The notes under the pieces are model-generated. The model was given only the letters and a program-made list of their open reading frames with translations. It searched no databases and was not told the origin of the DNA. The position numbers were made by a program, and so were the translations under genes. From assembly GCF_001194135.2 (NCBI RefSeq), contig NC_068982.1:139795260-139859259 (forward strand): a DNA stretch of 64,000 nt. Reading direction: 5' to 3'. Positions 1 to 64,000 of this stretch are shown here, piece by piece; position 1 is the first letter of the stretch, and every line of letters begins with the position of its first letter. The DNA is from Octopus bimaculoides. Lineage: Eukaryota.

Positions 1-334
1 AAGAAACTTACAGGGAATGTGACTAGAACATAGCAAGACATCACGAGGCAGAGAAACAGTGGATATACAAGAAATACGGAAATGGACATAATTCGCGGTG
101 CGACCGTTTGTGGACAGATGAGGGAAAAAACGAAATAAATAGAAAGAATATAGCGTTAGAGTTAGGCGGATGTAACAAAAATGGTAATACATTCAAAGCA
201 AAATAAATATTAATACATATACAACAAAGCAGCCGTAAGGCTAGCAGACAGACAAATGTGGAGTAACGCAAAGGAGACATGAAAAATGTCCTAAAGTACT
301 AAAGACAGGAGAAAGGCTGAATGATATACAGTAA

Positions 335-467
335 ATGGATTTCGACACAGTTTCCATCAACCAGGTTCAATTTGAAGGCATTCATAGACCCAGTACTACA
401 GTAGAATACACTTTTCCATTGTGCAAAGCAATGGACCTGAACCCAAAATTATGTGATTCGAAACGGG
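335..467 (-). mobile_element. Decayed 5' half of tRNA-headed SINE family A (CORE-like)
   Basis: Degenerate match (cagtttccatcaaccagg...gtagaatacacttttcc...ggacctgaacccaaaattatgtg) to the reverse complement of the family A head seen at 27500 and 63313. Confidence 0.5.
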
Positions 468-1647
468 GTAATTTCATTAATGTATGACAACATGGAAAAT
501 ACCTTTATATGACCACAAGATATTTTTTTCCGTTATTATAATTGTACTTGTGGCTGCGTTGTAAGAAAAAAATATCAAGAAATACATTTGAAATTATTCA
601 CTTAACTAAATTTGTTCAAGACGTGAATTATTTAATTACCTAATTATCTAATTACCTTTGCTCACCGTATATCTAAGGCTACGCAGTTACTTCCGTTCAA
701 CATTCTTTATGATAGGCATGGTATCATTTAATCGAATCATGGAAGCTATTCCTAGCAGCAAATCTTATCTCATAAAATCTTATAGTTTAGGACACCATTA
801 ATTCGGTCCACTTCGTTTCAGTTTTATATCTTCGCTTTAGAATTGTGTTATAGTTTTGGGGTATTCACTACAAATGCAACATGACGAATTATTTGCATCA
901 GTAGATTTTAGAACAATTCGTGATTTACTAAGTTACAAAATGCTAAAAATAATTTATATTATTTCACACTTACAATAGTATATACAATGATATAGGACAT
1001 TGTGAGTATATCCTTCAGCTATAAACGTTGAATAAATTTCGAAAAATAGGTGTAAAACAGCATGCACAGAAGCACTTGAACGCAGACATACACATGTGTG
1101 CGTGTGTGCGTGTGTGTGTGTGAGTTCGTGTGTGTGTATGTAATTATGTCTTAAAATATTCACTGCCTACTTAAGCGAATAAAATTAAAGAAACATTTTT
1201 AAAGTCGGCTAAATATATTTTAAAAAGTGCAGATTGCCCGTAAGTAAAGGAATATTTTCTGCTATACTAAACAGATTTCGAGGAGCAAGTGTATCATTGC
1301 AAATGGTATTCAGTCAGTGAATGCTGAACCAATTTGATTTACTTCCTTCATTTGGGTCTACTCTATACTTTGTCGATTTGAGATAAACATTTGGAGATGC
1401 CTGAAGGTCATATTTTCATACGTATTCATTTACCTACACACACTCACGCACACGCACACATACACATACACACATGTATACCAGCATGCACACATAAAAC
1501 ATCACCTGCACAAAAATACAAACACATGTATGCATGTATGTATGTGTATATGTATCTGTGTCTATACAAAGGTATGTTTGCGTGTGTTGGGAATTGCCAC
1601 TTCCGCGGGAGGAGAGATGATTTAGCAATTTAAAAACATACAAATTG

Positions 1648-1649
<2 letters not shown>

Positions 1650-1682
<33 letters not shown>

Positions 1683-1818
1683 NNNNNNNNNNNNNNNNNN
1701 NNNNNNNNNNNNNNNNNNNNNNNNNNNNNNNNNNNNNATATATGTGTGTGTGTGTGTGTATGTGTGTGTATGTGTGTGTGTGTGTGTGTGTGCGTGTACG
1801 TGTGTGTGTGTGTGCGTG
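1650..1818. repeat. (TA)n / gap / (TG)n microsatellite
   Basis: Direct reading; N run at 1683-1737. Confidence 0.95.
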
Positions 1819-2399
1819 TCTATAATGTTTGGTATATTGCTAAAAGCTAGATATATTGTCATATATGAAGTGCTGAAAGTTTACGTTGCAAACCTGAGAA
1901 GAATTATCAGTGGAAACTCTATTCTGCCTGTTCTGAAATGTGTGACTGAATCCAGAAAAAGCCGAAAGAAAAATAAAATATATATTTGTAGATAGCACAT
2001 CTATATTGCAGTCTGTGTATCCAAATATAGACGCACAACACGCACAAACACACAAGCAAGGACAACGCCACCACACATGCATACACACACACGCATATAC
2101 AGATATAAACATTAACATATCTATGTAGTTATACATCTCCCATAATCAGTTATAAAGATGTGTAGGTTTCATTTCATTACGGCTGTTTCAGGAGACTCCT
2201 TTAATTGATTAATGAAAACATTACATCATTTGAAAGAATGACCGTATAGACTACAAACATAAAGGACACAAGCATTTCCTTAACATATTCACATCAATAA
2301 TGGAATTCAAAGTACTTACATTGTTTCTCTTGTCATATCTGTGGTAGAATGAGTTTAGAAAATAATGCCTACGTTGCTAAGTCTACCAAAATTTAGAGA

Positions 2400-2570
2400 G
2401 TAGCAAAAGAAATATTGAGTCAGGATAAAAAGAGTGGTGACCTAGTTACTTATATTGAGAAAACTTTATGTAGAATGCAGTCTTCAACCACTTAGAATCA
2501 AATCCATTTGATGTTGTCTACTATAATCCAGTTGATAAATCAATTAATGTCAGACAATCTATTAGACTGT
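2400..2570 (-). mobile_element. Possible Penelope-like reverse transcriptase remnant
   Basis: Minus frame reads KLDIWFQYVDSLIDCLT..., resembling the PLE RT W.RYVDD motif; stops follow. The adjacent 2600-2960 is purine-rich on +, like the PLE 3' region at 5940-6780. Confidence 0.3.
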
Positions 2571-4326
2571 CAACGTACTGGAACCATATATCTAGCTTTA
2601 TCTACACAAAAGGGTAGGTCGTTGTAAAAAGGGAATGCCTGATGGGGGAAGGAATGATAACTGGAAGAAAGAAGGATGGGTGTGGTCAATAGTTATTTTA
2701 ATTATAAAATTAAAGAGGAATATAATGAAAAATCAAAGGGAGAAGTAATATAAATTTAGCGTAGAATTAAGAATTGAATGATACGGGAGATAATAAATTT
2801 ATGATATTAAAGTGAGAAAATTGAAATCAATATAGTGATGAAGGATAGAAATTAAATTAAAAATTTAATAATAGCATATTTTAATCTATAAAAACAAACT
2901 ATTAAGACTTCCTGAACAGTGTATATAAGATAATAATGAAGCATTCTATAATGAATGTATAACAGAATTAAATCATCATATGAACAGAAATTCATAGTAT
3001 ATTTTAAAGTAATATAAGAATTATTCTCTTCATTACTGGTGGGTATATATAAGATATTGTAAGAGATGGTATCCTACAAAACTCAACGCATTGAATGCAT
3101 AAATATTTAGTATCATCCATGAGAAAATATTATTGTGTTAAAAGCCAAGAATGAAAAAATACCCTTAAATAATACAAAATAATCAAATGCGAAAGCAAAT
3201 AAACATCCGAAAGCTACCAAGTCAAACGTGTTGCCAGTGTATTTGTTGCGGATGTTCTTGCAAACTTATTGAGAATATATGAAAGTTTCTACTATTAAAA
3301 ACAACTTGTTCATCAAAAATTTCTGTTTACTCCGTCAAAGGAAATTGATGCAGTGACGATTATACTGGACCAACAAATGCACCTTCAGAATGAGATTAAC
3401 GTTTCCTCAACAACAAATATGACTTAGCAGAACAAGACAAAAAGCAAACTCAGTTAACATTTGGACAAATGCGCAACAACTAAATGTCACAAATTCCTAG
3501 TCTTCCTCCTTTATCAAAGAGCTGCATATTCTACAGACCGAATACAAATAAAGAAAATGCATTTAATAAAAAATACAGACTATAGATGAACAGGCTATAC
3601 AAACACAAATAATACTGTGTAATAAAATTTTAATATTTTTATCCTTTGTCAGTAAGTGTTATTTTCTATTTATTTCTATCGAGAAATCAAGGGAAACAAA
3701 ACCTATTCCCTTCAGACTTTGCTTTTGTGACCTGGACATCAAAACTTTGAAACTAACCTGTTTTCCATTACATTTCAATTTATGCATCTCTGATCATGAG
3801 CAGGACTAGTGAGAGAGTATCATAGCCTATGATAACAATTGCTGCCCAAGGACAAAAATCGTGTTACATAGGTGTTTAAAACTTCCTTTTGACGAATGTG
3901 AATTACATCCTTTTAGAATTTCATTAATTACATTTTCACTTTATGCATAGTAAATTTCAGTTTCCTTCATTTCATTCTCACAGATTTTCATTCAGTCTAC
4001 TTTATCTATCCTCATGAGCGTATGAGCGTGCGTAGTATGTTACTCTCATTAACTGAACATAACTCATTTCTTTATCAGTCTCTCCTTCTTTATGTTTGCT
4101 CTGTAAATACAACATATTTAAATGTATATTTATTTTTATTCACCAGATACTAGTCAGAAATTTTTGAATGCAGTTATATAATCAATTATGTACTGTAAAT
4201 AGATGGAAAATAACTTTTCTTTTGCATTAATAATAATTGTGAACATTTGCACGATTGTAAAATAATGAATTATTTACTAAAGTTGTATGTATAACACCAA
4301 AGAATCACCACACGTAGAATAAATAC

Positions 4327-4371
<45 letters not shown>

Positions 4372-5540
4372 TACTGAATACAGTCAACAACTTAAACAGC
4401 AATACGTTTAGGTGCACCTTCCACCATTCAGAACTATTGTCACATGACATGCACAAGACAAAACAAAAATTAAATAAAAAAAAAGATTAGCATAATCATT
4501 TATAGTTTTTATAATAATTCTTCTCTCAAAAATGCTCTTACATTTTCCCCTATATTTTATAAATCTGATATCTTAAATCCTGATATTGTAAGATTTTATA
4601 GACTCTTTATATATTTTTCATACATTTTATATGGTTTATTAATACTTTAATAGTTTAAAATTATTTCATATATCGCACTGTGTACTATGAACCTGAAATT
4701 ATTATGTTTATTACACATTATATTTCGTAAATTCATATATTTTATGTTATGTTTTCGTACCTTTATACCTTTTATATTTTTTATTTTTTATATTATATTT
4801 TATATTTATATTCTTTTTATACATTTATTTTTTATTTCTTTATATATTTAATGTTTTATAGCCTAAAAATCTAGTGGCAATTTATACTTTTTTTCATTAA
4901 ATTCTGTATATACTTAAATCTCATATTATTATGTATTAAATTATTTAGTTATATTTGAAATTCTTTTCTAGCCGTTATCTATACATTTATATTTTGCTTT
5001 AACGGTATAAGTGACTTAAGATAAAATGTAACCCTTTTCTTTCCCTCTTAACTTATACTCCACCCATAATCCTTTAGGAGGTATTCCATTTAGCAGTTCA
5101 TTTACCTCACCTTTATTAGCAATCAGTATGTCCTTTTTTACTTTCAATTATCACTCACCTATCAGATATTCTCGTTTACCACGCCAAGAACTACCCGATG
5201 GTGTTGATATAGCCGGATGTAAAGTTCAATATTCTAACGTTCTGTCATGATAGTAAATAATTCATAACACCCTAAAGATTTTATTTTTAGATGTTTTGAA
5301 GACTATATCTCCCTATAGTCTTCGAAGTGTAGGTAACGGGGTTACTATTCTCATTTATCCTGCACCTTTAGCTTATGTTAATTTCTAGTTTGTGTGTCGC
5401 TATATAGTCCTTTTTATCTTTTTTCATTCTGTAAAAAAAATTGCAGCGGAATCATTGCAAATATTTGCTCTCTCTCTTCATGTGAATAGGAGTCGCTTGA
5501 AACGGCCGTAATGAATTGACACTTTGCATCTGTTTTACTC

Positions 5541-5542
5541 AT

Positions 5543-5612
<70 letters not shown>
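5541..5612. repeat. (TACA)n(TA)n microsatellite
   Basis: Direct reading. Confidence 0.95.
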
Positions 5613-5614
<2 letters not shown>

Positions 5615-5870
5615 CACTAAATAATAATACAACTGATATGAATTTATTGGATTATGGAGAATTTAAAAATCGCTATACCAATCATACAGGCTCCTTCCTA
5701 CGTAGGGACAAAAGTAAAGCTACGAAGTTGGCTAGCTACTTATGGACTTTGAAAGATAACGAAACACCGCGTATCATTAAATGGAAAGTAATTGAGAATC
5801 CATACCTTATGTGAATGGGTCAAATAAATGTAGAATTGTTTGGGAGAAAGAGCGGAGATCCTGTTTATAT
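5613..5870 (+). mobile_element. Penelope-like element GIY-YIG endonuclease C-terminal fragment (frameshifted)
   Basis: YGEFKNRYTNHTGSFLRRDKSKATKLASYLWTLKDNETPRIIKWKVIENP / YVNGSNKCRI matches the PLE pattern FK.RY.NH..SF...T.LS.YIW.LK...I.W.I...PY...S..C.LC. Confidence 0.85.
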
Positions 5871-5939
5871 GGCATTTAATGAAGGAACGTTCGTCTTATA
5901 ACTCTTACTGAAATAATTAGGATATCCCGTCATCAAAGA

Positions 5940-7700
5940 CAATATGAGAAAAGAGGGAAATAGTAGAGTTCAATAGAAAGAGTTATTTTGGAAAATGGTA
6001 TAAATGGAAATAAGAGAATAAAAAGAAATAGTAAAAATATATATACAGGACGTTACAGCAGCAGTTCAATTATCCAAAGGAAGTGTTGTATAGGGGCGAA
6101 ATGTTTCTTGTCCATGGTATGTAGATTCCGATAAGATTCATATTTTGTTATTAGAAGTGGATAGTCTGGAGACATAGATCCCATGTGTTGTTCATTCAAA
6201 TGGGACTTGTGGTGTGAATGAAATTTTTAGAACGTACTAGTCGGGGTAAGTAGATAGAAAGAAGTGAAAAGATATGTGTGTTAGGAGGAGAATGGTATTA
6301 GTTAAAAAGAATAGCAGATGAAAGAAGAAAGAAATCGGAAGGGAAAATGAGAAAAGGAGTGCTGGGAGGTGGTCAAGATATTGTGAGAAGGATGGGAGAG
6401 GAGAGCTATCAAAATAGAGGGAATAGGGTGGGAGGGATTGAAGGAAGAAACAAGAATATAAGGAAGGAATATGTGTGAGAATTTGGAGGTGGGGTGGTAT
6501 GTTTGAAAGGCGCTAAGTTAGAGAAATAGGCAAAGAAACTGGTACAGGGGGGTGTACTAGTGAGTAGTAAACCTGAAAAAGGAAGGGAAGAATATTAATA
6601 TATAATGGTGAGGTTTCTAAAAATATATATACACAGAAATATACACACATGTCTATATATGTATTATTAGACAATTAAAAAATTAAAATTAAAACTTGAA
6701 AAAAGTTAAAGAAGTAAGACATTGGAAATTCAAATAAAGGTGTTGGAGATTACCTAAGGAGTGTTCGGTATATGTATTGAGTGGTGATTTAGGTTGCATT
6801 TAGATTTGTAGCAAAATTTGAAGGCATAATAAAGCAATGATTGCATGTGCACAGGGCTCATTATACTTAGTTAGTAGTATTGTGTTTTAATATGTGGAAT
6901 ACCTCGTTTAAGCATAGTTTACAGGCTGAGCGCTGACCCTGGTATGGAAACCTTGGTATGAACCATGATAAATTATATAGAATATTCTTATTTTTGAGAT
7001 GTCATATTTGACTGACAAGGGTTGTACTTTACAGTGTTACTCATATCTAAAAGAATTGAGATGCCCAGCGTATCTCAATTTAATATTATAGATGACTATA
7101 TATATGGCTGTATAATTGTGTAGCGTGTTGGATGGTGCAATTGTAAATTACGTTAGACCTGCAGTGGGTTTGTTGATGGTATTCGGTTCCAGTGGAGCGG
7201 TTATATGGGAGTCAATTATGGGGATTATTTTCAGGAATAGAGGAAGTAATACAGTCTGAGGAGAGGTTAGTGATGGGATGAGATTGGTCTATGTTATTAA
7301 CATTACTATTACTAATATTATTTCCATTTCTATCGTTGTTATTATTTATCGTGCCTGTAATTATGGTTGAAGTTGAGGTAGTAGTATTCTAGTTAGTGTT
7401 AATATGATTGGTTTGGTTTCCGCTATGGGCTAAAGTATAGGGCTCGATAGTGTAGATATGTATATGTTGGATGCTCGTGTAATCAAAGTTGTATGTTTTA
7501 TTAGTAGAGAGAAAGTTTTCGGGTAATCAAAGTTGTATATTTTAATAGTAGAGAAACGGTTTTCGTGTATGATAGCTGTTATGAGAGACTCAGGGTGGTT
7601 AGGAATAGGAGAGCTTTAAATTAGATCTATTAAAGATAGAGTAATATTTATGTTTACGAGGGAAGTTGGTGTCTAGTATATTAAAAAGGATTTGGTTGAA
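5940..7700 (-). mobile_element. Decayed Penelope-like element: linker, GIY-YIG domain and pyrimidine-rich 3' region
   Basis: Minus frames give FNRSNLKLSYS (PLE linker FNR..VKVSYSC), HCRSNVIYNCTI, IKLRYAGHLNSFRYE and HLKNKNILYNLSWFIPRFPYQGQRSACKLCLNEVFHIL at about 6830-7660, with stops and frameshifts. Confidence 0.8.
7479..7566. repeat. 44-bp tandem duplication inside the PLE remnant
   Basis: gtaatcaaagttgtatgttttattagtagagagaaagttttcgg followed by gtaatcaaagttgtatattttaatagtagagaaacggttttcgt. Confidence 0.85.
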
Positions 7701-7755
7701 AATATATATATTTGTGAGGGTTTGACATGCATCTTCAGCCAGCAGGTGTTGCTAC

Positions 7756-7798
7756 TTCAGGCTGATGAGGAGCAATGACTCAGAAACATGTCCCTGAA
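7756..7798 (+). ncRNA. Minimal type I hammerhead ribozyme motif (PLE-type)
   Basis: TTCAGG-CTGATGA-GGAG-CAATGA-CTCA-GAAA-CATG-TC-CCTGAA: 6-bp stem I, full catalytic core, palindromic ACATGT stem III and a GUC site. The stem II closing pair is a G-A mismatch. Confidence 0.75.
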
Positions 7799-9062
7799 TG
7801 CAGACTAGGCTTGGTGGTGGAGCTTGTTTCCCCCTCGCAAATATAAGGACACAGGAAACGTGTCAGGGCCGACAGGAAGCAGTCCAGCTTCCTAGGTCTA
7901 AATAGCAGCAGTATGATTCCCTTATTGGGACTGTCACATTAAGTTGACAGTATACAACTGCTTTATCGTAACACTGGTGCTTAATTCTCTGTGTGAGATT
8001 TATAATTAGATCATTTCTAATTTTTATAATTATATATATATATGTCAAGTCGTATTATTACGGTTATATAAAGTAATGCTATGGCTTTGGTCTTAGCAAG
8101 TGGTATTTATACCCTACTTTTCTGAATTTACTTCGTATTATATATANNNNNNNNNNNNNNNNNNNNNNNNNNNNNNNNNNNNNNNNNNNNNNNNNNNNNN
8201 NNNNNNNNNNNNNNNNNNNNNNNNNNNNNNNNNNNNNNNNNNNNNNNNNNNNNNNNNNNNNNNNNNNNNATACGGACATATTTAAATATTAGTATCTATA
8301 AATATAACTAAATATAACCAACCGTATTTATATTGGTATATTTATACACATGCATTCCTATACCTTCATTTTATCATTTATATACACAAATGCATGCGCA
8401 TATATATGAGATAGAGCGTCCATATGGAATAAATACACTCAATATACACTCAATATACACTCAGTATCAACTTATATATCATAAATAATTGTTTGTGTGT
8501 GTTTGTTTGTGAGTGTGAGTATATCTGTTTATGGATGAAAGTATGGCGCACACTGAAGTTTGTGTGATTTTCCAGACGTAGTCGTATTCGAGTATGTAGG
8601 ATAAATCGTATGGAAACAAAAGAACACAAATCAATTAATCGCATAGAAGGGAGAAAATATACAATCGCATAGAAATTAAATGTCTATGACATTTTCGTTG
8701 CGATTAATGACATGTTGGTTGATGACTACAATACAAAGCAATTAATATTCGGAGAAACGTGGAACATCTGGTCCGTAATGTGAAGTAATCATGCAGAAAA
8801 TATATTTTCTATTATAAATTCCTATAGAGGGAGATATTATTGAAATCGAAATTATTGCTCCCCGTTGTTTGGAATAAAAAAATAATGCGAGATGTATTAT
8901 TATGTATTTTCATAGTCGATTCCGAGTGTAATAGTAAGAAGGGTTTGGTTTAGTTGCAGTCATATGATTTCCAATTTAGTAAGCGCAGGTGAGAAGCATA
9001 TATACGTTACTACGTACACACACATTATGTGAATGTGCATGTATGCATGCATGTATGTATAA

Positions 9063-9095
<33 letters not shown>

Positions 9096-9177
9096 CACAC
9101 ACACACATACATGCATACGTACATATACACGTATGCATATGTATGGATAGAGTCTGACTGCGTACACTCAAGTACAC

Positions 9178-9179
<2 letters not shown>

Positions 9180-9243
<64 letters not shown>

Positions 9244-9249
9244 CATCTA

Positions 9250-9301
<52 letters not shown>

Positions 9302-9302
9302 C
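9180..9302. repeat. (ATCT)n microsatellite
   Basis: Direct reading. Confidence 0.95.
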
Positions 9303-9497
9303 CTATATATCTCTCCCTCCCCTCTCGCTCTATGTATATATATAACAAATTACAGTGACGAAGAGTAGCATATGAATGAGGAGATAAAATGAATACTTAG
9401 GTAAGTTTCTTTTATAAAGTTAATGGAAACATATAAACAATAATACATAAACATATATCAACAGCGGTCAAAAGCATTCGTGTGTTAATTCAGTACA

Positions 9498-9613
<116 letters not shown>

Positions 9614-9624
9614 TATTCTTATTA

Positions 9625-9715
9625 AAATGGGTCCGTGGAAAAACTCATTTACATAAAGCCTTGGGAACCACTGTTGGAAGCCAATGTGAAAAGGTTAAGA
9701 CCAACTGCTTTAAGG
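9625..9715. mobile_element. hAT/Charlie-like MITE terminal remnants
   Basis: ttgggaaccactg (reverse complement CAGTGGTTCCCAA) and aaaaggttaagaccaactg resemble hAT-type termini; no partner end or 8-bp TSD identified. Confidence 0.35.
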
Positions 9716-11407
9716 CATCGTAAAAGTGAACCCGTGGTTGTACTGACGTTGCTTAAGAGCGGCCCGGTTGAACCGACATATTTCTGTGTCTGTGCACTGG
9801 ATGTCCTATCATACCTGATTTTTGTTTTGTTAATTAAGTGTCTGATGTCGATGGTGATGTTTTATATATACATACATGTTGTTAGTGACAGAGTACCTGG
9901 AATGCGATATAACAGATGTTAACTCTCCCTCATATGACAAATGGTATATGCGAGAGCAATGCATCAGTTAACCGTGAAATATATTCATTTAGGTACACGT
10001 AAAACTTAAGAAAAAATGATTTACATAAGCACATATACTAAAATTCATGAACGACTTGGTTTTCAATTTATGAAAAATTAAGGATTAATGAACCGTTCAG
10101 AAACACCCTAACATAAATGACACACAGTGAATTTAAAATACAACAGACGAAGCTTCGATACAACTCTGTCAATTAGACATACTTACCCATGTAATAATGC
10201 ACACACACGCTCGTGTTCGTATATCCACGCTCTCATATGTGTATACGTAGGTGTATATGTCTAATACATTTTCTTGGTATGTCTTTCTTATTGTTGTTTA
10301 ATTGTATTCTTTAAAATTCTGCTCTACAATCGAATCAACGCGTCTTCTACTGCATTGGGCTTATATTTTATGATTCAGTAATACCTGATCTGTATCGCAC
10401 ACATGTGTCTAGGAACGAAGTGTACGTGTTATCGGCCCTGCTAAGTTGAGGCACCGCTAATTTGTATTCGAATATTTGATGCCAATATTCACATTAATTT
10501 CAAACGTACACTATGACATAATCTGCAGAATCTTAATATAAATCTCTTTGCGTCACTTATTCGCTTTCCGTTGCAGTTTTAATGATTTCGGACAAGAATT
10601 GTCATTCATCATGCTACTAAAGATAAATTAGTAGTCATTCAAATGTCCGTATTGCTGTTACACTTCCTTCTGAAACTGGTGGTTTTACGTCCTTTCTCTG
10701 GAAAATAAGAATCAAGTGTTTCGTGAAAGAGACTGTTTTTTGCTGAAACTGCCAGATATTGTAATGAGTAAATAAACCCCGACAACACAGTATACCTTTT
10801 TTTAACGGACATATTTCGGTTTGATCTACTGCAAACTAAAAAAAAAAAAAAAAACCGATGCGAAGATTTTGGATTTTGCGCCATTCAAAATATATTAACT
10901 TCTATAATCTTTAATTCCGCTGTAGTTTTTTCTTAAAATTTTAGAGCGGTTCACATATACGAAACAAAACAAATATTATTCGCGTTTGTAAGTCGAAAGC
11001 GCCTTCGTTTGTTGTGTATTACGCACATCGTCATAAATGGCAGACGAATAGTTTTGGTTGCGGTCAACAAAGGTGACGTTTGTGTTTGTATAATGGGTTG
11101 CTGTTTAATTTCAGAAATTTTAGACTTGAATTAAACCAGCTGCTAGTCTTGTTCTTTCTCTCCAAAAGGAACCTACAAAAGGTTATAATAGTTTTAACTC
11201 AGTACTTTTATAATTAGTGACTGAATGCATGCCTCCTCAAGTACATAGAAGAACGGTTTCAGTCCCAACTTTCGTGTATGTTTACTATATAAATATATTT
11301 TTTCAAGTAATAACTACAGCACTAAAGTTTGTTCTAAAAGAGCACCCGCATCCAGTCGGGGATAAATATTATCTCTCGACATAAATACTGCTTCTGTTGC
11401 TAATATA

Positions 11408-12250
11408 CGAGGTCTGATCGGTAAGTATCCGGATTGTTGCTATAATAACGAAACTAAAGCTCGTAGAATGAAAATATACAAGGTTCGATCAATAAGAATC
11501 ATAATAACGAAGCTAAAGTACACAGAGTAAAGCTGCTTAGCACAAATTGACCTTAAACGCTGCTTTGCGTGTGCAGTAAGTTTTAACGTTCTAGCTCACT
11601 TCCGCTGTTTACAGCAGTGCTTGGAAGAAAGATGTGTAGCGCGTGATCACTGCATTGATCATAACTGAGAAATCTGTCAAGGAGGAAGCTGCTCCGAGGT
11701 CGATGCAAAGATGCAGAAAGTGTATGGAGAGAAGTGTATGAGCAGCACACAAGTGTGCGTTCTGGGAGACTCGCAAACAGCAGAACGGAGAAAAACATCG
11801 CCGTGATTGATCAAAGGATGTGCAGATTAGTTACGGTTCAGTTTAGTCCATTGCCACTGGTGATTTGGGTATAAGACGCTTGTCTGCCAAATGTGTGCCA
11901 AAACGGCTTTCAGCTGACCAGACAGGGTTTCAGATGCACACGATTTCCTTGATTGTGTCGATAATGATGAAAATTTCTGAAAACTATGAGCATGATTCTG
12001 ATTAGGTATCGCCAAACTTTTGGCAATATTTAATGCAGTTTCGCTGCTCCATCATGGTCTATGCAACTATCACACGCTACACACCTTCCTTCCAAGGACT
12101 GTTGTAAACAGCGGAATTGAGTTAGGACGTTTAAAATTAGTGTGAATGCATTGCAGAGTTCGTGTCACCTTGTACCAAGCACAACTTTAGTCTGTCTGCT
12201 TTAGCTTCGTTACTACGGCAACAGTCCGGAGTCTTATTGATCAGACCACG
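11408..12250 (+). mobile_element. Mariner-derived non-autonomous element with two inverted left ends
   Basis: TA|CGAGGTCTGATCGGTAAGTATCCGGATTGTTGC ... GGCAACAGTCCGGAGTCTTATTGATCAGACCACG|TA. Internal remnants EVDAKMQKVYGEKCMSSTQV and GDLGIRRLSAKCVPKRLSADQ are mariner transposase N-terminal motifs. Confidence 0.85.
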
Positions 12251-13849
12251 TAAATTTTTTAACAAGCTTACTGGATAACCAGTATACACGTGCCTGTTCT
12301 GTACTGATTTTTTATATATCGCTAGCGGGAGGATGAGACGTTGATGCCTTTCGCAGTCGAGCATCCATCATTGACAAGGCCAATGAAGGTCAAAACCACA
12401 TGATATGGTTGTCGAGACGACGTTGCAAGTGGTGGGGATATATATCTTACCTAGAGATGTAAACAAACATGCATTACGCACCAAAAATCAATATAGGAAT
12501 TTCTCTCGCTGGTATCTACAGTAGTGTAGTTTTAGTGGCGATAAATATTAAAGTTCTGGGGATTTATATCTTTAGTCGGCCATACACAACGATCTTGTTA
12601 CGTATGTGGAAATACAAATATTCAGATTTGGGTTAGGTAGATACAAGTTCAGAGTTATTGCAAGGTCACCTATCGTTCCTATTTATATTGTATATTTAAT
12701 ACATATAAAATCATCTAAATTCAACCGATTGTCTCCCTTGCCTTTTTAAGCAAAATCATTTATAAGCATTATTCCAATATGGGGTAACAACGCTAAGCCG
12801 TGATGTGTATAAATACAAAATTGTTACCAGTTCAAACATGTTTGGGGCATATGTTTAGAAATTCTAAGTCTGGTTAGGTGTCGCTGTGATCTGGCTCAGT
12901 GTATTTACACCTCTTTTTCGACAGCGAGAATATTTTTACATGACAAAATATGAACAGCTTTCTTATGTGTTTGAATACGCATATTTGATCTGGTAACAAC
13001 GTTGTATATATCATTCTGATATACTTACAATTTAAATTATGTAGATAAGTTGCACATGGTATATAACAATTCAATTCTCATTAAGGTATACGTTAGTCAT
13101 TCAATAGACTTCCTTGCGTTTTATTTGCATCCACTGTTTCATGTCATCCAGCAATACAATATGGATACACAAATATCCTTGGACTTCCGTTTATATTCTA
13201 ATGGCGATATATTTCCCTCTGCTTTGCTGATGAGGTTTGATACGACGGTCAGTTCTCTACACTGGCAACCGTAATCCCATCGGCAAGTGTATTTCTATAC
13301 TGCATTCCATACATATTAACTCATATTAATTGTACACAGCGAGTCTTATCCAAAACATTACCTGACCAGAATTAATTATTTAGAGAACTAAGTATTTTTA
13401 TTAATTAATTAATTTTTTATTTAAAATATTTTGGCTTACTACATCAAGTATGTTAACGTCTATATTAGTTTATTTTTCTTAAAGTTTATTTCATATAGAA
13501 TACTCCTAATTGTCTAAATTAAATGAAACATATTTTCTCGGATCTTGTTAAGACTTACAGTTTGTGATTAATTCAGAAGTGATTAATTAGTGCATATATT
13601 GCTGTATCTAATTAAATATATCTTAGTTTATTTGTTAAAATGTTGATTTGATTTCCTACCGACTATAATTTATTCCATACGCTGGAGGTATAAGTATTCA
13701 CCAAATCAACGAGAAATCGTATACGCTTCTAACATGACAGCAGAATGAGGCAATGGAATCTCTAGGACAGATATAGGAAAAACGGGGCTCTAAATGGCAA
13801 TGACGAATGTGCTGTAAGTTTTGTACTTATTTTTTTATACGCCCTTTTA

Positions 13850-14140
13850 AAGCCTAGCCACGCTCATGGGCTCGGTTTCCCAGTTTCTATGACGTATGTG
13901 TTCCCCTGCAGATGGACGAGATGCCAGTCCATCGCAACTTTACTCAAGTATCAGGAAGAAAGAGTGAGAGAAAGTTGGGGCGAAAGCGTACAACAGGTGT
14001 TCCAACCATCCTCTGCCGGAGGCCTCGTGGAGCTTTACAGGTTTTCGTTCAATAAACACACACAACGATTAGTCTGGGAATCGAAACCGCGATCCTTCGA
14101 CCGTTTTCCGCTGCCCTAACGTCTGGACCATTGCGCCTCC
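13850..14140 (-). mobile_element. tRNA-headed SINE family D with tail Y
   Basis: Reverse complement begins GGAGGCGCAATGGTCCAGACGTTAGGGCAGCGG...GGTTTCGATTCCCAGAC (A and B boxes). Tail GCGATGGACTGGCATCTCGTCC...GAAACCGAGCCCATGAG is shared with 59738. Confidence 0.85.
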
Positions 14141-15939
14141 ACAAGTTTTGCACTGGTTTGCTATTATGCACTGGTGTATACAGGTTTCGATTATGCCGAA
14201 GAAAGGTATAGGATCGATTATTCATCGCAGAAAATTTCCAAACAAATGGAAGGGTAAAGTAAATCTAGAGTAGTATATATGAAATATTTTGTATACGTAT
14301 TTTGAAAAAAATATTTGGTGGGGTTCTGCCACACATTAAAGTAATTTTAAAATCCGTTGATAGCTAAGAGATATCTTATACAAAACTAATATTGGACTTA
14401 TACTCTTGTCTCGAAACCATGAAAACCTGTAACAATTATCTCATTACTAGAACTAAATTTAAAACATGACAATATCGAAATTAATCCTGAGAGATCGTAT
14501 AGCATTTCGTTCTAATTTTCTAAATGTGGTTCAATGAAATTCTATATTACTTGAGAAGTGTAAAAAGGAGTTAAAATTTGATTTATATTATGAACAAATA
14601 ATTACTACGTGTTGGGTTTTCAACTACAAAAAGATAATCACATAGTCCATATTTTGTAACCAAGTTGACTTATTACAGACTTTATTCAGAATTATGAAGA
14701 ACGAAAAGCAGCAGCAACTATTTGGAAATAATTTTAAAGTTTTAATGACATTGGCGAGACAAAGCATAAAGTTGTTTTTGCATTTTTCAATATTCTTTAA
14801 AAATTAATTACATGTTGCTTCATATTTCCTTTCTAATATAGAAACAAAGACATATAAAATATATATTTATGACCAAAATATTGATTGTTCCATGAAATAG
14901 ATAAAATATGTTAATAATTAGTGAAATATTACAAGTGTTAATTATGTTGCCAGGATGTTTTTTTTTTAATATGCTTACGAATATATCAGAAATACAGTGT
15001 CGAAAACGCATATCTAATGAGTGGATAAATCGATAGGAATTTGACAATAAAAGTCAGTATTATATATGTTTCTAATTGCCATTGCAATATCAAAAGAATA
15101 TTATAATATAGATTCTAAACTGTAGAACATCGAGCATAACATAAGAAATAATTATTGGAAATAAACATTTCGCCGTTGTAGACTGAACGACAGAAACAGA
15201 AGGTGATATTCAAACCATATGCCTTCGAAACTAAACAGCCATATCACAAAGAACAGTGGACACAATAAAATATGTTTTATAGAACACCGTTAACGGTGTC
15301 CACGAAATACACGTATGCGTTGCCCTATTTATTTCTCCTCCGTGCAAGCAATAAAAATTCTGCTATGACCTTACCTCCCAATGTTGCATGAATAGGAATC
15401 TATAAAATGTATAAAAGTTCTTGTTTTATATATATGTCTCTTCTAATTAACGTTCACAATAATTTTTCTTTCGTCTTGGCACAACAGCCCTCACCGTTTG
15501 TTTAATACTGTCGTGTTTGTACATGTTTTTACTGTTTTTATTGTTTTTACTGTCTTCTTCTCACTCTCCTGTGCTTGTTAACACTTTCACCCTCCGCAAA
15601 AAATTCCAAATTTTATTTAATTCGCTTTGCGGGAAGGACTGTTCCAACGAAGTCGCGTATTGTCCTTACTTTCGAAACGCGGAGTAGATGGGCAGGGACA
15701 TCTGAGGAAAGGATATACTTTTTATGTTGCATGTCTCGTTTCTCTGTTTGTTCTTTTTCGTTTTTCGAAAAAAGTTCGTTTTCTGTTTTCGTTATTCGTT
15801 TCTCATTGTGTTAAACGTTTTTTTTTAATGTCCTGTACCCATTTATGCATGTATGTATACATATAGATGTAGGTATGCACATATACGTGTGGATATATGC
15901 ATATATCTATATCGATCTATCTATATCGATCTATATGTC

Positions 15940-15983
15940 TATCTATCTATCTATCTATCTATCTATGTATGTATGTATGTATG

Positions 15984-16046
<63 letters not shown>

Positions 16047-16249
16047 ATNNNNNNNNNNNNNNNNNNNNNNNNNNNNNNNNNNNNNNNNNNNNNNNNNNNN
16101 NNNNNNNNNNNNNNNNNNNNNNNNNNNNNNNNNNNNNNNNNNNNNNNNNNNNNNNNNNNNNNNNNNNNNNNNNNNNNNNNNNNNNNNNNNNNNNNNNNNN
16201 NNNNNNNNNNNNNNNNNNNNNNNNNNNNNNNTATATATATATCTATATC

Positions 16250-16281
<32 letters not shown>

Positions 16282-16282
16282 T
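15940..16282. repeat. (ATCT)n/(ATGT)n/(TA)n microsatellite with gap
   Basis: Direct reading; N run at 16049-16231. Confidence 0.95.
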
Positions 16283-17558
16283 AGTTTCTTTTCAGCTATA
16301 GATAGGATCAACAAAATCTGTACTATAGAGATGAATATCAGTACTTAGATACGAGTTATTAGTAGTTTCATGCTGTGGAATCCCAATAAACCGGCAGATC
16401 TATACATCGTTTCACGTGCTTCCAAGCAATGCGTCAGGTTGAAATATACAATATACAAGAAGAAACAAACGATGAGAAAGAAGGCTGGGCTATGTGAAAA
16501 TGTGAGGAAGGAAGAGAGAAAGGAAAAAGTAAAAAGTGGAATGAGAAAAAGTCGAACGGGAAAATAAAGTGTGAAATGGTATAAAGAAACAAAAAAAAAA
16601 AATGACATTCTCAGTCGAAACTGTCCTATGGATTTTATATGAACATGAAATTTTGTTTATAGCTTCAGTAAGTATTATACGCTGAAACGTATTCCTGTCT
16701 AAAAAAACAATTACTAATTTATGGGGTGCACGCAGAACAACGCGTGTCTATGCAATTACATAACTTATTCAGTAAAAGCAGATTCGAACGTGAATATCTG
16801 GTCGCTTTTGTTGTTCGTCAACGAAGACGACTCCTTTAACTCGTGTAAAAATCGACAGGTTGAAAGTGCAACGTTGTCGTAATGACTACGAGTCGTAAAC
16901 AATTCTTCAATATATATCTATTGTTTCTTTAGAAGGAAATACCAGATGTGACAATCCCTTAGAAAAAAAAAAAAACGAAAATAAGAAAATTAGATGTCAT
17001 TGCATTATATGTTGTGTGTGTGTTTGCGTTTAGTATTCTTTTAGATAAAGAGGGAATTTCTTCGTACATTCGTGAGCGTTGATATATTGAAGCAGTCAAC
17101 TAGTGTTATCCTACATATGTTTTCTGAAAGACAGGTTGTCGAAGAGAATTAGTCGAAATCATTCACGTGGCAAAAGTTCTGTTGGCCTTTAGTGCAGTAT
17201 CAGTCAGAGAAAGAATTTCGTTCGAATTTACGCTTCGCCGTTCATGACATTTCTCGGCCTCTATTTTCTTTACTTGTTAATTATATTTCGTCACCCGGGC
17301 CTCTCACGGTGCCTGATCCTCATCTCGCTGCTTATTGACAGTTTGATCAGTTCAAGTCTGGATTGATCAGTATCGATCTGGTACACTCGTTCGAATCTGC
17401 TAGAAAGTAATACGAATGAACGGATACTGTGATGTTTATGTAAAATATTTTGTTACACTTGTATTTTTATTATACTTTGTTATACTTTACTACTGTTATA
17501 TTTCTATACACACACAACACACACACACACACACACACATATATACGTATTTATATGA

Positions 17559-17895
17559 AGGCGCATGGCTCAGTGGTTAGAACGTCGAGCTTACCATAGT
17601 GAGATCGTGAATTCGATTCCCTGACCGGGCTGTGTTTTGTTCTTGAGCAAGACATTTTATTTCCCGTTGCTCCAGTTAATTAAGCTGTAGAAATGAGTTG
17701 TGACATCACTGGTGCCAAGCTGTATCGGCCCCTTTGCCTTTCCCTTGGATATCATCAGTGGTGTGGAGAGGAGAGGCTTGTATGCATGGGTGACTGCTGG
17801 CCTTCCACAAACAACCTTGCTCGGACTTGTGCCGTGGAGGGTAACTTTCTAGATGCAGTCCCACGGTCATTCATAACCGAAGAGGGGTGTCTCCT
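17559..17895 (+). mobile_element. tRNA-headed SINE family C with tail Z
   Basis: GGCGCATGGCTCAGTGGTTAGAACG...GAATTCGATTCCC head, then TTGAGCAAGACATTTTATTTCCCGTTGCTCCAG body shared with 45725; the 3' tail differs from that copy. Confidence 0.85.
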
Positions 17896-18790
17896 CATCT
17901 GTATCCATGTATGTATGCACGATGCGGTGTGGCGCTCACATTAGTGGCAGCCGTACAAAAGAATGTAAGCATCCCTTCCATCCGTAGACTGGGATGGCAC
18001 CCTGGCAAGTGCTTGTGACATCTTAGCCTCCCATGCCAGGTATAGAGCGAAGACGTCAGCAACAGTGGGTTGTATAATTGACAAGTATCCTAGATCAACG
18101 ACTTGCAGGTTATTAAGTTCAAGCGGTAAATAAATACCATGAAACAACTGTTGGGCGTTAATTATCAAGTGAGCTGCTACCGCGTGTTCCGGCTCCTCGA
18201 CGACCATGCTCATTGCATTTTTGTGGACCGGTTGATATTTTCCCTGGTGGTATAGAGAGGCAATCTTGTAGGAGCGTGACACCTACTACCTTATTCGTTT
18301 TCGAAAGGTCTTTCGTTCAAAGAACTCTGAACAGAACTGTGAAGACAATATATACACGAACGTGTGATTGTAATACACACATGTGCGTGCGCGTGTACGT
18401 GGTTTTAAGATAACACGTCGAAAAGCTCCTTCCCAGTTCTGTTAGTAATTAAACACATGCAACACTAAAGCACATACAATTTATTTCAACATTATCTTAA
18501 CACCAAGCAAACAATCAGTTACAATCGTAAAACTGTTACTTTTAGAATTATGATTTTGAAAATGCGAACATAAACAGCTGCTGAATGTGTAAAAGTTTAC
18601 GCTGATTTAAAGAGTAAAGATGTCGTTGATATAAAAAATATCAAAATGCGGAATCAGATCAAATGTCCGATAATTTTCGAATCGGAAGTGGTACGGTTAT
18701 AATGTCTCAATTCATATGTATACAAAAAGTGTTAACGTACGGGAATACTTTGTGAGACATAACACTGATAATAACAATACTTTCTACTAT

Positions 18791-18942
18791 AGGCGCATGA
18801 GTGACTATGTAGTAAGTAGTTTGCTTACCAACCACATGTTTCTGGGTACAGTCCCAGTGCGCGGCACCTTGGGCAAGTCTCTTCTACTATACCCTCGGGC
18901 TGGCCAAAGTCTTGTGAGTGGATTCGGTAAACGGAAACTGAA

Positions 18943-19022
<80 letters not shown>

Positions 19023-19177
19023 ATCTGTGTCCCCCCAGCATCGCTTGGCAACTGATGCTGGTGTGTTTACGTCCCCGTAACCTAGCGGTTCGACAAAAGA
19101 GACCGATAGAATAAGTACTAAGCTTACAAAGAATAAGTCCTGGGTCCTGGGTCAACTGACTGAAACAAGTAAAAAAG
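18791..19177 (+). mobile_element. tRNA-headed SINE family A (CORE-like), near full length, with internal (TG)(AG)(TG) microsatellite
   Basis: GGCGCATGAGTG...GTAAGTAGTTTGCTTACCAACCACATG head, GGCACCTTGGGCAAGT CORE-like block, ...GACTGAAACAAGTAAAA tail. Confidence 0.9.
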
Positions 19178-19204
19178 TATAGGCACAAAGCTTATAATCT
19201 GTGC

Positions 19205-19378
19205 GGAGAGGGAAACCTGATTACATTGAACGCAGTACTCAACTCGTACTTATTTCATCGACCCCGAAACGATGAACGGCAAAGTTGATCTCGAGGGAAT
19301 TTGAACTCAGCACGTATCGGCAGACGAAATACCGTTAAACATTTCACACTGCGTTGCTAACAAGTCTGCCAGCTCGTT
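19205..19378 (-). mobile_element. tRNA-headed SINE family B
   Basis: Matches reverse complement of family B (CGAGCTGGCAG...TGAGTTCAAATT...GCCGTTCATCGTTTCGGGGTCGAT). Confidence 0.8.
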
Positions 19379-20224
19379 TTCTTAACACTGATTATAACAA
19401 TATTAACGTTAAAGAGCTCTAAATATATACTAATATAATATTCCAAAAGATAATAATGCATTAATTTCTGAAATATCACAAATTAAATGCAATGAGATGT
19501 ATATAAATTTTATAAAACAAAATGCAACAGGAGCAAGTTTCAAACAAAATAAGAAATGCTTTTTATAATTCTAAAATTTTATTTCTTTTGATGCTCGAAA
19601 TTGAGAAGCATGCTCTGGAACCTAAGAAGTGCAAAATCGAGTACAGATTGCAAACTAGAATTAATAATAATTAATTTATAAGGATTTGGATTAAAAAAAA
19701 AGATACTGTGAGAAATAATCAATAATTTACAATTTTACTCATTGCAAGGAGTAAAATGGAAAATAAGAAATTAGCTATGAAAATGTTAACAACAACAATA
19801 ACAATAAAAAAACTAAATATCTCAATTATAATCATAATAATCATCTTCATTTCCCATCATTATAAACAACCTGAAAAAGTGACAAATCAGCCAACAGCAT
19901 TAAGAAACTTACGAAGCACATAAAAAATGTATCCGCATACATTAATGACAATGCGGTACACATTTCAGGAAAGCAAATATGAAGTTGGCGGTGATACAGG
20001 ATGCTGGAAGAAAATGTTGAAGACTTGTTACATTAAAAGAAACTTCAACAAGCAATAACATTAACAATCCTAAAAATTAATTTTTCTCATTTAGGAACAG
20101 CCACATTTGTTTTACCGGGAGTGGGATATTCATTAGGATCGAAGCCATAACTTGACTGGCAATTTGATCGGGATTTCTACTCAGAATGTAAAGAGCTGGA
20201 AGTACACCATGAATAATAATAAGA

Positions 20225-20400
20225 ATAATTATTTCTGCTTTAGTTAGAGGATAGTCGATTGTAATTCAGCACAGTCCAGAACAGGCACTTATCTCCTCGA
20301 CCCGGAAAGAAACGAAAGGAAGATCAATTTCAGCTGAATTTGAACTCAGAACGAAAGGGTGGACGAGATGCTGTTAAGTATTTTGCTCGACTCACCAACT
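20225..20400 (-). mobile_element. Decayed SINE family B
   Basis: cgacccggaaag...gaatttgaactcagaacgaaagggtggacgagatgctgttaagtattttgc matches family B with many substitutions. Confidence 0.6.
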
Positions 20401-20448
20401 TCAAGATGATGGTTATGAGGATTATGATGATGATGGTGATGAAGCAGA

Positions 20449-20620
20449 TAGTGTACCCTTATCAAACGGGTAGTCATGCTGGGCCTAGTATATCTTAATC
20501 CAGTGTCACCTTGATGGCCTGCACTGCTCTCTCACTCAATAACAACAACAAAAACAATATCATCATCAACAACAACAACAACACCAACAAAAACAATAAT
20601 AATACTAATAATAATGATAA
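20449..20620 (+). mobile_element. Retroposon 3' end with (AAC/AAT)n tail
   Basis: gtacccttatcaaacgggtagtcatg...cactgctctctcactcaata followed by an AAC/AAT tail; I recognise it as an octopus interspersed repeat end but cannot name it. Confidence 0.45.
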
Positions 20621-20639
20621 TATATATAAAATAAATTAG

Positions 20640-20830
20640 AATAGAATGCCAGGTAGAACTGTTACAAAAACGTTTGCCTCTTAGGCACGGCTAGAATAAT
20701 GAGGAAAGTATTAGATACCTGAAAAGAATGGATAGCATGGTACCGTAAGCTGCAGGTACAAAGCCCGCTACGCATGCAAGAATCCAGAAACACCAACAGA
20801 ATTTGTGATAAAGAGAAATAATAATAACAG
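20640..20830 (+). mobile_element. R4/Dong-like LINE 3' end
   Basis: Frameshifted VELLQK..L.GTARIMRKVLDT* (C-terminus of RLE-type non-LTR elements), a short 3' UTR and an AATAATAAT tail. Confidence 0.7.
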
Positions 20831-20854
20831 AAATTGGAGGCCACCACCCTAGTG

Positions 20855-21170
20855 CAGGAGTAGCAAGAACGTATACATCTAGAAAGGAAGGTGAAAAAGG
20901 GTTATTATCAGCGGAAGACTGCGGGGAGTAGGTGTAAACTCCGATGTAGGTAATGGTGAAGAAAGTTTATTAAAAGCGCCCAGAATCACAGAAAGACGTA
21001 GGGAAACCAAAATCACCAACAAATTTTAAACCAGATAAAAGAACAGAAATTATCTGACTCGCAGAAAAAGGCATTGCATGGGAGATGTTGCCACCGGTGT
21101 ATCATATTAGGAGACATTATAAGTGCTGTTTACATTTAATGTGGGAAGTTACACAAAAAAATCAGCAGAA
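20855..21170 (+). mobile_element. R4/Dong-like LINE internal fragment
   Basis: ARTYTSRKEGEKGLLSAEDC resembles the RLY.PRKEGGRGL..VEDC motif downstream of RT in R4-clade elements. Confidence 0.6.
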
Positions 21171-21527
21171 AAGGGAGGAGTAAAAATATACTTAGTATAT
21201 AAAATATAAGACATTTATGATGCAGTCCTCCTGGTACAGAACCAGTTCTACTTTCAGTCAATCAATAACTCACTGACCCAGGATCACTCTCGGTCACTGC
21301 AAACATTTTGCCACTAATTGTAGTTTCTAACTTAGGTAAAAAGGCAGAAATCTGGCAAAAAGGGGTTTATTAATAACCAGTAACTAAATAACATAAAAGC
21401 ACGAGGGAAGATGTATCTCAACTTGCTGAAGCACCAAGGAATTTTGTTAAGATATCTGGTGTGTGAATATTCAACAGAACAATTAAAGACAAAGTGTACT
21501 ATATTTTAAAATGAAATGGGATATATG

Positions 21528-21713
21528 CGGGACCAGCCCTAGTGTTGCTGGCACCTTGGGTAAGCTGAACGACGATGCCCTTACAAGTATAATTTATTAA
21601 AACCATCATAAGCGAAAATCTGAAAATGTTGACTAAAAATCACTTGACGGCAGGAGTGATTGCCCGAGTTGCCGGTATCTTGAGCCGTCCCTGGAAATAT
21701 GAGAAGACAAGAG
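21528..21713. mobile_element. hAT-like MITE remnant
   Basis: Ends gggaccagccctag ... gagccgtccctgg resemble CAGGGCCGGC...GCCGGCCCTG-type inverted termini; the match is imperfect. Confidence 0.4.
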
Positions 21714-21929
21714 ATTATAAATGTTACAGAAGAAAAAGTATCTTGAAACACACATAAAATGATACGGAATTTGAATGTATCTAGTTCCAGCGGTTTTCAG
21801 TGAATCTGCATAAAAATCTCATAATTATGTTCAAAGATGTTCAATAGTTTCTCATTGAATTGTGATGAAAATAGAACACATTTGTCAACAAACAAATGTT
21901 GATAGTAAAGGGTAAATAAATAAGAAGTG

Positions 21930-23290
21930 AGCAATTATAGTATACATCCTAGAGATGGAGAAGCTATTAGGAGAAGAGCGGAGCGGAAATAATTCATTTC
22001 GAGATATCATTAGTCGGACAGGCATATTTCAGGAAGATCCGCTCTTCGCATTATTTCTGTGATTATGTTGATTACTTTAACACCAATAGTGAACAAGCCC
22101 ACATATGATTATGAGCATTCTAAGATTAGGTAGCAAATGAAATATCTGCTCTATACCCGGAATCTCCAGTTAAAATAGTAAAGATATTGAGTACAATATT
22201 GGGATGGGATTCGGGATAGATAACTGTGCAGTATTAATTATGAAGAAATATCGAATGATTAAATCTTATGAGTGAAGATATCACCTGCTGATATCATTGA
22301 TTAAGTGAAAAGGAACGATGTACCGATGGGTACCACAGGATAAGAACTTAATGGAAAAGAGAAACTCGCCAAAAATAGAAATGTTAGAAAGATGCCAAAT
22401 GCATTCCATGTCCTTAAGGAATTCTATGTTTTACTTCACTAGACTTGAGATACTGTGATAATTTTAAAAGTGGGAAGCAGAGTGCTACTGGAATAGTATA
22501 GAAGTATTCGGACGTTGCGCAGTGTATCACCCATACCAACCTAAATATATGACATCGGTAATAGAAGTGGACGAGTAAATTGCAAGAGTTTCGCTGGCGA
22601 CGATTTGACATGGCTCACGTGATGTGCAGCCTCTTTTCTTCGTAGTAAGATTTGCTGTTGGATGCAAACACCCACATAGACAGACTTGCACGTGGAAAGA
22701 ATGAGCGAGAGGGAGAAATGTTATGATGTACACATTGAACAGAAATGTCATAAACACCGTCCCTCTCCTCATACACATAGACAAATATGCTTACACGTAG
22801 GAAGTGAGAGAGAAGGGAGAAGGAGAGAGAAAAAGAAACAGAGGAGAGATAGGGTGGATGAAGAGAGAGGACGAAGTGAAAAAGCAAAAGAAACATATAA
22901 AACGTTTGATGTCAAATAATTCCGCATCGAGAGTGGGCGGTACAAATCGGCTGTGCCAAAATTTCTCATATCCCATCGACAGGCCGTATTCCCAAGATGA
23001 GAAGGAATGAGAGGTTAATTAAATGTCGAAAACACACTCCGTGTTGTAAAATATCAACGTTGGAAAACTATCGTCACCAGCTAGAAATATCGGAAGAGAT
23101 ATCAAGGTGAGAGAAAAATTTCCAGAATAGGAAGAACAAAGATGGGCAAAAGTACTAATCATCTTGTAAGGAAATGCTGGAAGGAAGCACAATATGATTA
23201 ACTAAATGCATGTTAAGTTCACTAAAACAGTGCATTGGAATGTTAGTCAATTTGTGGATTTGGAGTGACGGCAAAGTAGTATAAACAGTT
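21930..23290 (+). mobile_element. R4/Dong-like LINE RT and downstream remnants (interrupted)
   Basis: GIFQEDPLFAL, IGMGFGIDNCAVLIMKK and TVHWNVSQFVDLE correspond to GIFQGDSLSP, IGMEFGI.KCA.L.MK and VHW.LC motifs; many stops. Confidence 0.65.
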
Positions 23291-23557
23291 TCATATTACT
23301 ATTTTGATATTGTAATTGCTCTACCCTAAGACAGCTTGAGAGGGAGGAGGTATGAATAATAATTACGGGATTTTATGAAATCTCTCCATAGAGAGGCTGT
23401 TTGTATTATTAGAGCAAGGAGTGATTGGGGAGAGGGGAAATAAGCAGTTTCAGATATTCGCAATCCTGTATGTTGAGGGGATATACAAGATGAACAAAAC
23501 AAAACAGTAAAAAATGGAGAGAGATAAAGAAAAAAGAAAAAAAACAGGAAACATCAG

Positions 23558-23667
23558 GTAGAGAGAGAGGGAGAGAGGGAGAGAGAGAGAGATAGATAGN
23601 NNNNNNNNNGAGAGAGAGAGAGAGAGAGAGTGAGAGAGAGAGAGAGAGTGAGAGAGAGAGAGAGAGA
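23558..23667. repeat. (AG)n microsatellite with small gap
   Basis: Direct reading. Confidence 0.95.
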
Positions 23668-24340
23668 ATCGGAAACAGATATGGGAAAATTCTTCCTCTG
23701 GTAATTATTGCACGCGGCTCGACGGCTAACCGTTTGTCTATGAGGTAAAATTCTATTGGTATTGAGACTCATATTTTCAGCCTGCATCTTTCCATCATTG
23801 ATTCTGCACACAATGTGAGAAAGATTCTTGAAATTTAAAGTGTTATTTTACCACCAAAGCACCTGTATAATACAGTTGGAACTAAAATAATATAATAATA
23901 GTTTTTCTTTTGCGATAATACTATTAATAATAATGCTGTAATATAGTCTTAAGACCGTTGATAATTATGGAAACAACCGATGTATGCTCTAACGAGCACT
24001 AAGTCAATGCTTATACCGTCTCTGAAACCGATCGTTAAATTAAGCTCACTGTTACTTCAACTCCTTATAAATGAGGCACAACATTGAAGCTAGAAATATT
24101 GAGTGGGATACGTAGCAGGAGGAGGGTTCGGGTAGAATAAAATACAGTTATTGTATTTAGTTAATGTTAAATACGTCTATGACCATTAAGTTTTTTTCGA
24201 TTGGATCACTGAGAATCCCCTCTTGAACTGAGTTGTTATAATTCGGTCACTTACAACTCTCTCTCTCCTACTAGGACTTTGCGTCAAGTATCAGCCCCAC
24301 AAGTTGAATGTGTTGGTCCTTCTGGCCGAATAAAATATTT

Positions 24341-24515
24341 AAAAAAAATTTGACGGATATTTGTCCTCAACTTGTTTGTTGTTAGCACAACCTTTCGGCT
24401 GATCTACCCGCTAGCCTTCACCAGGTGTCTTGGGTAAATTTCTAAGGTATTTTTTTCGAACTCGGAATCTTGATGTTAGTAGCCCGCGCTCTTAACCACT
24501 AGGCCATATACCTGT
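24341..24515 (-). mobile_element. tRNA-headed short element carrying a hammerhead ribozyme motif (family E)
   Basis: Minus strand: TGGCCTAGTGGTTAAGAGCGCGGGCTACTAACATCAAGATTCCGAGTTCGA (A box plus truncated B box), about 25 nt, an HHR motif, AACAACAAACAAGTTGAGGACAAATATCCGTCAAA, then T8. Confidence 0.7.
24385..24429 (-). ncRNA. Hammerhead ribozyme motif, mutated copy
   Basis: GACAC-CTGGTGA-A-GGCT-agcgggtagatc-AGCC-GAAA-GGTT-GTGC: stems I and II present; core A6>G and a stem III change suggest inactivation. Confidence 0.6.
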
Positions 24516-24574
24516 GGCCAACTATGGAGTGAATTTTAGGGCTTATAAATCTAACATTTTTCTATCCTTCCTTA

Positions 24575-24960
24575 ATACCGGTTGCCATATCTCACTGGAC
24601 ATCTTCCCGCTTTCAGTCAAATGCACTTCATTCACTCACAGAATACTGAGGTGATAGTGATCAAATTCACGAAGTAGATGGGCCAATCGTCCACAGTGGT
24701 AGAGAGTTCGATATCTACTCTCTGACGCTCAGAATCGGACTATTCTTCACAAGCTAGGCAAGCTTTCGGTTTTATCACGGTCTCGTCTTAATTTCGATAG
24801 AGCCTTCCTCTCAAGTCGGTTATTGCACACACATTTTCATGCTTGCTTTTCTCAACGATTGTAGTTTAACCCCCATGAGTGTTTTCTTCAGTAGTTTTGA
24901 TGACAGCTCGCCAGTCCATTCACCACCTTTCTCTTGCAGCCAGGCTTGAGGTCACTCTCA
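24575..24960 (-). mobile_element. RTE-like LINE 5' end with start of the APE endonuclease
   Basis: YRTLYHCGRLAHLLREFDHYHLSIL*VNEVHLTESGKM matches the RTE APE N-terminus NVRTL...G...L.RE...Y..DILG.SEVRW.GSG. Confidence 0.75.
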
Positions 24961-25029
24961 TGGACAGAATCAAAAACTCTGAGAAAAAAAAAATCAATCT
25001 GCACAATTGCATGATATTTTGTTGGAAAT

Positions 25030-25230
25030 AAGTGCGAGACAGGCAAGAATAGGAAAATGCAACACAGCTATGTAATGTATACTACTCGGGGGATGACGGG
25101 AGAGAGGGAAAACCAAGAAGACGTGGCCAGCCTCATTCAAATATCCAAAGCACCTTGGAAAAACCTGGCAACTACGCTGAAAACTGATTATTTGAGACGT
25201 TTTTGTACCCGATGTAGAGGCCAACTGTAA
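25030..25230 (+). mobile_element. Possible RTE-like LINE 3' fragment
   Basis: G*RERGKPRRR resembles the G.R.RGRP..RW motif near the RTE ORF end. Confidence 0.35.
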
Positions 25231-25321
25231 GACAGAAACTTAGCCCATGCCTACAGCCGTAGCTAAATGGGAATGTTTTCTCGGAATTTGCAACATACAA
25301 GCTAACATCTCATACACATCT

Positions 25322-25550
25322 TATTTTATTTCTTTATTGCCTACAAGGGGTTGGGGACAAACAAGGACAGACAAAAGGATTCAGTCGATGTAATCGACAT
25401 CAGTGCGAAACTGGTACTTAATGTATCGACCCCGAAAGGATGAAAGGCAAAGTCGACCTCGGCGAAATTTGAACTCAGAACGTAACGGCAGATGAAATAC
25501 CGCTAAGCATTTCGCCCGGCGTGCTAACGATTCTGCCAGCTCGCCACCTT
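25322..25550 (-). mobile_element. tRNA-headed SINE family B, full monomer
   Basis: Close reverse-complement match to 56515-56750: GGCGAGCTGGCAGAATCGTTAGCACGCCGGGCGAAATGCTTAGCGG...GACTTTGCCTTTCATCCTTTCGGGGTCGAT. The central block resembles Meta/Sauria-type SINE domains. Confidence 0.92.
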
Positions 25551-26436
25551 ATACACAACTTANNNNNNNNNNNNNNNNNNNNNNNNNNNNNNNNNNNNNN
25601 NNNNNNNNNNNNNNNNNNNNNNNNNNNNNNNNNNNNNNNNNNNNNNNNNNNNNNNNNNNNNNNNNNNNNNNNNNNNNNNNNNNNNNNNNNNNNNNNNNNN
25701 NNNNNNNNNNNNNNNNNNNNNNNNNNGTCTACTATTGAATGTAAATACTTCAATGAGAACTCTAAACTCTTATATTCTTCACCAAATCGGTATTTCTGAC
25801 TATGAATGGTTCTAAATTTACGGTTTCATTATGTGGTATAACTGGCTGATGTACAACTATTTACAAAGAGCACTGTTCCAAAGTAGGAGCCACTAAACAA
25901 AGTTCATGAATTCTGTTGTGAAATTCAAGTGAGTATGAGACAAGACTAATATGTCAAATATACTCCAATAAGAGGTAGACTAATGGAAATTGACAATATT
26001 AAATTATATTCATAAACTGAAATCGAATAATTAAATAGGAACCAGCCATACGCAAATATTTGAGATGTTGCAACGGATCTGACTCGACAGATATATCGAA
26101 AAGGGAAAATAAGAAACAGACCATAGTTGATTTTGATTAATTTTGAACGCAGAAATTACTGCTATGAATATTATAAGAGTTTAGCAATCCCAGTAATAAA
26201 ATATAGTTTTAATATAATAAATGGGATGTTTAAGAGCTTAGACTAGATAATCATAAATACAAATCTAGCAATGAAATATGAAACCAGCATGCAAACATAC
26301 ATACGCATACATACATATTTCGGCAAGAAATCTTGAAACAGAACTGAATAATGACGCACACGTGACTCCCACCACTCGGCAGCATCCAATCTAAGGAGAC
26401 ATTTCATAAAATAGAAATAAATATTACGTATAATTA

Positions 26437-26973
26437 TTGGGTTGTCCGGAAAGTTCGTGCCGATTTTTACCCAAGCTTTACCAAGTGCTCATGAACGAAG
26501 AATTTTGATAGGTTGAGGCTTTCTGCCAATTCTCGGGTTGCGCAATGTGGGTTATTCTCAATTAATGACTTGATTTGGTCATCATCTGTAGTGGATGGTC
26601 TGCCTGATCGCTCTTTATCAATAAGGCTACAATCTCCAGCTCGGAACCTTGCGAACCNNNNNNNNNNTTCTTTCGGATAAAGAAACATCACCGTAAACTG
26701 TGCATATTTCTTTGGTTGTTTGTTAGGCATTTTTCCCTTTAGAGAGAAAGAAAAGCATCAAGTACCGAAAATAAAGTTTCTTATCTTCCATTTTAAAGGG
26801 TTACAGGATTAACACAGGTTATAGGAACATAAACCTTCTTCCAAGAAAAAATAGCTTAAGCTGTGCTCTAAATGGAGGTGTAGTCAAATCCTATTTTATG
26901 GACTCAACCATGTTCTAAAATAAGTCGAAAGATAAGCTACTATAAATCGGCACGAACATTCTGGACAACCCAC
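26437..26973 (-). mobile_element. Mariner internal-deletion derivative retaining the transposase N-terminus
   Basis: TA|TTGGGTTGTCCGGAAAGTTCGTGCCGATTT ... AAATCGGCACGAACATTCTGGACAACCCAC|TA. Minus strand from ATG 26791 reads MEDKKLYFRYLML...ICTVYG...FARFRAGDCSLIDKERSGRPSTTDDDQIKSLIENNPHCATRELAESL (mariner HTH). Confidence 0.92.
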
Positions 26974-27294
26974 TACATTTCTTTAGGTCTAATGCTTAGA
27001 AAGTAAAAAGTACGAGAGGTTATACTTAAATGGGAACAATAATAATTTAATGTAGGGAGACAAGCAAGATCATTGTCAATGAAGATACCTTGCTCACGCA
27101 ATAAAAAGATTTGTTAGTGTTAACGATGTCATGGCAAATTCATCAGATATTTGAAAGGAAATTCAAATTGATTGAAATGTTATAAGGAGTTGGCGATGTG
27201 AAAGGAAAGGAACTTTGGAATGTATTTTGACAATGTGGTTGTCATAATACATCAATAATGCGTATAAATATATGAAAATAAAGAATTATATGAC

Positions 27295-27495
27295 AAACTG
27301 GCGCTCCGTCTGTTACGACGATGAGTTTCAATTGATCCGATCAACGAAAATCTTGCTCATGAAATTAACATCTGTGTGGCTAAGCATTATACAGACACGA
27401 ATAACTTTCAAGTAGTTCTCAAGGAGATTTAGCATGATGCACAATGTGATGGGGGAGGGGGTTCTTTGAATTATATATACCACTCATTTTCCCCA
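27295..27495 (-). mobile_element. SINE tail X fragment (headless)
   Basis: ctggcgctccgtctgttacgacgatgag...gatccgatcaacg...gaaattaac matches the tails at 45725 and 58409. Confidence 0.7.
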
Positions 27496-27499
27496 ATAT

Positions 27500-27915
27500 A
27501 GGCGCAGGAGTGGCTCTGTGGTAAGTAGCTTGCTTAGTAACCACATGGTTCCGGGTTCATTCGCACTGTGTGGCACCTTAGGCAAGTGTCTTCTACTATA
27601 ACCTTGGGCCGACTAAAGCCTTGTGAGTGGATTTGGTAGACGGAAACTGAAAGAAGCCCGTCATATATATGTATATATATATGTGCATGTGTGTGTATAT
27701 GTTAGTGTGTCTGTGTCTGTCTCCCAGGCGTCGCTTGACAACCGATGGTGGTGTGGTTGCGTCCCCGTAATTTAGCGGTTCGGCAAAATAGACTGGTAGA
27801 ATAAGTAATAGGCTTACAAAGAATAAGTGCTGTGGTCGATTTGCTCGACTAAAAGACGGTGCTCCAGCATGGCTGCAGTCAAATGACTGAAACAACTAAA
27901 AGACTAAAAGAGAGA
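27500..27915 (+). mobile_element. tRNA-headed SINE family A, full length
   Basis: GGCGCAGGAGTGGCTCTGTGGTAAGTAGCTTGC...GGTTCATTC head, CORE-like block, internal (TA/TG) tract, ...GCAGTCAAATGACTGAAAC and (TAAAAGA)n tail. Confidence 0.93.
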
Positions 27916-28164
27916 GTAAAGAGACTTCTGTGGATTGAACAGCGCGAAATAAAGTTTGTTGCTGAAGGACGAAACGCACCCACTGTGAATCGAACGCACA
28001 AGAATACGATCGTTAGCTCAATATTCTAACTGAGCCTTTTCATGAATTATAAGATAGGTTTACGAAGAAAAAAGAGTATTTAACTAAGGCTCAAAACTTA
28101 AGAAAATGAATAACAAAAGGAAAACATGAAAAAAGATACAATGAAAATGTAACTAGACTATATT

Positions 28165-28340
28165 CTTTTCTACTCTAGGCACAAGGCCCGAAATTTTGGG
28201 GGAGAGGGCCAGTCGATTAAATCGACCCCAGTACGCAACTGGTACTTAATTTATCGACTCCGAAAAGATGACAGGAAAAGTTGACCTCGGTGGAATTTGA
28301 ACCCAGAACGTGCTAAAGTTTCTACCAGGTCACCGCCTTG
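28165..28340 (-). mobile_element. SINE family B copy (alternative tail, internally deleted head)
   Basis: Central B block with ggcccgaaattttggggagaggg tail; head remnant AAGGCGGTGACCTGGTAGAAACTTTAG on minus. Confidence 0.8.
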
Positions 28341-28355
28341 TAAGTAGACTATATT

Positions 28356-28594
28356 TATTTCTTTATTACCCACAAGAGGCTAAACATAGAGGGGACAAAC
28401 AAAGACAAACACAGGGATTAAGTCGATTAGGTCCACCTGACTCCAGTACGCATCTGGTACTTAATTTATCGACCCCGAAAGGATGAAAGGCGAAGTTGAC
28501 CTCGGGAGAATTTGAACTCAGATCGTCAAGACAGACGAAATATCGCTAAGCATTTCGCCCGGCGCGCCAACGTTCCTGCCAGTTCGCCGTCTTC
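28356..28594 (-). mobile_element. SINE family B, full monomer
   Basis: Match to 25322-25550. Confidence 0.9.
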
Positions 28595-28823
28595 TAACTA
28601 AACTATATTAAATAAAATCAGATGGCGTGTTAGTAACGAGGATTACATTACTACATTTAATGGTTGAAAAATACACCATCAAAGTGCATAAACACAAATG
28701 CGTGATTTTAGCTGCAGAAAACAAATATATTGCCAAAAATTGTGGAGTTGGTTGCACGCAACAGCCACAAAAGAACTAAAATAATGAAAAAAAAAGGAAA
28801 ATACTAATGGGGATTTCTAATAT

Positions 28824-29160
28824 AAATTTCAAATTTTGATACAAGGCCATCAGTTTCGGAGAAGAAGTTAAGTCGATTACATGGACGCCAGCGCAATGCT
28901 GGTACTCATCAAATCAACCACGAATGACAAAAGACAAAGTCGTCCCTGACGGCATTTGAACACAAAACATAAAGACGGACGAAATGCTGCTAAGCAATTA
29001 TCCCGGCGCACAACGGTTTTGCCAGATCGCCACCTTTCATCGGATTTCTAATATTGGTTTCAAACTTTGGCACAATGGGCCGCAGGTTTAAGGGAGGGCA
29101 AAGACAGTTCCGTCGACCCCAGTGTTCAGATGGCACTTAGTTAATCGACTCTAAAAAGCA
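28824..29160 (-). mobile_element. Two decayed SINE family B copies in tandem (full plus 3' partial)
   Basis: Degenerate B monomer at 28824-29037 and a tail fragment at 29055-29160, separated and flanked by GATTTCTAATAT. Confidence 0.65.
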
Positions 29161-30224
29161 GATTTCTAATATCGACAAAGGGCACCCATTTCGTGAGATT
29201 CACAGTCGAAACACCGCAGAAAAAAATTGTTAACTACAAATTGCAACCAATCAAAAGATGTAGTCTTTACTAAAGCACACATGCCATTTTATCCACTGCT
29301 CTATAATTCTTGCTACCCAATTGGTGTTTGTATTATATCGATTTTTATGTTGATAATGTATTCTATACAGGCAAATCTGCAATCATTTATGATAGCTCAG
29401 TGTTTGAAAGTACATAATTTTTCTATATACATGATAGGGAGCGCAGTTATGCATATTGGGAAATACATCGATACGCCGACAGGAAAAATGAGTATTATTC
29501 TTATAGGTATATACGTATGTATATAAAAGTATGTGTCTGTGGGTGTATGAACATGCACTGAACCCAATATATTTGAATATGTTTTCCACAGCAAAGTAGA
29601 ATAAGCCTTAGAATTACAGAAAGATCAAAACGAACTATTCATGTAACATAATTTAATACAATAAACAGATTTCGTGTAATTTGATAGACGTCTTCTCTTC
29701 TGGCGAAAATTTATGCAAAATATTGTCGAATATTTTTCTGAAAGTACGGATGAGGATCATCGAAATCAAATAAGCAATATATGCCTTGTTTTAATATAAA
29801 ATCAATAATAATTATACTATGTGCAATATATAACAACAAAATCAGCAACTTAAAAAATGCATGGTGGAGTTATTATTATATACACGATCGCGAAATATAT
29901 TCATGATAAGAAAAGACGAAGTTATAAGCAATGCAGTTTTAATACAATAAGAGAATTCTCAATTCTCTGAAAACACTTTCCGCGCAAATCACAAAACACG
30001 TGATTTACACAATCAGTAAGTAGTACTCAAATAGAAAGGTCAATGAAGATATCCTGCAAACACATCGCTGAATAATCTAAGGCAATTCATGTTCAGATAT
30101 AAATGGAAAATAATGGTTCTCCATTGGCGGCGAGGATCAAAAATAAGTTTCTCTATGAACTGAATTAGTTGATCGTTGAAGTGGTGTGTAAGCGGTTGAA
30201 GATATCACCTGCAAGTTAATCCTT

Positions 30225-30640
30225 CGATATATATACATACATGCATGTATATATAAATGCATGCATACATGAATACACACACTTATACCTGCAGACATAC
30301 ATACATTACATAATGCATAGTACATGCACAAATACATACATACATTACATAATACATAGCACATACATAAATACATGCACACGAACATACGTGCATACAT
30401 TACACACATACATTACATATATATACGAACATGCGTACATACAAAGATGCATAGATACATACATCAATACGTACAATACATGCATACATAAATATATACA
30501 AACATACATACATTACATACATGCAGGCATACATACTTACATTACATACAATCATAAGTACATAAATACATTACATACATAGGTACATACATATATTACA
30601 TACAAATATAGATACATTACATACATACATACACACATGC
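30225..30640. repeat. Degenerate (TACA)n array, about 410 bp
   Basis: Direct reading, with recurring catacattacatac variants. Confidence 0.9.
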
Positions 30641-30715
30641 TTGCATATAGTTCCGAGTTCGGTCCTACTACAAGCGTCATCTACTACAGCGTCAGCCGGA
30701 CCAAAGCCTGTAGGC
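30638..30715 (+). mobile_element. SINE family A head fragment
   Basis: tgcttgcatatagttccgagttcggtcctact...tctactacagcgtcagccggaccaaagcc. Confidence 0.55.
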
Positions 30716-33039
30716 GAAACTATATACCATAAATTTATCACTATGACCGTACTGGATATTTCTACTATGGCAAAATTAAGTTTTTAAGAATAATCATTAT
30801 TTCAAAAGCAAATAGACGTGATCTAGTTCGCACCCCAGCTATATGATCGACAAAGACGTATGAGCCTTTGGCACAGTTGCTTTTTCAGAGTCTTCATTTC
30901 ACTTTCAATCACTGTACTATTGTAGGGTCTAAACGACACGTCTGACAAAGAATTTGTCAATCACTGTCTTATAGTTTCAACACTGATCCTTCCATTGTTT
31001 TACAATTCTGTCACTATGATTAATGTTATTTCATAGATTGTTTGTGTTTATAGATAACGTATCTAGATACATAGGACCCACATATTGAGATTTTCTATTA
31101 TCAAGTAGATTGAAAAAGTATAACCTAATGTCATGATACAGTATGGCATTTCCGTCAGAATAACAGACACTACTAGAATCAGATTTAAAATTTCTATGAA
31201 TTTTCCCAATAATGTGTTTCATAAGCTTAACAAACACGTTTAAAATACCGTACCTTGCTTCAATTAAAATGTTCAGCAACATACTAACCTCCTTTGACGT
31301 GCACAGAATCCGCTGAAGGTCGCAGAATGATATTAGATGAATGTTAGTGATTAGGTACAGAAGCGTATGGCTACATACCATACATACGGGACACATCAAA
31401 CATATCAAATATCGCCGTAAAACACGAAGCGTAACACAAATGAATGAAAATTACCTTCTTACCTTGAGGTTATATAGCATACGCCAAGCTTTAGTCGAAA
31501 TTAATCATAAAATTCGAATGGCTTACAACGGAAGCAACATTAAATTTTTAAGGGGCGGATGTTCGAGAATACACTATTTCTTCATATTGAATTACTTGTG
31601 ACATTTCAGTATCTGTATATCTATTATGTCTATGAGACCTGCTATCTTCTCTTTCCCTCTCACACACATACTCTCTCTCTCACTCTCCCCCCTCTCTCTC
31701 TCTCTCTCTCTGTTGGTCTATCTTATCCATGGATGCATCCATCTCTCTACCTCTCACTCTTTCTCCCTGTTTGCCTCTCTGTCTCTGTCAAAATAGATGT
31801 GTTTGTGTGTGTGTGTGTGTGTATGTATATATATGGGATTGCACGTATGGATATTTTTGTGTGAGTATGTGCATTTGTATGGATATTTTAATATTTCCTG
31901 TATGGGTGTGAATGCGTGTTTTAACGCACACCTTCAAGTCAAGAGATGATTGACAAAATCAGAGCAGAGGAACTATTAGAATGTGACGAATATTGAAAAG
32001 AGAAGATAAGAACAGGTAAAAATAAATATATAATAAAATGATGCTCAATGATTGGATTTTTCTCGCTGCAAAGGAAAATAAAATCTGAAATGACAATGAC
32101 ATATGAAATATAACTGAAAGAAAGGCTATGCAGGGGCCGTAGAGCTGAGGCGATAACGACGCGCGTTCGGCAAAATGAAAAGAATCATAGTTGTACAATG
32201 AATAAAGGATGCCAGTTGAGGCAACGTGTGTAATAGAAGAAATAAATATGAAAAGAAGTGAAATGATAATGCTGAAAGCAATAATAATACTTGACTGAAT
32301 GACAGAGAACAAGAGAGAATTGGACAGCGAAAAAGAAATGAAACATCTTTTCTTGTCAATGCAGGAGGGAAAATCCCAAAGAAATTCAGATAGAAAGAAG
32401 TGCACAGAATGAAATATATGAAAGCCGATCGACAGGATGACGGAAAGGAATTACAATGAGGGAAAGAATATCACCGTGAAGTTTATATTTTGGAAGAACA
32501 AAAATCTAAATCGATAATTTCAATTATTTGTTTTCTAATGGAATGTGAAGTAAAGAAAAAAACAAGCTGCTCATTTGATTGATCGCTTTGGACACAGACA
32601 TCTCATTGGTCATTCTCACTTAGCAAATGTTGGGGTGAAATACAGAGAAAAAAAAAAGAACTTTCAAAATTACATGATAACAACGGAAATGTCTTAAGGG
32701 AAATCATAAGATTTTATGAGAAGCTGTCTCCATCTACATATATGCGATACATATACACACATACATTTAGTTACACAGTAATATCTATAGATATATAAGA
32801 AAATATACATAGAAAATAATAATTCTCTCAGAGAACAGCGAAGAAAGATAAATCTTTGGTGTTATTACAATCTTTTAGGAAATCTACAGATAGATACAAT
32901 TTTTTATGAATATCTTCACGATATCTTCATTGTGTAATGAACTATTCACTGGCACATGTAGATTTGTATTTATATTCGAGAATATGCATGCTGTTATATA
33001 GGAATACGGGGGTAATTCTGTATACCAAAGTACTGGAAG

Positions 33040-33378
33040 GTGTTATACATGCATACATATATATATGTATATGTATATATATATATATTTAGGCATTGCA
33101 TCTTCATGCCTATATATTCATTTGTAGGTACTTGAAAATAAATACATGTTTACATACATACNNNNNNNNNNNNNNNNNNNNNNNNNNNNNNNNNNNNNNN
33201 NNNNNNNNNNNNNNNNNNNNNNNNNNNNNNNNNNNNNNNNNNNNNNNNNNNNNNNNNNNNNNNNNNNNNNNNNNNNNNNNNNNNNNNNNNNNNNNNNNNN
33301 NNNNNNNTATATATATATATATGTATGTATATGTATATGTATGTATGTATATGTATAGATATGTATATGTATAAATAG

Positions 33379-33429
<51 letters not shown>

Positions 33430-33628
33430 TTAGGCATTGCATCTTCATGCCTATATATTCATTTGTAGGTACTTGAAAATAAATACATGTTTACATACAT
33501 ACATACATGCATACATATACATACACATACCTATTTATACACAAACACATGTATATCAATGTATCTATCTATCTATCCATCTATGTGCATATATATAAAT
33601 AAATGTACGTGTCCATGTCTCTTTCCCT

Positions 33629-33672
<44 letters not shown>
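33040..33672. repeat. (TA)n/(TATG)n/(CT)n region with gap and a sequence repeated on both sides of the gap
   Basis: tttaggcattgcatcttcatgcctatatattcatttgtaggtacttgaaaataaatacatgtttacatacatac occurs at about 33088 and 33429; probably an assembly overlap artefact or a local duplication. Confidence 0.8.
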
Positions 33673-33676
<4 letters not shown>

Positions 33677-34442
33677 TATATATATGCATACAGAAGGACA
33701 CACATTATAGATGGAAATCCTTTCGTAATTCAATGCACGTGATAACTGAATTCTGACTGGTATTTATTTGCGTTCCAAAGCAACACATAAAAATAGAATA
33801 GTTGACCTCTTTGCATCACGCGCATTTATCTCATAATACATACACACATAAGCATATATTTGTCTATGTGTGCATGTTTGTGTAAATATATATCTATATA
33901 TGAAGAGTATAGGGAAAAATGAAAATGTACAGGGGTAAACATTAAACTATTGATGTGTTTTTATTTCCTTCATTAATACGTGCGCTCTGATTTTATCTCG
34001 TTACATTTGAGCAGTGCATATGTATATATAGACATACGTATATATATATATAATCAAATGAATATATAATCATTTGATTATAACAGTCCAAAAGCATTTG
34101 CAGCTTGTTGTCACCAGCAAGGTACCATTCAAAGTATCGCACGACTTGGACAAGCCCTTACGCACTAAATAGTAACAGGGTTGGTTTTCTCTGTATACAC
34201 AACCGGAATATCCTATTTGATACTTACCAACCATAGGCCAAAACTACAAGTATATCCATGGCTACCTTGTGCATGTATTTTCAAGTGCCTGATTCAATCT
34301 GAATCCTTATTTTACTGTATATATATACAAAAGTCAGATATAAGAAACAGGTGACACCAACAAAGCTCAATTGGAGGTACACAGTGAATATATTAATGAG
34401 AATGCTGAGTGAAAATTTTGGATGCAAAAATTAGGAGTTGAA

Positions 34443-34474
34443 ATGACGTTTCGAGTTTGGATCTTCGTCGGGCG
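34443..34474 (-). ncRNA. Degenerate minimal hammerhead motif in PLE-type terminal repeat
   Basis: Minus: CCGACGA-A-GA-TCCAAA-CTC-GAAA-CG-TC (U4>C in the core) within a pyrimidine-rich tract at 34390-34595 ending at (TA)n/gap. Confidence 0.5.
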
Positions 34475-34729
34475 GAGGAAAATGTCCAGTGACAAGGAAG
34501 GAAAGAGCAGATAGTCCGGAGAACTATATATGTATCTACAGGATTGTAAAAACGGTGCCGTATTAAAAAAAACAATTCGCAGCGAAGGCGCATATANNNN
34601 NNNNNNNNNNNNNNNNNNNNNNNNNNNNNNNNNNNNNNNNNNNNNNNNNNNNNNNNNNNNNNNNNNNNNNNNNNNNNNNNNNNNNNNNNNNNNNNNNNNN
34701 NNNATATATATATATACACTTAGATAAAC

Positions 34730-34770
34730 TTACATATGTTTCGACCAAAGATTGGTCCAGGTCATGTCAA
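34730..34770 (-). ncRNA. Half hammerhead remnant
   Basis: Minus: GACCAA-TCT-TTGGTC-GAAA-CATATG-TA (stem II, GAAA, palindromic ACATATGT); the CUGANGA box is not recognisable. Confidence 0.35.
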
Positions 34771-35510
34771 ACTGAATAGCACGACATGATCGGATTATCT
34801 AAATCCCTTTTAAGTCAAGTTTTGTGTATGGCCCATTCAAGTAGTGAGTTCTTATTGACTTTTTGTCCAGGTATGGGTGGCTTGTCTGGTATTCCTTGAA
34901 GAAATCTGTCACATACATATGCATATATACCACTCATATCCTGCTTCCTGTCCGCGATCCCAAGTCATACGTCATGATGGAATGTCTTTACTCACAGACA
35001 CTGTTTACTCACTATCGTCGACGCCCACTTCATTATGACCCCTTGAGAGTTTTATTTTATTTTTAGTGCATAATCTTATGCATCTTATGTGTCTTTCTCC
35101 ACCGAAACGTGCCCCGTTGAATATAACGAGAAATACGCGGCCTCTACTGCTACCTATATAATTACCCCTCCTCACTGCCCTTGTGCTTATCTTTCTGAGT
35201 TTCTGTCACTCAAGCCTTGACACTATTTCACCTTTAAATTTCCCATCCCTTCCCAACACCAACTTCCATGTTATCTTACCTTCACGCGCCATTTTAGACA
35301 TCCACATGCAACGTAGGTACGCACTACATTACCTTCTACCCTACATAAAAATTATTTCCGTATTTTCATTCAAACTCTTTCTGTCTCTTCTGTTTCTCTG
35401 TGTCATGTTGACATTACTTTTCACTTGCCTTCTATTTTCCACTGACTTAACACTGTCTGTAACCCTTACCAAATGCAAACTAACTCTTTCGCTCTTATTT
35501 TACGCTTATA

Positions 35511-36247
35511 CTTGTTTCAGTCATTTGACTGCGGTCATGCTGGAGCACCACGTTTAATCGAAAAAATTGACCCCAGGACTTATTTTTGTAAACCTGGTGC
35601 TTATTTCCTCTCACCCTTTTTGCCGAACCGCTACGTTACGTGGAAGTATTCGCACCAACATCGGATGTCAAGCGATGGTGGATGACAAACAACAAACACA
35701 TACATACATACATAAATATATATATATNNNNNNNNNNNNNNNNNNNNNNNNNNNNNNNNNNNNNNNNNNNNNNNNNNNNNNNNNNNNNNNNNNNNNNNNN
35801 NNNNNNNNNNNNNNNNNNNNNNNNNNNNNNNNNNNNNNNNNNNNNNNNNNNNNNNNNNNNNNNNNNNNNNNNNNNNNNNNNNNNNNNNNNNNNNNNNNNN
35901 NNNNNNNNNNNNNNNNNNNNNNNNNNNNNNNNNNNNNNNNNNNNNNNNNNNNNNNNNNNNNNNNNNNNNNNNNNNNNNNNNNNNNNNNNNNNNNNNNNNN
36001 NNNNNNNNNNNNNNNNNNNNNNNNNNNNNNNNNNNNNNNNNNNNNNNNNNNNNNNNNNNNNNNNNNNNNNTATATATATATACACCACGGGCTTCTTTCA
36101 GTATCCGTCTACCAAATCCACTCACAAGGCTTTGGTCGGCCCGAGGCTATACTAGAAGACACTTGCCCAAGATGTCACGCAGTGGGACTGAACCCGGAAC
36201 CATGTGTTTGCTGAGCAAGCTTCTTACCACACAGCCACTCCTGCACC
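35511..36247 (-). mobile_element. tRNA-headed SINE family A spanning an assembly gap at its internal microsatellite
   Basis: Tail at 35511-35700, gap 35728-36070, head at 36085-36247 (cagccactcctgcacc). Confidence 0.9.
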
Positions 36248-36930
36248 GATAACTCCAGTCAGAAATGTCTAGGAACAGAAACGAAACTTCCTAACAATGA
36301 CGATATGGTATGCGGACTGACAAATCCAGTCACGTGGACTACTTACTCAATCCACCCCATTAACATAACTACGTTGTTCCCTCCTTCTTCCATTTCATAT
36401 CAACCTTTGATAGTAACCGCCCCCTTTGCCCGACCCTCTGTCTTCGCATCAAATTATCTTTTCTTTGTCAGTAAATATTCTCCTTTCAATCATGTCGTGC
36501 TGTACTTACTTTGTATAGTGCTTAAGTCAGTTCTCTCGTTACGCCGATTTTGCGGCAACCTGTAGATTGCTAGTGACACAAAAAATGCCTTCAATGCCTA
36601 CTGAAATGTGATTGGTGTAAGAAGGAATCCATCTGTAAAATCAATACGAAGAGAGACTGGAGACAGACGTGTTCCACCAACGTGGTGCTATTTGTCGAAG
36701 TGTCGTAGGCATTCTGATGTGGAAGGTGAACGTCAAATTATAACAAAAATGAAGTCTATACATTTAGCTTTTATATAATTCTCTGTATAATATATCCATA
36801 AATAAATAGATGAATATTTTCACAACAATTAACTATCCGTTTTCTGTCGGTCAAACGATAGCAGTGATGATAACGAATGTATGTACAAATATACATATAT
36901 TTATACGTATATATAGATAGATATCCACAA

Positions 36931-36969
<39 letters not shown>

Positions 36970-37388
36970 TGCGCGCACATGTATGCATGCATAAGTATAG
37001 GAATATCATCAGGAGAGACATATGAACGTGACCTGTTCTAATTGCCTGGATATGACATACTGAAACAATTGGAGAAAAACAATAATAAATACAAGCAAAA
37101 TATATAAGATGATTAAAAATTAAACGAACATATTCTGAACTGCAACAATAGCTCCAGGGAAATTACTAGTTTACGATATTGAAGAAAAATAATATCTGTT
37201 TAACTGAACATAAGGAGAAAGTATGTTCAGCCAATGATATCTGGTAAAATGACTTCCTCTATTTTTTAATCGTTTCGGTTTTACAATATTTCTTTTATTC
37301 AAGCATAACGAGAATCCTATGAGCATTTTACTTTGATATATATATATATATGTTGTTGTACTTGGGAATGGTCATATTGCCAGTTTAG

Positions 37389-37390
<2 letters not shown>

Positions 37391-37462
<72 letters not shown>
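37391..37462. repeat. (TA)n microsatellite
   Basis: Direct reading. Confidence 0.95.
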
Positions 37463-37463
<1 letters not shown>

Positions 37464-38639
37464 GTGCGCGTATGTATACATATATATACATGTATTCAAA
37501 TAGACAAACACCCACATATATGTTCATACATACATGCATGCCTGTACGTACATATGTATGCGTGTGTGTCTTTGTGTGCGTATGTGTGTGTATGTGTGTT
37601 TGTGTGTCTGTGAGTGTGTGTGTGTGTCTGTGTGTAACTGCGTTAAATTTATTTCTGTCACGAGAATGACAACCTGCTTAGAACTGGAAACTTTATGTAT
37701 CTAAGGATAATTAAACTACCTCAGGTTCTAAGTATGAGTGTCCGCCTACGAATGAAATTCACAAAAGTACTTTTAGATACTAGTAAACACGATTATTAAT
37801 GATATGTGATTTTCTTTAACGTTCATATGTTGAATATGATAAATTATCGACTAATACATAAGGGGAAGCCGCCATGAATGTTCATATTGAAGCTTAGAGT
37901 TTAAAAAGAAACATAGAGGAAGATATTCACCATTTCGCTGCAAATTTCGCTGTATTATACTGTTGTGTAACGTAATTCTCGTATTATGAACGAGGTTTTA
38001 ATGTTGGTGAAATTAAAATAAATTATTTACGATGGTTAAGGTAAATTTTCTGTAATCGTGTCTCGTACAGCATCAAGCAAAATGCTCTCAAGCGTTCTCA
38101 GCTGTATTATGGAAACATTATTTTAATAAATATCTTCCCTGACTAATTTACCACTGAGTATAAATCAAGTTGAATGTTGAGGTAATAATTTGACAATATT
38201 CACGTATACCTATGCACACACACTCTCAAACACAAATACACGCACCCACGCACACACACACACACATGTACACATATTTAAAGAAGGAATATGTATGAAG
38301 AACAATACAGTCGTGGCAAAAGGGTTTGGAAATTAGAATTTTTATATGAAATGCCCACAGCGAGCAATTTAGTCTCGAACTATATTATGGAGTTTTGCCT
38401 AATTTACATTCTACATATTGAACCATTGGGTCAGTTATTTGGGAAGCATATCTTTACGTTGTATTTATTTGAATCGAATTGTACTTCGGCATATCAATTT
38501 TCATTTGAAAAAAAAATGCTTCCGAACTTTTGGCCAAGACTGTAACTAGAATTAACACGGAGATTTGAACATCACTATCTTAACCTGAAATAATCGTTCC
38601 GAGAGATAATTAGTAAACAAGTGACAGATTTCTAATTAC

Positions 38640-38910
38640 CTAAATAAGTATGGAAGACAGCACCGTGTATGGAGCTAACGTCCCTATAGAGAGAACAAGC
38701 AAAGTTACGGAAGCATCATTGACAATTCTAACGACTGAGGCTTGCACAAAGAAGACCTTCCCTCAGGGAGGGAAAATAATAGGCAAAGCAGACAAAAGGA
38801 ATGCGCCCTTAAAATAGTTGCATGAGGGATGCATAGCTAAGAATGCTGGGAAAAGACAACCGAAAGTCGAGAACATTGGAAAAATGTCGTCAAAGGTCTA
38901 TGCAAATGAC
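38640..38910 (+). mobile_element. RTE-like LINE 3' end remnant
   Basis: ...CWEKTTESREHWKNVVKGLCK resembles the RTE C-terminus W...A.DR..WR..V.GLC. Confidence 0.5.
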
Positions 38911-39627
38911 TTAAGTTAAAGGTATTTTAATATATAACGCTTATCGAAGATTCAAGGCAAATCATTACAATGTACAGATGTTCTTATTCATTTGACATGA
39001 AATATATTATACAAATGTGTCCTCGCAGTTGAACGCCAAACGAGCTGTGAAATATTCAGAATTCAAAAGAGTAATTTCGAACTGAGTCGGGCTGTTAGCG
39101 ACTCTCCCACCCGAATATATCACTTTCGTAATTGAAATTGCTAACATTAAACTCGGAACAGCAGTGCTTGTTGCCAAAAGATAACCGTATTTCTCCGTAA
39201 GCAATCTAATCAGCTGGAAAATGAGACTTTGGAGAGAGAAAAAGGGTCATGTGAAGTGAAACACGACTTGGTAATAGTCAAATTCATTAAAATTTTAATG
39301 TTATATGAATACAATTTCCATCTGAATATTTGACCCAAAGTAGTTCTCCATTGCATCATATTGGACACGCCTGACGTCTAGTTTTGTAGAAGTAACCATA
39401 CGATTAAGACTGTGATTTCAAGCGCAATTTACAAAACTTCTTCAAATTTTTTACTCTGGATGTCAATCTTGACCGTTTGGTGACACACTACAAAATGTTG
39501 AACAAAAGAATGGGCATCATGATAGTGTTAAACCAAATAGGATCAACGTGGAAGCAATTGGAGACGGAATACTTTGGAGACGGAATACGTTGACATATTA
39601 CATAATATGTGGGACCTGAAATAAAGT

Positions 39628-39850
39628 ATATGTGTGTATGTTTGTGTGTCTGTATTTCTCCCCACACGATTGCTTGACAAACGATGCTGGTGTGTTTACG
39701 TACTCTTAAATTGGCGGTTCGGCAAAAATGACCGATATAATAAGTACTAGGCTTACAAAGAATAAATCCTGCGGTCGATATGTTCGACTAAAGGCGGTGC
39801 TACAGCATGGGCGCAGTCAAATGACTGAAACGAATAAAAAAATAAAAGAA
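39628..39850 (+). mobile_element. SINE family A 3' half
   Basis: gcttgacaaacgatgctggtgtgtttacg...ggcttacaaagaataaatcctgcggtcgat...gcagtcaaatgactgaaac. Confidence 0.88.
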
Positions 39851-40221
39851 TATTTAACAGAACAAAGAGAATATAAATGAAATAGAATTGAGAGGAATAA
39901 AATTCAACCTGAGAAGGTAATATAAAAATGTGTAAAAATCTTATCAAACATTTGATATAATGCATGGCGAATATATTTTAATATTTGAGCTTTGCAAATG
40001 TAATAGCAAATTTCGTTAATTAAAAAATAATGTTAATTTTGGAATAAATATTAGATTTTCTATGTTCTTGTAAAAGATTACTTCGAAGCACAGTTTCATT
40101 TCTAAAGATTTATATGAATTATTGAATTTGGGGATGGTCATGTTGCCAGTTTACCCATAAAAAACACAAGCACTATATATTTGGTGTTAATTTGCTTCAG
40201 CTTTATTTTATTTTTTTACAT

Positions 40222-40278
40222 TAATTGTATTTCGATCAAAGTTCTTTCCTCACACTTCTGTGACCTCATCAGTGGTCC
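40222..40278 (-). ncRNA. Hammerhead core with degenerate stems I/III, inside a repeat shared with 37364
   Basis: Minus: CTGATGA-GGTCA-(22 nt)-TGATC-GAAA. Stem II pairs (one G-U); no clear stem I partner. Confidence 0.45.
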
Positions 40279-41183
40279 TTTGCTTTCTATTTTCTTATTT
40301 GTGTGTCTTTATTACTAACGATCAGCAATTTTGTATTTTGTATTNNNNNNNNNNNNNNNNNNNNNNNNNNNNNNNNNNNNNNNNNNNNNNNNNNNNNNNN
40401 NNNNNNNNNNNNNNNNNNNNNNNNNNNNNNNNNNNNNNNNNNNNNNNNNNNNNNNNNNNNNNNNNNNNNNNNNNNNNNNNNNNNNNNNNNNNNNNNNNNN
40501 NNNNNNNNNNNNNNNNNNNNNNNNNNNNNNNNNNNNNNNNNNNNNNNNNNNNNNNNNNNNNNNNNNNNNNNNNNNNNNNNNNNNNNNNNNNNNNNNNNNN
40601 NNNNNNNNNNNNNNNNNNNNNNNNNNNNNNNNNNNNNNNNNNNNNNNNNNNNNNNNNNNNNNNNNNNNNNNNNNNNNNNNNNNNNNNNNNNNNNNNNNNN
40701 NNNNNNNNNNNNNNNNNNNNNNNNNNNNNNNNNNNNNNNNNNNNNNNNNNNNNNNNNNNNNNNNNNNNNNNNNNNNNNNNNNNNNNNNNNNNNNNNNNNN
40801 NNNNNNNNNNNNNNNNNNNNNNNNNNNNNNNNNNNNNNNNNNNNNNNNNNNNNNNNNNNNNNNNNNNNNNNNNNNNNNNNNNNNNNNNNNNNNNNNNNNN
40901 NNNNNNNNNNNNNNNNNNNNNNNNNNNNNNNNNNNNNNNNNNNNNNNNNNNNNNNNNNNNNNNNNNNNNNNNNNNNNNNNNNNNNNNNNNNNNNNNNNNN
41001 NNNNNNNNNNNNNNNNNNNNNNNNNNNNNNNNNNNNNNNNNNNNNNNNNNNNNNNNNNNNNNNNNNNNNNNNNNNNNNNNNNNNNNNNNNNNNNNNNNNN
41101 NNNNNNNNNNNNNNNNNNNNNNNNNNNNNNNNNNNNNNNNNNNNNNNNNNNNNNNNNNNNNNNNNNNNNNNNNNNNNNNNNNN

Positions 41184-41222
<39 letters not shown>

Positions 41223-41359
41223 TATATATATATATATCTATATATATATATATACATATATTGATAACTTCTTCACTGTTCTCAGTCCTGTTAACGGCTG
41301 GGCGTTCGGGCGAGTATACTTGGAATTGATGTGCCAACATTTGAAATATTGTCTAGGTA

Positions 41360-41432
41360 AATGCAGCTGATGAAGACTGATCAGATTTACGTTGTGAAAC
41401 GTATTTGAAGAGTCTGAAACCGGTCCTGCATT
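41360..41432 (+). ncRNA. Type I hammerhead ribozyme motif with extended stem II, intact core
   Basis: AATGCAG-CTGATGA-AGACT-(32 nt, including TACGTT/AACGTA)-AGTCT-GAAA-CCGG-TC-CTGCATT: 7-bp stem I, palindromic ACCGGT, GUC site ending at 41425. Confidence 0.85.
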
Positions 41433-42332
41433 ATCCTCAATCTGGGTTGTCCATTTTCAAATGTTCTTCCTACAGGTATGACAAATTTTCCCGTTTGTTG
41501 CACACACGCATTTTTGCCAGTATATACGCAGTGAAGCTATACAATAGCGACGTATTTATATCGATTGCTATTTTCCAGTAAATATCGATGCCTTGTTGTA
41601 CCATTCTTCTGAACTTATATATACATATATATATTTATACATATAAATATTTTAATGGCGCCAAAAACAAAATGTGGCTAATTAAGATTTATAGCTTTCA
41701 CGTGTTTTTGCTTAAATAATTCCTACGTCTCTACAACATGTAATTTCTACAACAGAAAAAAATTAATTTAAAATAAATTCTTCATACACTTGTATCAATC
41801 TTCGTCTATATCTCCTTCTTTATTTATGCATCCAAACACATGCACACACACACGCAAACGCACACAAATGCAGAGTAACGCACATAGGCACACATTTATA
41901 ATACGTGACAAAGATTTTATACATGTGCGTGATTTATAAGGACCTTAAAAGTTTGCATTTAAATGAATTTATTCTTGAAATTACTTAACATATAGCCCCA
42001 TATGCACATGCAATTCATTTTCTAGTGTTAGGAATGATATTTTAAAGCATGATTAAAGTGAATATGTCAGTAATTTACCGATGGAAATATATATTCATTT
42101 CCATTTTATAAGTATTTTTTTGTATTAGATTTCTAATTAAAAAAATTGCACCACGATGCAAATTGATATAGATTATAAACATATAATCACCTAAGCGGAC
42201 AATTGGCACATCTCTCGTTAATTTGTGATTAATGACATAATTGGAATATTCTGTGTTACTTATTTACGACGAATACATTCGTTACATGTAACTTACCAAA
42301 ATTTCATGAAAAAAGCGTTAGTAGATACGTAC

Positions 42333-42710
42333 AAGCATGGCCGTGTGGTTAAGAAACTTGCTTGGCAGCGAAGTGATTCTGAGTTCAGTTCCGCTTAGAA
42401 GCACTTTGAACAAATGATCTCTTCTACTTGTGTCGGGCTGATGAATGATTTGTGCGTGAACGAAGTAGACAAAAACTTTAGGTAAGGCCTGCGCTTATGT
42501 ATGTATGTGTGTGTGAGTGTGCGTGTATGTGGATGTGTGCGTGCGTTTTCCTTTATGTTTGTTTTCTATCCTCCCTTGATAACAAGTGCTTTTTTACGTT
42601 TTTGTAACTAAATGGACCGACAAATGTAACCGATATAATAAGCTATTACGTTGATCGATCATCATCTAAAATGGCCGTAGTCCAATAACTGAAAAAAAAA
42701 AGATAAGAGA
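42333..42710 (+). mobile_element. Decayed SINE family A
   Basis: agcatggccgtgtggttaagaaacttgc...ctgagttcagttcc head, internal (TG) tract and degenerate tail. Confidence 0.7.
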
Positions 42711-44569
42711 TAAAAATATGAATGTTATTGAATTAGCTTCGCTTTTGTAGTTTCAATAAAGTCATTATGTGCTGAAAGATTCGTTAAATAATATTGCATA
42801 GAGTATGGGAGAGGAAGCCACCGCCCGCGGGCGAAGTTGCACCCGCAAGCCCATTTTATTGTGTCCACTGACTGGTATACTATTATATACAAAATTTATG
42901 CAATATTCCTTTGCCTATTTTCGACATAGGTCGCGTTTCTACTACGACTTAAAACGGTTAGACTCGAACAGAAAATCGTTCGGTAATTGCCATTTAAATG
43001 GAAATTTTGCTTTCACTATAAACACATATCACAAGGATTGCTCTACCGCCTTGTGTCCCAACTAGATTAGCTAAAAGATATGGAATACCGCGTATGTAAT
43101 ATAAAGTCCTAAATTTAGTTGCGGCGTTAATGAAGATGTTACGCGTTAATTTGATGTGTTAAACTTATCTATATTAATGTATATCGAATTCTACGTAGAC
43201 ATATAGAAGATTTACACAGATATAAGATTTAGAACTTCTTTTTTTTGGATATTTTTCCCGCTACACTAAAAAGTTTCCGTTGGAAGACAATGATAATCAC
43301 ATGCTTTTAGTCAACACTATACGAAGTTCGGTGTTTCAGACAAATATTGGAAATAAGAAATATTTTAATAAAACCAAATATTTAAAACCATTTATGTAAT
43401 GAATCAAAATTATGACAGCGCTTCATTATTAATGGCACAACTATTTGATATATCGCTGTTGTACTAATGGCTCGCATAATATTCCTGAATTTATGTTATA
43501 AATCCTAAACAGCCTGCATGTTACATACACTATTATTACTCTATGGATGGTGTGCTGATATTGTTTCTTTACAATATTTTTATACGTGTTTCTGTTTTAA
43601 CATGCAGTATTCATCTTCTATATACGTATTCAAAATTGCATGCATGTTTTTAGGCTGAAGGTATTTGATTTGATAACGATAACTAGAAAATATACCTATC
43701 TCAATAGTAAAATGAAGATAACATTACTGTTACTAATACCTTACAATACATAAATAGATGTGCTGTGTTTTGGAATTCAATTTCATTTTATCTTTCATTT
43801 TCCTGATTTCTGCAAGTATAGCGTAGGAAACCATAACAAACAATGCAGAGGCGTTAAAAGCTATTTGTTTTAGAAGAAAATGAAAATGGAATGGAAACTA
43901 ATTCAAATATAGTTNNNNNNNNNNNNNNNNNNNNNNNNNNNNNNNNNNNNNNNNNNNNNNNNNNNNNNNNNNNNNNNNNNNNNNNNNNNNNNNNNNNNNN
44001 NNNNNNNNNNNNNNNNNNNNNNNNNNNNNNNNNNNNNNNNNNNNNNNNNNNNNNNNNNNNNNNNNNNNNNNNNNNNNNNNNNNNNNNNNNNNNNNNNNNN
44101 NNNNNNNNNNNNNNNNNNNNNNNNNNNNNNNNNNNNNNNNNNNNNNNNNNNNNNNNNNNNNNNNNNNNNNNNNNNNNNNNNNNNNNNNNNNNNNNNNNNN
44201 NNNNNNNNNNNNNNNNNNNNNNNNNNNNNNNNNNNNNNNNNNNNNNNNNNNNNNNNNNNNNNNNNNNNNNNNNNNNNNNNNNNNNNNNNNNNNNNNNNNN
44301 NNNNNNNNNNNNNNNNNNNNNNNNNNNNNNNNNNNNNNNNNNNNNNNNNNNNNNNNNNNNGGATCTTATCAGAATATATATTTGCAATTTCGTGAAACTT
44401 AACGCTATTTTTCCTGGCAATTGTTGGAGTGCTTTTTCAAGTTACTGAAACTTGCAATTTTTTCCCCAATATAATACATTAATCTAGTCTTATCTTGATT
44501 TTAAAAAAAAATCAAATATGTAATACATCGGATGTTGAAACGCCATGAAATGTGGCACTATTTAAATGC

Positions 44570-44765
44570 GGCACAATGCTAGAAGTTTTTGAGGGAAGTG
44601 GAATCGATTACATCGATCCCAGTAGTTGACTGGAACTTATCGATACCGAAACGATGAAAGGCAAAGTCGACGTTGGCGGAATTTGAACTCAGAACGTCAA
44701 GACGGACGAAATGCTGCTAAGCATTTTGTCCGGCATGTTAACTGTTCTACTAGTTCACCACCTTA
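44570..44765 (-). mobile_element. SINE family B
   Basis: gatgaaaggcaaagtcgacgttggcggaatttgaactcagaacg...gaaatgctgctaagcattttgtccggcatgttaac. Confidence 0.85.
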
Positions 44766-45724
44766 AAACAAATAAATATATATAAAGTATCACTAGTATT
44801 ATATTTAAATTAATTGGGGGACCATCCGATAGAATTATCTTTCTCTAAATACAAATATTTGCAGACTTTTGGGAGTACTTTCTGAATGGCTTCATCTGTT
44901 GCAAAAAACTCATTTTACTAATGAATTACACGAACTAATGCGGCATCATCAGGAGATAATGTGAATATATCATTACCGCTATTATGGAATATATTCCTGA
45001 CAATAGTCAGGGGAAATGTTTGTAATGATTATAAGACATTCTGTTATTTAATTATTTTTTCGGGAAATGCATTTGTTTTTGAAAGTAGTGTGATGCTCGC
45101 ATAATAAAACTACTTAGATTATGTCTCAGAGTAATTATTTAATACATTTTCTAAATATATTTAGCCTGTGACTATTCATACCGACTAACCAATGATTCTT
45201 TCTAAACCTTCTCGAAAGGCAGGGTAGTGTTCTGGGAAAATGCTGAAAACTAGAATCCATAAAATCGGATAATTCAACGCTGTTTACTATAACATTATCA
45301 TATCAATTAATTCCAAAGGTGCCTAATTGTGAATATCAAGTTCATTAATCGGAACGATATCGTGTGCGACATGAGTGACTGGAAATGAAAGAATTCAATA
45401 TTACAGTATGAAAATCTGTGTGCAAATGATTTCTTTTTTGTTTTAATACTTTAGTTTGCGAAATCATTTTAATACATGTATACTATATCAGTGTCATAGA
45501 AAATAACTTACATTCTATGTTCTACTTGTTATAGAATACACGTTGCATTTCCACATTTTACATGAAAGTACTAAGGCGACAGCCATTACATGATAGTACA
45601 AACGCTATGTTGTGATCTTTGAGTATGTTGAATGATTTACTTAATATTTAAAATGCTTAATATTTCATTCAGACTTGTGCAATTAAATGATTGTCAGTGC
45701 CATTGTGTATTTGGTTTCAAGATA

Positions 45725-46050
45725 GAACTGGCACTCCGTCAGTTATGACTATGAAGATTCCAAATAATCCGATCAACGGAATAGCCTGCTCGTAAAATTA
45801 ACGTGCAAGTAGCTGAGCGCTCGACCGACACGCGTACCTTGAGCGTAGTTCTCATGGATATTCAGCGTGATACTGAATGTGACGAGACTGGAACTTTGAA
45901 ATACAGGTACGACTCATTTTTTCCAGCTGAGTGAACGGGAGCAATGTGAAATAAAGTGTCTTGCTCACTTACACAACGAACCTCTGGGAATCGAACTCAC
46001 ATCCTTATGATTGTGAGCCAAATATCTTAATCACTAAGCCACACGCCTTC
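45725..46050 (-). mobile_element. tRNA-headed SINE family C with tail X
   Basis: Minus head GGCGTGTGGCTTAGTGATTAAG...GAGTTCGATTCCC, body GAGCAAGACACTTTATTTCACATTGCTCC; flanks ttcaagat/ttcaggat may be a TSD. Confidence 0.88.
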
Positions 46051-46319
46051 AGGATTTACAAAGCTATTTATATTAGTAACAGAGTTATGCAAATGCTGTT
46101 AATATGATTTGATAACAGCAAGGCGGCGGGCAGGGAGAATCGCTTCATCTTCATTCTTTCGGTGTTGCTGAAATATGTACAAATTAAGCACAGGATTCAA
46201 TGCGGTCGACATATGCCATTCCCTGAAGTAGCTGAACTTGTGCCAAAATTAGAAATCAAAATTACTCGACAATAATAAAACGGTTAATAGGCACATTTGT
46301 TATCACACTCGAAAAAATG

Positions 46320-46495
46320 CCTAGCAACGTTTCGTCAGACTTTGCGTTCTGGGTTCAATTTTAGGCAACGTTAACCTTGCCTTTCATTCTTTCGAGATCA
46401 ATAATATATGTACCATTTGAGTACAAGGGGGTGGGGGTCGATGTATTCGACTTACACGCTTCCTCCGAAATTGCTGGCCTTGTACTAAAATGCAG
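46320..46495 (+). mobile_element. Decayed SINE family B
   Basis: gcgttctgggttcaatt...ttgcctttcattctttcgagatcaata...ggggtcgatgtattcgactt. Confidence 0.65.
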
Positions 46496-46605
46496 ATGTA
46501 ATGTTACATAATGATAGATTATAGAGTGTAGATTGGATTTGCACCCGCAAATATTCCTTGTATTATAGGATGATAGATGGATATTCTCCGAGTAGCTCTG
46601 CAGTG

Positions 46606-46830
46606 ATGGTCATATATTTAAGAAGTTTGATTTGCAACCACATGAGTTCAGTCCAACTGCACAGCGTCGTGGGTAAGTATCTCGTGCTGTGGCAACAGGC
46701 TGATTAATGCCTTGTGAATGAATTTGCATGACGGAGACTGTGTGGAAGCCCATCGTGTATGCATAGACAGACACAGACACAGACACAGACACAGACACAG
46801 ACACACACACACACACACACACTCACATAT
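46606..46830 (+). mobile_element. SINE family A 5' half ending in a (CACAGA)n/(CA)n tract
   Basis: aagaagtttgatttgcaaccacatgagttcagtcc...gccttgtgaatgaatttg...ggaagcccatcg. Confidence 0.7.
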
Positions 46831-49800
46831 ACATATATATATAAACAAGAAATTAAATATAGAGATTCAATTGATAGTTCAATAATTTATTTATATTATA
46901 ATGTAACATAATATACTATGAATATAATATAATATAAGATAACATAAAAAAGTCATTAAAAAGCCAAAATAGTGAACAATTTATTTCGAATTATTTGATT
47001 TATAAAGATTCCTATCCATTTATATAAGTCTTTTCAGAGCTTTGGTTTAAAGACACTAAATTCCGTGTGAAAGACGGCTGGATTGTCGAATAATTAATTC
47101 AGATGCCTATGTTTATGAGCGTGAGTGTTAACGAGTTAACAAATAGTGTTTGAGAAATGTCTGCATCATTGGACAATGTAGCATCATTCTTGGTATCTCT
47201 GCATTCCTAATGTATTGTTTTGGAAGTAAATGAATGCATGAAAATTAACGCCACGTATTGATAGCTTTGTAGTTGCAATTACAGAAATCATTACTCAAAC
47301 ATTTGTTTACAAGATTACGAATAGTGTTGAAAAATGGAATATGACATTTATTATTTAAATAACAAAGACGTTTGAATATGTAAAGGCAGGCATTCCTTAT
47401 AGCAAAAAAAAAATGCCACAAACATTGTATTCATTAGTTAATCTGATATAAAAAAAAAAAAATCATGCTGTCTATTTTGATGGTAGGGAAGAATGCCAAA
47501 AGCAGATTTCCAATTAGTGAATCTGATATAAAAGAGTAATTATGCACAGAAGACAATCCTTTTTAGTTTCGTTTAAACCATACTAGGTTACAAAAAACCG
47601 ACACCGATAAATTGGTGATTCTATAGGATTTTCATGAAGATGAACCAGGCTATATTCATTTAGTCTCTATTTTAAATGTGTTGATAATTCTTTTGGTAAA
47701 TGTCAACGGCGTTTTGGCAGCCATATCCCTAATTTTGTTTTATACTCACACGCAATATTAAAGGTCATGAACTAGATCTATGTACACATGACATTAAGGA
47801 TCTGTGTTTAGTACAATTATTTAGTTAAAAGTTTTAATATGACATACGCTTATCAACACACAGGATAGTTAATTTAGCTCTAAAATATAGAAACGAATAT
47901 ATCTACACTTCTAGACATACTAAATATGAAAAATGAATCAGCCACATTTGAAAATTGACCACCGCCTAATATTTATAACGTAATGATGACACATGTATTT
48001 ATACCTTAAAATAAGAACCTATTTTCATCATTAATTTTTATTATCAAAATCAACATATATACAACAGAAGTTTTATGTAAAACAAAAATTTGAAAATGCA
48101 ACACGTTATATTATCTAACAAGTAGTGTCTTATACCAACTAGAAATGAGATAAAGCGTTCATCTCGTATATCAAGCAAACTTTGAATGTAATATTCATTA
48201 TCATTTCAATATATGGCAAATATCATAAATACAGTTATGAAATCGTCATGAGATTACGCCATTTTTTTCTATAAAGATAAAAGCAGTACAAAGTATTTAA
48301 ATTCTAGAAACATTTCAAGGAATAATTGTATAAGCTTTAATCAGATTATTCAGTGCTTTACAATTACAATATGAAAGGCTCAAAATATGTTTTTACATTG
48401 TTTCAAGGTTCGACATATGTATTGTCAGGATTTATATTCATTTAAGATTTGCTTCGAAATTATATAGCATTTTTGTAACTTGAAGAATGTAGTTAAAATA
48501 TTTCCACAAACGTTTTTCAAATACATTTTATTTTGAAAAGAAACTTGATCGATGGGGTTTAAATTCCACTTCCTTTCACATTCACGCAATTTCATATGTT
48601 GTTTGGAGATTCTGTTCGTACTTAAGTTGAAACCAATATGAGCAAACAATGTCGGAGAGATATTGCAGGACCAAAATCAACGAAATATACGAACAAATAA
48701 GAGGAGTTATTTCACAGNNNNNNNNNNNNNNNNNNNNNNNNNNNNNNNNNNNNNNNNNNNNNNNNNNNNNNNNNNNNNNNNNNNNNNNNNNNNNNNNNNN
48801 NNNNNNNNNNNNNNNNNNNNNNNNNNNNNNNNNNNNNNNNNNNNNNNNNNNNNNNNNNNNNNNNNNNNNNNNNNNNNNNNNNNNNNNNNNNNNNNNNNNN
48901 NNNNNNNNNNNNNNNNNNNNNNNNNNNNNNNNNNNNNNNNNNNNNNNNNNNNNNNNNNNNNNNNNNNNNNNNNNNNNNNNNNNNNNNNNNNNNNNNNNNN
49001 NNNNNNNNNNNNNNNNNNNNNNNNNNNNNNNNNNNNNNNNNNNNNNNNNNNNNNNNNNNNNNNNNNNNNNNNNNNNNNNNNNNNNNNNNNNNNNNNNNNN
49101 NNNNNNNNNNNNNNNNNNNNNNNNNNNNNNNNNNNNNNNNNNNNNNNNNNNNNNNNNNNNNNNNNNNNNNNNNNNNNNNNNNNNNNNNNNNNNNNNNNNN
49201 NNNNNNNNNNNNNNNNNNNNNNNNNNNNNNNNNNNNNNNNNNNNNNNNNNNNNNNNNNNNNNNNNNNNNNNNNNNNNNNNNNNNNNNNNNNNNNNNNNNN
49301 NNNNNNNNNNNNNNNNNNNNNNNNNNNNNNNNNNNNNNNNNNNNNNNNNNNNNNNNNNNNNNNNNNNNNNNNNNNNNNNNNNNNNNNNNNNNNNNNNNNN
49401 NNNNNNNNNNNNNNNNNNNNNNNNNNNNNNNNNNNNNNNNNNNNNNNNNNNNNNNNNNNNNNNNNNNNNNNNNNNNNNNNNNNNNNNNNNNNNNNNNNNN
49501 NNNNNATATATATACCACCTTAACACATGTACGTTAATAAATTGATTATGAATTTTAGAATGGGCAACTAATAACAGTCTAGATACAGTTACTATTTCAT
49601 AGTAACATTTCCTGAATGGATCGTGTATTTTAAAATGTGTTTTATACATAAAATTCTATTACGCATATTGGTAGGAAAACTTTGCAAAGAGCATTCTGTC
49701 ATAAAAAGGTAGTGCGAGCAGAGCGTATGTAACAATGGAAAGCGTAACATAAAATTGTTGTGAAGGTGTATAGTTTTAAAAGATCTGTAATAACTAAGGA

Positions 49801-50253
49801 GCAGATCTTGGTTTTGTGGAATGACGTTCGAGAGCTGCTAAATAGTATATTATTTGAAATGTATTATGGATTTAGTATGTAATGACATTTATCCAACATT
49901 AAAGAACAAATATTATTTTTCTTATTAATATTGATATTTAAGAGCCTTTATCAACATCTGATTTGTCGGAAACATTGAAATATATGTGCAGGAAAATAAT
50001 ATATGCGAAGAAATACTTCCTATATTTATATATATTTCAAAATGTAACCACATGTGAATCGATGGCGATTTTTCCACTCTGTCTTCCTTTTCTATTGGAC
50101 TTTCCTATGTCTTCTGTTTCTGAAGACGAGTGTTACTCAAAACGTAAAACCACCTTTGTTTCCTTCCCTGAGCGTTTGCCAATACTTTGCATGTGCCACG
50201 TCCTCGCGTTGTAGTTTTTTTCTTGTGATTGTTCTTCGTTTTTTTAAATTTAC

Positions 50254-50285
<32 letters not shown>

Positions 50286-51961
50286 ATGCAACAAAAACGC
50301 AATAGAGGACAATTAAACATTCAGACAGATAGACGATACAAGGGCGGACAGGAGAAACAACAATTAGTAAAACAGACAAAAAAAGCCGGATCATTTGTGG
50401 CCTTCTTTTTGGTAAGAAAGCTAGAGAGTGTGTACGGCAACAAAGACAAAAAACGGAGAAGATGGTACGCAATTAAAAATACAAACAAGAATATAACAAC
50501 AGGTGTCTTTCGGCTGAGAACAAATGAAATTGATGTGGCGGGTATAAAGTGACAGCCTAAAGGCAGGAATATAGGGGATGGACATAAGAGGTGTTGGCGG
50601 TCGATAGTCAGATCAAGAAAGAAAGATTATGGCTGGCCGGAATGCGGTCACGTGAAAGGAGGAGAGAGGCGTGGGGACAGCGGTATTGAAGGATTAAAAT
50701 GAAAAAAAACAGAGAAAAAGTAAAAGGCACAACGGAGATGAAAGAGGAGGAAAAGTGGGAGTGAAAGAAAGACAGGGCCAAGAAATATGTGAGAGGGAGA
50801 GAGAGAAATAGAAAAGAAGAAAGTATGAGGGGGACTAAAGTATATAGAGAACAGTCGTACAAAATTTATATATATATATACACAACCCGTAAAACCGGTT
50901 ACCGGGTTTCTTTGCCATATAAATGCTCGAGATATAATCAAAACGACAGTCCTTTGTACGTTCCATACCCAACGCTATTATTCATTCCCCATTAAGTAGA
51001 GATGAGAAAAAGCATATACAGTTTCATTAGTAGGGTTGAATGCATACGTTATATTTTCAGTTGTAGCACATTTTCAGAATATTTATTTTTAAAACTCCAT
51101 TGCAAAAAGTATGGAAAATGGCAGGAAGCCTTTTTATTGTTAGTTTGTAAAAATACGGAACTTTTCTTTACTACACTAGCAAATGAATATCTATAACTCA
51201 GTTGGGATTTCATCTGTAATTTTTATTAAAAAATAATCATTTATGAGCAAAGTCTGTGTTATTTTATTGCCCCAGGTAAAATGTATATAAATCGTATATA
51301 CATACAGAAACAGACGAAAGTATGACATGAAAGTCATTCGTGAGATTCATATATATATATATATATANNNNNNNNNNNNNNNNNNNNNNNNNNNNNNNNN
51401 NNNNNNNNNNNNNNNNNNNNNNNNNNNNNNNNNNNNNNNNNNNNNNNNNNNNNNNNNNNNNNNNNNNNNNNNNNNNNNNNNNNNNNNNNNNNNNNNNNNN
51501 NNNNNNNNNNNNNNNNNNNNNNNNNNNNNNNNNNNNNNNNNNNNNNNNNNNNNNNNNNNNNNNNNNNNNNNNNNNNNNNNNNNNNNNNNNNNNNNNNNNN
51601 NNNNNNNNNNNNNNNNNNNNNNNNNNNNNNNNNNNNNNNNNNNNNNNNNNNNNNNNNNNNNNNNNNNNNNNNNNNNNNNNNNNNNNNNNNNNNNNNNNNN
51701 NNNNNNNNNNNNNNNNNNNNNNNNNNNNNNNNNNNNNNNNNNNNNNNNNNNNNNNNNNNNNNNNNNNNNNNNNNNNNNNNNNNNNNNNNNNNNNNNNNNN
51801 NNNNNNNNNNNNNNNNNNNNNNNNNNNNNNNNNNNNNNNNNNNNNNNNNNNNNNNNNNNNNNNNNNNNNNNNNNNNNNNNNNNNNNNNNNNNNNNNNNNN
51901 NNNNNNNNNNNNNNNNNNNNNNNNNNNNNNNNNNNNNNNNNNNNNNNNNNNNNNNNNNNNN

Positions 51962-52700
51962 TACTACCACCACCGCCATCACCACCTCAACCAACACGAA
52001 TACCGATAACAATTTTGACGCGGCTTTGAAGCCAAAGAAAAGAATAATGTAAGGAAGAATTACTTGCCTGCAAAGAAATGTTTACAAAAAATGAAGTCAC
52101 CATTCAATTACAGACACCTGAATATATTACAAAAAATACCTTTAAAAAATGCCCAATCATTTACAAGGTACTCAACGCGAAAACAAAACTATATCTATCA
52201 GCCACTCATGAAAACGTGGAAAAAAGTTTAAGTCACATATGGGCCTTTAAAGACTACATAACGAGGGGAACCAGGTTGCGACGATCGAAGTAAGATTCGA
52301 CAGCAAAGAGCGTGCCAAGGACCTCTGCACAAGGCACTTTCAACATGAAAATTTCCTCATGATCCCTACATACTTTAGTCGCAGGGTCACAAAAATGAAA
52401 ATTAAAAATGTGCCCCCTGAAATTGAAATAAAATGGCTCGTGTCTGCCATTTGCTATGACATCGAAGACGAAATTGCTGCCCAGGACCAGCAAAACTTGA
52501 TTGGCCAACAAGTCGAGATTCTCTCCCAGATCGATCCAGTGAATTTTGAAAAAATCCCTACCGAGTCCAATTGACAGAGGATTCGAGCTTGCATATAGCC
52601 GTCGAAGGGAGGAACCCAAGTTGCTACGTTTGTGGTAGCAAAACACATTTAAAAACTAACTGCCCACTAGCACAGAAACAACAAGACCACGAAAAACAAT
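51962..52700 (+). mobile_element. L1/Tx1-like LINE ORF1 remnant with CCHC zinc knuckle
   Basis: PTYFSRRVTKMKIKNVPPEIEIKWLVSAI (RRM-like), then in another frame VEGRNPSCYVCGSKTHLKTNCP (C-x2-C-x4-H-x4-C); several stops and frameshifts. Confidence 0.75.
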
Positions 52701-53059
52701 AACAAACACAAGAAAACCAAAAATGGAGCAAAACATCAACACTACTACCCACACTGCCATATGCACAACTATTTAAGCAGATCTACAAATAAATGAAGGA
52801 ACAGCAGGAACCAACAAGTCAGCCAAACCAAACAGCACCATCACCAGCGCCACCACGAACAGAACCAACACCATCACCACCACCACAAACAAGAACTCTA
52901 CAGGAAGAGGAGGAAACCAAAAAGACTCATACCCCAATCCCCAAACCCAAATAGCACATCCGAACTATCACCAAACAGCACCAACAACAAAAGCAACACA
53001 CTCAGAATTAGATTCCAAATGGGGATTTGAACTTGGTACAATTATCGAGTCGAAAGAAT

Positions 53060-53420
53060 ACGAAAGTCGGAGAAATGTAAGATTTTGTTGAAATTAGAAA
53101 ATAATAGACCACACATAACGATTGTAGATAAAGAAAAGCAAATTTGATTATTTACCAACCCATTATGCCGTTTGATTCCAGGATCGCTTAAAGTTTGAAA
53201 TTGGAAGACTTTGGAGCATGGTAATAGTAAAGGTCGTGCCTATAATAATTTGTATGATGGAAACAGTAAGACAAGTTATAGACAAATGCCTGAAGGAGAC
53301 TGAAATAGAATGCCTGGTACAGATCCTAGAAAGAATGTATCTCTTAGGGACAGCAAGGATTATCGGAATGGTTCTAAGCACTTGAAAGACTGCTGAGAAC
53401 ATGTAGATAGATAAGGTTAC
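53060..53420 (+). mobile_element. R4/Dong-like LINE 3' end (restriction-like endonuclease region)
   Basis: NNRPHITIVDKEK and LKFEIGRLWSMVIVKVVPIII...LERMYLLGTARIIGMVLST*. Confidence 0.75.
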
Positions 53421-53479
53421 ATGGAATAACCCGATATCCACATAATTCCTACCAGATATAAAGCCGAACCTGAGCCAAG

Positions 53480-53710
53480 CAAAAATAATAATCCGTCCTT
53501 CTTATGGCATGAGGTCTGAGAAGATTTAAGGATAGGGAGACCGATGTCTTAACAACTGCGGACAACCAAGAAGATCTGTAAATAACAAACTATAGAACAA
53601 TGCACAGACGGTTATATTGCATACAATTGTACTCGAACATTATAGAAGCTCATCATACATTTCCAACATTGAGCTCTTTGACAACATTACACCACAAACA
53701 CACCTTAAAA
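53480..53710 (+). mobile_element. R4/Dong-like LINE internal fragment
   Basis: RETDVLTTADNQEDL*ITNY resembles ETE.LI.AAQDQ.L.T.NY, which lies upstream of the CCHC finger. Confidence 0.45.
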
Positions 53711-53769
53711 TGACGTTAGATCAAAAAATTCTAGAAGTTACATGTTTTATAAGAACACAAATGTAGTAA

Positions 53770-53789
53770 AATTATGGACACCATACCTT

Positions 53790-53840
<51 letters not shown>

Positions 53841-53968
53841 CACTTTGTCCCTCTTCCTATCTCGCTCTCTCTCTCCCTCTCCCTCTCTCTCTCTCTCTGT
53901 CTTGATATATGTCATATATACACATGCATATGTATATATACGGTTATAGTTTATAAATGTATGTATAT

Positions 53969-53999
<31 letters not shown>

Positions 54000-54000
54000 A
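53770..54000. repeat. (ATCT)n, (CT)n and (TA)n microsatellites
   Basis: Direct reading. Confidence 0.9.
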
Positions 54001-55004
54001 ATATATACAAACACAGACGCGTATATTTAAAGCTGCGATCTCTATTTTATCAAGACTATCTGCATATTCTCTTCTTTGAATAGTATGTCAAAACAGTCGG
54101 TATAATGACAACTCATTAAAGCTATGTTAGGTATAATAGTTTAGTTCAAAATATTTCTTTAAAGGTAATATCCAACTTCATACGAATTGAATATATTTAA
54201 TTCAATAACGCCAACATTAACGTGTGTAGACATAAATAGTCTATTTATTTTACTTTTAAAGAACGTTTTATGATACAAATTATAAAATGTTTCCTGGCAG
54301 TCATAAACGGCTGTTTAGACAATTTCAGAAATTATATTCTATTTCGTGAACGACCTTTTATCAATGTTTGTCATCTAATTACAAAAATGTTAACAATAAA
54401 ATTTCTTTTTAGTTTTGTTTAGTTATTTTGATATTCAATAAAGAAGGAACGACGATAGTGGATATTTATTACAAGTATTTGTAATGTTCCATTGTTAACT
54501 CTACTGAACAAAATGAACTGACAATATATTACAGAAATATAAGCAAATATAATTGGTTGTATATTTAGAAATGAAGCTATTGAATGAATGAAAGGAAAAT
54601 AGCCCCAAAGTATGATTTCGTTTACGTTGAACTATATAGTGTTACTATAAAAGTAATTATTGCTATTAATATTACTAGTATCACTTGTAATTGTTCATAT
54701 TGTTTATGTGCTACGATGTGTCAAGTATATTTTTGAAGCTTTTTTTTAAATTTGAAAACATTTATTTCCTCACAGACATGGAACTTTCTTGTTCGTTCTG
54801 TAGTTTATTATTTTGTCGAAATACTCGTGAACATAAGAAACACTTAATTCCATGTTACTGTCCTATATTCCGTCATACTTTCTTTTTTGAAACAGCGATT
54901 AAATATAATATTTACCTTCCAAACAAGCGATCATGGTAGCGGAAACTTGACTGGGAGTGTCTGAGTAGAGATTCGATCGTCACTTCAGATTAAGTATAGG
55001 CTGC

Positions 55005-55385
55005 TTAACTCTTTTCTCTTTTAATTGTTTCACTAATCAGACTGCGGCCATTCTGGGGCGTCGCGTTGAAGTGTTTGTAGTCGAATAAATCGAACCTAGA
55101 ACTACTTTTTAAAAACCTGGCACTTATTCTGCCGGTCTTTTGTCGAACCGCTAGAACCGAGGCCGTGAATACACCAACACCGGTTGTCAAGCATTGATGG
55201 GGGAAACACATACCCACACACACACACACACACACACATACAAAGACATGTACGATAGGCTTCTTTCATTTTTCCATCTACCTAGTCGATACATAAAGTT
55301 TGGTCGGCCCATGGCTATAGTAGAAAACACTCTCAAGGTGCGCCACGCCATGCAAATGAATCCGGAACCATGTGGTTGTGAAGAA
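55005..55385 (-). mobile_element. SINE family A
   Basis: Tail, internal (CA)n and head ccggaaccatgtggttg, all in reverse orientation. Confidence 0.85.
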
Positions 55386-56019
55386 TCAATAGTGATGCTT
55401 AAGCATCTCTGTTAAGAGTGCAGGCTTATAACCCATAAATGTGACAGGTAGAAAAAAAAAACTCCCTAGAACGAAGGCAGGAAAACTACCTAACATATCA
55501 TAACAATAACACGCGTCGTACTCGTGCAAATAAACGAAACAGATTCATGAAACGGTTCAATTCTTACTACGTGCAGTGCTGCTGACGATGATGTATAATG
55601 TGAACATGTTAATATGTGTATCCTATTAACAACAATGATGAATATAAATCGCCCAGACACATAACTTTCAGCTGAACAGATTTCCTAAGCTCTGAATATC
55701 TCAAATAGTGTAGAGAGATATCACTGGTCTAAGCAGTTAAATTACTTTATAATTAAGGACGGTTTCCATAACTTAATCCGCTGAATATTTCTCATCTAAA
55801 ATATTTGGATACGTTTGTATGATTCACTGCAAATAGATTGCATAAAGGTGTGACTGGACCAAGTTTGAATTCTTTATTTTGCTTAAAAACAATTTAATTT
55901 AACACAACAATGAAGAAAAACATAGGACGTGTATATGCTATAGTAGTGTAATCTATCTTACTAGTTGTGGTTATGAAAACGTTGACCATTGCATCTCTAA
56001 AATGCAAGTTGCTCATAAT

Positions 56020-56222
56020 AATGGTTCCAAACTTTGGCACGCAGATAGTAAATTCAGGAGTGGGGGAAAATTGACTACATCGTCCCAAGTACTCAACTGG
56101 AACTTATTTATTCGATCCTTAATTCAACCTCGGCGCAATTTGAACTCAGAAAGTAAGGACGGACGAAATGGTACTAAGCATTTTACTCGGCGGGCTAACG
56201 ATTGTGCCTGCTTGCCCCCTTA
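56020..56222 (-). mobile_element. SINE family B (decayed)
   Basis: caacctcggcgcaatttgaactcagaaagtaaggacggacgaaatggtactaagcattttactcggcgggctaacgattgtgcc. Confidence 0.75.
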
Positions 56223-56239
56223 GTTTCTTTTTCTTATAT

Positions 56240-56460
56240 AAGAATCCTTTCTTCTATAAGCATAAAGCCTGAAATTTGGGTGGAGGGGCCAGTCAATTAG
56301 CTCGACCTCAATACGCAACTGGTGCTTAATTTATCGACACCGAATGGATGAAAGGCAAAGTCGGCCTCGACAGAATTGGAACGCAGAACGCTCAGCTTTC
56401 GGGCGAAATACCGCTAAGTATTTCGTCCATCGTGCCAACGATTCTGCCGGCTCGCCACCA
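56240..56460 (-). mobile_element. SINE family B
   Basis: ggatgaaaggcaaagtcggcctcg...gaaataccgctaagtatttcgtccatcgtgccaacgattctgccggctcgccacc. Confidence 0.88.
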
Positions 56461-56461
56461 C

Positions 56462-56478
56462 AGTGTTGTTTTTAATAA

Positions 56479-56515
<37 letters not shown>

Positions 56516-56516
56516 A
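56462..56516. repeat. (GTT)n microsatellite between divergent SINE heads
   Basis: Direct reading. Confidence 0.9.
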
Positions 56517-56910
56517 AGGCCGCAAATTGGTAGAATCGTTAGCACGCCGGGCGAAATGCTTAGCGGTATTTTGTCTGCCACTGCGTTCTGAGTTCAAATT
56601 CCGCCGAGGTCGACTTTGCCTTTCATCCTTTCGGAGTCGGTAAATTAAGTACCAGTTACGCACTGGGGTCGATATAATCGACTTAATCCGTTTGTCTGTC
56701 CTTGTTTGTCCCCTCTGTGTGTAGCCCCTTGTGGGCAGTAAAGAAATAGGTATTTTGTCTGTCTTTACGTTTTGAGTTCAAATTCCGCTCAGGCCGACTT
56801 AGCATTTCATCCTTTCGGGAATCGATAAATTAGGAACCAGTTGCGTACTGGGGTCGATAAAAATCGACTGGCCTCCTTCCCCAAACTTTCAGGTCTTGTT
56901 CCCAGAGTAG
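56515..56910 (+). mobile_element. SINE family B dimer (headed monomer plus headless second monomer)
   Basis: Full monomer to ...GTAAAGAAATAGG (56750), then a second TGAGTTCAAATTCC...CATCCTTTCGGG...ACTGGGGTCGAT unit with the alternative tail. Confidence 0.92.
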
Positions 56911-56949
56911 AAAAGAATGATGACGGCGATGATGATCATGATGATGATT

Positions 56950-57415
56950 AGAGTAGATAGTGATTGGATATGCGGTTTATTGATTCTAGCTTACGATCTG
57001 ATCGATTGATTATCATTAAGTTGAATGTAATGTCAGCGTGGTCGTATGTTTTATCAATGTTCTCACAATTGTTAATAGGGTCACTTTGTGAGGTTGGTGA
57101 AATTTTATGGGGAGCATATTACGTGAAATGGGCAGTCTGGGTACTTTTACTCCTTTCCATACCTGAGTCTTGTGAGACATATTTGATCTTCCTACAAGCT
57201 GCATGTATGGCGATGTTAAGTGGGTAACTGTAATTTTGACACAGCTCTATCAATAAGTTGTGATATCTCTGGTTGATTGGGAAGCTTTTATGTGTTAGAA
57301 CAGAGAAACATGACAATTTTATTCTGATATTAAGTCTAAGCGGTTCAATTATAGAAATTGTGTTTGCCTTATTTACGGAGGTTTCGAGTGAATTTTCAGA
57401 TTCGTGTAGATTGCA
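56950..57415 (-). mobile_element. Possible Penelope-like ORF N-terminal remnant
   Basis: About 150 codons on minus with one stop, ending ...FNLMIINRSDRKL..., similar to the VINLS.R.L motif preceding PLE RT. Confidence 0.35.
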
Positions 57416-57945
57416 TTACTTTAAGTAATTTAAAAGATTTTGTTATTGATATCAGCTTACATTACAGGAAATATTTAAAGATTTGTGGATCTTTTTACAT
57501 GGAAGTTACACTTCAGAACGATTACTGTTGATAAAATGGTTACGAATGTTTTACTGAATTTTGAATAAGTGTTACATAAATTTTAATGAGCCCATGACTC
57601 CAAGAAAATATCAAATGTATATGCGCCGTAAACAGCCATTATTTCGAACATCTGCGTTTCAATTAGGCTTCGTTAAGATGGCATAGGTGATTTGGTAATA
57701 TTCATATATAAAATATATAGAACTGCGAACGAAGTAGCATATATTCATTCACTTGCTGGCTATTCTGGTGCGAAATTCTTTTTTAAAATCAGGTCAGTTA
57801 TGGGAGAGAATACATTTGCACTAATGGCCCTCACCTTTTTTATCTGATTTTCATTCTAATCACGTAAAAACATGCTTCCCAAAATATAATTTTTTATTTA
57901 TTATAGGAAAGTGACACAAACGCATAGAATCACACAAATACGTTA

Positions 57946-58196
57946 CTGGGCTGGTGCATAACTATTGTGTATTTTTTTTCAACAAATTTCATTTAACAAA
58001 AACAATAACAATATTTAACAAAAGCTTCCTTAAATGACGTTCGGACCGTCTGCCACGCAAATGGGAAGCGGTAATTGAAATAGATAGTGAATATACTCCG
58101 GAATAATAATTTAAATATGTTTTTGTTATATGTTGTTATTGTTTTTGTTGATTAAAATTTGTTGTAAAAAGCTGCAATAATTATGCACCAACCCAA
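57946..58196 (+). mobile_element. Mariner-derived MITE
   Basis: TA|CTGGGCTGGTGCATAACTATTG ... CAATAATTATGCACCAACCCAA|TA with roughly 80-bp inverted arms. The core encodes FGPSATQMG / DRLPRKWEAVIEIDSEY, matching the mariner C-terminus LP.RW..VI...G.Y. Confidence 0.88.
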
Positions 58197-58408
58197 TACT
58201 ATGGCCAATGTCTGCTGTCAGTAGTGATTAAATAAGTCTAATTAACTAGTAATTTAAGCTTTGGTGATTAGAGACCTGAATATCCTATTGTAGACTTTTT
58301 TTCTATTTATGGCTTTGGCGGTAGTGTCATTAATAATAAAAAAATGTGTTCGAAAAATATTTGGTTCAAAAAGTGTTTGGTGCCCCGATTTGTTGTCGAA
58401 TGGTCAGT

Positions 58409-58790
58409 CGTGACAATCCATCGGTTACGGCGACGAGAGTTCCAGTTGATCCGATCGACGGAACAGCCTGCTCGTGAAATTAACGTGCAAGTGGATGAGT
58501 ACGCTACAGACAAGTGTACGCTTAACGTAGTTCTCGGGGAGATTCAGTGTGACAGAGAGTATGACAAGGCTGGCCCCTTTGAAATATAGGTACAACAGAA
58601 ACAGGAAGGAGTGAGAGAAAGTTGTGGTGAATGAGTACAGCAGAGTTCGCCACCACCCCCTGCCGGAGCCACGTGGAGCTTTAGGTGTTTTCGCTCAATA
58701 AACACTCACAACGCCAGCTCTGGGAATCGAAATTGCCATCCTACGACCACGATTCCACTGCCGAAACCACTGGGCCATTGCGCTTCAAGT
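58409..58790 (-). mobile_element. tRNA-headed SINE family D with tail X
   Basis: Minus head GAAGCGCAATGGCCCAGTGGTTTCGGCAG...ATTTCGATTCCCAG; D body as at 13850; tail as at 45725. Confidence 0.9.
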
Positions 58791-58796
58791 GTGAGA

Positions 58797-58915
58797 CGCT
58801 TACAACATTTAGTTTTCGCAAACGGTCACCAATCTGAGTACTCACTAGGCTCGACATTGCTTAACTTCTGTGATCGGATGAAAACCGGTGCTTTCAAAAT
58901 GATATGGCCGTAAGC
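58797..58915 (-). pseudogene. Full-length 5S rRNA-derived sequence (pseudogene or SINE3-type head)
   Basis: GCTTACGGCCATATCATTTTGAAAGCACCGGTTTTCATCCGATCACAGAAGTTAAGCAATGTCGAGCCTAGTGAGTACTCAGATTGGTGACCGTTTGCGAAAACTAAAATGTTGTAAGC is colinear with metazoan 5S. Helix I ends pair; there are many C>T/G>A changes and no oligo-T terminator. Confidence 0.92.
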
Positions 58916-59574
58916 GAATGGTCAGTAAATGGACGTCAAAGTAGCAACTGAAGGCTGCGTCTGAGTTTCTGTGATTCTGTGACATGACCAAACGAAACAT
59001 GGATCAGTGGCAGCAAACTATTATCTTAGTTTACATAAAAATGAAATTCAACAAAAGAGAAATTAAATCATAAAATGTTCATGATAATACAACGGGGATC
59101 CAGCAAATGGGATTTTAAAACAGTAAAATAAGAGAATTGAAGTAATTCTGATAACATTCCAAGAATACAATTGTAAAATTGATATTAAATACGAAGGACA
59201 AAATGAAAAAATCTGGCGAAAAATAAGGTATTTGTTAATATTCGATAAACAACTACAGATACACACAAATACATACACACTCACACGCGCACATAGACAC
59301 ACACACACACACACACACACACGTACATACATACATACACACATACAAGTATGCTCGCGCACACATCTACAGCACATATATTATAAATGCGAGCCAATAT
59401 TTGTAAGTGTAGTTACGTCTGCATTTTTCACATCTATTTATTTCGTTCGTTTGATCTTCAATCAACAGAAGTCGCGCCTTCGCCAGAAGGAGGCGCTGCG
59501 ATACTAATCAGCACCATCGCCACCGCCTCAACCATCACATTCAGAATTACCTCAACCACCGCTACTCAACAACA

Positions 59575-59675
59575 CCAAGAACAACAACAGCAGCAACAAC
59601 AACAACAACAACTACTACTACTACTATTACTACTACTACTACTACTACTACTAGTGCTACTGCTGCTGCTGCTGT
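59575..59675. repeat. Compound (CAA)(CTA)(CTG) microsatellite
   Basis: Direct reading. Confidence 0.92.
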
Positions 59676-59737
59676 TTGAATTGTCAATTCTCTCATGTGT
59701 TGCATATTTTCGAAAATACAACTTTAACATATCCATT

Positions 59738-60045
59738 AAACGTGGAGGTACATGGCATAGTGTTTAAAGCAGCGGTCGAGGGTCGAAGGATCGCGGGTTC
59801 GAATCTCAGACCGGGCAATATGCGTGTTTATGAGAGAAAAACCTAAACTCCACTTGGCTCCGGTAGAAGGTAAGCGCGAACTTCTGCTGACACTTTCGCC
59901 GCAATTTCCTCTCACTCTTTCCTCCTGCATCTAACAGCTCACCTGCAACGGACCGGCGTCCTGTCCAGGAGGGAACCTATACGCCAATGAACGGGGAAAC
60001 GCGATCTTATGAGTCAGGCATGGCTCCAGAAGGAACAAACAACAA
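59738..60045 (+). mobile_element. tRNA-headed SINE family D with tail Y and (AAC)n end
   Basis: GGAGGTACATGGCATAGTGTTTAAAGCAGCGG...GGTTCGAATCTCAGACCGGG head; body and tail as at 13850. Confidence 0.85.
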
Positions 60046-60339
60046 CAACGTTTACAATAAACACGTTTACTGTTCCTCCTGCGACACTCGGCCATTCAAC
60101 TGCTTCTTAGGGTTACATTCCTCTGTTTTTTTCTCTTTTCGTTTTTTCACATTTGTGCTTGATATCATGGTTTTCACATCTCAGACACAATATCTCATCA
60201 TGTTATATTATTTTTGTGCCTACAAACGAATCAGATTTCAGTTCGAAGTAACCCCGACCCAGAACACTAACTGAAAAAAAAAAAGAAAAAAGAAAACTAA
60301 CTAATTCCACTCAGTTCGCTTCGAGTCTGATCAAATGGA

Positions 60340-60420
60340 TACACACTGAAGAAACTGCACCGAGAATTGTGCCTGGTTGTATCTGCTAGTTCCCTAATCA
60401 GTGCAGTGGAAACAAGTGTA
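60340..60420 (+). ncRNA. Degenerate long-stem-II hammerhead motif
   Basis: TACACA-CTGAAGA-AACTGCAC-(40 nt)-GTGCAGTG-GAAA-CAA-GTGTA: core boxes and 7-bp stem II kept; stem III and the cleavage triplet appear deleted. Confidence 0.5.
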
Positions 60421-60499
60421 GGTCAAACAGACCGTAATAATGTGGTGTATAAAATTGAAATAAGAGGAAATGAATGAACATCTGACGGAAACTTTTTTA

Positions 60500-60500
60500 A

Positions 60501-60548
<48 letters not shown>

Positions 60549-60630
60549 AATCTATATTCTTTTACCCTTTTACTTTTATTTTTTACTTGTTTCATTCATT
60601 TTGACTACGGCCAGCTGGAACACCACCTTC
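60500..60630 (-). mobile_element. (ATCT)n tract plus SINE family A tail fragment
   Basis: ttttacttgtttcattcattttgactacggccagctggaacaccacc at 60555-60630. Confidence 0.7.
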
Positions 60631-60914
60631 TCTATGTAATAATTTATATCAGATGCACCGCCACAGGAGAATATGCGTGAAAATGTAAACACGTAGACTG
60701 CAATACCTCGATACAAAAAGAAGGTATGAGAAAACCTTTAGTCATATATGCACTTATATCTCTTCAATTCTTCTATACATATGCACGCTGCTTTTCTTGT
60801 TTTCCCGCATATATATCAATAATAATTATAAATGTTATACAACCGACACACGGACTGCTTCTCACTTGAATTGATTCCACACTTATAGATAAATTGATGT
60901 TTGAATGCATTCAG

Positions 60915-62020
60915 TAGTGCAGACAACATCAGAAGATTAATTGGCTTTAGCATGAAGAAATGGAAAGTAGATCTCTATTCGTGTGACACAGCCTTAGGGA
61001 AAGTTAATGTCAACAGAGGAATTCCTCAAAGGAGTCTTTGTTGCTATTTAATATGTCTTATGCTTAATCTCTCTCAATTAAGGAAGGCAAAGGCAGCGTA
61101 TCAGTTCAGAAAGAGGGAAAAAATTGACCATTTGCGCTACATGGATGATCTGAAGCAGTTTAATAAGAATGAGAAAGAGACAGATTCTTTCCTTCAGACT
61201 GAAGGACTCTTCAGTAAAGATATAAGCATGGAATTTGGCATAGATAAGCATGGAATGTTAGTCACGAGAAGGGGGTCAAGTAGTCAAAAGTGAAGGCATC
61301 CAATTGCCAGATGTCCAGACATTAAAATCATTGAAAGAAGGAAAGAGTTATAAGTATCTAGAAGAATCAGAATCTCTCAGAGTATGAAACTTAGAAATGA
61401 AAACGAAAATTGAGAAGGTGTACATCAGAAAGCTGAGGGGATTAATGAAGGCAAAACTAAATGGTCTGAATCTAATGAAAGCATGAGAAGTATCTTGGGC
61501 AGTATTTGTGGGAGCACACTCGGGCAGTAGCCTTACTTATATACTCAGCAGCGTTTCTAGATTGGAAAGTCACAGTTAGCAAAGCTAGACACTAGGACTA
61601 GAAAGGAATTCAATAAATATGTAATACTCCACCAAGGAGCAGGATGCACAAGATTATATTTACCTAGAAAAGACGGTGGGAGAGAGTTAATATCAATATA
61701 AAACTGCGTGAAGTTAGCCACGATAGATACAGTCACCTATATATGTAATACGGGAGAAAGTTTATTAAAAGCTGCTAAATTCACAGCAAACCAAAAAGCC
61801 GAATGAAGTTAAAAAGGAAGATTATCTGACTGGCAAGAGAAGGCTTTGCATAGTGGATTCCCAAAGATAGTTGCTGGAAATAACAGTAGTGATACATGGT
61901 TTGGTTGCAGAAAGGAAGGTGGAAAATAGAGACAGAATGTTTGTTTGTAGTAGCATAGGATGAAGTATTGAGTACTAATGCGATACATGTCAAGATAGAA
62001 AAGAAAAAAAAGGTAAATTC
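60915..62020 (+). mobile_element. R4/Dong-like LINE reverse transcriptase region (decayed)
   Basis: SMKKWKVDLYS..LGKVNVNRGIPQ...YQFRKREKIDHLRYMDDLKQFNKNEKETDSFLQT..FSKDISMEFGIDK, then SYKYL, MKAKLNG, RLYLPRKDGGRELI and DWQEKALH; YMDD is retained but there are frameshifts. Confidence 0.9.
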
Positions 62021-62276
62021 CTAAACTAGGTTATATAAATCAAAATAGTAAAGTGTTATTCATATAAGTGAATGTAAGAAAGAGACTAGAGAGTTCCAGA
62101 GACTTGTCTTTATAGTCACAAATGATGAAAAAATCAATATGAGAGGTAATACAATGTTAGGAATTTTTTCTCTTCCAGATGTTTACTCTGTTGTGTGTAT
62201 ATGAAATAATGATAATAAAAAAAAAAATTTTTACAGGTTGAGAAAGCTTTCATCAACAACCTGTGATTGCCTCACA

Positions 62277-62310
62277 CTGAGGACGGGCAACCACCCAGAA
62301 AACATGATCT
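62277..62310 (+). ncRNA. Degenerate minimal hammerhead-like motif
   Basis: CTGAGGA-C-GGG-CAACCA-CCC-A-GAAA-ACATGATC has the same layout as 7756, but no stem I pairing. Confidence 0.35.
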
Positions 62311-62529
62311 GCAAGTATCGCCTTAGTCTTAAGACGGCGGCGATGACCTCCCTTGCAAATACAATACAGACATAGATTGTGTGTCGATCTCTAGCTGGAA
62401 AAGATGTTTTCTTGGGACCTAAACAACAGCAACATCAGCCTTTAATAGGACCGCCATATTCAGATGAGAAATAAACTTTACTGTTCGGTACTATTACAGT
62501 ATATCACTCGCTGACATATTTAAAACAAA

Positions 62530-62635
62530 TACTACTACTACTACTACTACTGATGATGATGATGATGATGATGATGGTGATGATGATAACGATGATCATG
62601 ATGATTGTGATGTTGATGATGATAACAATAATAAC

Positions 62636-62680
<45 letters not shown>

Positions 62681-62799
62681 CAGTAGAAGAAGAAGAAGAA
62701 GAAGGAAGAGGAGGAGGAGGAGGAGGAGAAGAAGAAGAAGAAGAAGAAGAAGAAGAAGAAGAAGAAGAAGAAGAAGAAGAAGAAGAAGAAGAAGAAGAA
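62530..62799. repeat. Compound trinucleotide array (ACT)(GAT)(AAT)(AGA)(GGA)(AGA), about 270 bp
   Basis: Direct reading. Confidence 0.95.
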
Positions 62800-62802
62800 C
62801 CT

Positions 62803-63310
62803 AGGCAAATAAAAAAGCTTGAAATAGGAATTGACAAAATGTAGGACCTTAAGGATAAAACAATACCTGTTGACATAGGTGCCCTAGGAATGATAACAAA
62901 AGCGGCTGATTGCTACCTGGCTCAGATACCAAGAAATTCAAAAATGGAAGAAATTGGAAAAAATAGTGCTCATCGGAACTGCCGATACTTTACGTAAAAT
63001 ATTGTCGATGTAATCCCCCAAATATTTTAATCTGTAAACAATGTCAAAATACTTTTTCAATGTGCACAACAGCAAATACCTTTTACTGGCATCTTAACAT
63101 CGGACTGTCACCTTATAATCAAATTACTTTTTCAAAAGAACTTCGAATTTATTTATATCTTGACAAACATTCTCTTGAACAATACTCTATACAAAAACAA
63201 ATATATGGCACCCTAATCATAACACCAACTTTAACTTCTAACTTGTTGTCTCTTGAGTTCTCTGGGTAAGACTTGGAGTAAATTTGTACAAATAGAAAGC
63301 AAAAGCCAAG
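62803..63310 (+). mobile_element. R4/Dong-like LINE 3' end with long 3' UTR
   Basis: LEIGIDKM*DLKDKTIPVDIGALGMITKAADCYLAQIP and KIVLIGTADTLRKILSM*, then about 300 bp of UTR. Confidence 0.8.
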
Positions 63311-63312
63311 CG

Positions 63313-63670
63313 TATTCTTTTATTCTTTTATTCTTTTACTTCTTTCAGTTATTTGACTGAGGTCATACTGGAGCACTGCCCTTGTAAACCTAGTACTTAT
63401 TCTATCGGTTTCTTTTACCGAACAGCTAATGTAAACACACCAGCATCTGTTGTCAAGCGATGTTGGGGGAAGAAACACAGACACACAAATATCGACACAC
63501 ACATACATATAGATATACATATATACGACAGGCTTCTTTCAGTTTCCGTCTTCCAAATCCACTCACAAGCCTTAGTAGAGGGCATGTACCCAAGGTGTCC
63601 CGCACTGGGATTGAACGCGGAACCATGTGGTTAGTAAGCAAGCTAATTACCACACAGCCACTCCTGTGCC
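63313..63670 (-). mobile_element. SINE family A, near full length
   Basis: (TATTCTT)n tail through to head cacacagccactcctgtgcc. Confidence 0.9.
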
Positions 63671-63674
63671 TATA

Positions 63675-63721
63675 TGATAATAATAATAATAACAATGAAA
63701 ATAATAATAATAATAATAATG

Positions 63722-63757
<36 letters not shown>

Positions 63758-63946
63758 TTGGTTTCAGTCCCAATGTGAGGTAACTTGCCAAATGTCTTCT
63801 ATTATAGCTCTCAGCCAAACAGACAGATGAAATACTGCTCAATATTTTGTCCAGCATGCTAACAATTCTAGCAGCTCACTGCTTTAACAACAACAGCAAC
63901 AGCAGCAGCAACAGCAACAATAACAACAACAATAATAATAATAATG

Positions 63947-63985
<39 letters not shown>
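63675..63985. repeat. (AAT)n/(AAC)n tracts with embedded SINE fragments (family B head at about 63825-63890, minus)
   Basis: Direct reading. Confidence 0.85.
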
Positions 63986-64000
63986 CCGGGGAAGTTTAAC

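What the first reader, a model, noticed from the sequence alone, without database searches (positions are those of the whole stretch)
58398..58926. 5S rRNA fused to a full-length tRNA-headed SINE inside a single target-site duplication
Seen: on the minus strand a complete ~119-nt 5S rRNA copy (58915-58797) runs, with about 10 nt of linker and no oligo-T terminator, into the head of a family D SINE that continues to its normal 3' end (58409). The 507-bp unit is flanked by an exact direct repeat GAATGGTCAGT (58398-58408 and 58916-58926; 12 bp counting the shared C). The other two D copies here have no 5S upstream. Known: 5S-headed SINEs (SINE3), 5S+tRNA composite heads (AmnSINE1-type) and snRNA/LINE template-switch chimeras exist in other animals. 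Inference: the 5S and SINE integrated in one event. It is either a one-off template-switch chimera or a member of a cephalopod 5S-tRNA double-promoter SINE family that I do not know to be described.
Basis: partly seen in the sequence, partly recalled or inferred. Interest (0 to 1): 0.85.

Follow-up and report, generated by a model that had tools for sequence, protein, structure and literature searches.

The report
5S rRNA–SINE chimeric retrocopy in octopus
A decayed but full-length copy of 5S ribosomal RNA sits directly in front of a complete short mobile element (SINE) inside one pair of insertion scars, so both were pasted into this octopus-like genome in one event; this is a neat example of a known process, and it does not show a new mobile-element family.

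Summary
Rfam finds one full-length 5S rRNA at 58915-58797 (-), 80.5 bits. After 8-10 nt and no T-run comes a SINE with a perfect box A and a box-B-like motif, ending at 58409. The 507-bp unit is flanked by the exact repeat GAATGGTCAGT, which occurs only twice in the window.

The SINE is modular. Its 5' 190 nt match two other copies in the window that carry a different tail. Its 3' 186 nt match two copies with different heads. The same head+body+tail mosaic appears translated at the N-terminus of Octopus bimaculoides protein A0A0L8HIS0, there without 5S upstream, so 'family D' is real.

Both halves are about equally decayed: 5S 12.6% and SINE 11.3% at conserved sites. The 5S has 6 of 34 pairs broken, two new internal T4 runs and a mutated box C, so the copy is dead.

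Best reading: one LINE-mediated integration in which reverse transcriptase copied the SINE RNA and then switched to a 5S rRNA.

Whether the junction recurs in the genome (a 5S+tRNA SINE family) could not be tested, because no tool reached octopus genomic DNA. None of 6 other SINE heads has 5S upstream, and no protein-library hit spans both parts. I lean towards a one-off. Interest is moderate to low.

The parts
58916..58926 (-). Target-site duplication, copy at the 5' side of the element (minus strand reads ACTGACCATTC). It directly abuts the first base of the 5S.
   Evidence: Exact 11-mer, only two occurrences in the window; position read; chance estimate.
58797..58915 (-). Full-length 5S rRNA retro-copy, now a pseudogene. 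It has 6 of 34 model pairs broken and two internal T4 runs (58899-58896, 58884-58881). Box C carries private changes at alignment positions 81, 94 and 95, and position 98 just past the box also differs.
   Evidence: Rfam RF00001, 80.5 bits, model 1-120; comparison with intact 5S genes; T4 scan.
58787..58796 (-). Linker TCTCACACTT between the 5S 3' end and the SINE head. It has no oligo-T terminator. It is 8 nt (58796-58789) if the SINE starts at TTGAAGCGC. Its origin is unknown.
   Evidence: Sequence; SINE 5' end defined by the TSD of copy c14k.
58597..58786 (-). SINE head and body ('A' module): box A TGGCCCAGTGG 58777-58767, box-B-like TTCGATTC 58731-58724, then a body ending CAACTTTCTCTCACTCCTTCC.
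   Evidence: 72-79% identity to window copies 14139-13958 (-) and 59742-59923 (+) and to Logan contigs L002-L006; motif scan.
58409..58596 (-). SINE 3' module ('B' tail), presumably LINE-derived. It ends ...GGATTGTCACG and has no poly(A).
   Evidence: 68-75% identity to the 3' parts of 45913-45729 (-) and 27432-27305 (-), which have different heads. The same A/B mosaic is translated in O. bimaculoides A0A0L8HIS0 residues 11-110.
58398..58408 (-). Target-site duplication, copy at the 3' side of the element.

Best explanation
This is a bipartite chimeric retrocopy made in a single retrotransposition event.

Inferred steps: the reverse transcriptase of the partner LINE started target-primed reverse transcription on the 3' tail of a 'family D' SINE RNA and copied it to its 5' end. 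It then switched template to the 3' end of a 5S rRNA molecule and copied that to its first nucleotide. 8-10 extra nucleotides remain at the switch point. The joined cDNA was then sealed into the staggered break.

Shown by the sequence: the result is TSD - full 5S - linker - full SINE - TSD.

The copy has since decayed by roughly 11-13% in both halves. It is non-functional as a 5S gene and as a 5S-driven element, because it has broken helices, a mutated box C and two internal T4 terminators. Most likely it is a one-off 'frozen intermediate' of the process thought to create 5S-headed SINE families, not itself a family member.
For: - One exact 11-12-nt TSD encloses both parts, and nothing comparable sits at the internal junction.
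- The 5S covers Rfam model positions 1-120. Its first base abuts the TSD, so it has RNA ends, not a piece of a 5S rDNA array with spacer.
- Intact invertebrate 5S genes have their T-run 0-1 nt after the 3' end, whereas this copy has none. It is therefore not a gene copy with its terminator.
- 5S and SINE lie in the same orientation, with the small RNA 5' and full length. This matches U6/L1-type chimeras (bioRxiv 10.1101/2025.02.02.635956).
- The two halves are similarly old. 11 of 87 sites (12.6%) invariant in four intact 5S genes differ in the 5S. 16 of 142 sites (11.3%) where at least 3 of 4 other copies agree differ in the SINE.
- The SINE alone is a real family. The same head+body+tail mosaic occurs in O. 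bimaculoides A0A0L8HIS0 without 5S upstream. The 5 other head copies also lack 5S.
- No ORF spanning SINE and 5S was found among 1.84 billion representative proteins, although SINE-only and 5S-only ORFs were found.
- Template switching from a SINE RNA to 5S rRNA is the mechanism published for AmnSINE1-type and HaSE3 heads (PMC4824008; PMC3272025).
Against: - The decisive datum, the copy number of the junction in the genome, was not obtained.
- The linker TCTCACAC(TT) is unexplained. Template switching predicts a direct join or a few untemplated bases, so 8-10 nt fits genomic spacer in a co-transcribed source locus just as well.
- Both TSD copies are perfect although the interior is about 11-13% diverged. 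The expected chance of that is about 0.05-0.10. Part of the divergence may therefore pre-date insertion, for example in a diverged master copy.
- The octopus 5S sequence itself was not available, so 5S decay was measured against other invertebrates' genes.
- The partner LINE was not identified.
Confidence: 0.6

Rival explanations
1. The unit is one copy of an amplified composite SINE family with a 5S head placed in front of a complete tRNA-type SINE (two Pol III promoters). Masters would be transcribed from the 5S promoter and mobilised through the shared 3' tail. That would make it a cephalopod analogue of SINE3 or AmnSINE1 at an early, untrimmed stage.
For: - Such families exist and are thought to start in exactly this way (PMC4824008; PMC3272025; PMC5786205).
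- The lack of a terminator between 5S and SINE would allow read-through.
- The two T4 runs inside the 5S sit at positions that differ from intact 5S genes, so they could post-date insertion.
- Perfect TSDs beside an 11-13% diverged interior would be easier to explain if the master was already diverged.
- The genome itself was never searched.
Against: - None of 6 other copies of this SINE head has 5S upstream. This is a weak test: the 95% upper bound is about 39% of copies.
- No SINE+5S ORF appeared among the 108 hits of the protein-library search.
- The junction pattern was absent from every DNA collection scanned, though none of those holds octopus DNA.
- Both parts are full length with a spacer, whereas known 5S-headed families have trimmed 5S and/or tRNA parts.
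- 5S type-1 promoters depend on upstream context, so retroposed copies are usually silent (discussed in PMC3272025).
- No cephalopod SINE3 was found in the literature searches.
Confidence: 0.2
2. The unit is a retrocopy of a read-through transcript from a single source locus. There, a family-D SINE had inserted a few bases downstream of a 5S gene or pseudogene and removed its terminator. Pol III started in the 5S, ran through the SINE, and the SINE tail recruited the LINE machinery. The linker would then be genomic spacer. Two or a few copies would share the junction, with no sustained amplification.
For: - An 8-10-nt linker that is neither 5S nor SINE, with no T4 run.
- Insertion into the T-rich terminator region of a Pol III gene is plausible for a LINE endonuclease (general knowledge, not tested here).
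Against: - Intact 5S genes sampled from other invertebrates have the T-run 0-1 nt after the 3' end. A SINE landing 8-10 nt downstream would normally leave the terminator intact.
- No such source locus was seen, though none could be looked for.
Confidence: 0.1
3. Two independent events or a DNA-level rearrangement brought a 5S pseudogene next to an older SINE, and the flanking repeat is coincidental. Alternatively, the join is an assembly artefact at a repeat.
For: The region is repeat-rich and the assembly has 13 N gaps.
Against: - The exact 11-12-nt repeat abuts both independently defined ends. The background for identical 11-mers at this spacing is about 1.6e-4 per position, mostly from microsatellites.
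- There is no TSD or tail around the 5S alone.
- The nearest N gap ends at 51961, more than 6 kb away.
- The two halves are equally decayed.
Confidence: 0.05

Closest known systems
Bipartite chimeric retrogenes of mammals (U6/L1, U6/Alu, 5S/L1 and others; Buzdin et al. 2003; catalogue in bioRxiv 10.1101/2025.02.02.635956)
   Same: A small Pol III RNA is fused 5' of a retroelement inside one TSD. In the U6 type the small RNA is full length and in sense orientation. The junction is attributed to RT template switching or prior RNA ligation.
   Different: - Here the 3' partner is a complete, non-truncated SINE with a LINE-like tail and no poly(A), not a 5'-truncated L1.
- Human 5S/L1 chimeras are mostly antisense and truncated at 5S position 46 or 90, whereas here the 5S is sense and complete.
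- The host is an octopus and the LINE partner is unknown.
- An 8-10-nt linker is present.
AmnSINE1 / 5S-headed DeuSINEs (Nishihara et al. 2006)
   Same: The order of parts is the same: 5S-derived sequence upstream of a tRNA-derived SINE head. [quoted passage not shown]
   Different: [quoted passage not shown]
- Here both parts are complete, only one copy is known, and the body is not shown to be a Deu domain.
HaSE3 of Helicoverpa armigera (Wang et al. 2012, PMC3272025)
   Same: It is an invertebrate chimera of 5S rRNA with the body and tail of a co-resident tRNA-derived SINE (HaSE1), proposed to arise by template switching.
   Different: In HaSE3 the 5S replaces the tRNA head and central domain, and the element occurs in several copies and species. 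Here the 5S is added in front of an intact head, and recurrence is not shown.
SINE3 (zebrafish; Kapitonov & Jurka 2003)
   Same: A 5S-derived 5' part followed by a LINE-related tail.
   Different: SINE3 is a high-copy family with a conserved box A/IE/C promoter. This copy has private changes in box C, two internal T4 runs and a second (tRNA-type) promoter region, and no evidence of amplification.
Modular ('jigsaw') mollusc SINEs and octopus OR1/OR2/OK SINEs (PMC4758252; Ohshima & Okada 1994)
   Same: The SINE part is built from exchangeable modules. The head+body is shared with one set of copies. The tail is shared with CORE-like and other SINEs.
   Different: No 5S-containing module has been reported for mollusc SINEs in the papers read.

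Membership tests
Chimeric retrocopy (small RNA + retroelement, one integration event) | Two unrelated RNA-derived parts joined head-to-tail in the same orientation | tested here: met
   5S followed in the same sense by the SINE.
Chimeric retrocopy (small RNA + retroelement, one integration event) | One target-site duplication encloses the whole unit, with none at the internal junction | tested here: met
   Exact 11-12-nt repeat at both outer ends, unique in the window. No repeat flanks the 5S alone.
Chimeric retrocopy (small RNA + retroelement, one integration event) | The 5' part has the ends of the mature or primary RNA, not of a genomic fragment | tested here: met
   Model 1-120 is matched, the first base abuts the TSD, and there is no rDNA spacer and no terminator.
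Chimeric retrocopy (small RNA + retroelement, one integration event) | The junction is unique in the genome | not testable with these tools
   No collection with octopus DNA could be scanned. Pattern scans of metagenome, prokaryote-genome and viral contigs gave 0 hits. The O. bimaculoides locus that was reached returned no DNA.
5S-headed SINE family (SINE3 / AmnSINE1-type composite) | Many copies with the same 5S-body junction and different TSDs | tested here: inconclusive
   None of 6 other head copies has 5S upstream, and no SINE+5S ORF is in the protein library. The genome itself was not searched.
5S-headed SINE family (SINE3 / AmnSINE1-type composite) | 5S-derived head retaining the box A / IE / box C promoter | tested here: inconclusive
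   The box A region is largely intact. Box C has private changes at alignment positions 81, 94 and 95, with 98 just past it. These may post-date insertion.
5S-headed SINE family (SINE3 / AmnSINE1-type composite) | Transcribable through to the tail (no internal Pol III terminator) | tested here: not met
   Two T4 runs lie inside the 5S of this copy (58899-58896, 58884-58881). This says nothing about a possible master copy.
tRNA-derived SINE (SINE2), 'family D' | Internal box A and box B at tRNA-like spacing | tested here: met
   TGGCCCAGTGG matches TRGCNNAGTGG 11 of 11. TTCGATTC lies 46 nt downstream.
tRNA-derived SINE (SINE2), 'family D' | Head recognisable as a tRNA (cloverleaf or covariance model) | tested here: not met
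   ARAGORN finds 0 genes, also at relaxed thresholds and on the consensus. Rfam gives no tRNA hit at E<=10 or E<=5.
tRNA-derived SINE (SINE2), 'family D' | Independent copies with the same head+body+tail architecture | tested here: met
   O. bimaculoides A0A0L8HIS0 residues 11-110 translate a copy with the same head, body and tail order and the same module junction. This was seen at protein level only.
Functional 5S rRNA gene | Intact helices, a T-run terminator, and usually a tandem array | tested here: not met
   6 of 34 pairs are broken, against 0 in L007. There is no T-run. It is the single 5S copy in 64 kb.

The most novel reading that the evidence does not exclude
The unit is a member, or the first sampled copy, of an undescribed cephalopod SINE family. 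In that family a complete 5S rRNA head sits upstream of a complete tRNA-type SINE, giving two Pol III promoters. It would be an early, untrimmed stage of the 5S-takeover seen in AmnSINE1-type elements, caught in a mollusc.
Probability: 0.2. Interest if true: 0.55.

Novelty: new member of a known kind. Interest (0 to 1): 0.35.

Why it matters
If it is a one-off, it is a clean invertebrate example of RT template switching from a SINE RNA to 5S rRNA. Both parts are complete, which is the hypothetical first step in the published model for how 5S-headed SINEs (AmnSINE1, HaSE3, SINE3) arise. It also shows that the octopus SINE/LINE machinery makes such chimeras. That makes it a useful illustration, but it does not change the understanding of the process.

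If the junction proves to be amplified, it would be the first 5S-containing SINE family in cephalopods as far as my literature searches went. It would also be a rare case that retains both promoter types. That would let one ask which promoter drives transcription and how the redundant head is later lost.

Tried and rejected
1. Protein-word search with the 92-aa open frame that runs antisense through SINE, linker and 5S (58635-58910 +): no candidates.
2. Exhaustive HMMER search of the same frame against 1.84 billion representatives: 108 hits. About 100 are antisense ORFs of ordinary 5S genes. Two are SINE-only ORFs (P0129, P0134). Hits whose alignment seemed to span both parts (P0133, P0131, P0137, P0127 and others) turned out on inspection to be 5S arrays or unrelated flanks.
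3. Six-frame, multi-copy concatenated SINE query: only 2 hits. One of them (A0A0L8HIS0) proved useful.
4. Sampling octopus DNA through a decayed LINE RT in the window (60898-62000): the hits were at most 52% identical, and the one locus fetched (L001) has no shared SINEs, so it comes from another animal.
5. Look-ups of P0229 and P0230: not on record. P0231 (O. bimaculoides DNAH12): the gene spans 253 kb, so no DNA was returned.
6. Ten window ORFs are not in the protein collection.
7. Junction and SINE-head patterns scanned in metagenome, prokaryote-genome and viral contigs: 0 hits each.
8. Search for a paralogous empty site in the window or fetched loci: the flanks are unique.
9. Obtaining a cephalopod 5S sequence: the old NAR paper (PMC326244) is not held. 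The 5S genes reached (L007, L008, L009) come from unidentified marine or other metazoans and share no SINE with the window.
10. I considered that the SINE itself might be a second template-switch product, which would make the unit a tripartite chimera. I rejected this because the same head/tail mosaic occurs independently in O. bimaculoides.
11. I considered that the linker is a pre-5S 3' trailer. This is unsupported: sampled intact genes terminate 0-1 nt after the 5S.
12. Tail hairpin covariation from 3 copies: too few sequences to conclude anything.

Full report
**What is there.** On the minus strand the sequence reads as follows:
- ACTGACCATTC (58926-58916)
- a 119-nt 5S rRNA (58915-58797)
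- TCTCACACTT
- GAAGCGCAATGGCCCAGTGG..., a SINE running to ...GGATTGTCACG (58409)
- ACTGACCATTC again (58408-58398)

Rfam's 5S model matches 58915-58797 end to end (positions 1-120, 80.5 bits against a gathering score of 38). This is the only 5S hit in the window, even at E<=5. The 11-mer repeat, 12 nt with the adjoining base, occurs only at these two places on either strand. Identical 11-mers at this spacing are found at 9 of 56,292 window positions, nearly all in microsatellites. Here the repeat also abuts two independently defined ends.

**Anatomy of the SINE.** BLAST and MAFFT against the rest of the window show that the SINE is modular.
- Its 5' ~190 nt (58786-58597) match 14139-13958 (-) and 59742-59923 (+) at 75-79%. 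Those copies continue into a different 3' part that ends in an A-rich or (CAA)n tail.
- Its 3' ~186 nt (58596-58411) match 45913-45729 (-) and 27432-27305 (-) at 68-75%. Those copies carry other heads: one a CORE-like element, one a different SINE that I recognise from memory as abundant in octopus.

The mosaic is nevertheless a real family. The N-terminus of UniProt A0A0L8HIS0 (Octopus bimaculoides, a dynein model) is a translated SINE with the same head, body and tail and the same module junction. Residues 11-110 are 55% identical to the translation of 58699-58421. The ten residues upstream of its head (MTAGYNGRGG) are not 5S. This also places the window in an octopus or a close relative, by inference.

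The TSD of copy 14139-13958 (CAAAACTT) fixes the head's 5' end at GTGGAGGCGCAATGG. In the unit the SINE therefore begins at about 58788, and the true linker is about 8 nt (TCTCACAC).

Box A (TGGCCCAGTGG, 58777-58767) is a perfect match to TRGCNNAGTGG. A box-B-like TTCGATTC lies 46 nt downstream. Neither ARAGORN nor Rfam recognises a tRNA, even when relaxed or on a five-copy consensus. The head is therefore 'tRNA-type promoter-bearing' rather than demonstrably tRNA-derived.

**State of the 5S.**
- An intact 5S gene recovered from a public contig (L007) scores 109 bits with 0 broken pairs. The unit has 6 of 34 pairs broken.
- Among 87 sites invariant in four intact invertebrate 5S genes (L007, L008 and two in L009), the unit differs at 11 (12.6%; 8 are transitions). 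Positions 81, 94 and 95 lie in box C, and position 98 lies just past it.
- There are two internal T4 runs (58899-58896, 58884-58881), at positions where the intact genes have other bases.
- Those intact genes carry their T-run terminator 0-1 nt after the 3' end. The unit has none.

It is thus a retro-copy of the RNA, not a gene, and it is dead now.

**Age of the two halves.** The SINE head and body differ at 16 of 142 sites (11.3%) where at least 3 of 4 other copies agree. This is close to the 12.6% of the 5S. The agreement fits a single insertion of an essentially canonical 5S together with the SINE. At that divergence, the chance that both TSD copies stay perfect is only about 0.05-0.10. This is a mild tension. 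It may mean that part of the divergence pre-dates insertion.

**Mechanism.** Three features point to an RNA-mediated, single-event origin:
- one TSD around both parts;
- RNA-defined ends of the 5S;
- same-sense order with the small RNA at the 5' side.

This is the signature of bipartite chimeric retrogenes attributed to LINE RT template switching, or to prior RNA ligation. It is also the event proposed as the origin of 5S+tRNA composite heads (AmnSINE1-type) and of HaSE3. What the sequence shows is the architecture. The template switch itself, the identity of the LINE and the origin of the linker are inferred or unknown.

The linker could have three origins:
- extra 5' nucleotides of the SINE transcript;
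- untemplated or patchwork synthesis at the switch;
- genomic spacer, if the RNA was a read-through transcript from a 5S locus with a SINE just downstream.

**One-off or family?** This is the question that carries the interest, and I could not answer it directly.
- The junction pattern and a SINE-head pattern gave no hits in metagenome, prokaryote-genome or viral contigs. None of these collections holds octopus DNA.
- The 92-aa open frame across the junction gave nothing in the word-indexed search.
- Read against 1.84 billion representative proteins, the same frame gave about 100 ordinary 5S-gene ORFs and two SINE-only ORFs, and none joining both.
- The two SINE-only ORFs led to short Logan contigs (L002-L006). 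Their SINE copies have the alternative tail and no 5S.
- The O. bimaculoides chromosome assembly is in the look-up collection, but the only gene I could reach spans 253 kb and no DNA was returned.

In total, none of 6 other heads has a 5S upstream. That excludes only a family making up more than about 40% of head copies. Literature searches found no cephalopod 5S-headed SINE. Together with the untrimmed look of the fusion (both parts complete, with a spacer), I put a one-off chimera at about 0.6, an amplified family at about 0.2, and a read-through retrocopy at about 0.1. The remainder goes to independent events or artefact.

**Verdict.** The single-event inference is well supported. The 'novel double-promoter SINE family' reading remains possible but has no positive support. 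As it stands, this is a new example, in a new host group, of a known kind of retrotransposition by-product. It is of moderate to low interest, and one genome-wide BLAST of the junction would settle the matter.

Noticed in passing
window 13958-14139 (-), 59742-60050 (+), 45729-46047 (-), 27305-27650 (-): At least three SINE head types share modules. Two copies have the same head and body as the unit but an A-rich/(CAA)n tail (the first is flanked by the TSD CAAAACTT). A CORE-like element (relaxed ARAGORN calls its head tRNA-Leu-like) and a different SINE that I recognise from memory as abundant in octopus both carry the unit's 3' tail. This is a 'jigsaw' organisation like that described for other molluscs.
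   Followed up: partly
window 60898-62000 (+): Decayed non-LTR retrotransposon reverse-transcriptase remnant (YMDDL motif; weak Pfam RVT_1 hit; many stops and a frame shift). The closest proteins in the public collection are only 36-52% identical. Its 3' end does not match the SINE tail.
   Followed up: partly
window 57944-58035 and 58109-58198: Inverted repeat of about 92 nt at 80% identity, with arms about 75 nt apart, 200-450 nt from the unit. It may be a MITE-like element or a hairpin. It is not otherwise repeated in the window.
   Followed up: no
protein P0229 (UniProt A0A0L8HIS0, Octopus bimaculoides), residues 1-110: The first ~110 residues of this older dynein gene model are a translated SINE, which is probably an annotation artefact. 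The RefSeq model of the same cluster, XP_052827483.1 (DNAH12, 3752 aa), is longer. P0230 (MetaClust, chitin-synthase-like) likewise contains a translated piece of the SINE tail at residues 1072-1122.
   Followed up: partly
L009 1-3200 (ENA ERZ27293352 k119_1131098) and L007 (ENA ERZ27295149 k141_593607): One 3.2-kb contig from an unidentified metazoan carries 7SL RNA, U1, U4, U5, U2, a tRNA and two 5S genes side by side. Another contig links 5S to U5. These are dense clusters of small-RNA genes, unrelated to the window's SINEs.
   Followed up: no
window 41352-41446 (+): Sub-threshold Rfam hit to Hammerhead_HH9 (26 bits against a gathering score of 52, E=0.035), next to an N gap. It may be chance. 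The many mir-297 and mir-3149 hits elsewhere are microsatellite artefacts.
   Followed up: no
window 59261-59347, 59567-59661, 60500-60548: (AC)n, (CAA)n/(ACT)n and (TATC)n microsatellites lie close to the unit. The window as a whole is 35% G+C and has 13 N gaps (3808 N).
   Followed up: no
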